This document shows positions 1 to 64,000 of a stretch of DNA of 64,000 nt, one piece after another (within the stretch, counting starts at the first letter, position 1; the number at the start of each line of letters is the position of its first letter). Location of the stretch: assembly GCA_000002435.2 (NCBI GenBank), contig CM018789.1. The stretch is one strand, 5' to 3'. The stretch comes from Giardia intestinalis (Eukaryota). A model generated the notes under the pieces. It had not been told where the DNA came from, did no database searches, and worked only from the letters and a program-made list of their open reading frames with translations. Both the position numbers and the translations under genes were made by a program.

Positions 1-3000
1 CTGCATTAGTGGTGGCAGCGAGCGTCTGAGCAGAACAGCTTACAAAGGCACGGAACAGATTGATAAGGCTTTTCGACGGAAAGCTCATGAACCTGTTGTA
101 TATGTCATCTAAGATGTGTCTATCTAGGAGATTGTACATGTAATAAATCAAGGCGGCGTCATCCCACTCCATTTCATCGTCATTGCTATCACCAAGGTCT
201 AAGCATCGTTGTATGAACTGTATGTCGTGGTCAATCCGGTGAGTCTGGACCATCATAGAGGTGATAAAAGACTTCTTGGTCGATATGGTCAGCGAGGAAT
301 CGCTCTTATATGCATCCATATTGAAAATTCTAAGAAGCTCGCTGCGATCTAAGCGAGGAAACTGGTTTTTATCTGCCACGTCGAAGTAGTATTCAACACA
401 CGCAAAGACCTGCAGGTAGAGATCCCAACAATCCCCGCCAGATAGCTTTCCCATGTACATCTTGGTCAAAAGAGTCGTTTTATTTTCAAAGTGGTTTGCA
501 AAGGATAGGGCTGGTGGCTCGCCGCTTAAACCCGTGCGGGAATAGGGTTCTACGATTAAAGGGTTGATGGCAGGAGGCTTTGTCTTCTCAAGATTGGCGA
601 GGATATAGACAAACTCGAGTAGTACGTGTATCACAGTAACAACGTAACAGACAGACGTGCTCTTGGCCCTGGAAACCTCTAGTCCATTCAGGGATCGATC
701 AAACTTTGAATCTGTATGAGACGCGCTTTGCTCTCTAGAAACAATCAGTGCGTGATTAGTTGGACTTATGCTCAACACAGAAAGGCTCTTGATATTAGTT
801 AGCTGAATAAGCTCATCGACAACCGCTCGGCATATAGGCCTGGTCTGGCGAAGGAGAGTGCAGTGCAAAAGAGAAAGAAGTGTAAAGAAGGGACGTAGAC
901 ACAAAAGGAAGGTCTGCTCACTGACAGTGGGCGCCTGAGTAAGTGTGTGTAAGAGCTCTAGGTGTACGGACGAGTCCAGTTTGAGTAGAAGAGATTCAAA
1001 GAACGCAAAGTGATATTTCTCAGCAAGTCGTGCTATCATGGTAGGAGCATATATGACAGCTGAAGCCTTAGTCAAATCTGCATCCAGTGAAACTGATTTT
1101 GTACTCTTCCGTGGGCTTTCTAACAGGACTTCGACATCTATCCACTCCTTCATACATGCAGTGGCCAAATAGGGATAGTACTGGTGGCCGTGGGCAATCA
1201 TGTTTAGAGTTGTATCCTTGCTCCCTGGCGTTGGAGCATTTGCTTTGATGACTATGCCATTGAAAATTGTCTTTGTTCCTCCCGGTGCTTTAAAGTATTT
1301 ATCCATGAGCTCGACAATCTCTCTTTTAGTATCTATACTACCCAAGGAGAATGGATTGGCGGCTATGTTGTCGTATATAGAGTCAAGAAGCTCACGCGTG
1401 AGAATATTGGCCGTGTCTATACCCTTAGTGTTGTTAAAGAACGTGTCTTTTGTCATACGTTGTGTCTTGATTGCCTTGTTGTGTAGGTCGGTGTTAAGCA
1501 TGACAATAGCAAACATGAGACCGTTACAAACCTGGTGATGTTTAATAACGGCCGTGCTGGCTTGCACATATGCATACGAGATACACGTCATAATCCTTGA
1601 GATAACCTGCCCTTCTCCCGGAAGCTTAAAGTGGCTAAGAATATCCCGAAGAGCTTCCTCTACTGGTAGCTGGCCATTAGAGTTAAGGCGTATATTGCTA
1701 TTTCTATTCGTAGATAAGCCGTTCCACTTATCAGAAAAGATCATAACGTATTCATAGAGGGTGCAATAGTTAGGATTGTCTATTCCGCCAATAATCTCTC
1801 CAACAACCTCCTGTGGGATGCCAATCTTTGTGAAGGTATTTTCGGTGACATTGTCAATCAGAAACTGCGCCACTGATCTGTAGTGTTCGCTTGCGTTCAT
1901 AAATCCGGCTTTGTATTTCTCCATGGTATACGTAGAGTAGTACCACTCTTCGTCAAATGACCGTCTTCTGCCTGTTACTGGCTCAGGGAGAGACAGTGTG
2001 GTAGGGGAGTCTAGCGGAACAAGTCTGAGTATTTTATTATTAGCAACAAAGTAATCGACACCCTTTTTCATCTTTCTATCAAATAGAAGATATCCCTTAT
2101 CAAATAGACGCTTCTTGTTGTGATCTTCCATGAGCTCCTTGATATTGTATCTGTTCTGCATATAGTTGAAAAGCTCTGAGTGTTTGCTCATTGTTTTCTC
2201 GGAGCCAGAAGGCACACACTCCAGCGGAATCCTTTGCTCTGCAATAGAGTCGTACTGGTGCAAATAGGACCAATAGGAGATAGAGTATGCTATGCGGCTC
2301 AGTGCATATATGGCTGCCTCTGTACAGTTTGTCAGCGAGCAGGTAGCAGGAGACAGATAGTTAAAGCTCTTGGAGCTGTTATAGACGTTCACCCCAAGAT
2401 GGTGAGCATACATGATCAGATTAGGAACAAAGTCTGAAGACTCTTGCAGAGTGATGGATGAAGTTGGACGCTCGGTAGAATTGCTACTGTCTGCTATTGT
2501 GGTCTTTGTCAGTGTATGTGGAGACTCTCCAGGCTTCATCCCAACATCCTGTGCCAAAATGGATGTAGTGGTAATGGGAGATGCAAAGGAGGGTTCATAG
2601 CGATGCAAGTACTTGGAGATAAGGTGAAAGAAGAACTTGTGCACAGATGTTTGGAAGGAGTAGACCATGGTTGGGATCTGATAGGAAACATTCTGGGCGT
2701 CACCGGATTGTACCTGTGATATCATATATTTTTGAGAAGAGAACTTCTTGCCTGACGATGCAGAGCCTGTGTATTCGGTGACAGCGGAAACTAAGCGATA
2801 TATAAGGTCGGATGACTCAAAATCGCAATCGAAAGTGACAAATAAATTAAATATGTAGTCAAAGGGGCGAGGAAAGAGAAGCTTGACATACTCGTAATCA
2901 TTGACATCAAGAAGCTCGTGATTTGGATACGAGTATTTGAATGCAAAGCGCTCTAACTCGGAAATTCCAAACACAAACGTGCTATTGAGGACATCACCGC

Positions 3001-4255
3001 TAAAAATGCGGCCTATATGGGCTAGAATGCCCATCTTTAACTCTCCGCATGGTACGTCAGGCTCCTCCAAGATCTTAAATATTGTATGTTCAAAGTACGC
3101 CTTTATACATTTGGCAGAAATGTGAAAACAATAAATCCGCAGGATAAGCTCCAGCAAGGCAAAAGCAACGGTGACAATGACAGGCTGGGTTGAGTGGGTG
3201 ACAATGAAGCGCTTGGGAACTATAGTTAACAAATCTTCTGAAACGATTCTTAAGATGACAGGCTCTAGGTAAAAGTAATTTGAAAAGTAGAAGAGAAGAT
3301 ACATTGCGGTAATAGTTATTCGCCGTAATTCATCGTGTGCTACTACCTGGAAAAGAGCACTATTGTAAGTGAGCTCCAGGACTTCAGCAAAGCGAATCGA
3401 AAACCCTGCATCTCCAGTTGCAACAGAAGAGCCTTGGGTCACAGCCCCGTCCCCTGAGCTACCACCACCAAATGGCAACCGAAAGATGCCACCACTCGTG
3501 GTTCCTGCAGGAAGCAACAGGGTAGGGCTTTCATCCGAGAAGAACTGGAGGATCCTCAAAAGGAACTTAATGTACGAACTGAGAGTAACAATATACTCCT
3601 CAGATAACTCAGTGCTTACTCTACTATTGCTTAAGTGTTTGTTTAAAGAGAGGGTTGCATGATAAAGTGATAGTGAAGCATGTGGTGCATACGTTTTACT
3701 GGATGCCAGGCCCAGCAGGATTTTGCACATGTTTATATAGGACGGTCCAGAAAGCCCTACCTCGCATACGCAAAGGTTCTCGATCAAGGAAAGGAGCTGC
3801 TTGATGGTCTGGTCTTTGTGGAGCTCTGGCTGGGGCTTGTTGAAGAGGCGCCATATCACTATGGCAAGATATGTACTGAAATTCTTTGGTGGCTGACCGT
3901 TATCATCAGCTACGGGCTCACTCATTCTCAGAGTCCTGATATCAAATTTTCTTACATTGGTTGGTTCGCGCAGAACAAAATAGGTAAGGACCAAAAGGCT
4001 CTCAAAGACGATAGAAGGCAGAGGTTTGTCTCTAAGAATGGAAGTAGTGAACGAAAAAAGCTCCGACATTATCTCGGACGAAACAGACACGTTGCTTGTC
4101 TTCGCTACAGAGGAAACCAGGTGCTGTAGCTCTGAGCGCAGTTTCTTCGCCTGCTTCACGTACCCATGATCAGCCTTGGTGGACGGGTCTTCTATTTTGG
4201 ACAAACAGGTACATGTATACCCAATTGTGTCCTGACTAAGTGAAAAGGACTGCAT
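1..4255 (-). CDS. Sec7-domain ARF guanine-nucleotide exchange factor (large BIG/GBF-type ARF-GEF); partial, C-terminus beyond window start
   Basis: Hand translation of the minus strand from the ATG at 4255: no stops in checked stretches (4255-3900, 3060-3000, 1760-1460, 120-1). Sec7 motifs IVMLNTDLHNKAIK (~1470-1510) and FKLPGEGQVISRIM (~1590-1630). Not in the ORF track because it has no in-window stop. All short + ORFs from 1200 to 4129 are antisense to it. Confidence 0.75.
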   Translation of the reverse strand, partial: MQSFSLSQDTIGYTCTCLSKIEDPSTKADHGYVKQAKKLRSELQHLVSSVAKTSNVSVSSEIMSELFSFTTSILRDKPLPSIVFESLLVLTYFVLREPTNVRKFDIRTLRMSEPVADDNGQPPKNFSTYLAIVIWRLFNKPQPELHKDQTIKQLLSLIENLCVCEVGLSGPSYINMCKILLGLASSKTYAPHASLSLYHATLSLNKHLSNSRVSTELSEEYIVTLSSYIKFLLRILQFFSDESPTLLLPAGTTSGGIFRLPFGGGSSGDGAVTQGSSVATGDAGFSIRFAEVLELTYNSALFQVVAHDELRRITITAMYLLFYFSNYFYLEPVILRIVSEDLLTIVPKRFIVTHSTQPVIVTVAFALLELILRIYCFHISAKCIKAYFEHTIFKILEEPDVPCGELKMGILAHIGRIFSGDVLNSTFVFGISELERFAFKYSYPNHELLDVNDYEYVKLLFPRPFDYIFNLFVTFDCDFESSDLIYRLVSAVTEYTGSASSGKKFSSQKYMISQVQSGDAQNVSYQIPTMVYSFQTSVHKFFFHLISKYLHRYEPSFASPITTTSILAQDVGMKPGESPHTLTKTTIADSSNSTERPTSSITLQESSDFVPNLIMYAHHLGVNVYNSSKSFNYLSPATCSLTNCTEAAIYALSRIAYSISYWSYLHQYDSIAEQRIPLECVPSGSEKTMSKHSELFNYMQNRYNIKELMEDHNKKRLFDKGYLLFDRKMKKGVDYFVANNKILRLVPLDSPTTLSLPEPVTGRRRSFDEEWYYSTYTMEKYKAGFMNASEHYRSVAQFLIDNVTENTFTKIGIPQEVVGEIIGGIDNPNYCTLYEYVMIFSDKWNGLSTNRNSNIRLNSNGQLPVEEALRDILSHFKLPGEGQVISRIMTCISYAYVQASTAVIKHHQVCNGLMFAIVMLNTDLHNKAIKTQRMTKDTFFNNTKGIDTANILTRELLDSIYDNIAANPFSLGSIDTKREIVELMDKYFKAPGGTKTIFNGIVIKANAPTPGSKDTTLNMIAHGHQYYPYLATACMKEWIDVEVLLESPRKSTKSVSLDADLTKASAVIYAPTMIARLAEKYHFAFFESLLLKLDSSVHLELLHTLTQAPTVSEQTFLLCLRPFFTLLSLLHCTLLRQTRPICRAVVDELIQLTNIKSLSVLSISPTNHALIVSREQSASHTDSKFDRSLNGLEVSRAKSTSVCYVVTVIHVLLEFVYILANLEKTKPPAINPLIVEPYSRTGLSGEPPALSFANHFENKTTLLTKMYMGKLSGGDCWDLYLQVFACVEYYFDVADKNQFPRLDRSELLRIFNMDAYKSDSSLTISTKKSFITSMMVQTHRIDHDIQFIQRCLDLGDSNDDEMEWDDAALIYYMYNLLDRHILDDIYNRFMSFPSKSLINLFRAFVSCSAQTLAATTNA

Positions 4256-4351
4256 TTTTTATAAAATGAGCATTAATCAAATCTTTAAAACTTACCTGGC
4301 CCTTCACCTTTTCGCTTTGCAGCGTCAGCGCAGCAAGACAGACAATTGAAG

Positions 4352-5821
4352 ATGGGGGATACAAGCTTCTATGATAGATATGCTGTAGAAGACAAGGGCT
4401 ACTACACTGCGAGAGACGTGCCGAGAACAGACTTTCGTTCCACCTATGAGCTCAACCCCGCCATAGAAGACGTTCTCAACGAAGCACTCTATAAAGACGT
4501 AGCCGATGAAGGGCTCAAAGAACTGTACCAGGCGCTCCAGGAGCGTGCTGGAAAGGCAATCAACGAGAACAAGCGGCTAGCCGCGCAGTTGGAGGAGATC
4601 ACACAGGACAAGCTCACCCTCCAGTCATCTCTAGAAGATGTCAGGGGGCAGTTCCAGCAGGCCCAGCAGAACATTACGTTGCTCCTAAGCCAGATGAAGG
4701 CTGCTGATGACGATATAGTTTCATTAACAAGTGCTAACACTAAGGTAGAGTCTGAACTGGAAGCAATCCGAGTCGAGCTTTTTAATCTACGAGAGGAAAA
4801 TAAAAAAATTAAGGCTATAGAGGCAGATTATGTGGAGCAAATAGAGCGGCTTACAGAGGCGCTGAACGAGGAGAAGAAAGAGCGAAGTCGATTTGAGCGT
4901 AAGTTCAATGAGTATAAGCAGAAACTGAACGTCAAGGCCTCGGAATTGGATGAGCTGCGGGATAAGTTCGAGCTGACAGACGAGGAGCGTAACATTTATC
5001 AGGCTGAATGCATCAAAGGAAGCATGACTGGTTACGGTAAGCCTGCTGGATACTCTGCACTGGACATCTATACTCTCAAGGAGGACTTCAAGAGTCTCCA
5101 AGAAAAGTCTCATCTCACCAGCATTAGCTTTAAGTCTGGGAAAGTGGCCGTGGACTCTGTGGACGCCCTTTCTCCGGATGATTCTTATAAACTCCTGGAG
5201 AAGTATGGTAATGAGCCATTTCTAGCATCAACAGACCTTGCTTCTGCGGTGAAGCCCGTAAAGACAACCGTGCCCCCTCGTCCTCCCAGGGAGCAGTCTG
5301 GCAACACCCACCAGGGCGCTACGCCGACCTCAGATGCATCGGACAGTAGCTCGACCATAGACGAGCTCTTTGCTAAGTACATGGACTTCGACGCCCTCAA
5401 GAGAGCAAAGCTCGATGGCGCTCCATTGGAGGCAAACGCCTTTGGAAATACCGTGGAAGCATTACTCATCGATAGTAATAAGAAGAAGCCTGTAGCCCTG
5501 AATCTTACGCTGAACTCAGATGAAGCCGCAAGGTTCGCAAAACCGTCCCTTCTGGAGCGCCATCTCAGACAGGAGCAGTTTCAAGAAATGCAGCCACCAG
5601 CGCCTGCATCAGACATTACTGATATCATGCGCAAGTACGGCGCCCCAGCTGCCGCTGATACCACTCAGGAGAAATTTGGCAATGCAACTTCACGAAGTAC
5701 TTCACACACTCTGGCCATGAGTCTCTTTGGAGATGCCACAACTGCACTGCCACATACAGAACGATATTGGACAACAGAACAGCCACTACTGACAAAGTAC
5801 ACGGCCGATTATGGGTTTTGA
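4352..5821 (+). CDS. hypothetical protein, N-terminal coiled coil and S/T/P-rich C-terminus
   Basis: Long ORF. The track start at 4346 is TTG; first ATG is at 4352. Heptad-like Q/E/L-rich N-terminal half, low-complexity C-terminal half. Confidence 0.5.
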   Translation: MGDTSFYDRYAVEDKGYYTARDVPRTDFRSTYELNPAIEDVLNEALYKDVADEGLKELYQALQERAGKAINENKRLAAQLEEITQDKLTLQSSLEDVRGQFQQAQQNITLLLSQMKAADDDIVSLTSANTKVESELEAIRVELFNLREENKKIKAIEADYVEQIERLTEALNEEKKERSRFERKFNEYKQKLNVKASELDELRDKFELTDEERNIYQAECIKGSMTGYGKPAGYSALDIYTLKEDFKSLQEKSHLTSISFKSGKVAVDSVDALSPDDSYKLLEKYGNEPFLASTDLASAVKPVKTTVPPRPPREQSGNTHQGATPTSDASDSSSTIDELFAKYMDFDALKRAKLDGAPLEANAFGNTVEALLIDSNKKKPVALNLTLNSDEAARFAKPSLLERHLRQEQFQEMQPPAPASDITDIMRKYGAPAAADTTQEKFGNATSRSTSHTLAMSLFGDATTALPHTERYWTTEQPLLTKYTADYGF

Positions 5822-5898
5822 TAATCCATAGATTGGCACCCTTCGTACGTTAATGCAAACTTCGGGCTTCGCAGTGTACGCCATCCATCAGAAATAAA

Positions 5899-6153
5899 AT
5901 GACAAAGTTGCACCATAAGTCGCTATGCTTTGCCTACCTTTGGTGGTTTTTCTTGGGGCTATTTGGTGCGCACCGCTTTTATCTTCACAAGTACTGCACT
6001 GCGGTTATCTGGCTCTTCACCGCAGGGCTCTTTGGAATTGGGTGGCTTGTTGACATCTGCTTAATGCCCGGAATGGTTAGTCACTATAATGTGGTGGTCG
6101 ATGGAAACCGTGCTCAAGTAATAGAGGCCAACAATATGAGGCATGCTGTATAG
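5899..6153 (+). CDS. TM2 domain-containing small membrane protein
   Basis: 84 aa with two hydrophobic helices. Carries the TM2 signature LGLFGAHRFYL ... GLFGIGWLVD. AT-rich initiator (aaataaaATG) upstream. Confidence 0.7.
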   Translation: MTKLHHKSLCFAYLWWFFLGLFGAHRFYLHKYCTAVIWLFTAGLFGIGWLVDICLMPGMVSHYNVVVDGNRAQVIEANNMRHAV

Positions 6154-6161
6154 CGCAGCAA

Positions 6162-6168
6162 AGTGAAC
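6162..6168 (+). other. putative polyadenylation signal AGTGAAC (Giardia AGTRAAY) for the TM2 gene
   Basis: AGTGAAC lies 9 nt downstream of the TAG at 6151-6153. Confidence 0.5.
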
Positions 6169-6195
6169 TGCACGGCAGCAAACCACATCTACATC

Positions 6196-6202
6196 ATTTA
6201 CT
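6196..6202 (-). other. putative polyadenylation signal AGTAAAT overlapping the Nop56/58 stop codon
   Basis: Minus strand reads AGTAAAT with the TAA stop embedded (plus-strand atttact, 6196-6202). Confidence 0.4.
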
Positions 6203-7694
6203 TTGCATCACGGACCTCCTTTCTGTCCTTTGACCTGCTCCTCTTATCCTCCTTCTTATCATCCTTCTTATCATCCTTTCTGTGCTCTTTTTTATCATCT
6301 TTCTTATGCTCCTTCCTGTGCTCCCTCTTGTGGCTGCTGGACTTTTCTTCGTTGACGAGGAGCTCCGCTGAATCTTGCACGGGCACATCGGCGGAAGACC
6401 CACTTGGATACAAATCCAGCATCAGATCTATGTTCTTACGCGGCGGATTGGCACCTGTCTTATAAAAAGTTATGCGGTCCTCAAGCATATTTTTCAGTGC
6501 CACTCCAAACCTCGTGTCGCGAGAAATGCCATAACAATCCATCTTTGCTGTACGCGCTATGCTGCAAGCAAGGTTACGGGCAACGCGCCCCTTGTGGCGG
6601 ATGTCTACCTTGGAGACTTGTGGAGCAGAAAAAAGGACGCCGTACTTTGGTGTTTTCCTGTTACGCGCCTTCAGGGACCTGAACAGAGCCTTCTCTGCGC
6701 CAAGAATCTGTATGGTCGACGCAGGTGACTTAGCTAAAGAGCGTATGCCCCCTGCCCGGGCGATCAGACGTGACGCAGGTATGTCACCGAGGAGGACTGC
6801 AGTATTGGGAGCAATCTCTGCTATCTTAGAGCCAAGATAGTCCGTCAACGCCTGCTTCTCATTGAACATCGAGAGCGTCCGCTGCGCCAGAGATAGCACA
6901 GCCTTCAGATCATCGTCGTGGAGTTTCATCCCGGTTGAAATTGTCGCTGCTGCGCGTACTTTATCGGCAACATCCTTTCCAAAGACACCGTCAGATACAA
7001 GCTGGTCAAAAGAGCTCGCAGTCTCCCCAGAGATAAGCTTTTCCTTCGTCTGAATTGCTAGAATAGTGCGAACATACTCCTCGTGATGGTCGACCATAAT
7101 CCTCTTAAGCTCTGGGAAATGATATGAGTACCACTCTTGGAGCCTCATGAAAAAGCTATTTGTGTTCTTCAGGATTGTCTCGTAGTGCCCAACTCCTTGA
7201 ATGATCATGTTATCTGCACGGTTCTTATCATAGCTGACATTGTTGCGGGCCATAAGATGCGAAAGACCCAAGCAGGCTGCCTCATACTGCTCGGGGTTGA
7301 CATCCCCGGCCATTAGCTTCAAAAAGTGGCGCTTGATGCCGCGGGAAATTTCCACCATGAGGCCGCTGTACTCCGCAGGCACACCTGCAGCGTCCAAAGA
7401 CAGCTTGAGGCGCTCATCCACCACTCCGATGGTCGAAGACTCCCCCTTCATGATGCCCTGGACCACTCTAAGAACAGTCTCTGGAACAACACCTTCCTGG
7501 AGGGCAGCGCACACTGCTGCAGCATCTTCGTTTCCCGAGAAGCGATGAAACGAAGACAGCTTTACCAGGGTGGAGAAGGCACCTCCGTCGGCAATGGAGC
7601 GTTGCAGCTCTGCTGTAAACTTAGCTACATCGTCAAACTCCTTTATGCTGAAAATCGCGATCCCGGCAGCAGATTCAAAGAGCAAGTAACGCAT
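6198..7694 (-). CDS. box C/D snoRNP protein Nop56/Nop58 (Nop5 family)
   Basis: 498 aa. N-terminal Nop5 region, central Nop domain (AKxxxALFRALKxxxxTPKYGxxFxxP-like segment SLKARNRKTPKYGVLFSAPQV) and the characteristic KKD/E-rich C-terminal tail. That tail is encoded by imperfect ~15-nt repeats at 6200-6340. Confidence 0.8.
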   Translation of the reverse strand: MRYLLFESAAGIAIFSIKEFDDVAKFTAELQRSIADGGAFSTLVKLSSFHRFSGNEDAAAVCAALQEGVVPETVLRVVQGIMKGESSTIGVVDERLKLSLDAAGVPAEYSGLMVEISRGIKRHFLKLMAGDVNPEQYEAACLGLSHLMARNNVSYDKNRADNMIIQGVGHYETILKNTNSFFMRLQEWYSYHFPELKRIMVDHHEEYVRTILAIQTKEKLISGETASSFDQLVSDGVFGKDVADKVRAAATISTGMKLHDDDLKAVLSLAQRTLSMFNEKQALTDYLGSKIAEIAPNTAVLLGDIPASRLIARAGGIRSLAKSPASTIQILGAEKALFRSLKARNRKTPKYGVLFSAPQVSKVDIRHKGRVARNLACSIARTAKMDCYGISRDTRFGVALKNMLEDRITFYKTGANPPRKNIDLMLDLYPSGSSADVPVQDSAELLVNEEKSSSHKREHRKEHKKDDKKEHRKDDKKDDKKEDKRSRSKDRKEVRDAK

Positions 7695-7854
7695 TGTGAC
7701 CCAGTAATTATTTATCGATTTTGAAATTTAATTTATTAACGACAAATACAATGAAAGTGTGAAAACACACGTTCGGGGCATTTGCGACTAGCCGTTGAAG
7801 ATATGATTGCGCAGTTTATCTCTGAAGAATTATTTCTGAAGAAGGTGGCGGATT

Positions 7855-8835
7855 ATGCTTGGTACGACACCCTGCGTGAAAGATCCATTGCTTGATTTTG
7901 GACACAATCCAAGCAAATTTATAACGCTAAGTAAACTTTCTGTCATGGAGTACTACCTTACAACCCTTGAAACCCCTCACTTGGCCCTTAGTGAGAGAAG
8001 GCTCCAGTTGCAGAAGCTTGTCCTATTATATGATGTCCCCCCTGATAGGCGCGGACGGGTGTGGATGATTCTACTGGGGATCGGGTATGTCAACTCAAAA
8101 CGCTATGTAGACCTGGTCAGACGCGGACAATCTATAGATGCTGAAAAGATTCGCAAGGACGTGCACCGGACATTCTCGAATAACGTTTCTTTTCACAAGA
8201 AAGTGTCTCTGAGCTCCATATCTCGAGTACTTAATGCACTGGTGCACGATCTGGACATTCGCTACGTACAGGGAATGAATGTGTTGCTGGGTCCACTGCT
8301 CTACGTTGCAGATGAGGTCTTTGGGTTTTATATGTTCCGTCGCCTTTATAGCCTTGCTCGCTCATACTTCAGTCCAGATCTTTGCGGAGTGCATGCTGGT
8401 TGTGCCCTTCTCGAGGATATCATGGGCGTTATTGATCCAGAGCTGCAGCAGAAGCTATTTAAGCATAATCTCAGGGGGTTTCTATGGGGATTTGACGTTA
8501 TCATGACATTTGGCGCCTGCTTGCAGCCCCTCGACGAGGTCCTAAAGCTTTGGGATTTCCTATTCTCCTTTGGCCTTGGGCTCATGCCGCTCCTTTCCTG
8601 TCTGCGAATCATCAAGGTCCGAGACATGCTGCTTTCGCATAACAACCCATACGAGATCATACGAACCCGTGCAATCACCTTTGACGCCAAAAATGATATC
8701 TCTATGGCCCTGCAGTATCTAGTATTGCTCCCAGATCAGCTGAAGAAAAGGCTGTGCAGTCACTTCGGAGACACCGATGTCTGCAAGGCAATCAATCCCT
8801 CTTCTTTGCGACCACTGAATCATGCATGTCTTTAA
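7855..8835 (+). CDS. TBC-domain Rab GTPase-activating protein
   Basis: Arginine-finger motif IRKDVHRTF and glutamine-finger motif IRYVQGMN of TBC/RabGAP domains. Confidence 0.75.
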   Translation: MLGTTPCVKDPLLDFGHNPSKFITLSKLSVMEYYLTTLETPHLALSERRLQLQKLVLLYDVPPDRRGRVWMILLGIGYVNSKRYVDLVRRGQSIDAEKIRKDVHRTFSNNVSFHKKVSLSSISRVLNALVHDLDIRYVQGMNVLLGPLLYVADEVFGFYMFRRLYSLARSYFSPDLCGVHAGCALLEDIMGVIDPELQQKLFKHNLRGFLWGFDVIMTFGACLQPLDEVLKLWDFLFSFGLGLMPLLSCLRIIKVRDMLLSHNNPYEIIRTRAITFDAKNDISMALQYLVLLPDQLKKRLCSHFGDTDVCKAINPSSLRPLNHACL

Positions 8836-8957
8836 TTTCTCCTTCGCCTTTTCCCTTTTCACCTCCCAGAACTAGCGATTATGAGTTATGATGCGATAAA
8901 CTTTCAAAAAACCTTTCTAAAAAGACAGAGAGAAAAAGGTAGGGAATCCGTGCTTAG

Positions 8958-11591
8958 ATGCTTCTCCTTCTGTGTGTGTCTGTGGCTCTCTGTGTTTCTG
9001 CATCGGACCACCAAAACAAAGCGAAATACGAGTTCAAGGCTGAGACCACGAACCTTCTGGACATTATTGTTCACTCTTTATACTCCGACAGGGAGATCTT
9101 TCTCCGCGAGCTCATCTCCAACGCTGTAGATGCCCTTGAAAAGCTGCGGTACATATCGTTGACAGATGCTAAGGTACTCGGTGAAGGAGACACACCGATG
9201 GAAATCAATATTAGTGTCGACACCCAGAAAAAACTCATTATAATAGAAGACACAGGAATAGGAATGAATAAGGAAGAGATGATAACAAACCTGGGCACAA
9301 TCGCTGAGTCTGGAACCAGCCGTTTTAGGCAGACAAAGAAGGTTGGCCTTAACTCACAAGATGAAGACTCTGCCAAGCCAACAAGTGCAAGCGGACTTAT
9401 CGGGATGTTCGGCGTAGGGTTCTTCTCTTCCTATCTTGTCGCAGAAAAGGTGGACTTCTATTCCAGACGTGCACACGACAAGGCTGACAATTACTCCACT
9501 CCCCACGTTGTCAAGTGGTCCTCCGATGCCTCCTCTTACTACACTGTCGAAGACGTCGACGAGGCCCTGGAGCCCGAGGCATGTCCCCATAGGGGCAGCC
9601 GGGTGGTCCTTCACTTGCGCGAGAACAGTGAAGAATTCCTTGATACGGCCCTGCTTAAACACGTGATCCTTAAGTATTCTGGCTTCGTCGGCTTTCCCGT
9701 TAACTTAGAGATGGTCAATAAGCGCCGTGAAGAGTATACGCCCAGCGCAGATGAAGAGGACGACGATGTCTTTGATGCCCCCCTAGTCGTTGAAGATGGT
9801 GCAACAGGAGAGAAAAAGGCCTCTACTGCATCAGGGCCTAAGGTTTATGATGACGTCGATGCCGACGGCAAGAAGGATCCGCAGTCCTTCCAGGATGCCG
9901 AGAAGGCCGTCAAGAAGCGGTATAGGTATGTGGAGTCCCGCGAGTGGCTAGATGTTACAAAGGAGGCCACAAGCATTTGGCTCCGCAATCCTCAGACGAT
10001 CACGAAGGAAGAATACGTTGATTTCTATCTCGGAACCTTGTACAAACCTGATCCAGCACTGAGTTTTGATTCTAGCATCGCGAGCTTGGCAAAGGAGATG
10101 GCTCCGCCCCTCACCTGGATACACTTCCGCGGAGAGGGTGGGGAGGCAGACTTTAGGGCCCTCATCTTTGTTCCTGGATTCCCCTCTCTAAACTACTACG
10201 AAAAGTACCATGACGAACGAGCGACTCTGAATTTGTATATTAATCGGGTCTTTGTCACCAACGAAACAGGTTCCATTCTGCCCCAATGGATGCAATTCGT
10301 TAAGGGAATAGTCGACTCCGACTCCATACGCATAAACCTCTCCCGTGAGTTTATACAGGAGTCGAAACTTCTTAAGAAAATAGGCGAGAGAATAGCACGC
10401 GCAATGGTGAGGAAACTCACCGATCTTTACAAGCAGGCGAAGGACTCAGAAAAGGAATATGATAACTATGTCAGCGAGCTAATAAAGGATGGGATAACAG
10501 AGCCCACCAAGGAGCAGATAGAGAAGGCCCCTTCAAAGGACGCAACATTCTACAAGATTCATCACTGGTACAAGCGCTCCTTCTTCATGGGTGCCATCGA
10601 GGACAAGAAGAACAAGGAGGAGATCATGCACCTCCTTCTCTTTCCAACTACTCGCACGATGGTCAACAGCCCAGAGGTCCAGGAGAAGTTCCGTCTTCAC
10701 CAGGTCTCCCATGAAGAGCTCCCACATTTTTATACTCTGCAGGAGTACGTAGATGCTATGCCCTCGTATCAGAAAGATATTTATATGATATCCTGCACGT
10801 TTATAGACGAGTGTCTTGCCTCCCCGTACACAGAAGCAGCAAATACTCGTGGGCTGGAGGTGATTTTCCTTACCGACGTGAATGAGGATCTGCTGCTGTC
10901 GACATACCTCAACGAGTTTCGGGCAAACAGCGGCAAAGTGTACAAAATCAAGAACATAGCGAAGCTAGAAACAAAGCTTCCAGATAAGCCCAAGGACGAT
11001 GTCTCTAATGAAGAAGAGAAGGAGAAGGAGCGGCCAGACACAGATATCCCAGACCGCACTGAAGACAAGCTTCTAGCCCGATATCATCTCAAGCTCCTGC
11101 GTGCGTACATGCGACAAGCCACGCCGACAGTCCACGGAGTAGAGCGGTCCACCAAGCTTCCTGCTTCGACGCCTGCTCTCGCTGCATCTAACAAGCACTC
11201 GCATACACCGCTTCAGGAGAAGGCAATGCAGCACTCCAAGAATGCAGGAGAAGCCGACTACCACAGGAAGCAACGCACGTTAGAGGTTAACTTTGAACAC
11301 AATCTCATTAAGAAGTTCATTGCAGAGCTGGTTAATCTCAATCCGCCCATGAAGCCGGCTAACTCTACGGACCCGAACGATGATTACGTGATTCCCAAAC
11401 CTGTTGTGAGCACTCCAGAGATGGATGAGCGGGCCGTTTTGTTGGCGGACATTGCCACCTATTTTGCTGGCTACGAAATAGAGAACAAAAAGAGCTTTGC
11501 GAAGGCCCTTTTCATGGTCCTCGATACCCAGCTTGAGGGTACTTCTTCCCAAGAAAGCAGTAACTCCACTGCCTTTAAGGATGAACTTTAA
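8958..11591 (+). CDS. ER-resident Hsp90 paralogue (GRP94/endoplasmin-like), divergent
   Basis: N-terminal signal peptide MLLLLCVSVALCVSA. GHKL ATPase motifs (EIFLRELISNAVDALEKLRYISLTD; IIIEDTGIGMNKEEM; GTIAESGT). Middle and C-terminal Hsp90 region. C-terminal KDEL. Confidence 0.8.
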   Translation: MLLLLCVSVALCVSASDHQNKAKYEFKAETTNLLDIIVHSLYSDREIFLRELISNAVDALEKLRYISLTDAKVLGEGDTPMEINISVDTQKKLIIIEDTGIGMNKEEMITNLGTIAESGTSRFRQTKKVGLNSQDEDSAKPTSASGLIGMFGVGFFSSYLVAEKVDFYSRRAHDKADNYSTPHVVKWSSDASSYYTVEDVDEALEPEACPHRGSRVVLHLRENSEEFLDTALLKHVILKYSGFVGFPVNLEMVNKRREEYTPSADEEDDDVFDAPLVVEDGATGEKKASTASGPKVYDDVDADGKKDPQSFQDAEKAVKKRYRYVESREWLDVTKEATSIWLRNPQTITKEEYVDFYLGTLYKPDPALSFDSSIASLAKEMAPPLTWIHFRGEGGEADFRALIFVPGFPSLNYYEKYHDERATLNLYINRVFVTNETGSILPQWMQFVKGIVDSDSIRINLSREFIQESKLLKKIGERIARAMVRKLTDLYKQAKDSEKEYDNYVSELIKDGITEPTKEQIEKAPSKDATFYKIHHWYKRSFFMGAIEDKKNKEEIMHLLLFPTTRTMVNSPEVQEKFRLHQVSHEELPHFYTLQEYVDAMPSYQKDIYMISCTFIDECLASPYTEAANTRGLEVIFLTDVNEDLLLSTYLNEFRANSGKVYKIKNIAKLETKLPDKPKDDVSNEEEKEKERPDTDIPDRTEDKLLARYHLKLLRAYMRQATPTVHGVERSTKLPASTPALAASNKHSHTPLQEKAMQHSKNAGEADYHRKQRTLEVNFEHNLIKKFIAELVNLNPPMKPANSTDPNDDYVIPKPVVSTPEMDERAVLLADIATYFAGYEIENKKSFAKALFMVLDTQLEGTSSQESSNSTAFKDEL

Positions 11592-11645
11592 GTGTTGATG
11601 CACCAGAGGCTGCTGGTGGCGTAAGTAAAAGATTAGAGTTACTTA

Positions 11646-12755
11646 ATGATAATTGCAACGCTGAAGGACTGGTTTACGGCCATCAAGGGCCGTCGGTATG
11701 ATGCTGTCAATCGGAGCATACAGCAGTTTTCTGGTTCTCGTACACCTAGTGGGGATACAGGCCTAATCCTCTCTGTACACTACTGCGATCCAAATATGGT
11801 CAAGATCTTGGCACCCACAGAGGCGGGTTTAGTCAACAATAACGGAGCGACTGCTCTCCTTGTTGCGGCTGAGCTAGGCTACCTGCTATGCTGCCTTCCT
11901 CTTCTTCAATACGAACGGTCCATTGTCGATTCGCACGGGTGTACCCCGCTTATATTGGCGGCCCGTGCAGGCAATATAGGTTGTATTCCCTTCCTAATTA
12001 CCGATTCACTCCTAGTCCGAGATTGTGAGGGGCGGACTGCACTCGATTGGGCGGTTGCTGCAGGACAAGTGGATGCCGTTCGAGTGTTATCTCAGCCAGA
12101 ACTGTACCCGATTGATGACATTCGCCGTGCTGTTGACCTAGCTGACTCCCTGGGACACCTAGCCATAAGCAAGATTCTCTGTAGGAGAATTGCAGGGTGC
12201 CAAGGGACAGATAGCATTTCTCCTCCGGCGTCTATTATTATATCTACAACCCCTAGTCTATCCATGCCTCAGCTGAGTGCGCCATATGTTCCAGAGAAGC
12301 ATGTGGAGATTACCAACTCATTTGCCACAGAGAACGATTCAAGCATGTGTCTGGATGACCTATCAACCAGGAAGGATGTTGTCTCCACTGTGCCACATCT
12401 CTCATCAGCACACTTTACTGAAGCTGGTATATCTGGAATGGTTCAGCAGCTTGAGCACCTGACAAAGACCAACACAACGCTGCAGTCAAGCTATCGGAGT
12501 ATGACTGCTTTATGTGACGAGGCACGGCTCAAACTAACAATGCAAAGGGATAGCATAGAATCATCTATCGCTCTGCTGACAAAGTTAAAGGCTACACTAA
12601 CAACTGAACCTGAAGTCGCGGAAAAAGATGCCATGTACCGCGTCTTTCAACAAAAAATGATGGAGATACAAGCTCTCCAGCGCGAAATTATCAAGGCTAC
12701 CTCGGAACTTCACAGCCTTACGACTATATCAAGTAACTCCATTCTAGAGGATTGA
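11646..12755 (+). CDS. ankyrin-repeat protein with C-terminal coiled coil
   Basis: At least 3 ankyrin repeats (GATALLVAAELG, GCTPLILAARAGN, GRTALDWAVAAGQVDAVRVL) followed by a coiled-coil C-terminus. Confidence 0.6.
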   Translation: MIIATLKDWFTAIKGRRYDAVNRSIQQFSGSRTPSGDTGLILSVHYCDPNMVKILAPTEAGLVNNNGATALLVAAELGYLLCCLPLLQYERSIVDSHGCTPLILAARAGNIGCIPFLITDSLLVRDCEGRTALDWAVAAGQVDAVRVLSQPELYPIDDIRRAVDLADSLGHLAISKILCRRIAGCQGTDSISPPASIIISTTPSLSMPQLSAPYVPEKHVEITNSFATENDSSMCLDDLSTRKDVVSTVPHLSSAHFTEAGISGMVQQLEHLTKTNTTLQSSYRSMTALCDEARLKLTMQRDSIESSIALLTKLKATLTTEPEVAEKDAMYRVFQQKMMEIQALQREIIKATSELHSLTTISSNSILED

Positions 12756-12810
12756 AATGTTTATTCTTGTCAATCAAAAAGACCAACAAAAGAGGCTAAA
12801 CGGATTCTTA

Positions 12811-13788
12811 TCATAAAGCATTCATTTTGCCACTAGCGTCAACAGAGTCGTCTGCTAACCCTAGTGTATCTTCTGATGCTATTGGGTCCAACGGTGCGTC
12901 AGTTGGCTCAGCTGTAATAGACCCATCAGAGCTGTGTCCCTTGGATTGTTGTTTGTAGTAGATACGCTTCACAGAAGCACATGGACAACACTTAAATACA
13001 CTTACCAGTGTAATAGCAATAACAGAGACAGAAATAGACAACACCAGCACCCACACATCCCAGTAGATATCGTAATCCACGAACAATGAGACAGAACAAA
13101 CGGTAGAACTCCCCAAAGTAGAGGTACCCGGAATCAATACAAAGTTATCTACAACACCTTGGTAATTTTGAGTTATTGCTTGCTGCAACTGTTCCACCTG
13201 TGTACCTTCTTTCATGGTAGCTGCCACAGATAAAGCGATGACAACTATAAACCGCTCAGCCGGCCTGGGGCCATAGGGCTTGCCATTAAACTTTGGCCAA
13301 TGGGCCCGAAGCGTAGGTTCTGCCAAGCTATACCATGACTGGCCTCCCTTGTCTGTTGCAACGTAGTCATGCTTTACGAAGTCATAGTCTAGAATGTAGT
13401 GGGTGTTTCCCTCTGACAGGGCAAAGAAGACTGGGCCAGGCTTGTACAGAAACGCCGCTGCAGAGCCTCCAAATTGAGTGGATCCAAAGCCTCCCGCAGC
13501 GAAGAGGAGGGGTTTGGGTGCAGTGCTAGGGTTGGGATTATTTATCATAACGCCTATGTGGCTTGTACTGTCATACCCTCGCTTGATAATGTTAACTGAA
13601 TGCGTATTAATAGTAAGCTTAAAGGTGGCAACGGGGGTGACCTTTTTGTCGATACTTGTGGTGCACCTCCCGGTGTAAACGGCGTTTGTGGCGAGTCTTT
13701 CTTTGCCTATGTGGGCGGGGAACGTCGCCGGGCTTGCAGCATCTAATCTGGCAAGATAGAATGCAAAGAATAAGAACAGCAAGCGCAT
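12811..13788 (-). CDS. hypothetical type I membrane protein (signal peptide plus single C-terminal TM)
   Basis: Starts at ATG 13788 with signal-like MRLLFLFFAFYLARLDAA. Hydrophobic helix WDVWVLVLSISVSVIAITLVSVF near the C-terminus, then a short tail. Confidence 0.5.
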   Translation of the reverse strand: MRLLFLFFAFYLARLDAASPATFPAHIGKERLATNAVYTGRCTTSIDKKVTPVATFKLTINTHSVNIIKRGYDSTSHIGVMINNPNPSTAPKPLLFAAGGFGSTQFGGSAAAFLYKPGPVFFALSEGNTHYILDYDFVKHDYVATDKGGQSWYSLAEPTLRAHWPKFNGKPYGPRPAERFIVVIALSVAATMKEGTQVEQLQQAITQNYQGVVDNFVLIPGTSTLGSSTVCSVSLFVDYDIYWDVWVLVLSISVSVIAITLVSVFKCCPCASVKRIYYKQQSKGHSSDGSITAEPTDAPLDPIASEDTLGLADDSVDASGKMNAL

Positions 13789-13865
13789 TAGTAGGCTAGC
13801 ACAACTAGTAAACCAACTTTAATTTTTAATTTAAATCATCAATCTTTCCAGCCAAGACTTCCAGA
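13789..13865. promoter_or_regulatory. AT-rich divergent intergenic region (bidirectional initiator) between 12811..13788(-) and 13866..16166(+)
   Basis: 77 bp, strongly A/T-rich (ttaatttttaatttaaatcatcaat), sitting between two divergently oriented ATGs. Confidence 0.45.
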
Positions 13866-16166
13866 ATGAAGCAAGGACTAATACGCGTCCTCTCAGTGAG
13901 ATGCTCGTGCCTCTTTCCTCCACAGATATGCAGTGAGGTCTATGCTCGACAATCTGATTTACCCTCAGAGGCACCTTTTTGCGTTGCCACCTTTGCTGCC
14001 ACTCTGGGGCCTGAATTTGGTGACACAGGCGCCGTAGCGGGTGTGCTGACAACCTACGTGCTCCCGGAAGCTGGCGCATCACTGTATGTTGCTGTACTTG
14101 GAACCTGCCACACGCTTGGGAAGAACTTCGACCCTCTTCTTCCACATTATTATACAGAGGGATGTGCTCAAAGTAATATAGAGTTTGCCCACGAACAACA
14201 AATGGAGAAAGAAGGAAATCGGTTTACGTGGCAGTGCTTCTGCTTTCGGGGCGACACTCTTCCACTGGAGAATCTTCACCCCGCCCTCACCTCTCTCATC
14301 TCATCAGATCCCTGTTCTCCAGAAGGCAAACGAATCATATTGTATGGTGTTGCGTGGACCATGGGCACACTGGAGACCATTCACAATATTTGCTTTAAGC
14401 CAGTGCCACGTTTAGTCTTTTATAATGATAGCCCAATTCTCCGTCTATCTGTCACTCTTATGAGCAAGCGAGTAGAAGCATTGCAATTGGTACCGCTCCC
14501 TGTATTAATCTCTCAGTATCAGAGCTGGATAACCCGTACACTGATCCCTCCGTCGCTCCGCCCCACACACTGTTCAGGTCCATCCACATCTGCTTCCTAC
14601 ATCTCGATTACTTCTGATGAGAGTTCTGAATCCACATCTGTTGAGAGTGATTTGGCTGATCTCATTATCTCCAGGTTTTCTCCAATACCGGCCCTTTGTC
14701 AGCAGAAGAGCCACTACGGCAATGAGATATTTGTTATGTTTGCCCCCACTATTCCACCTGCAGGTAAGACAGACTTTTTGAGGAACGTCTGCATGTTTCC
14801 GGGCCAAGGTCTCAGTTATGAGGACAGTGGCATGGGCGTGACTGTGGGAAGCTTTTATGTCTACGAGCGCTTTCCCCATTCTATCGGAGCGGTTAGATTA
14901 GGCTTTGAACACTATGAGAGCTCCCCTGATGGCATCATTACATATCTTGGCTTAGCAAAGACAACTCCGCCGTATACAGAATCAGAGCCCCCAATTGAAT
15001 TCGGATTGGCTGTTACTTACGTCTACGCAGCCCCGGACAGTAGTCCAGCTGTGCAGGCAAGCTCATCCAATTACCGGCACATACGGTATTACAATGCTCG
15101 TGATCCGTTTACGTACATGAGCAGCGCTTTCCACATGCCGTTTCTTCTTCGTAACAAGGCTGGCGATGTAGAGCCAGAGCTTCTCCGTGCAAGCCAGTGC
15201 GAGCTCTTTCTCGAGCTCCACCGGCCTCTTTACGGCGCACACTCTGGTGGAACGTTCTTTCTCTTCAAACTGAATAAGGCCGCGGGAGCGGTATCTGTTG
15301 CTCTTCCATTTTTCACTGGCAAGCTTCAACCGCCAAGCAAAACCTATCCCCGTTATAAGTCTCAATTGACGTACTACCCCATCTGCACCAGTGGTACTGT
15401 GGCAGGATACTCAGCCCTCTCCTTTCTGAAGAGCGATGCTGCCGTCGGGTCGGTGGATATTAAATCATCCATCAATCTAGATTTAATTCAATTCTTGCTG
15501 GAGTGTGTGGAATCGGTAACATACAAGCAGCGCGATCGACTTGTATTCCCGATCATTTTGTACCGCATGCTTCCCCGATCATTTGGTGCTTACTGCCTCG
15601 ACCTCGGAGCAACGTGTATTCCACGTGCAGGTGGAGCACCTGACACCCAGGTATATCCTGATTGTGCCATTTTCTACACTTCCTTATCGAACTCTCCATC
15701 AAACCAGGATGGTTGTTACTGCTATAAACGAGCGGAGGCTGCAAAGTACTATCAAGAGCAGCTGCATATTCCTGGACCACGGGCCTATGTTGCACAAATA
15801 GGGACCAGGGAGATACGCTGGGACACTAGATACAGTAGGCCTTTACCCAACAGCGCTGACCCAGCGGCCCGTGTTCTGGAGGAGCACTTTTGTATTAAGA
15901 CAAGCCTTTGCCCCTACATTCCTACGTCTCCCAATTACTATGTCCTTGTTCTTGCAGATCTATTGTCAAATCTTCAAACTGTTGAGCCCGACGAGCAACA
16001 GCAAGGAAACCTAAGGCTCTTTCTGGAAACATATATTAGTACGATAATAGTGGCAACTGAATTCACAAAAGCCAAGATCTCGGCAGACGCTCGGCAATAT
16101 TTACTAACCCTTCACGATTTCACACTCCAAAAGGATAGTAGCATGGTTGTCTATTGCAAGAAATAG
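13866..16166 (+). CDS. hypothetical protein (766 aa), no recognised domain
   Basis: Long ATG-initiated ORF with balanced composition. No family assigned from sequence. Confidence 0.5.
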   Translation: MKQGLIRVLSVRCSCLFPPQICSEVYARQSDLPSEAPFCVATFAATLGPEFGDTGAVAGVLTTYVLPEAGASLYVAVLGTCHTLGKNFDPLLPHYYTEGCAQSNIEFAHEQQMEKEGNRFTWQCFCFRGDTLPLENLHPALTSLISSDPCSPEGKRIILYGVAWTMGTLETIHNICFKPVPRLVFYNDSPILRLSVTLMSKRVEALQLVPLPVLISQYQSWITRTLIPPSLRPTHCSGPSTSASYISITSDESSESTSVESDLADLIISRFSPIPALCQQKSHYGNEIFVMFAPTIPPAGKTDFLRNVCMFPGQGLSYEDSGMGVTVGSFYVYERFPHSIGAVRLGFEHYESSPDGIITYLGLAKTTPPYTESEPPIEFGLAVTYVYAAPDSSPAVQASSSNYRHIRYYNARDPFTYMSSAFHMPFLLRNKAGDVEPELLRASQCELFLELHRPLYGAHSGGTFFLFKLNKAAGAVSVALPFFTGKLQPPSKTYPRYKSQLTYYPICTSGTVAGYSALSFLKSDAAVGSVDIKSSINLDLIQFLLECVESVTYKQRDRLVFPIILYRMLPRSFGAYCLDLGATCIPRAGGAPDTQVYPDCAIFYTSLSNSPSNQDGCYCYKRAEAAKYYQEQLHIPGPRAYVAQIGTREIRWDTRYSRPLPNSADPAARVLEEHFCIKTSLCPYIPTSPNYYVLVLADLLSNLQTVEPDEQQQGNLRLFLETYISTIIVATEFTKAKISADARQYLLTLHDFTLQKDSSMVVYCKK

Positions 16167-16167
16167 C

Positions 16168-16174
16168 ATTTACT
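16168..16174 (-). other. putative polyadenylation signal AGTAAAT for the FKBP gene
   Basis: Minus-strand AGTAAAT lies 3 nt after the FKBP stop (16177-16179). It falls inside the 10-bp gap separating the two convergent stop codons. Confidence 0.4.
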
Positions 16175-16176
16175 CC

Positions 16177-17241
16177 CTAATTAATACTGTGCAGCTGGAG
16201 CTCGAAATAAAGGGTGGAGTTGGGAGGGATCTCAGGGGGTGATCCCTTCTTCCCGTACCCGAGGTGTGGAGGAATGATAAGTATCCTCTTTCCGCCAACC
16301 TTCATGCCAGACGCTCCGATTTCCCACCCGGAAATGACCGACCCCTCACCCAGTCGGAACTTGAACTTGCGATTGTCAGTCGTTTGGTCAATTATTTTAC
16401 CTGTCTCATTTCCGAGGCGAAGGACGTAGGTGACGCTGGCCTTCTTGCCTTGAGTTAGAGCCGGACCAGAACCTTCTTTCACATCGCATATCTTGACACC
16501 CCTAACCTCACGGAATGTACGCTCGACTGACCCCTTCTGCTTTGGCACAGGCTTGTCTTCCTTGGTCACTTCATTGGATTTGGCTGCATCACCGAAGGTC
16601 ACAGCAAGCTCTGCCTTACGCTTGGGCTCCCTGCACGCATTCTCCACCAATTTCTGCTTAATTTGAGCACGAACAGCAGCCTTATCATCATCGCCATCGT
16701 CACACTTGTGAGCATTGCATTCTCGGTGATCGTCCAGCGTGCTTAGCATGTCGTTTTCGGCCATATACTCACGGATTTCTCTGTCCTTAGAGAGGTCCAT
16801 TTCTATCGTCCCAGTGATGTCGACAGAACCTTCACCATACAGCAGGTTTAGCTTTGCCCTTTCTGTGTGAGCACTTAGAGAGAGCCCAGGCAGGATTGTT
16901 TCTGTAACACCTGGAAGAAGGCGGGCAATGACGGTTTTGAACTCCGAGTGCTTGGCTCCATGACACAGTTCAATGATATGCTTCTTCGAGCTACTATTAT
17001 CAGCAGAAAGCGATATGCTCGTGATTGTTGTCAGGGCGTTAAATTCCAAGGGTAAAAACGCGGAGCTGTTGTCCTTCGACAGCTTAAACGAAAATGGCAC
17101 AGAGAAGTGCAAGCCACGGCTGATCACCCTGCCGAGCGCCCTGTCGGCACCATCTTCATCCTCCCCCATGAACATATCCATATGCATATCGTCATCAAGC
17201 TCCTTATCAGCCGGAGGGGCGTTGCGATTGTGACCAGGCAT
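16177..17241 (-). CDS. nucleolar FKBP-type peptidyl-prolyl cis-trans isomerase (Fpr3/Fpr4 / FKBP39-like, N-terminal nucleoplasmin-like domain plus C-terminal FKBP)
   Basis: C-terminal FKBP domain GSGPALTQGKKASVTYVLRLGNETGKIIDQT...FKFRLGEGSVISGWEIGASGMKVGGKRILIIPPHLGYGKKGSPPEIPPNSTLYFELQL. Acidic N-terminal region. Confidence 0.8.
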   Translation of the reverse strand: MPGHNRNAPPADKELDDDMHMDMFMGEDEDGADRALGRVISRGLHFSVPFSFKLSKDNSSAFLPLEFNALTTITSISLSADNSSSKKHIIELCHGAKHSEFKTVIARLLPGVTETILPGLSLSAHTERAKLNLLYGEGSVDITGTIEMDLSKDREIREYMAENDMLSTLDDHRECNAHKCDDGDDDKAAVRAQIKQKLVENACREPKRKAELAVTFGDAAKSNEVTKEDKPVPKQKGSVERTFREVRGVKICDVKEGSGPALTQGKKASVTYVLRLGNETGKIIDQTTDNRKFKFRLGEGSVISGWEIGASGMKVGGKRILIIPPHLGYGKKGSPPEIPPNSTLYFELQLHSIN

Positions 17242-17271
17242 TATTTCTATTAATTAAAAACAATTAATTCA
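17242..17271. promoter_or_regulatory. 30-bp A/T-only divergent promoter region between the FKBP and KRI1-like genes
   Basis: The sequence tatttctattaattaaaaacaattaattca lies between ATG 17241(-) and ATG 17272(+). Confidence 0.5.
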
Positions 17272-18789
17272 ATGCAGCGAAGTTCAGAACTTGGAACGCA
17301 TTTATCTCGAGACGAACACTCGAGTGAGTGCAGTGTGTATAGCGAATCGACAGATGAAGGGGTCAACCCAGTCCACGATGTGCAGATTCTCAAGACCCTA
17401 GCCATGATAAAGGCCAGAGACCCTCGCATATTCGACAAGGATGTGCGTTTTTTCTCTGACGACGCTCTGCCTCAGGCACCAGCTAGTGTGAAGGCAGCAA
17501 CTGATAAGCTGCAACATTCACGTAAGGAGGAGTTCAACGCTATAGCACGCAACATGGTCGGCCAGCGAATGGCCGAACGTGGAGATGAGACAGGCGATCC
17601 ATCGACACATCTTACTAACAAGGAGCGCAGAATGCTCTCCAAAATACCACTTCATGCCGATGCAGAGTCTATAAAGGTCTGTCAGGACTGGGTTGCGTCC
17701 CAAACGGGAGAGGTACACGCAGAAGACAAGACAGACAAGTTCCTTATGAATTACCTGCAGTCCCAAGCGTGGTTGCAAGATGAGGTTTCCGAACGATCAA
17801 GCACAGATTTGAAGGACGTCTCTGACTCTGAAAAGCAACTAGAAGCACAAGATCTTTACGAAGACGCGTACAATCACCGCAAAGAAGAGGATACCCGACA
17901 GATCATCAACTATGCGCGGAATGTTTTCCGGTCCATACGAGAAACTAGGTCGAAGAGGGCAGAGGCAAGACAGCGGAAAAAAGAACGAGTAGCCAACGAT
18001 GCGCTTATGCGGAAGAGTGAGATTGAAAAGAAGAAGGCCGAGAAGAGGGCAGAAATAATGGACGAACTGAAGAAGCTAGCAGAGGAGTCTGGGATTCCAT
18101 TGGAGAAGTTACAAAGCCATCCCTTATTTGATGAGAAAGACTTCGATGGCAATGACCTGGGAGAGGTGATGGACCAGCTATTTGATGATAATTTTTATGA
18201 TAGCGCCAATGGAAACGAAGATCCGGGCGAAAAGCCTGTTTTTAGCAGCATGAGTGAAGATGTGAGTGAGCAGGACTATGAGGATAATTCGGAGCATAGC
18301 GATACAAGCGGTTCGGGACACAGTCACAAGAAGGAAAAGCACGAGGCAGAGCTTGAGCCACACATCAAGGCAAAGTTGGATAGGCACATGAACGAACTTA
18401 ATATGATGGACGAGGTGGATTATGTTCCAGGATTCGGGCCTGTCCGATTCCGATACACGTCTGTCACACCTAACAACTTTGGTCTTACAGATGAAGATCT
18501 TCTAATGGTTCCTGAAAAGGAGCTCGACAAAATTATGGCAACTAGACACATGGTGCCCTACGTCAAGCACGATCCAGAGATGAATTATAGCAACTTTTGG
18601 GACTTGCGCAGACAGGGTATTATTCGGGGCAATCCAAAGAGCGTCCGTGAAGAGAAGCTCAAAGAGCACAGCAGACCTCTCCGAGGATATACTAAGAAAG
18701 AGCCGACTGGGGCTGCCCGCCAGGACATGCTCCGCAAAGCCCAGATCACAGGGTCTCAAGCCCGACTGGATGCATATTTTCGTAAGTAG
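17272..18789 (+). CDS. KRI1: KRI1-like ribosome biogenesis protein
   Basis: N-terminal QILKTLAMIKARDPRIFDKDVRFF resembles the Kri1 N-terminal motif. C-terminal FRYTSVTPNNFGLTDEDLLMVPEKELDKIM resembles the Kri1_C motif. Acidic, K/E-rich middle region. Confidence 0.5.
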   Translation: MQRSSELGTHLSRDEHSSECSVYSESTDEGVNPVHDVQILKTLAMIKARDPRIFDKDVRFFSDDALPQAPASVKAATDKLQHSRKEEFNAIARNMVGQRMAERGDETGDPSTHLTNKERRMLSKIPLHADAESIKVCQDWVASQTGEVHAEDKTDKFLMNYLQSQAWLQDEVSERSSTDLKDVSDSEKQLEAQDLYEDAYNHRKEEDTRQIINYARNVFRSIRETRSKRAEARQRKKERVANDALMRKSEIEKKKAEKRAEIMDELKKLAEESGIPLEKLQSHPLFDEKDFDGNDLGEVMDQLFDDNFYDSANGNEDPGEKPVFSSMSEDVSEQDYEDNSEHSDTSGSGHSHKKEKHEAELEPHIKAKLDRHMNELNMMDEVDYVPGFGPVRFRYTSVTPNNFGLTDEDLLMVPEKELDKIMATRHMVPYVKHDPEMNYSNFWDLRRQGIIRGNPKSVREEKLKEHSRPLRGYTKKEPTGAARQDMLRKAQITGSQARLDAYFRK

Positions 18790-18864
18790 TAAATATAGCG
18801 CCACACTCTGGTGGCTCTCTAGTTGTACTTTCTAGCACCATGCTAAGATTGCAATTAAAAATCA

Positions 18865-28483: not shown

Positions 28484-29116
28484 TTACGGATTATCCAGCA
28501 GGTCTAGGTATTGTTCTAGCTCTTGAGTAGACCGGATTTCCCGGGCTCGACGGTGACTCAGGGGCACATCACCATTCATCACTTCCAACCGCGTAGGGCC
28601 TGTTCGCATAATGTATGCCCTATTCATCCTTTCTACATATTTGTCTATTGCGTGCTGATTCTTCTCTGCCAACTCCCTAGCAGAGTATGTAGCCCGTTGT
28701 GCTTTTTTCTGTGGGGGGTTTTTGACGACTAGGACCTCATTCCTTGGCGCTTTTTCTGTACTTTTTTCACCAGAAACAGGGTGATCTAGCATGCTCTTGG
28801 ATAGAACTGAACTAGCAACGGATTCACGTATGCTATCTGTGCTGGTTTTGGTGGTCGGGTCCTTGCTCACAGTTCTCCCCAATAGAGATGGCTCTCTACT
28901 ACGATTGGTTGTAGAGATAGATGAAGATTCATCTCCAACCAAACAATCGTGAATTCCTTGGAGCACTGACAATAGATACTTGACACTAGTAAGGTTAGGA
29001 ACAGGAGTGCTTGAGCCATCCAACAAGGCACTGCAGATGTCTTCTATTTGTTCATCCGATGCACAGAGCGCGCGCTGATCAGATAGCGCACACAGAATAC
29101 GAAAGCAGGAGGCCAT
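28484..29116 (-). CDS. hypothetical protein (210 aa)
   Basis: The track start at 29128 is TTG; first ATG is 29116 (MASCFRILCALSD...). Only 4 bp separate its stop from the stop of the convergent SNF2 gene. Confidence 0.4.
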   Translation of the reverse strand: MASCFRILCALSDQRALCASDEQIEDICSALLDGSSTPVPNLTSVKYLLSVLQGIHDCLVGDESSSISTTNRSREPSLLGRTVSKDPTTKTSTDSIRESVASSVLSKSMLDHPVSGEKSTEKAPRNEVLVVKNPPQKKAQRATYSARELAEKNQHAIDKYVERMNRAYIMRTGPTRLEVMNGDVPLSHRRAREIRSTQELEQYLDLLDNP

Positions 29117-29128
29117 ACTAAAAAACAA
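29117..29128. promoter_or_regulatory. 12-bp A-rich intergenic (actaaaaaacaa) shared by divergent genes 28484..29116(-) and 29129..29728(+)
   Basis: The two divergent ATGs lie 12 bp apart. Short A/T initiators are the known Giardia promoter type. Confidence 0.45.
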
Positions 29129-29728
29129 ATGCAGACCTACTACTGCGCGGACATATCTCCTACCCTGGCCGAGCTTGCTCTGTCAGAGGCCAGACACTAC
29201 AGGGAGATAGGAAAAACCAAGACTGCATTGAGCCGTTATGACACTTACATCTGGTTGCAGCGTCGTTTTTTGAACCAGTCGACGGATGATCATGAACAGA
29301 AAGACATATCAAAGGCCATCCGACAAGCCAAGACTGAACGAGACGCCATTCGATCAAGGAGGGTTCCTGTGCACACAGGTCCTCTTCGCTCTTTCAAGTA
29401 TTGTAATTGGTCTCTTGAAGGAACCCACCGTCAACGGCTCTATACACCTGCAGCCACGGGTCTTTACATGACCATGCACCTGGTGGGCCCTACTAGCGTG
29501 GAGAAGAAGCGCTACCTTCAAGACTTTACTGACACACTTCCATGTCAACACCTTTACACGGCTCCAAGTTCTGCGTGGGGCGCACGTTCGCTATTTACTA
29601 GTAGTGGCTTGACAAGCTTGAAGCCCATGGACGCCGTTGTTGGCGGTCAATACAGGCCAGAGGTGGTTCACACAAGCCTGATAGAAAACGAAACTGGACT
29701 AAAGGATGCATGCCATTCCACCATTTGA
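29129..29728 (+). CDS. hypothetical protein (199 aa)
   Basis: ATG-initiated ORF. No recognised domain. Confidence 0.4.
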   Translation: MQTYYCADISPTLAELALSEARHYREIGKTKTALSRYDTYIWLQRRFLNQSTDDHEQKDISKAIRQAKTERDAIRSRRVPVHTGPLRSFKYCNWSLEGTHRQRLYTPAATGLYMTMHLVGPTSVEKKRYLQDFTDTLPCQHLYTAPSSAWGARSLFTSSGLTSLKPMDAVVGGQYRPEVVHTSLIENETGLKDACHSTI

Positions 29729-29818
29729 CCACTGAAAGATATACTCAGCTGCTCCAGAGTATAGTAAATTCTTTCCCACAGGCATTGTGGGAGCAGCCAA
29801 ACGTACCTGTCCCGATCT

Positions 29819-31885
29819 TCAATAGAACTGTAAAAACAGAGCCTTGAGGCTGCGCGCCTCTTCAGCGATCGTGGTGTGCTTTACAAATCCAATGTATGCC
29901 TGGGATCCTATAGTGGCCATCTCCTTTCCATAAACAATCACTTCATCCAAGAAGAAAATGACTCTGTCTATGAGGGCTTCGTCTGGAGGCCCGCCCATTG
30001 ACATCGCGGATGCCTCTGCCAGCGCTAGAAGAGGGCGCTTGCTGTATAGCCATGTGTCTGGACTCAAACGCTTGGACACGGGTTCGAGTCCCTTAATTAT
30101 TCTATTTATGCCGAAGTTTATGTTTCCACGGACGGTGTAGAGTGTCCCTATCACTAAGTTGATCACGCAAAGGTGTAAGGGTGGATGCACGTCCATCCCC
30201 TCTGTCTGCTCCAACCTCTCCTTCTCGGCGACGTCCACAATGTGCATTAACGTCTCTGCTTCTTTGTTTAAATTGATAAGAATAAGCCCCACGCATAGAT
30301 TAGCAAGTGCCACGGCTGAAATGGAAAGAATATCGGAGGGGGGTGTTGCATCGACGACAAGCTTGTATTCCTCTGTTGCCTTGCCATACTCTTCTGCAGC
30401 GAAGGAGATATGCGCTGTGTTGAGATAATAAGTGGGGTCCATATGTATTAGGTCTTCCTGTGCCTTTAATACTGAGCTTGCTGCCGTATAGCGGCCCATC
30501 TCATAGAGGATGCCACATTGCCAGCAGACCATTGGGACGAAAAGCCCAAACTTCTGATCAAATTGTTGAGTAAGAGTGTTGTACTGCATCTCTTCGGGAG
30601 ACATCTCTGTGAGGCGGGCACTTGTGAATCCACCCAGTGACAACTTGGCTTCTTTCTGGTCTGCATTACCTCTCAGCTCAATTATCTCATTCTTGATTCG
30701 CCGAATGGCCGCTGCATAGCGCGTTTTCAATGTGTCAAGCTTAATATAGCTCTCCTCAGGTGAGGTGGCACAACTCACTACAGCTTCAAAGAAGGAAAGC
30801 TTATCCGGGTCGAGTGATGAGACTGCAAGTTGTCTGTTGCCCGCGATGAGATCTGCAGCAAGGTCAAACAACCCATACTGTATGTAGATTGTAATAAGGT
30901 TAGAGAACGCCTCAACCGGAAAGGGCGGCTGGGTGATCAACCATTGAAGCTTCTCAGTGGTAGCATTGGGATCTTTCTCCATTTCTGCCAGAGCTCTATT
31001 GTGCAGTGTGACGGGGTCTAGATCCTCCAGATTGCGCGGAGGCATAGAGTCCAGTGCATTGAGATGTGCCTCTTTATCTCCAAGGATCCACGCTACTGCT
31101 GACTTGAGATTAAACGCCTCAATGAGGGATGATGCCAGGACCTCGTTGGGGCGTGCCTGATAGCTCATCATTGTGGCTCTTGCAACCTCGTCAGTGGCAG
31201 CAAACCGATTGGCTGCATCAGCAAGGTCGGGATATAACTTGGCGGATAAGCTTACTAGCTCATTTAGCGTACGAAGACAGAGGGGGAAGTTGTTTTCTCG
31301 ATAGCACGCAAGAGCCTTAGCAAAATATATTCTAGGGTCTGGTTTGATTGCAAGCGCTGCATTGTATTGCTCTATAGCCTCGGTATATTTCTCAGCCTTT
31401 AGCAGGGCGTTCCCTTTGAGGCAAAAAACACATGGGTCATCTGTTGGGCGCTTTGTGAGTGCGTCGATGAGGGTAGCCAGCCCGAGGCTATCGTCCAGCT
31501 CATGTTTTGCATACGCCTTGATGACCATGGCGTTGTGTGAGTCGTCCTTAATGGTTAAGGCCTCTTGAACCATCCCAGCTTTGAGGCGGGCATTAGCTAG
31601 AGCAAGCTGGTAGCGCTCAGATGTTGGATGGCGCTGGCAGAGCTCTTGGTAAAGGCTGACTGCATCTTCGTAGTTCCCAGCAGAATAGTTGCAGAAGGCC
31701 AGAAGCGACAGAGCTGCTCTATTGCCTGGGTGCTGGGCCAACTGGTCCTTCAGGATCTCAATTGCCTGATCCCACTCCTGGTCCCGGATGATAGAGTATA
31801 TGGTCGAGGTGAGCTTACCCTCTTGGATCAGCGGTGGCATTTTTTGGGTTGCCAACAGGAAATTTACTTTGTCCACGCGTGTCAT
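29819..31885 (-). CDS. TTC30: intraflagellar transport protein IFT70 (TTC30/DYF-1/Fleer), TPR protein
   Basis: The N-terminus IQEGKLTSTIYSIIRDQEWDQAIEILKDQLAQHPGNRAALSLLAFCNYSAGNYEDAVSLYQELCQRHPTSERYQLALANARLKA matches the conserved TTC30 N-terminus. TPR repeats throughout. 688 aa is the expected size. Confidence 0.7.
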   Translation of the reverse strand: MTRVDKVNFLLATQKMPPLIQEGKLTSTIYSIIRDQEWDQAIEILKDQLAQHPGNRAALSLLAFCNYSAGNYEDAVSLYQELCQRHPTSERYQLALANARLKAGMVQEALTIKDDSHNAMVIKAYAKHELDDSLGLATLIDALTKRPTDDPCVFCLKGNALLKAEKYTEAIEQYNAALAIKPDPRIYFAKALACYRENNFPLCLRTLNELVSLSAKLYPDLADAANRFAATDEVARATMMSYQARPNEVLASSLIEAFNLKSAVAWILGDKEAHLNALDSMPPRNLEDLDPVTLHNRALAEMEKDPNATTEKLQWLITQPPFPVEAFSNLITIYIQYGLFDLAADLIAGNRQLAVSSLDPDKLSFFEAVVSCATSPEESYIKLDTLKTRYAAAIRRIKNEIIELRGNADQKEAKLSLGGFTSARLTEMSPEEMQYNTLTQQFDQKFGLFVPMVCWQCGILYEMGRYTAASSVLKAQEDLIHMDPTYYLNTAHISFAAEEYGKATEEYKLVVDATPPSDILSISAVALANLCVGLILINLNKEAETLMHIVDVAEKERLEQTEGMDVHPPLHLCVINLVIGTLYTVRGNINFGINRIIKGLEPVSKRLSPDTWLYSKRPLLALAEASAMSMGGPPDEALIDRVIFFLDEVIVYGKEMATIGSQAYIGFVKHTTIAEEARSLKALFLQFY

Positions 31886-31903
31886 GGCCGCCAGTGCTGT
31901 CGG

Positions 31904-32485
31904 TTATAGGCCATTCATATACTCTCCAGTGAGTGGATTGTATCCATACCCTCCACGCTTGGCAAGTTCACGCTTACGCAACTCTGCCCTCTCACGGGCA
32001 CGCTCGTCTTCACGAGCCGCCTGTTCTCCGTCCGCTCCACTATTGTACTCATGGGTTAAGAGGTTAAAGTTTGCGCCACTTAGATTCTTGGTGTTGCCAC
32101 GCTCCCTTAAACGATTGAGATGATCTTGCTTTTCCTGCTCCTCCGCTTCTACCCGCTCAGCTATTCGCCGAGACCGTTCCATAGCAGCCTCGCCTCGAGC
32201 TCGTAAGTAGTTTTCACGGCGCAACCTTTCCTCCTCGCGCCTGTTCCGTTCGATATCTAAAATGTTATCAGCAAATCTGTGATGTTCATCAATGTATGCA
32301 GCAGAGTTTTGCGAGGCATGGTTGATGAATCCGGGATCCTCGTATTGGCAGTAATCCTCACGTCTCTGTGCAAGCCGCAACTTTTCCATATAATCTCTGT
32401 CTTGGAGAGCGCGACGCTCCTCCCTGGTCATTGGCTTTATCCGCTGTCCAATAACTATGTCTTCGTCAACGATGCGACGGCTCAT
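31904..32485 (-). CDS. hypothetical charged (R/E-rich) protein, 193 aa
   Basis: The track start (32584, GTG) overlaps the upstream gene's 3' end. First ATG is 32485, preceded on the minus strand by attttaaaaatttacc. R/E-rich helical composition. Confidence 0.4.
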   Translation of the reverse strand: MSRRIVDEDIVIGQRIKPMTREERRALQDRDYMEKLRLAQRREDYCQYEDPGFINHASQNSAAYIDEHHRFADNILDIERNRREEERLRRENYLRARGEAAMERSRRIAERVEAEEQEKQDHLNRLRERGNTKNLSGANFNLLTHEYNSGADGEQAAREDERARERAELRKRELAKRGGYGYNPLTGEYMNGL

Positions 32486-32525
32486 TTGAAGATTGCCCGG
32501 TAAATTTTTAAAATTTGGATTTTTA

Positions 32526-34469
32526 TTATAGGCCTGTTTCGGTGTCCCGGTAGGCGTCGCGTAGGATATCTTGTAACTTGACACTCATCTCTGAGAGGCT
32601 TTCCAAGACACTTATGTTACTAGGTAAATCTGAGAGACGATCCATGTTAACTCTACCGGTGGCGTCCTCTTCGAACAGCCGCTGCATTCTCCTAGGGCTG
32701 TGCTTGGAGTTCTTGTCTAAGCGCGTAGGTGATCCCTTAAAGGAGGCGTGCGATGCACGAGGAGAGGAAGGTGTCGCCTCCTTTGTCTCTGCAACCAATT
32801 TCTCTTTAAAATCTAAACAGGTGTACTTCTTCAATCTTTCATTGAGTATATTGTTCTTCAGATTAAGTGATTGATTCTGCTCCTTTAGTGTTGCGATCAT
32901 GTTTGCTGCCAGTTTCATGTGCACTTGCATCTTGCGAAGGAGTTCAATAGAGTCCGGCTCAACAGACTCACCGTCCAGCATGAGCGCAATTTTCTTTTTG
33001 AGTCTATCATTCTCAACCTCTATTTCTGCTAGTTTTGTTTGCAACAGTGCAATAGTTTCCTTGTCAGCAGTTATTCGCTTGTTCTTTTCCAGAACGCGGT
33101 CATGGTCCTGCTGCAGCTCCTCCAGTTTGAGACTTATCTCCTCAAGTTTTGCCTTATAGCTATTGTTCTCAAGCTCTAGTGTCCGTGAGCACTCTGCAGC
33201 ACGTCTCATTTGCTCCTTCATATCTTTAATCACGTCTTCGTACCTTTGCAATGATGCAGCTTTGGCATCGTCCAGAAGAGGGTTTGGCTTGGCTCGTTCC
33301 AGGTCTGCATTGAGGCCCTTTAACCTGGTGGCCTCCTGGTCAGCGATTTGAAGGGCAATGGTGAGCTTGGACAGGGTTGCATTCAGATTTGAAATTTCTA
33401 CTACCTTTGCAGCAAGGTCATCTTTTACAATCTGCAGCTCTTTCTCTGCATCTAAGGCACGTTTTCGCAATGACCCCTCCACGTCTGTCTGCTGGGCTTG
33501 AAGTTCAGATTGGAGTGAGGCAGTTCTTCTCTTTTCTGCGATAATTGCGCTCTTTAATACAGATATGTCTCCTAGTAACTCTTCTATTTTCGCTTTATAT
33601 TCTACTGAAGCCCGAGAGAGCTCGTCAACCTTCTTTTCTGCCTTTTTCCGTAGCTCTTCTGCTTTCTCCAAGTCTGCACGTGCAGACTCCTTAGTATTGC
33701 ATAGCTTCAGACGAAGCTCTTCCACGTCGTGTTTGTACTTTGCAACGGATCTCTCTAGATCCTCTTCCTTGAGCTGGAGTTCACGCTGGAGAGTTGTTAT
33801 TTTGTGCTGCATGTCACTTTTGGTGGTTCTTTGCCGTTCAGCTGACAGGGACTGCGCATTCTCAAGCTCCTTGCGCAGTGAATCTCGTTCTATCTGCAGG
33901 GAAGCAACCTCTTGCTGCAACTTGACCAAAGTCTCATGGAGGCTTAAAGCATCAAGCCGAGCTTTCTCTGCTTCTTCTTTACTGTCCCTGCTTTCTTTGG
34001 CTGCATTCTCTGCTTTTTCTTCCATCATCTTGTGTTGCATCTCATATCTTTCTATTATTATTTGATTGGCTGTCGCCTTTTTAGTTGCCTCGGACTCTTG
34101 TGTCCTAATTGCCTGTAGCTGTATGGTAGTGTCAGACAGTTTCTGAGACAGGTCTGCTATTTCTAACCGCGCCTTATGGAGTTCTGTCTTTAGGCTTTTG
34201 TTCTCTGTGACAGTTATGTCATAGTGCAAGAGCTTCTGGTCCAAGATAGCTAGCTGATTTATCGCTGTTCCGGCTCGCTCCTTTTCCTTCTTCAAGTCGT
34301 TTGAGAGCGTATTTAGCTCCGCCTCAAGAATGTCGATTGTCTTGTCGCGTTCCAACAGAAGCGCGTAGTTATAATTAAAATCATCTGTCAGCTTCTTATT
34401 AGCTTGACGCTCTGCATTCAGCTGGGCCTCTATGTCACGGGCAAGGTTGAGGAGCAGGCCTTGATCCAT
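32526..34469 (-). CDS. coiled-coil protein (647 aa)
   Basis: ATG 34469. Almost entirely heptad-like E/K/L/Q-rich sequence. Confidence 0.55.
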   Translation of the reverse strand: MDQGLLLNLARDIEAQLNAERQANKKLTDDFNYNYALLLERDKTIDILEAELNTLSNDLKKEKERAGTAINQLAILDQKLLHYDITVTENKSLKTELHKARLEIADLSQKLSDTTIQLQAIRTQESEATKKATANQIIIERYEMQHKMMEEKAENAAKESRDSKEEAEKARLDALSLHETLVKLQQEVASLQIERDSLRKELENAQSLSAERQRTTKSDMQHKITTLQRELQLKEEDLERSVAKYKHDVEELRLKLCNTKESARADLEKAEELRKKAEKKVDELSRASVEYKAKIEELLGDISVLKSAIIAEKRRTASLQSELQAQQTDVEGSLRKRALDAEKELQIVKDDLAAKVVEISNLNATLSKLTIALQIADQEATRLKGLNADLERAKPNPLLDDAKAASLQRYEDVIKDMKEQMRRAAECSRTLELENNSYKAKLEEISLKLEELQQDHDRVLEKNKRITADKETIALLQTKLAEIEVENDRLKKKIALMLDGESVEPDSIELLRKMQVHMKLAANMIATLKEQNQSLNLKNNILNERLKKYTCLDFKEKLVAETKEATPSSPRASHASFKGSPTRLDKNSKHSPRRMQRLFEEDATGRVNMDRLSDLPSNISVLESLSEMSVKLQDILRDAYRDTETGL

Positions 34470-34522
34470 AAAGTGTAAAATTTAATCCTGGTTCACCCTG
34501 CTCTTTACAATCGGATATAGCC

Positions 34523-37500
34523 ATGTTTTTTCTTCGTGGAGAGCGATCTGCATGGCTGAAACCCGCAGCACTGCCGCGATACCTTCAGTATATGCCCGAC
34601 GGGTGGGTTGACGTGACAGACACGAAGCACACAGAGTTATCGGTATTCACCCCATCTACTGTCTTCTACATCCCACAATTCGTGCAATCTGACGGTGCCG
34701 CGCCTTCTGCTATTGCATATGATTATAATACATCTATGCTTTACCGATTTTCGGACCTAAGTCACATGGAATCGAGTCCACTTGGGTTGGACTCTGCGGA
34801 GAAGGCCGCCTGCTGTGTCTTTCGCGGAAATGAGTATCTGGTACTCCTTATAAAGAGTACGGCAAAGCTGTATGCACTTGCACCTGGCCAGCCCCCGCGC
34901 TACTTGGACAAAGCAACCATCTATGAACGCATCGAATACATATATCTTGTATCATGTGATTCGAATCTATATTTAGTTAGCCAATCCGACAAGTCTATTA
35001 AGCTTCGCGGCCTGACTCCTGCAGACCCGTCAAGCCCAAACTTACACCTGAGAAATATATCTGTTTTGCTTCAGCCGATTGAGTCTCAGCGAGAGTCAGT
35101 GACCGGTCTCAAAGCAGGGGTTGGGCTATCTTCTGCCTTAAGAGTGTCTAAACTGCACTATGCTTTTCCCTTCCTACACAGGTACATTGCCATTTTGTAC
35201 ACTCCTTCTTTAGACCTTACTGACTCATTAGATCCTAAGAAGGTAGCGATGCTTCCCGTCCGGATATTGTTGATAGATCCCGTGCTCATGTCCGCAGACC
35301 ACGTTGCCCACGAAGAGCCTGTTTCTAGACTGGATATGATGATTCATAAGATTCTTTCCTTTCAGCTTTACCTCCTGGCGAGGATAGGACCTGATGACTT
35401 AAAGCAGCGAGCTCATAGACTAAGTGCAACTGTGCGAAGGTATAACGACTTTATCGAAACAGGGCGTATAACTCTTCCAGATGCTATTCACGTCTGCTTT
35501 GATATCTCGAAAGATAAGCAATCTAGGGATGATCTAAATCTGGGGGTTTCTTCCATCGTGGATCCCCAGCTCACCCGCCACACACCCCCGACAGATCCCA
35601 TAGCAGAAACACCGGTCATAGGGGATGAATCCAGCTTATTTGGCTCCGCTCGCAAAAGCGTTCAGCAATCTATACGCAGCCTTCCCGATGAAGAGCACTC
35701 CAGCCCTACTAAGGACTGGATTAACCCAGGCGAGACACTAAGGAATACTCTTCTCAAAGAAGGGGGATCGCGGGCCTTCAGTCCTGCAATGGAATGTCCT
35801 CCTGCGCTTATTGACACATCTAGTAGAGAAGCTCATGCAGCAGGTGAGAGGCTACACTCGCTGGACTCAACTATGCAGCTCACAGACATACAGATGCAGT
35901 CTAAGGTCACGCACGGGACGTCCAAGCTCTCTCAAGATGTGTATAAGCCTTCTACATCCACTGTGTCTGTGCACACGCTTCAAGCTCCTGAAGGTTCTGA
36001 CTCTGGTGCTATGATGGCTCTAATCACAAATCTCTCTGGTCTGGTCGAGGCTCAGCAAGAGAAGAGCCGTGCAATGGATGCTCGAATATCTGAGCTATCT
36101 ACCGCGCTCTCCTCGGCCACAGAGACTATAAAGCGCCTCGACCTAGAAAACGGTGAGCTCAGGGAGCGGGTCGTGTACCTGGAGGAGGTTCATAACTCTA
36201 ATATGAAAGGACCCCGAGCCTTGACATATAATGATCTGGGCCAGCTAAAGGAAGAAGTATCCATCTATGCAATGACAGACATTATCTCTACGTTCGATCG
36301 GCTGGCGGACAAAGTTGACTCGGATACAAACAATCTCAAAACAAAATTGTTCACAATGATTGACAAAGAGATAGGTGCTAAAGTTGAGTCATCACTTCGT
36401 CAAACTCTTGAATCTTTAGAAATGAAGCTCAGACAACAGCTCGATAAGGATTTAGAAGCCCTTACGTCTGGCTTAAGTTCCTCCATAGAAACGCTTAAGT
36501 TGGAAGTCGTCTCCAAAGAGACCATATCAAAATTGCTTAGCTCAGTCGTTGAGACAAACGAGGAGAGACTGTCCAGTGTGGTTAATGAGCTCTCCATTAG
36601 TCAAGAGAGATCTATTGAAGACACAACTATTCAATTGGGAAAGCTAGCTAATGAGATTGCAATTGAAAACGCAAGAACAACCTCTCTCGAAACCAATATT
36701 GAGAAGGTGTGGGCGTCCATGCATGCTCTCGAGAGGGAATGTGCTGCATCGCTGCCACTCCATTTAGAGAGTCACTTTCGGAGTTTTATGAACACTATGT
36801 TAACCACTGAGACCACACCAGTATTTAGGGCCTTTTTCAATCGTAGCCTTGAAGAGTACATGACATCTGCAGGAAGCTTAACTAACAATCCACACATTAA
36901 AAATATAGAAAAGCGGCTGGAGGAGGAAGCTCGTAGCATGCGTTCTGAGTTCAGGAGCGAGATCAATGAGCTTGCAACGAGCCTCAAAAGAATCAATCTA
37001 GAAGCGGCGTTACCTCATTCTTCTCTCACTGATGCCACACTCAAAAGGCTTGCAGAGCAGATAGAGGCCCAAAATGAATCCATACTGAGCTTGCAGATAC
37101 AGGTTGGCGCCGCAGCAACAAATGCTGCAGCGGCAACCACAGCGTCATCTCTTGTAGATAGCAAGACAGCAATCTTCAAGTATATTATTCAAAGGCTAAA
37201 CACAGACTACCTTCCTACCTTTGCTGCTGATGTAACAGCAATTGTTATTCAACGCGTCAAGGATGACCTGGAGTCAGATAGGGCCACGGCGGATAACCGC
37301 GCACTTATAGAGGAAGTCGTTACTAGCAGCAGAATAATCAACCAAATAGAGACACTGTCAACTAGAACGTATGTTAACTTGCTGGATAAGATACCTGGAA
37401 TTGTGGACCAGGAACTAAAGGAAAAGATGCCTCACCAAATAAACGAGCAGATCGCTAAGCATCTCGCAGAAGAGATATACTCTCTGAAAAATATTTCGTT

Positions 37501-38608
37501 CCTTGACACTCTGTATGCACGAATCGCTGAAATGATGGCCAAGGAGGGCAAGATGCAAGAGAGTATTGTGTCCTCTGTAACTATGAATATTCTACAGGAG
37601 CTGTCTCGCATTTCAAACATTGACTCTCCTCTATCTCCGCTGGCCCAGTTTAAGACCGGTTTGGTTTCCCAGATGGGCAACATGATAAAGGAATATATGA
37701 GAGAGTATGCTTCCAATCACTTAAAGCCATCGCTCGTTACACAAATGGAGTCTATGGTTATGACTTTGGGTGGCACGCAGCGCATGTCCAGCACCCTGGG
37801 CGGGGTAGAAGAGGCCACGCGGACATTCGCACATCAAGATTCCCATGCAATTGAAGGAGGCGCAATTCTATCGAGGCTAAAAAGCCTTGAGAAAAGGGTT
37901 GACCTTGCTATGACTAGCTCACACGATTCCAGTCGTGAGGGAGGTACTTCTGCTGAGATCATTGACGAGTTTTCCAAGGTCTACCTGGCAATGGAAAAGC
38001 AAAGGAAGGATATCAAAGCGGTTCAATTGATGGCTAAGGCATCCCAGGATAAGTGTGACGAATTAAACGTCCATGTAGAAAAGCTGGAAAATAAAACAGA
38101 TAAGTTGCACCACCTTCTATTCAACCCAAAATCGGTGAAGGGGAGTAATATAGAGATGATATTAGCCAGAGTTGACAACGTCATGCTAAAGCAAACAAAG
38201 CTCGAGGGTGAAGTAAGAAGCGATGTCAAGGAGCTTAAGGAGTCGATCGTCTACATGGACAGATACGTTGACAAGCTACGAGTGAAGTTTGATGCCACTG
38301 ATAAGAGTTCTAGTGATGGATTGGAGCTGCACTCGGCAGGTCATGTTTCTGAGCACGGAGGAGTAGATAGCCTGACTGTTTCACAGCTCCGAGGGTCACG
38401 GCATGGGATAGGAAGCCAGCATGGCATTATGACAACCCCGCTCGTCGACCGCTTGTGTCTCTTTATGTATGGAATTGCACGTGTATTGCAGATAAAGATG
38501 GGAGGTAGATACTATGGGAAAGCAATCCTTGAATGTGATAAGCAAGATATCCGTGAGGTGATTAACATCTTGGAGCGCACGGTAATAGACTACGTAAACT
38601 TTGAATAG
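34523..38608 (+). CDS. large coiled-coil protein (1361 aa)
   Basis: ATG 34523. Long ORF with extensive coiled-coil-like segments. No catalytic motifs seen. Confidence 0.55.
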   Translation: MFFLRGERSAWLKPAALPRYLQYMPDGWVDVTDTKHTELSVFTPSTVFYIPQFVQSDGAAPSAIAYDYNTSMLYRFSDLSHMESSPLGLDSAEKAACCVFRGNEYLVLLIKSTAKLYALAPGQPPRYLDKATIYERIEYIYLVSCDSNLYLVSQSDKSIKLRGLTPADPSSPNLHLRNISVLLQPIESQRESVTGLKAGVGLSSALRVSKLHYAFPFLHRYIAILYTPSLDLTDSLDPKKVAMLPVRILLIDPVLMSADHVAHEEPVSRLDMMIHKILSFQLYLLARIGPDDLKQRAHRLSATVRRYNDFIETGRITLPDAIHVCFDISKDKQSRDDLNLGVSSIVDPQLTRHTPPTDPIAETPVIGDESSLFGSARKSVQQSIRSLPDEEHSSPTKDWINPGETLRNTLLKEGGSRAFSPAMECPPALIDTSSREAHAAGERLHSLDSTMQLTDIQMQSKVTHGTSKLSQDVYKPSTSTVSVHTLQAPEGSDSGAMMALITNLSGLVEAQQEKSRAMDARISELSTALSSATETIKRLDLENGELRERVVYLEEVHNSNMKGPRALTYNDLGQLKEEVSIYAMTDIISTFDRLADKVDSDTNNLKTKLFTMIDKEIGAKVESSLRQTLESLEMKLRQQLDKDLEALTSGLSSSIETLKLEVVSKETISKLLSSVVETNEERLSSVVNELSISQERSIEDTTIQLGKLANEIAIENARTTSLETNIEKVWASMHALERECAASLPLHLESHFRSFMNTMLTTETTPVFRAFFNRSLEEYMTSAGSLTNNPHIKNIEKRLEEEARSMRSEFRSEINELATSLKRINLEAALPHSSLTDATLKRLAEQIEAQNESILSLQIQVGAAATNAAAATTASSLVDSKTAIFKYIIQRLNTDYLPTFAADVTAIVIQRVKDDLESDRATADNRALIEEVVTSSRIINQIETLSTRTYVNLLDKIPGIVDQELKEKMPHQINEQIAKHLAEEIYSLKNISFLDTLYARIAEMMAKEGKMQESIVSSVTMNILQELSRISNIDSPLSPLAQFKTGLVSQMGNMIKEYMREYASNHLKPSLVTQMESMVMTLGGTQRMSSTLGGVEEATRTFAHQDSHAIEGGAILSRLKSLEKRVDLAMTSSHDSSREGGTSAEIIDEFSKVYLAMEKQRKDIKAVQLMAKASQDKCDELNVHVEKLENKTDKLHHLLFNPKSVKGSNIEMILARVDNVMLKQTKLEGEVRSDVKELKESIVYMDRYVDKLRVKFDATDKSSSDGLELHSAGHVSEHGGVDSLTVSQLRGSRHGIGSQHGIMTTPLVDRLCLFMYGIARVLQIKMGGRYYGKAILECDKQDIREVINILERTVIDYVNFE

Positions 38609-38621
38609 GTGCTACTTCCAA

Positions 38622-39947
38622 CTAATCTCGTTCAGGATCTGGCTTGGCAAAGTCACGCAGTCTTCTCAAGCACACGTTATCGGCATCAATCATGAGGTCG
38701 TTTATTATCTTGCAGATGTCGTTGTATGTACGTGTCGATGCATTCATTGCCTTGCGATGCTTCTCTGAATGGTGCTGCAAGAACGGTCTCAGGTTGTCAT
38801 GGTACCTTTCTCCTCCCCGGACAAATGGAAGGAGCATCTTTTCTCCTCCGTGCAAAGGGGTGCTAGTAGACAAGTAGGCGGCCCCTAGGACCTGCTTTAG
38901 AACTTGCAAGTTAACCAGGTGCACGTCATCAACGTAGAGCTCCCTCTGCCTATAAGGTGTGGTCCCCCCTCCTGGAGCAGCCACCCAATACTTCTTGTCT
39001 GATAACCCCCTGTACACCAAGGATGCAATTATATCAATGATTGCGTTAGCATGTGCGATCCTCTGGAGACACTCTTGACTATTGGCTTGCTTTCTGGAAT
39101 ATAACGCTATCTTCGATCGATCCGACTCCTTCGGGAGGGCCTTTCCATCCATAATGTCTGCAATCTCTGCTGGATGCAGTGCTTCTGAGACACTGCACGA
39201 CCATCTAGGTAAGAGTATGTTGATTTTGCGTGTATAGTTACGAATTCTTTCCAGATCTTCATGTATCTTACTTACCAGTTCTGGGACGGATTCTTCTATA
39301 GACAGAGATCCTTGCGTTTGAGGAAGGGTCCTAGTGCGGCTCTGTGGCCGCTGGTTAAGTGATAGAGCTTTCTGGATGGGTGCTGCACCCTTGGCTCCGC
39401 CTCTGGAATCGCTTAGCTTGTGTGTCCCTTTGTTACTCACTACACCTTCTTTTGTAACGCTTTCAGCACATAAGTGAATGCCTGAGACATTGATAGAGGT
39501 AAAAAGGGCAACGTGTAGGAGGCGAGAAATTAACACAACGTAGCAAATTGCTAAAGCCATAGTATGGCCATCAAAGTCTGCCACAGCCCTACAAAGGTCG
39601 GCGGTGTGAACATGAGTACGTGTGATAGAGAAAGCAAATCCCATTTTGATGAGGGCGTTCTCCATGACCAAAAGAAAGTCCCGCGCTGTGGGACGGACTT
39701 TATCTCGACTTCTGTACTCCGCGGCAAGGGCTTGGAGCTGGGCAGATGGATCGGCAAGCTGGCCCCGGTAGTAATACACTGCTATTAGAAGGTCGTGTAG
39801 CGAGTAGAAAAGTGCAGAGACGTCCGATTTCTCAAGCATCTCTGAATTTGCTATTCCTCGGTAAAGAGTTTCTGGAGTCAAGGAAGTAATACCCGCGTGT
39901 TTCATGGCTCGCACCACACAGCCTATGGCTGTCTTGACAGTGGCCAT
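38622..39947 (-). CDS. hypothetical protein (441 aa)
   Basis: ATG 39947. No recognised domain. Confidence 0.45.
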   Translation of the reverse strand: MATVKTAIGCVVRAMKHAGITSLTPETLYRGIANSEMLEKSDVSALFYSLHDLLIAVYYYRGQLADPSAQLQALAAEYRSRDKVRPTARDFLLVMENALIKMGFAFSITRTHVHTADLCRAVADFDGHTMALAICYVVLISRLLHVALFTSINVSGIHLCAESVTKEGVVSNKGTHKLSDSRGGAKGAAPIQKALSLNQRPQSRTRTLPQTQGSLSIEESVPELVSKIHEDLERIRNYTRKINILLPRWSCSVSEALHPAEIADIMDGKALPKESDRSKIALYSRKQANSQECLQRIAHANAIIDIIASLVYRGLSDKKYWVAAPGGGTTPYRQRELYVDDVHLVNLQVLKQVLGAAYLSTSTPLHGGEKMLLPFVRGGERYHDNLRPFLQHHSEKHRKAMNASTRTYNDICKIINDLMIDADNVCLRRLRDFAKPDPERD

Positions 39948-39957
39948 GTTTTAAAAA
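39948..39957. promoter_or_regulatory. 10-bp A/T-only intergenic (ttttaaaaaa) shared by divergent genes 38622..39947(-) and 39958..44880(+)
   Basis: ATG 39947 on the minus strand and ATG 39958 on the plus strand are separated only by ttttaaaaaa. Confidence 0.5.
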
Positions 39958-42900
39958 ATGACTTTTTTTGAACCCAACTATCTCGCCGAGGCTTTAAGCT
40001 TCCGATCACGCCTCACTATTGGCTTACACATCAATAAGACCAGTGCAGAGTTGTGTGCGCGAAATGGTATAGATTTGCTCCACTTTTTGCGGAATATGCC
40101 ACCATATCGTGTACAAGCTCCTCTGACTGCAGACTACATCAATTACCAAGGAAGACGAACGTCTGCTGTGTTAAACAATCTCCAATTTAAGTTGTATCTA
40201 GTCGATGAACTAGCCTCTATTCCGCTTCGTGTTTCACAAATTGTCACACCAGCTCCTGACCAAGCAATAGCCAGCGCCAATGATACGCTCATTAAGAACG
40301 CTCTTGGACAATTAGTGCAGCACTTTCAGGGCTCATCACGCAACTCCACGTCCTCTTTGTCTACCAGCCTCCACTCTAGCACCATTGAAAGCATCTCGTC
40401 TGATATCCTCCGGGATATAGTTTCTGCATACGCCAATGCTGGCTTCGCCCAGTTTAGATGCTTTGAGCATGACTTCTTGGACAACCCCGTTGGGTATCTG
40501 GCTGTCTGTGCAATGACTGACTCTCGCGAAGAGAAGATAGCGGCTATTAAGAAAATAACCACAGGACTGCCCGCAGTTCTTCAAGGTGCTGTCTCTGGCA
40601 TGTCTGACAACGACGTCTGCCTAACATTATTGATCATAGACCTTTATCCCACTGATCGATCGAGTCAGTATATCGATCCAGGATTACATAATGAACTAAC
40701 ACGTTATCGCGTCAAGCCGCTTTACCTCAATTTACAGCTGTTTCAGCAATACATTATGGAACCTTCAACGGACGTTAACATTACTGAGTATTTGCAAAGC
40801 ACGCATACTAAACGCTACTTCGAGTACTTATTTTCATGTGAGGGCTTCGCCGCAGATATGTACAGTGATATTGTCTGGTCTCCCATGGCAATGGATCCAT
40901 CCAGCGAGGATAAAAAAGGTCTCTATGCACGCCCCACGGTCTCAGACCTGATTGTTAAGCAAAGCAATGTACTCTTCAGCTTTTTCAACACGGTGTTCTC
41001 ATACTATCTAAAGACCATCTTGATCCCATTCCTGGCTTCGAAACTATTTAACATCTCTGAAAGCTGCGAGGAGACAGTTAGCGTAGGGAAGAAGATGGCC
41101 AATATTTTAGCCGGTCACCACACGTCCGCTAAGCAGGCAACTCGTACGGTTCCAGCACATGCTCATTTATCACAAGGAAAGGCATTCTATACGAAGTTCC
41201 CCATCGAGTACAGAATTCGCCGTCTGGCAGATTTACTCTTGCAATGCAACCTTATTGATGACGCTTGCGCGTACTACGAGACTTTGCTTCCAAGACAAAA
41301 GCATAAGGCGACCTCTCCTTTCGTGGCAGAGGCATATGAGGGTGCGGCCTTCGCTAGTTTACGCAAGTACTTTGCAAACTATTCGTTTGATAATGCGCAT
41401 GTCCACATTTCTGCCGACGACACCTCAAAACTCCTGAAGTACTACGGAGAGGCGTTGCGCATCATTAACGATTGTTTATCGGACCCTACATTGGGACATG
41501 TGAGCCTTTGCAACGCCTCCTTGCACAGCCCTTTCCGGCTGTCTGGCCAAGTATTTAACTCTCCGTTACAAAACGCTGAAAACGGTCTGAGCCCCTTCAC
41601 ACCAACGCCCGCCTTTCAGACACGCATATCTGTCTATCGCCTCTTTGACTATAAGCGATATCTTGAGATAATGGCGGCCTTGGTGTACACTGTGTCGGGA
41701 CAGAGCTTCCATTTGGTGGAAAAGACCTTTTCCTACGCTATTCCTCACACGATCAACTCTCTCACAGCAGCGCTTTCCTACCTGGTTTCTAGCTTTCTTC
41801 TCTGTGAGGCACGATATGTACGCCTGGGAACAGAGTCGGCATTCAGAGCAGGCGCACTTTTCTTTAACGACCGTCTTTTCAATCTAGCCTTTCTGTGCTT
41901 TACGTATGCCTTCATGAACTTAGATCGGCCTCATCTGCTGCCAGCACTTAAGACAGGATGGTGGTTTGCAACCGTTTATGAGTCAGAGCTCCTCTATTGC
42001 AGGACACGGGCGTTGCGTTCAGAAAGATTGGATCTACAGACTGCCGCAACAAAGGAGCCGACGCTGATTGATGCCCTTTCAAATAAGATTCTTCAGCTCC
42101 TTAAGAACACCACTTCTAAGCAGATGCAAACAGAACTATTCTATCCTAAGGACATCTCCTCTATTGTTAAGCATACGCCATCAACATTTTCTGACCCATC
42201 CTCTCCAATAGGTTCATGTTTTGCGTCTCTACAACGGCTCTTGATCACAAACCAGGTTGCCCTCCCCCAGCTCATGAGTCTCTTTTGTCTTCCCTTCTCT
42301 ACGGCCAAAGAAATAGAAGAGCGTAGTCTTAGATTTTGCATCAAGAACGTCACACCCCCAGTACGCAACATCGGAGAAACCCCTCTGCGCTATACAGTTC
42401 GTTTGTTCAGCGACCTCATTCAGTCGACCAACGGGGATGCAGACTCTAGCATTAACACGTTCCTTAAAAAGGCGTTTACACCAGCACGGAAGTTCATTGT
42501 AAGAGACTACCTGGTCGACTTTTTGACCCATATTGCTCCGCGACTAACAAACTTTGATTACAAGGTACTCTTAAAAGCTGATGCAGAAAAGCTGAAGATA
42601 ATCCACAAGGAGATACGGATTCCAAGCGTCTCTGTTAGCGGGCTTTATCACCCTAATATCAACCTTTCTTCTATTATCTTATTGGATAGCAAATCTCTCC
42701 CTTGTCCATTTGAGACTCTTCAGGGATTGGTGTATCACAAGCTGGCCAAAACCCAGCTACTGGATCAGCTAAATAACATCAAAGCAATACGAGCCGGCGA
42801 AACTGCTATGGCGATCTTCTGTCTCAGTAACGAATATCCGCTGCTGGATTATGATATTAAGAAAGTGGAGCTGTCGTTATGTTTTTATGATGAAAGCAAC

Positions 42901-44880
42901 CGACCACTTCCTTCTGCTACCCTGGAGCTCAGAAGCAAAAACGCACTTGTGATACCGACCAAGATGGCCTTCATAAGCGGTAGCATTCTTCTTTGTGGGA
43001 TCCCAATTATTATGCCGTCTGACACACGAACTATCTCAAAAATGGAGATCCGTGGTCTTCGAATTTCTTTTCTCCCCATAGATGTGCGTTCAACAGGGTC
43101 TCTTTCAAAGTCGTCTTCCTTTTCCAAGTCAAAATCCTCGCTACCCCCACTTACAACATCAACCGTTCCAAATGATGGGGCCACCACCCAGCAGACAGAG
43201 ATTATTTTGGAAACTCCTGTCTCATTCCCCGTTCTTTCGCATGCTGCTGACATTGTGATATCCGTTGTATTTCCAAACTCACCAGTGCTTCCGGGGCAGA
43301 TTGTCCAGGGGCAATTGGTAGTGAAGAACACTGGCCAGCGCGATGTTTCCAATCTGCTTATCTCCTCAAGCCATCAAGCATATTGTGTCTATGATCATGA
43401 GGCGTGTGTTTATCTGGATGAAGTAACACTAGAGTCGGACCAACATGAGGGTACGCTGTCTTCAAAACTAACAGATATCTCTCTTGAGGTGGCCCTCGAT
43501 TTTATCTTCCCAAGCCCTCTAGCTGTATTATCAGAACTAGAGCAGATTGCAGCCACTCCTCACGAACAATCCGTACTGAAGCTGGATCTTGCAAGGCCTT
43601 ACATTAAGAGGGTCTTGCAGAATTGTATGAAAGAGCTTATGATGCCTCCCATGCTCCAGGATAGATTGATCGTTTGCAGAAGGAGCCTAAGATCACGCGA
43701 GTCTATTGCGATTCCAATACTTCTTCTTATTCCACCTGGAGCGCAACCAGGAAAGCTCATTGTTGAATACTATCTAGGATACTCTATTACTGTTTGGCCT
43801 GTCGTGTCAGAAACTACTGCAGAGCTTCATATCCTCTCCGCAGCTAAGCCCAGTCTCCAAGGCCAGCCAAGTCTATCGTTACCTAGGGATGCGATTGCAA
43901 AGTCAGTTGCAGAAAAACAGCATAGCGTTAGAGCAATTCTTCCATCCGGTCAGGATGAGCTAGTTGCAGTAATACTCTCAAAGCGGTGCACTCCACCATC
44001 TCTGTGTAGACTCACTCTGGAGAAGAGTGGATTCACCTACACTGGAACGTTCCTCTGTGACCAGTACAAAGACTCATTGAGATTACTTCGGCAGCGCAGC
44101 CAGTCATTCACACCAACCCAACAAAATAAGGTGGGCATTCCACCGGACGCACTGGCCAATGAGGCCTTGATTAAGCAGACTAAGGATCTTGCAGGAATAT
44201 CTCGATCGTCGCTATTAAAGCTACATGAGAACATTACATTGTTGCTTAAGCGGGCAGAACTACACAAATACGGCCCCAGCCTTTTACCCCTGGCATACAA
44301 CTACCTAAAAAAGCAAAGTAACTTTTCATTTCAAGACCGAAACGATACTGCTTATAACCTAAATGAATTTCATAGCACAATCCTAAAGGACTTGCAGACA
44401 GTTCAAAGCGCCGTGCTCGATATGTACGTTAAAGAATTTTGTCAAGTAACGACAAGAGACTTTAGTCTGGTTTATTCTTCTGGGGACAAGGTGTTCTTAA
44501 ATCGTGAATTCACCCCCACTGCTTCTCGTGACCCGCCTGGGCTGGGCCCTCTATCTGCAATGGTCCGATGCAATGCTGCAGCCGATGGTAAGGTAAGCTT
44601 TGACCTTGTTATGGTTAACCGGTCTCTTACCGTGATTAATACACACGTGTCTGCCAATATTAGTGGTCCTACCGGCCTGTTTTCCATGATAGGCCTCCAG
44701 ACAATCATTGGGGAAATAGATTCATTTGAAGTAGCCATAGTGCCTTTTATGGCGTGTGCCTCTTCGATTGGAGAGTGCACAATCTCCGTCTCTGTCGACG
44801 CGACCGTCTCCGTGGGTTCTCTACAGAGAAGGGTCCCAGTAGTTGATTGTGGGCTCCGGCTTTCTCTCATCGTTGCATAG
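39958..44880 (+). CDS. large hypothetical protein (1640 aa)
   Basis: Uninterrupted 4.9-kb ORF from an ATG. No motif recognised by eye. Confidence 0.55.
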   Translation: MTFFEPNYLAEALSFRSRLTIGLHINKTSAELCARNGIDLLHFLRNMPPYRVQAPLTADYINYQGRRTSAVLNNLQFKLYLVDELASIPLRVSQIVTPAPDQAIASANDTLIKNALGQLVQHFQGSSRNSTSSLSTSLHSSTIESISSDILRDIVSAYANAGFAQFRCFEHDFLDNPVGYLAVCAMTDSREEKIAAIKKITTGLPAVLQGAVSGMSDNDVCLTLLIIDLYPTDRSSQYIDPGLHNELTRYRVKPLYLNLQLFQQYIMEPSTDVNITEYLQSTHTKRYFEYLFSCEGFAADMYSDIVWSPMAMDPSSEDKKGLYARPTVSDLIVKQSNVLFSFFNTVFSYYLKTILIPFLASKLFNISESCEETVSVGKKMANILAGHHTSAKQATRTVPAHAHLSQGKAFYTKFPIEYRIRRLADLLLQCNLIDDACAYYETLLPRQKHKATSPFVAEAYEGAAFASLRKYFANYSFDNAHVHISADDTSKLLKYYGEALRIINDCLSDPTLGHVSLCNASLHSPFRLSGQVFNSPLQNAENGLSPFTPTPAFQTRISVYRLFDYKRYLEIMAALVYTVSGQSFHLVEKTFSYAIPHTINSLTAALSYLVSSFLLCEARYVRLGTESAFRAGALFFNDRLFNLAFLCFTYAFMNLDRPHLLPALKTGWWFATVYESELLYCRTRALRSERLDLQTAATKEPTLIDALSNKILQLLKNTTSKQMQTELFYPKDISSIVKHTPSTFSDPSSPIGSCFASLQRLLITNQVALPQLMSLFCLPFSTAKEIEERSLRFCIKNVTPPVRNIGETPLRYTVRLFSDLIQSTNGDADSSINTFLKKAFTPARKFIVRDYLVDFLTHIAPRLTNFDYKVLLKADAEKLKIIHKEIRIPSVSVSGLYHPNINLSSIILLDSKSLPCPFETLQGLVYHKLAKTQLLDQLNNIKAIRAGETAMAIFCLSNEYPLLDYDIKKVELSLCFYDESNRPLPSATLELRSKNALVIPTKMAFISGSILLCGIPIIMPSDTRTISKMEIRGLRISFLPIDVRSTGSLSKSSSFSKSKSSLPPLTTSTVPNDGATTQQTEIILETPVSFPVLSHAADIVISVVFPNSPVLPGQIVQGQLVVKNTGQRDVSNLLISSSHQAYCVYDHEACVYLDEVTLESDQHEGTLSSKLTDISLEVALDFIFPSPLAVLSELEQIAATPHEQSVLKLDLARPYIKRVLQNCMKELMMPPMLQDRLIVCRRSLRSRESIAIPILLLIPPGAQPGKLIVEYYLGYSITVWPVVSETTAELHILSAAKPSLQGQPSLSLPRDAIAKSVAEKQHSVRAILPSGQDELVAVILSKRCTPPSLCRLTLEKSGFTYTGTFLCDQYKDSLRLLRQRSQSFTPTQQNKVGIPPDALANEALIKQTKDLAGISRSSLLKLHENITLLLKRAELHKYGPSLLPLAYNYLKKQSNFSFQDRNDTAYNLNEFHSTILKDLQTVQSAVLDMYVKEFCQVTTRDFSLVYSSGDKVFLNREFTPTASRDPPGLGPLSAMVRCNAAADGKVSFDLVMVNRSLTVINTHVSANISGPTGLFSMIGLQTIIGEIDSFEVAIVPFMACASSIGECTISVSVDATVSVGSLQRRVPVVDCGLRLSLIVA

Positions 44881-44975
44881 CTGGAGTAAATGTTCACCAC
44901 TTGCTAACAGATCAAGCCATTACAAATTGTAAAACTACATAGCTGATATTTTTGTTGATACCTTGCCCGCGAGCG

Positions 44976-46565
44976 ATGAGTTCGTTCTTATCTGCAGATA
45001 CTCATAGCACTTTGGCGCCATATCTGTCAGCAGAGGTAACTCATAAGGATTTTCGTTCTGGGATCTACGGCGATAGCGCCTCAACCCAGAAAGGACAGCA
45101 TCTGTTGAAGCACCAGAACCAATACATTGATGGCCTCTTAATAGATAAAGAGGCAGATCTTGCAAGTCATGTGCAGCGGATCTTCGATCTTAACGACCCA
45201 ATAAGGCGCTTGTATCTGCTCTACCTTTCGCAACAAGCCGACATTACAGAGGTGGAGGTCTGCCTTTTAAAGGAGATCATGTGCCTGCGGGCCATTGTTG
45301 TGGGCTATCTAGAATACACCGATACATGGCATGAGCATCTCCAGGTACTACCGCTGAGCGCGTCATTTCGTACTCTAAGTGCAAGCCTAGCTTCTCGTCT
45401 GAGTGAAGAGTTGACAGAGAGGCTAGACAGGCTCACAAATACATGTGCAGTTCAGACAGTGGCACAAAGCATGACCAGTGTTCACACTCAAACCTTGAAT
45501 CAAGGTTTGTCTAGAGCACTTGCTGCTAGTGGGTTAGCAGATGAAAGCGATGCACTCATCACAAGTGCTGTTTCTTCTAGCGGGGTCAGACTCCCAACAC
45601 AGACACATAATCCGCTTGTTAGCAAAGTGAAGCAGTTACATGACCTTCTTGCAGAAAAAGAGGCCCGCATTGCAGAGCTTTCTACAGATCTCGCTGAGGC
45701 ACGCCAACAAATAGCTAATCATCGCGATTCGTTACATATTACAGATTTGTATACGGAGAAGCAATCTGGCTTCTCTGGGCCATTTCCAGCCAGCCAAGAT
45801 TCTAAGTTGGTTGTTAAACAGAGATCTACAAGCGCAGGGGTGTATACGGCAAAATCTGCATGTGAGCCGCTAGTAGCTCCATCTCAGAGAGCCTCTTCCA
45901 TACCAGATCATCAAAATGCCCACAGTAATACCCAGACAATCGTCTCGGCTGAACTAGTGCCAAAGACAGTGCTAGTGAATCTACACAAGTCTATCTCGGA
46001 ACGAGACACTCTTCTGGCAGAAAAATGTGAAATAATAACCACTCAACAGAAAGAGATTTCTTGGTTGAAGGAGATGTTGCGAATGCATGAAGCAGAAAAA
46101 GAAAGAGTTGCCCTACAGTCGACCACGTGCCACCAACCAGCTTCGCTCGTGCAATCTAATACTATAGAGTCTGATCACCCACTAGATAAGCGGAACAGTA
46201 GAGTGTCTTTTAGCATGGATGCTTCGACACCATCTAAGCGGGCTCGTTCTAAGAAGTCCCGAACAGTCGAGGCAATGATTGACGCCCTAGAGTTAGAGTC
46301 GCAGGTGATGTCCCTGAAAAACCAAATCTCTAAACTCCCCGCATCTGAAGATCTGGTTGAGGATGCGGTGACCCGCTTAGCATTCCTCGAGCAAGAACTT
46401 ACTCAGAAGTCCATCAGCTTGACAGACCTTAAGGCCTCTGCAGGCTCACCTCTCAGCCAAGCCGTCTCTCCACAGGTTTTTGACGACGATATCTCCAGAT
46501 TGATTGCTGATCACCAAGCGGTCTTTGCAACGGTTGAACGGTCCCTCTCACAAGCAACCAAATGA
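44976..46565 (+). CDS. hypothetical protein with coiled-coil segments (529 aa)
   Basis: The track start at 44952 is TTG; first ATG is 44976. Coiled-coil-like C-terminal half. Confidence 0.45.
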   Translation: MSSFLSADTHSTLAPYLSAEVTHKDFRSGIYGDSASTQKGQHLLKHQNQYIDGLLIDKEADLASHVQRIFDLNDPIRRLYLLYLSQQADITEVEVCLLKEIMCLRAIVVGYLEYTDTWHEHLQVLPLSASFRTLSASLASRLSEELTERLDRLTNTCAVQTVAQSMTSVHTQTLNQGLSRALAASGLADESDALITSAVSSSGVRLPTQTHNPLVSKVKQLHDLLAEKEARIAELSTDLAEARQQIANHRDSLHITDLYTEKQSGFSGPFPASQDSKLVVKQRSTSAGVYTAKSACEPLVAPSQRASSIPDHQNAHSNTQTIVSAELVPKTVLVNLHKSISERDTLLAEKCEIITTQQKEISWLKEMLRMHEAEKERVALQSTTCHQPASLVQSNTIESDHPLDKRNSRVSFSMDASTPSKRARSKKSRTVEAMIDALELESQVMSLKNQISKLPASEDLVEDAVTRLAFLEQELTQKSISLTDLKASAGSPLSQAVSPQVFDDDISRLIADHQAVFATVERSLSQATK

Positions 46566-46664
46566 TACGATTCACTCGACTCATTGACTACATCGAGTGC
46601 TGCGCCACTACCCTACGGGGGCGGGTACGCCCATCCACTGCCGCTCCAGAGGCAAGGTAGATTT

Positions 46665-48339
46665 CGTGGAGCCAGGGCGGCTCTCGCGGGGCCTGGCACC
46701 TGGCGTCCTGGGCGGTGCCGGGTCTGAGTGGGTGTGCGCCTTCAGCACTGTGGGCGTCCCCCGTCCCTCTTCTGGTACAAGGGATCGGTGATGCGTACCC
46801 CCTCGGTCTGCGTGCGATTGTCAGTGCCCGTGCCTCGTGGTGTCCCGGCTCTTTCAGCCCCAGCTGTCGCGGCGCCCTGCTCCGGCCATATCCCCACGAG
46901 GCCGCGTATTCTTCCATGGGACGGTCCTGGTTCCGTAGAGGCACGCCTGGGCCCACGATTCTCCCTGCGGAGGCCCCGTTGTCTGTGCTACTGGGGTCTG
47001 GGCCATCCGTCTGTACCGCTGCTTCAGGAGTCACATGAGTAAACTGCCTTTCACGTGGCTTTTTATAGAAGTAGACACTGATTGTAATCAACAGGGTCTA
47101 AAGATCTCTCGCCAATTGTACATGTCAGATCCTGTGGATTTTGGAATCCTTGGGTAGCATCCGTGCCCGGCTGATACGCGCGCCTCGGGCTCAGCAAGCC
47201 TGCCACCCTCCTCCTCTTGCCCCCTGCGAGGACGCCGCCACTGGCTAGACGCGTGCACAGCTTGTCCATCCGGCCCTTGAGAAGAGCCACATCACACGAG
47301 GAAGGGCGCCGTTTACTCGAGGAGAGAGGCGATTGCGTCGTGGCCATGCCTCCTTGCGATGTCGAGGGCGGTGGTGCCGGGCGGGAAGCCGAACCACTCG
47401 CGGGTGGTCTGCATGCCTTTCTCCTTGTCCATCAGGAGCCTCGCACACTCCAGGTGACCACTCTGCGCTGCATGCATGAGCGCTGTCCATCCATTGTTAG
47501 TCTTCATGCCGTCTTCTTTGTCTACTAGAAGCCTCACGCAGTCCGAGCAACCGTTGTCGGCTGCGTGCATGAGGGCAGTCCACCCACTGTTGGCCCTCAT
47601 CCCGCCTTCCTTGTCCAGTAGAGCCTCCGCACACTCGCGGCGCCCATACTGTGCTGCATACATTAGGGCGGTCTTCCCATCATCCGTTTTCATGCCACCC
47701 TCCCTCTTCAGCAGAACCTTCACGGCTCTCAGGTTTCCATACTCTGCTGCTGACATGATGTCGGTCTCGACGAAGCCGTATTTCAGCAACAAAAAAGACG
47801 AGAGACTCAGCCCGCTCCCCCCTGTTGGCGGCAAAACTCTGCGGCGTCATCGAGGCTCCCATCGGAAGCAGACCCCTCGGTGTCCTGAGGGCGACGACTC
47901 ATTTCCGAAGCCCCAAGCACGTCGCTCGGCATTTTTAACTTCGTCTGCTTGCAGGAAGACACTGCCACGGAAACACACACTTTGCTCTCTGCTTCACTGA
48001 GAACGGTTTGTCAACTGCTGTCCGAGCATCTCCGTGAGAGCCGCCGCGCTGGGTGGGCCGCCCGCTCACCGTCCGGGGTCCAAGGTTCAGATCTTGAAGT
48101 TCGAACTCGTGCCCTCATACAAGGCCTCCTCCCCTGTGGGTAGGCGGGTCTCACGCTCGTTCACTTCTCCAATCCAGGACTCAGAACTCGAAGCTTGAGC
48201 GTCGCATGTCATGATGATTTACTCCACCCACCGGTTGCTTCCAGTGGTGTGCTGCTGGGGCCTGCCTGCAGGTATGGTCCAGAGATCTCACGGGTAAGCT
48301 CTTGCTCAGTCCCTGACTAGTCCGGAGACGAGGGTTGGC
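46665..48339. repeat. left arm of a ~1.67-kb near-perfect inverted repeat (partner 51150..52824)
   Basis: ORF pairs are protein-identical in reverse orientation, with coordinates summing to 99489 (47834/51655, 47091/52398, 48143/51346). Direct reverse-complement comparison matches at 46665-46700 vs 52789-52824 and 48181-48320 vs 51169-51308 (2 mismatches). Similarity decays to degenerate by ~48440/51050. GC-rich. Confidence 0.85.
47313..47756 (-). CDS. small ankyrin-repeat protein (Giardia protein 21.1-type repeats), copy A inside the IR arm
   Basis: 147 aa from the first ATG (the track start is TTG). Four repeats with the TALMYAAQYG / TALMHAADNG / TALMHAAQSGH pattern. Identical to 51733..52176(+). 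Confidence 0.5.
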   Translation of the reverse strand: MSAAEYGNLRAVKVLLKREGGMKTDDGKTALMYAAQYGRRECAEALLDKEGGMRANSGWTALMHAADNGCSDCVRLLVDKEDGMKTNNGWTALMHAAQSGHLECARLLMDKEKGMQTTREWFGFPPGTTALDIARRHGHDAIASLLE

Positions 48340-51150
48340 CGCGGGTTGCAACGATAACCACAGCGGGGGCAAAGAGGGGTTCCCTCCACGTGTGGATCTG
48401 GGGTCTGTGCGTTCCGCGGCTGTTCCGCGGGCGTGCACAGCTGGACCTGAGGCGACGGAGAGCCCGTGAGGACCCGATCCACATTATGAACGCAAGATCG
48501 TACCTTCGGGCCCCAGAGAGCAAGCTGTGAGTCTCTACTCGGGGTGACACTCCGAAGACGTTTGCCCTCTCGGCAGGACACACACGCTGGCTCTGTGGCC
48601 TACCGTGTGAGAGCGCCAAGCAACTGACCGAGCACCTGAGAGAAGCAAATGATGACAGACACAGAGTGCTGGGCGACGACAAACTGATCCTTCCGTCCCA
48701 CATACCGAACCAGACAGCTGCCATGCTCATCCACCAAGGTGCACGCATGATCGCGAGCATCGAGCAGGCAGGGACTGGAGTCGCGCTCCCTGCTATCAGG
48801 GGCCTGAACGCCCTGGTGGGAAGCCCCAGAGGACTCAAGCAACACAGTAGAGCAGGCCCAGAGTAAGGCAGACCCAGACCCCGAGAAGGCGAGACGCCGG
48901 ATAGCAAACAGGGTGAACAACGCGCTGAGCTTCGGAGCAGTTGCTAAGGCTCTCCGCGCCCTTGATGAGACACCCGTGCGTCCCCCCGAAGGCTACGTTG
49001 GCCTTGACTACCCTCCATCGATGAGCTCGACGGGCTGGAGCGGCAACCGAGGAGGAAATGAGGAAGGCCCTGTTGGGACTCTCAACAAGAAGGCCTCAGG
49101 CGTGTCTGGCCTCGGGCCGGTCCAGCTCAGGTGACGAAGCAGAGCGACAGCTTCGTGAAATACCTCACGCAGGCGTACAACGAGCTGACCACCCACCCCG
49201 AAGGAGTCCGACGTGATGGCCATGTTCGAGTTCCGGGCGATCCTCATCCCGAAAGAGTCCGACGGATACCCCGATCGCGATAGGCGGATGGTCACGAACA
49301 TCTTCCACCGCGTCCTGCTGAAGGGCTGATCAGGCATGCCAACTACCTCTCATGCGAACAGATCGCCTTCAAGCAGAACGCATACGCGGTAGGCGTGAGG
49401 AGGGCCCACGAGCTCATCAGCAGGCCGGGGATGCACGCCGTCTCCCTCGACATAAAGAACGCCCTCAACTCGCTCCCGAGGGCGGAGGTCGTCAGAGCCC
49501 TGAACGAGGCGGAGGTCCCGAAGGTCCTAGTCGACTACATCGGGGACTTCCTCGACCTGAGGCACAGCCGGGACGTGAAGTGCGAGGTCTGCGGCGTCCC
49601 CCAGGGCGACCCGCTCAGCACGCTCCTCTTCTGCATGGCCATCGAGCGCCTCCTGAGACGCCTCAGGGAGAGGGGCATCACCTTCCTTGCCTAGCGGACG
49701 ACATCGTGGCGTTCCACGACGAAGGGTACCCAGCAGGTGTGATAACACAGCTGGCCACAGCAGAGGCTGCCGCCATGGGCCTGACGATCAGGAGCGACAA
49801 TGCAAGTCCACCATGGCGGGCGAGGAGGTGACCTTCCCCAACCACCCGGTGTCCCCCACCCCTGCCAGTCTCGCGCCGAAGGCCATCGCAGGTGCCGAGA
49901 CTGCCCCCATAACCACCCACCAGAAGCTCATCCTGCTGTCACTCTGCGTGGTCCCGATGGTGAGCTACGCCCCCCTGGTCGAGATAACATCGGACAAGGC
50001 GGACTACGAGGAGCTCGACAGACGTCGCACAAAGCTTCAGCAAGCTAACCAGCAGAAGCTGCGATCGCCTGGTCGACTTCCTGGCGTACCAAAGGAGAAG
50101 GGCGGCCTGGGCCTGCTCATGCCGGGGCTCTACCACGACGAGCTGCGGAGGGTGTGGGCCTCCCTGGACGTCAACAAGGGGACCAGAGACCCGGTGGAGC
50201 TGCCGGTGGAAGGCCAGGCACTGCAAGGGAAGGGGCCTACTCCAACCGCCTCCTCAGCCACACACCAGCTTCCAGACAGAGCGGCGGCGTGCTGACCGAG
50301 GAGGAAAGGGCCCTGAAGGAGAAGGGCGGCTCGATCATGGCGCAGAAAGAGGCACCTGCCCGGGCTGCCACACGGCGAGGACCCTCGACCACGAGGCACG
50401 ACATGATCGTCGCGTGCCTGTGCCTCCGCGTCTCGGGGAAGCTCAACCGGAGCTGGAAATCAAGACCCACAGCCACCTCAGCGACCAGAACCAGAAGCCC
50501 GACATCTGGCTCGTCGACAAGTGCAAAGCGATAGATGTGGGTGTCATCCAGCTCCGCCAGATGGATGCCTACTACAACGAGAAGGTCAAGAAGTACAGGG
50601 ACGGGACGCTCCCGATCATCTACGGGACAGACGGATCCCTCCACCCCAGTCCAAGGGGCACCTCGAGGAGCTCCACGTGGACCTCTGTCCGGGCCGCCTT
50701 CGCCATCGCCCACATGGCTGCAGAGGAGAACGAGCATCCGACGAAGCTGATCAGACGCGACCGGGCCGAAAGCCTGGTCACCCAGAGCGACCGTCTCCTG
50801 TCATCCTACTTCTGACAGCTGAATGAATCCACCCCTGGGACCTGTCGACAACGACCGAGAAGGGGCAAAGACTGGACACACAACCGAGTTGAATCCCAAC
50901 CAGAAGAGAAAGCCCCGCTAGCTGCTGCTGATATACATGGACAGCATTGAGAATGACAACAAAGACCAGAGCTTCACTCACCGTGAAGGGAGAACAAGGA
51001 GAGGCGCCCTAGTAGACCAGCGAGCCTGCAGGACGGCCTGATCTCCAAAAGGACCTATGTGCACTCTTAAACCGAGCACACGCCCGTAGAACAGCTGAGG
51101 AACGCAATAGCTCCTCCTACTACCACTGTGGTCCTTATATTGATACACGA
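48339..51150 (+). mobile_element. degenerate non-LTR retrotransposon (R2/Genie/GilD-like: RT plus C-terminal restriction-like endonuclease), frameshifted
   Basis: RT motif 1/2 region ~49230-49400 (AILIPKESDG...IFHRVLLKG). Motifs A and B are in ORF 49395..49694 (VSLDIKNALNSL; GVPQGDPLSTLLF). Motif C, LADDIVAF, is in a different frame at ~49690-49715. Zinc-finger-like CPGCHTARTLDH plus RLE domain KPDIWLVDKCKAIDVGV...NEKVKKYRDGTLPIIYGTDGSL at ~50360-50640. Multiple frameshifts. Confidence 0.7.
49230..50815 (+). pseudogene. frameshifted RT-RLE coding remnant of the retrotransposon
   Basis: RT motifs 1, 2, A, B, C and the PD-(D/E)xK endonuclease are spread over at least 3 reading frames (ORFs 49352..49831, 49395..49694, 50414..50815). 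Confidence 0.65.
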
Positions 51151-52824
51151 CCAACCCTCGTCTCCGGACTAGTCAGGGACTGAGCAAGAGCTTGCCCGTG
51201 GGATCTCTGGACCATACCTGCAGGCAGGCCCCAGCAGCACACCACTGGAAGCAACCGGTGGGTGGAGTAAATCATCATGACATGCGACGCTCAAGCTTCG
51301 AGTTCTGAGTCCTGGATTGGAGAAGTGAACGAGCGTGAGACCCGCCTACCCACAGGGGAGGAGGCCTTGTATGAGGGCACGAGTTCGAGCTTCAAGATCT
51401 GAACCTTGGACCCCGGACGGTGAGCGGGCGGCCCACCCAGCGCGGCGGCTCTCACGGAGATGCTCGGACAGCAGTTGACAAACCGTTCTCAGTGAAGCAG
51501 AGAGCAAAGTGTGTGTTTCCGTGGCAGTGTCTTCCTGCAAGCAGACGAAGTTAAAAATGCCGAGCGACGTGCTTGGGGCTTCGGAAATGAGTCGTCGCCC
51601 TCAGGACACCGAGGGGTCTGCTTCCGATGGGAGCCTCGATGACGCCGCAGAGTTTTGCCGCCAACAGGGGGGAGCGGGCTGAGTCTCTCGTCTTTTTTGT
51701 TGCTGAAATACGGCTTCGTCGAGACCGACATCATGTCAGCAGCAGAGTATGGAAACCTGAGAGCCGTGAAGGTTCTGCTGAAGAGGGAGGGTGGCATGAA
51801 AACGGATGATGGGAAGACCGCCCTAATGTATGCAGCACAGTATGGGCGCCGCGAGTGTGCGGAGGCTCTACTGGACAAGGAAGGCGGGATGAGGGCCAAC
51901 AGTGGGTGGACTGCCCTCATGCACGCAGCCGACAACGGTTGCTCGGACTGCGTGAGGCTTCTAGTAGACAAAGAAGACGGCATGAAGACTAACAATGGAT
52001 GGACAGCGCTCATGCATGCAGCGCAGAGTGGTCACCTGGAGTGTGCGAGGCTCCTGATGGACAAGGAGAAAGGCATGCAGACCACCCGCGAGTGGTTCGG
52101 CTTCCCGCCCGGCACCACCGCCCTCGACATCGCAAGGAGGCATGGCCACGACGCAATCGCCTCTCTCCTCGAGTAAACGGCGCCCTTCCTCGTGTGATGT
52201 GGCTCTTCTCAAGGGCCGGATGGACAAGCTGTGCACGCGTCTAGCCAGTGGCGGCGTCCTCGCAGGGGGCAAGAGGAGGAGGGTGGCAGGCTTGCTGAGC
52301 CCGAGGCGCGCGTATCAGCCGGGCACGGATGCTACCCAAGGATTCCAAAATCCACAGGATCTGACATGTACAATTGGCGAGAGATCTTTAGACCCTGTTG
52401 ATTACAATCAGTGTCTACTTCTATAAAAAGCCACGTGAAAGGCAGTTTACTCATGTGACTCCTGAAGCAGCGGTACAGACGGATGGCCCAGACCCCAGTA
52501 GCACAGACAACGGGGCCTCCGCAGGGAGAATCGTGGGCCCAGGCGTGCCTCTACGGAACCAGGACCGTCCCATGGAAGAATACGCGGCCTCGTGGGGATA
52601 TGGCCGGAGCAGGGCGCCGCGACAGCTGGGGCTGAAAGAGCCGGGACACCACGAGGCACGGGCACTGACAATCGCACGCAGACCGAGGGGGTACGCATCA
52701 CCGATCCCTTGTACCAGAAGAGGGACGGGGGACGCCCACAGTGCTGAAGGCGCACACCCACTCAGACCCGGCACCGCCCAGGACGCCAGGTGCCAGGCCC
52801 CGCGAGAGCCGCCCTGTTCCCGGC
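51150..52824. repeat. right arm of the ~1.67-kb inverted repeat (partner 46665..48339)
   Basis: See left arm. The outer boundary is sharp: the reverse-complement match ends at 52824. Confidence 0.85.
51733..52176 (+). CDS. small ankyrin-repeat protein, copy B inside the IR arm
   Basis: Identical 147-aa product to 47313..47756(-). Confidence 0.5.
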   Translation: MSAAEYGNLRAVKVLLKREGGMKTDDGKTALMYAAQYGRRECAEALLDKEGGMRANSGWTALMHAADNGCSDCVRLLVDKEDGMKTNNGWTALMHAAQSGHLECARLLMDKEKGMQTTREWFGFPPGTTALDIARRHGHDAIASLLE

Positions 52825-52902
52825 GCAGTCGCAGATAGAGACAGAAGACGACGAACCCCTCAGAGACGGGGATTGAAAAGATCGGGCCAAACGGCTATTT
52901 AC

Positions 52903-54060
52903 TTAGTTCACATCCGACACCGTAGTGCGGAGCTCGGCCCCGTTAATCTCCATGTTACCGAAGGCATCCCTAAGGATCTTGCCATTCTCCACAGTGCAGT
53001 AGAACGACACTTCGGAAGGATTGGGCTGCTTGGGTCTCCTCAAGCGAGACTCTGCAAGAGCTTTTAGAATGTCTGCGTGCTCATCTTTATCGAGGTTTTC
53101 CTTGATATCGTCGAATGCTAGAGCCTCAGGAATCCCTGCGATCGTAAGGAGACATGGGAGCCTTTCCTTCTGAGATTGCACCTTCTTGCCCTGCTTCTTC
53201 TTAGGCTTGGCGGCCTTCTGGTCATCAGCAAGCTGTACTCTAATTCCGGTGGCCTTCTTGGCTCCAGGCTTCTTCACACCACCCTTCGCCTCTTGGTGTC
53301 TCCTCTGCTTATTTTTTGTGCCCAGGGTACCATCGCCTGCAGACCCAACCCTCTCGCGAAGCTCCTGGATATGCTTACGGCGCTTCTCCGGGTTAATGAA
53401 CCTTATGGCGGGAACGCGTTCAAAAAGATTATCGGCAGAGAGAGCAGCAAAAAGCTTCTCTATCTCAGAAGACTGAACAACAACGGCGACCTTCGTCCCC
53501 CTCTGCGGCGGACGACCTTCAACATATCTAATCCCCATTGTCGCGCACCTGCCTTGCACAGAAGAGCCGCTGGCATCCTTGAGAGCACCCGCATTGATCC
53601 TTCCACGGATAGCATCCAGCACTTGATACTTCGCGGTGATCTTGAACTTGTGATCCTGAGCTGGCGTGATCTTCGAGAGGGTCTTAGTCAAAAAGGCGAC
53701 GACCTTCTCCGGGTCCATGAACTCTCCTGGTGCGGAGGTAACCGTGATGATGACATTTTTGCTTGTCTTGAGGTAGTCTGCATTGTACTCCTTGAACTTA
53801 GTAAAAATGGAAACATTGCGGTCGATGCAGTTCTTGCGTGCTTCATCCTGGTCGAGGGGAAGCAGATCAGCTTCTGGGTACTTCTGCCTAACCGCGGCAA
53901 GCAGCTTCCCATAGCCACAAGGTATTTCGACGCCCTTGTCAGTTTCACGGGCCTTGTTGGCTAGGTACGGCGAGCGAAAGCCGTCGACACCTTTGATGAT
54001 CTCCTTCAGGGTCCTTGTGAACTCCTCTGTAAGCTTCACACCCTTAATAATGATCGGCAT
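52903..54060 (-). CDS. hypothetical K-rich protein (385 aa), possibly nucleic-acid binding
   Basis: ATG 54060. Lys-rich central region (KPKKKQGKK). No firm domain call. Confidence 0.45.
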   Translation of the reverse strand: MPIIIKGVKLTEEFTRTLKEIIKGVDGFRSPYLANKARETDKGVEIPCGYGKLLAAVRQKYPEADLLPLDQDEARKNCIDRNVSIFTKFKEYNADYLKTSKNVIITVTSAPGEFMDPEKVVAFLTKTLSKITPAQDHKFKITAKYQVLDAIRGRINAGALKDASGSSVQGRCATMGIRYVEGRPPQRGTKVAVVVQSSEIEKLFAALSADNLFERVPAIRFINPEKRRKHIQELRERVGSAGDGTLGTKNKQRRHQEAKGGVKKPGAKKATGIRVQLADDQKAAKPKKKQGKKVQSQKERLPCLLTIAGIPEALAFDDIKENLDKDEHADILKALAESRLRRPKQPNPSEVSFYCTVENGKILRDAFGNMEINGAELRTTVSDVN

Positions 54061-54159
54061 CCTGCCCGGTCTTTTAATTGCTACATCAAAGTGACTTTAA
54101 ATTTGTTTATTTAGAAAGGGATTGGCATTTTTGTATCCACAACCGAACCTCAGGTAGCG

Positions 54160-55620
54160 TCATTCATCAAACGGAATGACTGGTTCAATGCGCCGCCGTG
54201 GAGGAGAAATGCTCTTCTCTAGACCACATAGTCTCCGCGTGTCCAGCTCTGTGCATAACAGGGGCAGCCTCCGTGTTATCTTGGTGTCTCCAGCGGGCTC
54301 CTGGCCTTGGCCTCGAGGCGGGAGAATAGCTGCTTGAGCCAATCTGATCAACGCTAAAATTATTGGAGGGTTATTTGCCAGGCAGCCACAAAACCGCAGT
54401 CTTTCGGTCTCTGTTAACGTATAGGAATGATCAGAAAGGACATGGTGCAGTCCAGCCTCTCTCATAGACAGAAGAGTCGCCCCTATTATGCATTTCAACT
54501 CGTCCTTAAGGTCGTCTATTGAGCGCATAAGAATGGTGAGCCTTTGTTTGAGGGTGCGTATTTCTTGCTGCTGCCGTATGGCCTCGCCCCTTCCAACGGA
54601 GCGACAGAGAGTTGGGGAGTGGTTGGTAGGAGACTCGGCGTTAGCAATAGTAGCCAGGATATCGTTGTGGCCGTAGAGAGTTCCTGCCTGCTGCGCTTTC
54701 CTCCCAGGGCCAGACCCATTAGCAAGTGCACCCGCGATTACAGGAAGCGAGGTGTGTTGTGTGGACATGAATGCCGTTTGTCCTGATGCAGAAAACTCTG
54801 GCCTTTCAGAGCCAAGTTGGCCGATCTGCGTGGAGTTTCTTGACCTTTGTCTCTGAGACCCTACTACGCTTCTGTCCGCATCCTTGGAGTATGGATATTT
54901 GGAGTCATCATCGGGACGAGGTGGAGAGGCTTTGTGGGGGGAGATCCCTTCGAAGTTCTGTGCACGCTGTGTTATAACTTGCTCCTGAACAAGCTTTTTA
55001 AGGTCAGAGCGCAGGACAGCGATCATGTTGCGCAAGTCCCCTATCTCCTTGTTTAAGCTATTGTTCTTTTGTACCTCAGCCTCCAGGGAAGCACTAAGCT
55101 CTGCCTTCTCCTCATTTAGCCGCTTGATGAAATCATTCCGGAGTTCGTCGCGCGTCTTTCTTGCTGATTCATCCTTTTTCTCTGCAAGGGTCTTGAAAGA
55201 TGGCTTTGCATGGAGGCGTGACTCAATAACGGCGATCCTGACCCGCTCTGACGCCACTTCCTCTAGGCTCTTTAGCTTTTCCTGAAGCGTGCTCCTTAAG
55301 TGCTGGATGTTTTCAGTTAGTGCAGTGTCTGCAGGTTCTCCGTCGGGCTCGTAAATTGATAGCCGTTCTCGTAGCCTCTCTACCTCCTTGTTATGAAGAA
55401 TCTCCCGACGAGCCAATGAAAGCTCTGCTGTTGTGAGTTCCGATTCCAGGTCCTTGATGCGTGCCTCAAGCGCCTGGATAGTGCTTTCCTGCTTGACGAT
55501 CAGGGCACGTGCCTTACCTGGCTCTATTCTAGTTTGAGTTACTAACCTGTTCTTTACTTCGCCATCTAACCCATCTATCAGGCCAGTATTAGCTGTTGAG
55601 TATGCTTTAGCGGTGTCCAT
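54160..55620 (-). CDS. coiled-coil protein (486 aa from first ATG)
   Basis: The track start at 55716 is TTG; first ATG is 55620, preceded on the minus strand by AT-rich sequence. Heptad-like sequence. Confidence 0.5.
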   Translation of the reverse strand: MDTAKAYSTANTGLIDGLDGEVKNRLVTQTRIEPGKARALIVKQESTIQALEARIKDLESELTTAELSLARREILHNKEVERLRERLSIYEPDGEPADTALTENIQHLRSTLQEKLKSLEEVASERVRIAVIESRLHAKPSFKTLAEKKDESARKTRDELRNDFIKRLNEEKAELSASLEAEVQKNNSLNKEIGDLRNMIAVLRSDLKKLVQEQVITQRAQNFEGISPHKASPPRPDDDSKYPYSKDADRSVVGSQRQRSRNSTQIGQLGSERPEFSASGQTAFMSTQHTSLPVIAGALANGSGPGRKAQQAGTLYGHNDILATIANAESPTNHSPTLCRSVGRGEAIRQQQEIRTLKQRLTILMRSIDDLKDELKCIIGATLLSMREAGLHHVLSDHSYTLTETERLRFCGCLANNPPIILALIRLAQAAILPPRGQGQEPAGDTKITRRLPLLCTELDTRRLCGLEKSISPPRRRIEPVIPFDE

Positions 55621-55664
55621 ACAGTGATAAAGTTTACTTACCTTTAAATTCCAGTTTTTATGGG
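55621..55664. promoter_or_regulatory. 44-bp AT-rich divergent promoter between 54160..55620(-) and 55665..56714(+)
   Basis: A/T-rich (aaagtttacttacctttaaattccagtttttatggg) between two divergent ATGs. Confidence 0.4.
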
Positions 55665-56714
55665 ATGGAGGGTCTGTCTCTCCTGCAGACGAGCTTTCGA
55701 ATTGTTGGTAGCGCAAGGGCTGCGGCTGCCTTCAATTCCACGGTGCAGTCGGGCGCAATTAAAGTGTTACGTTTAGAGGAATTCATCAAGCCGCTTCGCA
55801 TCATTGACCCTAACCTTCATTCTAAGGGTATGATCTCAACTCCATCAACTGTTGTAGTTGTGCTCATGCTGGAGCAAATCAAACAGGCTGCCAAAGAGTA
55901 CGTCTGTATGCAAATCACGGACTTGTGCGGGTCAGATGCCATCCTCGTCTATGAAAAAGATCCATCTGCAGCTACATCGATGAATATGGAAGTGTACAGT
56001 GTTATCTGTCTCCTCAGAACAAGTGTTGTGCACCTTAAGAATGCCTTATATCTTGAAAGTCCAGAGAGTCAAATCTTGCTGCTAGGACGTGCCATCAATG
56101 TTAGCACGTGCAGACATTTGAGCTTCACAGAGGGTCCGTGCTCTAATGCTATCGATGTGCGCGTATCTGTCTATTGCCCAGCGCACGCAGCGGGGGCCAT
56201 GTCAGCGCCCAATGCGGCCGGTTTGCGATTATATGAAGAGCTGCCTCTTATGGGTTCAGCTGCAGCACGTGCACACCATGCGTCGAAGCAGATGCATTTT
56301 TCCCCCAATCTTACCTTCAATGAGGTAGTAGATCATGTAGTCGAACGCCGAGCACAAGCTGAGCTTCTTAAAACTGGTGAACTAAAAGGTAAGAGACGCA
56401 CCTCAGGACTTGCAAAAGAGAAGCATCTCGGGCTTTCTGCAGTTAAGCCGTATGCTACATTGAAAATGAGTTTGCAGGAAGAAAGAAAGAGCGAAAGTGA
56501 AGCAACAAAGGCCACGCTCTGCAAAACATGCCAAATAGTTGCGGTAGTAGCTCCAGAGAGCTGCACTAAAAGCGGCCATAATTTGGAAACAATCTATGTT
56601 AAGGTACACCGATACAAGTGCAAGACCTGTTCCAGAGCCTATAAAACGATACGAAAATCCGGTCCTAGCTTTTCGTGTAGCACCTGTTTTACCAGCGCGT
56701 GGGCTACTTACTAG
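55665..56714 (+). CDS. hypothetical protein with C-terminal Cys cluster (possible zinc ribbon)
   Basis: ATG 55665. C-terminal CKTCQ...CTKSGH...CKTCSRAY...CSTC. Confidence 0.45.
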   Translation: MEGLSLLQTSFRIVGSARAAAAFNSTVQSGAIKVLRLEEFIKPLRIIDPNLHSKGMISTPSTVVVVLMLEQIKQAAKEYVCMQITDLCGSDAILVYEKDPSAATSMNMEVYSVICLLRTSVVHLKNALYLESPESQILLLGRAINVSTCRHLSFTEGPCSNAIDVRVSVYCPAHAAGAMSAPNAAGLRLYEELPLMGSAAARAHHASKQMHFSPNLTFNEVVDHVVERRAQAELLKTGELKGKRRTSGLAKEKHLGLSAVKPYATLKMSLQEERKSESEATKATLCKTCQIVAVVAPESCTKSGHNLETIYVKVHRYKCKTCSRAYKTIRKSGPSFSCSTCFTSAWATY

Positions 56715-56724
56715 GATCAACTAG

Positions 56725-58434
56725 CTAGCTGATTGAGTCGATATTTCTAAGAATCTTGTCAGAGATTTCATCATTGGACAATGCGACTGCACTGCTCTTC
56801 GGCATTTGAAGAAGGTGCAGTACGTAGAAGTGCAGATGGTCGTGTTTAAGGACATCTGTGTATCTGAGACCTGTGAGATCCAAGTACTTTGCCAACAGTT
56901 CGTGCATATTCATCAAACAATGCTTAATGCTGCTCATTTCTGTGTTTTTATTATTAGAAGAGAAGAGAGGCACAGCTATGTTGCTACGGATATCATTGTT
57001 TGCCACATCAGGATTGAGCCGGAGATACTCGTCTCCTACAGATGAGAGAGAATCCACGGTGCAAATGATCTGGTCCAACAGTATGCTGTACTCTTGGGTC
57101 TTAGCCACTCGCTCCTTGAATTTAAAGTACAAAGATAACATCTCATCAACCCCTATCCAATTCGCTAATATAGCGTCTAGATCAAAGCTGTACATGTTCT
57201 CTAGAAGTCCATAGAAGCGTGAATTAAAGTGATCCCTGTTCTTCAGGGATGTCTCAATTGTGTATGCAAAACTACACACTGTCCAGATCCTGTCCAGGAC
57301 TGTTTGTCCATCAGTAGATAAATTTGGCACGGCTGAGGAGATAGCCCTGAGCTTAGGACGCTTCAAATCGTCTAAGAAAGACAGCTCACATAGGAATGCT
57401 TTGTAGCTAGAGAAGAGCTGCCTATTTTCCGTGAGCTCCTGTATAATTAGCTTAAAACGTGCTTCTGAGCTCCCCGACCATTGACGGGAGCAAAATAAGG
57501 CTGAGACATCCGCGTTTATATCTATGCGTTCTATTCGATTCGAGCCCTTTACAAGCTCGACAGAAGCGATGGAGCTTATCGCATGCAGACAGTTTCTGAC
57601 TAAGAGCTGCTGGTCGTGCCAGTTGGGGGCCACAGAATCTTCACCAAACTTCTCTGATTGTCTGTGCCTTTCAACCTGCTCAATCCACGTTTCAATTGAC
57701 TCTGTATCGGCCATAAATCTAACAATCTGACAAGCAATCTCCTGCTTCCTACACATATCTTTCAAGCAGGAGTATCCAGTGACCAAGTGAATGATGGGGC
57801 TGAGGCTGGATTGAGCATTGGCCAGCTCCTTTACCCAGATACTCAGTTCCAAAAGAAAGGACATCATCTCCCTGTACCAGATGATAAATTTCTGTGCTGC
57901 ATCCTCTGGCAAGATTGATGCCAGATCCAAGTAAATGGGTGACTTGGCGAATAAGGAAGAGAGGCTCGGAGGAGAAATGGAGACCAACAAGGGCTTACAT
58001 CTATCAACTAACGTAGTTATATACCCGTGCATAGCCAAGACAAACGAGTTTAAGTGCCTGAGCATGCCAATGTAAGATTCTATTGCTAACGAGAACTTGC
58101 TCAGCTCCTTTGCATTCATATGAGCCAACGTTTTCAGAACTACATAATTGGGGATAACCATGTGGGCGGTTTTGGGAAGCATGTACCCATAAACGGGGTA
58201 AGGCAGCTCGGAATCCAGTCTCCTCCACAGGTCGGTTTGCAAGCTCAACAAGGCACCTTCCTTATGCTGACAATCCATGCGTCTTTTGCTGGAAGGAAGA
58301 ACGGCAGCGTCTATGCAAAGAGTCGTCGAATAGACCCACTGGCGACTGGGGATCTCGGGGTACATTTTTTTGACGATGATTCTGGGACAACGGGCCCGTA
58401 AGACGACTACAAATGCGCATCTAGAATAGTTCAT
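56725..58434 (-). CDS. hypothetical protein (569 aa)
   Basis: ATG 58434. That ATG overlaps the TGA stop of the upstream same-strand gene in an ATGA arrangement. Confidence 0.45.
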   Translation of the reverse strand: MNYSRCAFVVVLRARCPRIIVKKMYPEIPSRQWVYSTTLCIDAAVLPSSKRRMDCQHKEGALLSLQTDLWRRLDSELPYPVYGYMLPKTAHMVIPNYVVLKTLAHMNAKELSKFSLAIESYIGMLRHLNSFVLAMHGYITTLVDRCKPLLVSISPPSLSSLFAKSPIYLDLASILPEDAAQKFIIWYREMMSFLLELSIWVKELANAQSSLSPIIHLVTGYSCLKDMCRKQEIACQIVRFMADTESIETWIEQVERHRQSEKFGEDSVAPNWHDQQLLVRNCLHAISSIASVELVKGSNRIERIDINADVSALFCSRQWSGSSEARFKLIIQELTENRQLFSSYKAFLCELSFLDDLKRPKLRAISSAVPNLSTDGQTVLDRIWTVCSFAYTIETSLKNRDHFNSRFYGLLENMYSFDLDAILANWIGVDEMLSLYFKFKERVAKTQEYSILLDQIICTVDSLSSVGDEYLRLNPDVANNDIRSNIAVPLFSSNNKNTEMSSIKHCLMNMHELLAKYLDLTGLRYTDVLKHDHLHFYVLHLLQMPKSSAVALSNDEISDKILRNIDSIS

Positions 58435-58985
58435 TGCTGCAGCTGCAAGCGCCTAATGTATGCCATCAATTCGCTATTCTGGACAAGAAGACTCTCCAGC
58501 ATAGCATTCTGCTTCTCTACGAGCTGCTTAGTTGTGTATAGCTCTTCTTCCGTGTGTTTGAGGGCCTTCATGCACTTTATAAGGTGATACTCTGTGCTAG
58601 ATCCCCTTGGTCCAGCACGTATAGACCGGAGGATGTTCTGCACAGAGGGAGAGAGTTTGAATGCATCGATATGAGACTCGGGAGATTCTGGTTCGCGTGC
58701 TGGAAGGAGCTTTAGCATTTTCTTACGTAAGTCCACAACTTCCCGGACAAGCTGCTCCTCTAACTGGGTCAGAGTATTAGCCCTTCTTTTTTCATTGTAC
58801 ATATCGATCAGGGGATCATGGCGTGCGGTAGAAGGCCCGCAACGTGACTTGCTTCTAACCATTTGTGGACTCTCAAACACGTGATCCAAGAAGGCCGACT
58901 TGGGAGAAGTTGGTGGCGTATCTTCCAGCTGGTTGCCTAGGGCTCCAGAGAGGAACAGGCCGCTGAATTTTTGCGAAACAGACAT
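58431..58985 (-). CDS. hypothetical protein (184 aa)
   Basis: ATG 58985. C-terminus ...LQLQQ followed by TGA. Confidence 0.4.
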   Translation of the reverse strand: MSVSQKFSGLFLSGALGNQLEDTPPTSPKSAFLDHVFESPQMVRSKSRCGPSTARHDPLIDMYNEKRRANTLTQLEEQLVREVVDLRKKMLKLLPAREPESPESHIDAFKLSPSVQNILRSIRAGPRGSSTEYHLIKCMKALKHTEEELYTTKQLVEKQNAMLESLLVQNSELMAYIRRLQLQQ

Positions 58986-59174
58986 CGAAGAGATTTAGAG
59001 CAGAAAGTTTATTCTTGGACTGTAAGACAGTTAGCTCTCGGCCGGACGAACTTCTACCACACACCTTGACAGAGTATATGGGAACAAAGTACACTGCCCA
59101 GGATATATGCGTAGCGTAGAGGCTTTCAGAAGTGTGCTCTTATGAGACCTTAAAAGTGAAGGAGAACGAACACG

Positions 59175-64000: not shown

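What the first reader, a model, noticed from the sequence alone, without database searches (positions are those of the whole stretch)
48339..51150. Dead R2/Genie-type non-LTR retrotransposon (RT plus restriction-like endonuclease) as the core of a palindromic structure
The sequence encodes RT motifs A, B and C (SLDIKNALNSL; GVPQGDPLSTLLF; LADDIVAF) and upstream motifs 1/2. A C-terminal zinc-finger-like CxxC...H segment follows. Then comes a PD-(D/E)xK restriction-like endonuclease (KPDIWLVD...IDVGV...KVKKYRDGTLPIIYGTDGSL) of the R2/NeSL/CRE/Genie lineage. These are split over at least 3 frames, so the copy is inactive. It lies between two convergent host gene 3' ends and is GC-rich relative to its surroundings. 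Giardia is known to carry only a few non-LTR families (GilM/GilT, GilD, Genie 1/2), of which GilD and Genie 2 are described as degenerate. From memory only, Genie 2 copies are reported to be flanked by short inverted repeats; here the IR is about 1.7 kb, which would be an atypical arrangement.
Basis: partly seen in the sequence, partly recalled or inferred. Interest (0 to 1): 0.75.

Follow-up and report, generated by a model that had tools for sequence, protein, structure and literature searches.

The report
Dead Giardia retrotransposon centring a palindrome
A long-dead R2-like (GilD/Genie 2-type) retrotransposon of Giardia intestinalis WB sits in the middle of a real 6.1-kb palindrome whose near-identical arms each carry an ankyrin-repeat gene; it is a further example of a pattern already tabulated for surface-antigen (VSP) gene pairs in this genome.

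Summary
The window is Giardia intestinalis WB (chromosome-scale assembly). Window 48213-51276 (+) is a 3,064-bp dead non-LTR retrotransposon with an N-terminal zinc-finger-like motif, an RT (Pfam RVT_1), a CCHC motif and a PD-(D/E)xK-like endonuclease. It carries 18 frameshifts, one stop and several deletions. The best solved-structure match is the R2 protein.

All copies of this family have about 215-bp terminal inverted repeats, which fits what I recall of GilD/Genie 2. Here the outer 129 bp of those repeats run without a break into 1,540 bp of host DNA that is duplicated in inverted orientation. The result is arms of 1,669 bp (4 mismatches) at 46673-48341 and 51148-52816, each with an ankyrin ORF pointing outward.

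The palindrome is not an assembly artefact. Short-read contigs from other samples stop 30-37 nt inside both outer boundaries. Isolate DH has both arms at the same boundaries, and its arms share 21 of 25 differences from WB, which shows arm-to-arm gene conversion.

Xu et al. 2020 already list reverse-transcriptase remnants between 4 outward-facing identical VSP pairs. This locus is therefore a new member of a known kind, with a different cargo gene.

One point is unexplained: the DH contig has a different, older dead element between the same arms.

The parts
46673..48341 (.). Left arm of the palindrome (1,669 nt). The outer 1,540 nt are host DNA. The inner 129 nt (48213-48341) are the element's 5' terminal repeat.
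   Evidence: the repeat finder; the 4 mismatches all lie in the inner 242 nt; P15 and DH are collinear with WB across the outer boundary.
51148..52816 (.). Right arm of the palindrome, the reverse complement of the left arm.
   Evidence: DH contig L014 enters it by 631 nt from the right flank. Logan contigs L001 and L016 stop 30 and 37 nt inside it.
48213..51276 (+). Dead GilD/Genie 2-type non-LTR retrotransposon, 3,064 bp.
   Evidence: blastn to three DH copies at 84-86% identity spans exactly this interval; the junction alignment agrees.
48213..48430 (+). 5' terminal inverted repeat of the element family, starting (GATGA)TTTACTCCACCCACCGG. The inner limit is approximate.
   Evidence: Alignment of both ends of four copies.
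51060..51276 (-). 3' terminal inverted repeat of the element family. The inner limit is approximate.
48486..50815 (+). Degenerate single ORF (about 775 aa when repaired) with 18 frameshifts, 1 in-frame stop (48545) and several deletions.
   Evidence: Frameshift-aware alignment to a composite of family proteins, 89.5% aa identity; the ORF start was taken from the L004 copy.
48588..48662 (+). N-terminal zinc-finger-like motif, C-x2-C-x12-H-x8-H (WLCGLPCESAKQLTEHLREANDDRH).
   Evidence: It has no Pfam hit.
49225..49800 (+). Reverse transcriptase domain: motifs 1/2 at 49225-49323, A at 49443-49475, B at 49593-49631, C at 49691-49714.
   Evidence: Pfam RVT_1 E=5e-15; R2 protein 9nl2_A E=3.7e-12 for the family composite; coordinates.
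50357..50420 (+). CCHC motif region. The family consensus is C-x2-C-x7-H-x3-C. This copy has a roughly 13-aa deletion that removes the last Cys. The RHD motif follows.
50495..50641 (+). PD-(D/E)xK restriction-like endonuclease core (KPDIWLVD, IDVGV, KVKKY).
   Evidence: Collinear with the R2 RLE motifs KPDL / VDVTV / EKVxxY in 9nl2_A. That stretch is not significant on its own.
47316..47756 (-). Ankyrin-repeat ORF in the left arm (147 aa from the ATG; 173 aa from the TTG at 47834), pointing away from the element.
   Evidence: Pfam Ank_2 E=1.7e-34; the two copies are 100% identical.
51733..52176 (+). Ankyrin-repeat ORF in the right arm, identical to the left copy.
   Evidence: Relative to DH it has a 198-bp in-frame deletion and a 1-bp G-run deletion upstream.
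44952..46565 (+). Left host gene (537/529 aa). Its 3' end lies 107 bp from the left arm.
52903..54060 (-). Right host gene (385 aa). Its 3' end lies 86 bp from the right arm.

Best explanation
A single, long-inactive copy of the Giardia GilD/Genie 2-type retrotransposon forms the asymmetric centre of a 6,144-bp palindrome. The element belongs to the R2 group, with a zinc finger, RT, CCHC motif and restriction-like endonuclease.

Shown:
- The family carries its own terminal inverted repeats of about 215 bp.
- In this copy the repeats continue seamlessly into 1.54 kb of inverted-duplicated host DNA that holds an ankyrin-repeat gene.
- The two arms are kept almost identical within a genome by arm-to-arm gene conversion, while they diverge between isolates.

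Inferred: the element first lay next to the ankyrin gene, and the left arm is contiguous with the left host gene in assemblage E. Its terminal repeats then served as the homology from which the inverted repeat grew outward. The mechanism would be template switching or extension of a conversion tract, copying the left flank to the right side. The 2.8-kb non-repeated core now acts as the spacer that keeps the palindrome stable.

The element no longer does anything as a transposon. What remains active is DNA-level recombination between the arms.
For: Identity of the element:
- RVT_1 E=5e-15 for the window and 1.8e-29 for the family composite.
- Best PDB match is the R2 protein at 3.7e-12, with collinear thumb and CCHC/RLE stretches.
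- 18 Giardia homologues were found and none is intact.
- 18 frameshifts and 1 stop.
- No telomere repeats occur in the window.

Terminal repeats belong to the family:
- Both ends of the window, L003, L004 and L005 copies align.
- L005 has 170 nt at 98% with a 2,791-nt spacer. L003 has a 2,797-nt spacer. The window has 2,806 nt.
- Flanks beyond the repeats are unrelated between copies.

Continuity:
- The arms abut the element's termini on both sides with no intervening unique DNA.
- All 4 mismatches lie in the inner 242 nt.
- Identity stops where the family repeat itself becomes imperfect.

The palindrome is real:
- Logan contigs from unique flanks end 30 nt (WB-like) or 37 nt (DH-like) inside the arms. 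The DH arms differ at offsets 3 and 6, which accounts for the extra 7 nt.
- DH 454 contigs contain both arms with the same outer boundaries.

Concerted evolution:
- WB left versus right is 100% over 631 nt and DH left versus right is 99.4%.
- WB versus DH is 96.0%, and 21 of 25 differences are shared by both DH arms.
- Both WB arms share the ankyrin deletions.

Left arm ancestral in place: P15 is collinear through the boundary up to window 47338.

Recurrence:
- RT remnants lie between 4 of 7 outward-facing VSP pairs in WB (PMC7000408).
- L003 is a decayed palindrome of VSP flanks around a copy.
Against: The direction and mechanism of arm growth are inferred, not shown. I could not obtain the right side of the locus in P15 or any lineage lacking one arm.

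Two of the four copies examined (L004, L005) have no extended palindrome, so the terminal repeats do not always seed one. Twelve tail-to-tail identical VSP pairs in WB have no RT between them, so Giardia makes such pairs without this element.

The DH contig has a different dead element between the same arms. The simple history does not predict this.

Assignment to GilD/Genie 2 by name relies on my memory of Arkhipova & Morrison 2001 and Burke et al. 2002. Neither paper could be read here.
Confidence: 0.6

Rival explanations
1. The palindrome came first. An inverted pair of ankyrin genes already existed, like the many inverted identical VSP pairs, and the retrotransposon later inserted at or near its centre. 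Its endonuclease may have been drawn to a hairpin or cruciform-prone site.
For: Giardia has 19 duplicated inverted VSP pairs, most without any RT remnant (PMC7000408; PMC2996952). In DH the same arms enclose a different dead element whose right end meets the arm at the same position. That would fit a preferred insertion point at the arm's inner edge.
Against: No unique spacer remnant lies between the arms and the element ends on either side. Insertion would therefore have had to hit the exact symmetry centre of a spacer-less palindrome, which would be unstable. The arm identity runs 129 nt into the element's own terminal repeat. Flanks of other copies show no shared target sequence.
Confidence: 0.22
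2. The central element is exchangeable. The arms (ankyrin gene plus upstream DNA) belong to a dispersed gene family. Ectopic recombination or conversion between paralogous arm copies swaps whatever lies between them. On this view the WB GilD copy and the DH 'X' element are alternative cassettes, and neither founded the palindrome.
For: WB and DH flanks are 99.1-99.2% identical, yet the centres are unrelated at the DNA level. Both occupants are long dead, so neither can be a recent retrotransposition. The arms differ 4-5.5% between isolates, about five times more than the flanks, as expected if paralogues contribute sequence. The DH left arm lacks its inner ~270 nt.
Against: It rests on a single 454 contig end (AHGT01000013.1). 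The X ORF DHA2_150825 is on record from one contig only, so a chimeric join through ankyrin repeats is not excluded. No third copy of the arm is present in the window, and none could be searched for genome-wide.
Confidence: 0.13
3. The 1.67-kb inverted repeat is an artefact of the long-read assembly.
For: Near-perfect palindromes can be produced by chimeric long reads. The ankyrin ORF is not on record as an exact protein.
Against: The centre is asymmetric and 2.8 kb long. Independent short-read assemblies break k-1 nt inside both outer boundaries. The independent DH assembly has both arms with lineage-specific shared substitutions. The DH assembly also breaks between the left and right host genes.
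Confidence: 0.02

Closest known systems
GilD (Arkhipova & Morrison 2001), equated from memory with Genie 2 (Burke, Malik, Rich & Eickbush 2002): the 'dead' non-LTR family of Giardia lamblia
   Same: Same host. All copies are degenerate. Length is about 3 kb. The location is chromosome-internal rather than telomeric. There is a single ORF with RT followed by CCHC and a restriction-like endonuclease. Inverted repeats of the reported size class lie at both ends (170 nt at 98% in L005).
   Different: In this copy the inverted repeat is ten times longer, because 1.54 kb of host DNA with an ankyrin gene is duplicated in inverted orientation outside the element. No alignment to the published reference sequences was possible.
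Duplicated outward-facing ('<- ->') VSP gene pairs with a reverse-transcriptase remnant between them, G. intestinalis WB (Xu et al. 2020, PMC7000408, Table 2). Also the identical inverted vsp pairs of Adam et al. 2010 (PMC2996952).
   Same: Same genome. Two identical genes point away from a central RT pseudogene. The spacing is in the same range: 3,976 bp between the two ATGs here, against 3,242-6,264 bp there. Identity ends abruptly outside the genes.
   Different: The cargo is an ankyrin-repeat (ARP-1/protein 21.1-type) gene, not a VSP. Those papers do not connect the pairs to the element's own terminal repeats, and they do not show concerted evolution across isolates.
R2 and the other RLE-bearing non-LTR retrotransposons (R2, R4, NeSL, CRE, HERO, GENIE clades)
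   Same: The domain order is N-terminal zinc finger, RT, CCHC, then PD-(D/E)xK. The R2 protein is the best solved-structure match. There are no LTRs and no poly(A) tail.
   Different: No site-specific target is evident from four copies and no target-site duplication was seen. Long terminal inverted repeats are not a feature of R2-group elements. Identity to the nearest intact relatives (Giardia GS, Hexamita, Spironucleus, unnamed Logan proteins) is only 25-33%.
Gene-conversion-maintained palindromes (human Y ampliconic palindromes, chloroplast inverted repeats)
   Same: Long, nearly identical arms surround a unique spacer. Arm identity is maintained while the orthologous arms diverge between lineages. 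Genes are carried in pairs.
   Different: The scale is kilobases, not tens to hundreds of kilobases. The spacer is a dead retrotransposon whose own inverted termini are part of the arms.

Membership tests
RLE-type non-LTR retrotransposon (R2 group / GENIE clade) | Reverse transcriptase domain with the conserved motifs | tested here: met
   Pfam RVT_1 E=5e-15 for the window and 1.8e-29 for the composite. R2 protein 9nl2_A E=3.7e-12.
RLE-type non-LTR retrotransposon (R2 group / GENIE clade) | CCHC motif followed by a PD-(D/E)xK endonuclease, C-terminal to the RT | tested here: met
   The family consensus has C-x2-C-x7-H-x3-C, RHD, KPD...D-V...K-x-Y, collinear with the R2 motifs (that stretch is not significant alone). 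The window copy keeps the RLE motifs but has lost the last Cys of CCHC to a deletion.
RLE-type non-LTR retrotransposon (R2 group / GENIE clade) | N-terminal zinc-finger DNA-binding region | tested here: inconclusive
   C-x2-C-x12-H-x8-H at 48588-48662, conserved in L004. The spacing is atypical and there is no Pfam hit.
RLE-type non-LTR retrotransposon (R2 group / GENIE clade) | Closest relatives are other RLE elements | tested here: met
   A profile search of 1.84 billion proteins was run. The full-length hits that carry names are RT or RT/endonuclease proteins of Giardia, Hexamita inflata and Spironucleus salmonicida, at 25-33% identity over 545-720 aa.
RLE-type non-LTR retrotransposon (R2 group / GENIE clade) | Insertion by target-primed reverse transcription, often site-specific | not testable with these tools
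   No target-site duplication and no shared flank among four copies. The copy is dead.
GilD / Genie 2 | All copies degenerate (frameshifts, deletions) | tested here: met
   18 frameshifts and 1 stop here. None of the 18 database homologues is intact; the longest, at 595 aa, is frameshifted.
GilD / Genie 2 | Inverted repeats at the two ends (up to 172 bp; this feature is recalled from Burke et al. 2002) | tested here: met
   L005 170 nt at 98%, L003 125-144 nt at 90%, window 129 nt at 97.7%. About 215 nt are alignable in all.
GilD / Genie 2 | Not telomeric and not in head-to-tail arrays (unlike GilM/GilT) | tested here: met
   It is a single copy between housekeeping-type genes. There are no TAGGG repeats and no second copy in the 64-kb window. 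GilM is 5,474 bp and subtelomeric (PMC7000408).
GilD / Genie 2 | Sequence identity to the deposited GilD/Genie 2 reference sequences | not testable with these tools
   Neither the papers nor the reference sequences are held. NCBI names of the homologues say only 'Reverse transcriptase/endonuclease, putative'.
Inverted identical gene pair with RT remnant (Xu et al. 2020, Table 2) | Two identical genes pointing away from each other with an RT pseudogene between them, 3-6 kb apart | tested here: met
   The ankyrin ORFs at 47316-47756 (-) and 51733-52176 (+) are 100% identical and 3,976 bp apart, with the dead RT between them.
Inverted identical gene pair with RT remnant (Xu et al. 2020, Table 2) | The paired genes are VSPs | tested here: not met
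   The paired ORFs are ankyrin-repeat proteins (Pfam Ank_2 E=1.7e-34).
Gene-conversion-maintained palindrome | Arms more alike within a genome than orthologous arms are between genomes | tested here: met
   WB 100%, DH 99.4%, WB versus DH 96.0%, with 21 of 25 differences shared by both DH arms.
DNA transposon with terminal inverted repeats | Transposase gene and target-site duplication | tested here: not met
   The only coding capacity between the repeats is RT/RLE. No duplication was found at the junctions.

The most novel reading that the evidence does not exclude
The terminal inverted repeats of dead GilD/Genie 2 elements may be a general seed and spacer for the gene-conversion-maintained palindromes that keep Giardia gene pairs (VSP, ankyrin) identical. 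The central retroelement may also be swapped by recombination between closely related isolates (GilD in A1/WB, the older 'X' element in A2/DH at the same junction). That would make dead retrotransposons structural parts of a recombination system in a parasite with no demonstrated sexual cycle.
Probability: 0.25. Interest if true: 0.55.

Novelty: new member of a known kind. Interest (0 to 1): 0.33.

Why it matters
The element family and the general pattern (an RT remnant between identical inverted genes) are already published for this genome. The locus does not change what is known about Giardia transposons.

It adds three things:
- A base-level link between the element's own inverted termini and the arms of a host-gene palindrome.
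- Direct evidence, from the WB/DH comparison, that the arms evolve in concert while diverging about five times faster than the neighbouring unique DNA.
- An ankyrin-gene example alongside the VSP ones.

If the pattern is general, it offers a mechanism for the 'interesting but cryptic' identical inverted gene pairs noted by Adam et al. 2010. It would also be a tractable locus for measuring mitotic gene conversion in Giardia.

Tried and rejected
- **Primary papers.** The papers on GilD (DOI and PMC64710) and Genie 2 are not held. Full-text searches found only secondary mentions.
- **Organism identity.** I first suspected a divergent Giardia species. The right host protein (385 aa) matched named proteins at only 51%, and its P15 and Logan homologues lie in a different gene neighbourhood. 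I rejected this after exact look-ups placed seven window proteins in WB. The 51% hits are paralogues.
- **Ankyrin ORF.** Exact look-ups, from the TTG or from the ATG, found nothing.
- **RNA genes and tandem repeats.** An Rfam scan of 44000-56000 found nothing at E<=0.1. The only tandem repeats are the ankyrin units.
- **RNA structure.** The terminal repeat folded alone as RNA is not unusually stable (z=+1.57).
- **More copies in metagenomes.** A protein-pattern scan and a terminal-repeat DNA pattern both returned nothing.
- **Verifying the DH centre.** A homologue search showed DHA2_150825 on one contig only. The look-up of the WB X-family protein P0119 found nothing on record.
- **Terminal repeats in X.** None were detected.
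- **Target-site duplications and shared target sequence.** None were seen among four copies.

Full report
**Source and observation.** Exact protein look-ups place the window in Giardia intestinalis WB (ATCC 50803), on a 1,485,438-bp contig of the chromosome-scale assembly. GL50803_0023447 lies on the left and GL50803_009859 on the right. The inverted repeat is confirmed: arms at 46673-48341 and 51148-52816, 1,669 nt each, 4 mismatches, 2,806 nt between them. The structure lies between the 3' ends of two convergent host genes. It is 60.8% G+C, against 46.9% and 50.4% in the flanks.

**What the centre is.** The conceptual translation hits Pfam RVT_1 (E=5e-15). It also hits 18 Giardia proteins, several named 'reverse transcriptase/endonuclease', at E down to 6.5e-127. 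All of these are fragments or frameshifted.

I built a composite of the best-preserved relatives and added the N-terminal part from the L004 copy. A frameshift-aware alignment then shows one ORF from 48486 to 50815. It has 18 frameshifts, one in-frame stop and several deletions, and is 89.5% identical where aligned.

The repaired protein has these parts:
- a zinc-finger-like C-x2-C-x12-H-x8-H motif;
- the RT;
- a C-x2-C-x7-H-x3-C motif, whose last Cys is deleted in this copy;
- an RHD / KPD / D-V / K-x-Y endonuclease core.

The best solved-structure match is an R2 retrotransposon protein (9nl2_A, E=3.7e-12). Collinear weaker stretches cover the thumb and the CCHC/RLE region.

A profile search of 1.84 billion representative proteins finds full-length relatives at 25-33% identity. 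Those that carry names are RT or RT/endonuclease proteins of Giardia (GS), Hexamita inflata and Spironucleus salmonicida. The element is therefore a dead member of the diplomonad branch of the RLE-type (R2 group, 'GENIE') non-LTR retrotransposons.

By its features it matches what I recall of GilD/Genie 2. It is dead, about 3 kb long, chromosome-internal, single-copy in the window and free of telomere repeats, and it has terminal inverted repeats. The primary papers and reference sequences could not be consulted.

**Boundaries and terminal repeats.** Three copies from isolate DH (loci L003, L004, L005) match window 48213-51276 at 84-86% identity, and their flanks are unrelated. Both ends of all four copies align as inverted repeats of about 215 nt, starting (GATGA)TTTACTCCACCCACCGG. 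The repeats are 170 nt at 98% with a 2,791-nt spacer in L005, and 125-144 nt at 90% with a 2,797-nt spacer in L003. No target-site duplication or common target is visible.

The element itself contributes the inner 129 nt of each arm.

**The arms.** The remaining 1,540 nt of each arm is not element sequence. It contains a G+C-rich non-coding stretch and an ankyrin-repeat ORF (Pfam Ank_2 E=1.7e-34), which points away from the centre. The two ORF copies are identical. All four arm mismatches lie in the inner 242 nt. Identity ends where the family's own repeat becomes imperfect.

**The palindrome is real and old.**
- Short-read (Logan) contigs carrying the flanking host genes end 30 nt inside the arm in a WB-like sample and 37 nt inside in DH-like samples. 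The DH arms differ at offsets 3 and 6, so these are breaks k-1 nt after the start of arm identity (k=31 is from my own knowledge of Logan).
- The independent DH assembly has both arms with the same outer boundaries.
- Over the outer 631 nt, the WB arms are 100% identical to each other and the DH arms are 99.4% identical to each other. WB versus DH is 96.0%, and 21 of the 25 differences are shared by both DH arms. This is concerted evolution by arm-to-arm gene conversion since before the A1/A2 split.
- Unique flanks are 99.1-99.2% identical between WB and DH, so the arms diverge about five times faster.
- Both WB arms share a 198-bp in-frame deletion of two ankyrin repeats and a 1-bp G-run deletion relative to DH.
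- In assemblage E (P15) the left host gene runs collinearly into the left arm for at least 665 nt before the contig ends. The left arm is therefore in its ancestral place.

**Comparison with the literature.** Adam et al. 2010 described 14 identical inverted vsp pairs, separated by 2.2-3.8 kb, as 'interesting, but cryptic', without mentioning RT (PMC2996952). Xu et al. 2020 is the paper describing the assembly this window comes from. It reports that 4 of the 7 duplicated VSP pairs that point away from each other contain a reverse-transcriptase remnant (PMC7000408).

The window shows the same architecture with an ankyrin gene as cargo. In addition, the L003 copy in DH lies in a decayed palindrome of VSP flanks (76-78% identity). 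L004 and L005 have no extended palindrome.

**Most likely history.** The element lay next to the ankyrin gene. Its terminal repeats supplied the homology from which the inverted repeat expanded outward, copying the left flank to the right side. Gene conversion has since kept the arms alike, and the 2.8-kb core serves as the spacer. The seamless junctions on both sides and the recurrence of the pattern support this. The direction and mechanism are inferred.

The main rival is insertion into a pre-existing ankyrin palindrome. That requires a hit at the exact centre of a spacer-less palindrome. It is not excluded, because I could not obtain the right side of the locus in an outgroup.

**Unexplained.** The DH contig holds, between the same arms, a different 3.1-kb segment 'X' (L011 18193-21335). 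X has no DNA similarity to the WB centre. It carries remnants of an RT/RLE protein: ADGILVFH, GLGVHLPG and PDLFLPD...AVDIGVVQP...YYHSK, with 44% identity to the GilD endonuclease region at E about 1e-8.

X is a member of an older repeat family, 67-79% identical between copies. It is also present at L003 12939-14278, L004 2318-4212 and L005 7915-8541, where it abuts the GilD copy. Its right end meets the right arm within a few bases of where the GilD repeat ends in WB. On the left, DH lacks about 270 nt of the arm.

Both occupants are long dead and the flanks differ by less than 1%. This is therefore either a recombinational replacement or a chimeric 454 contig. The X ORF is on record from one contig only, and my look-ups were exhausted.

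**Verdict.** The locus is a new member of a known kind, of modest interest.

Noticed in passing
L011 18193-21335 (DH contig AHGT01000013.1); also L003 12939-14278, L004 2318-4212, L005 7915-8541: This is a second, much more degenerate dead RT/RLE retroelement family ('X'), 67-79% identical between copies. It has only about 44% aa identity to GilD in the endonuclease core. It may be a family beyond the three usually listed for Giardia. In L005 it directly abuts a GilD copy.
   Followed up: partly
window 46673-48212 and 51277-52816 versus L011/L014: The palindrome arms differ 4-5.5% between WB and DH, while the adjacent unique DNA differs 0.8-0.9%. The arms nevertheless stay 99.4-100% identical within each genome.
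   Followed up: partly
window 51480-52176 (and its mirror 47316-48012): Relative to DH (294 aa), the WB ankyrin gene lacks two repeats (198 bp). A 1-bp deletion in a G run also breaks the longer reading frame, which starts at an AT-rich initiator-like ATG (about 51555). The gene is either a pseudogene pair or carries a homopolymer sequencing error present in both arms.
   Followed up: partly
window 52903-54060 (-): The 385-aa host protein is known by exact sequence only from short-read (Logan) assemblies, not from NCBI. Its nearest named relative (GLP15_4520, 51% identity) lies in a different gene neighbourhood, so it has a diverged paralogue family in Giardia.
   Followed up: partly
P0130 (828 aa, Logan contigs of 4.6-5.0 kb) and P0127 (2,036 aa): These are apparently intact full-length relatives of the family (28-32% identity over about 700 aa) from unidentified samples. 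They have the ZF, RT, CCHC and RLE all in frame. The source organism is unknown.
   Followed up: no
window 54160-55716 (-) and 55665-56714 (+): Two divergent host ORFs overlap by about 50 bp at their 5' ends if the longest ORFs are taken. In other assemblies the left one is called as 486 aa, which removes the overlap.
   Followed up: no
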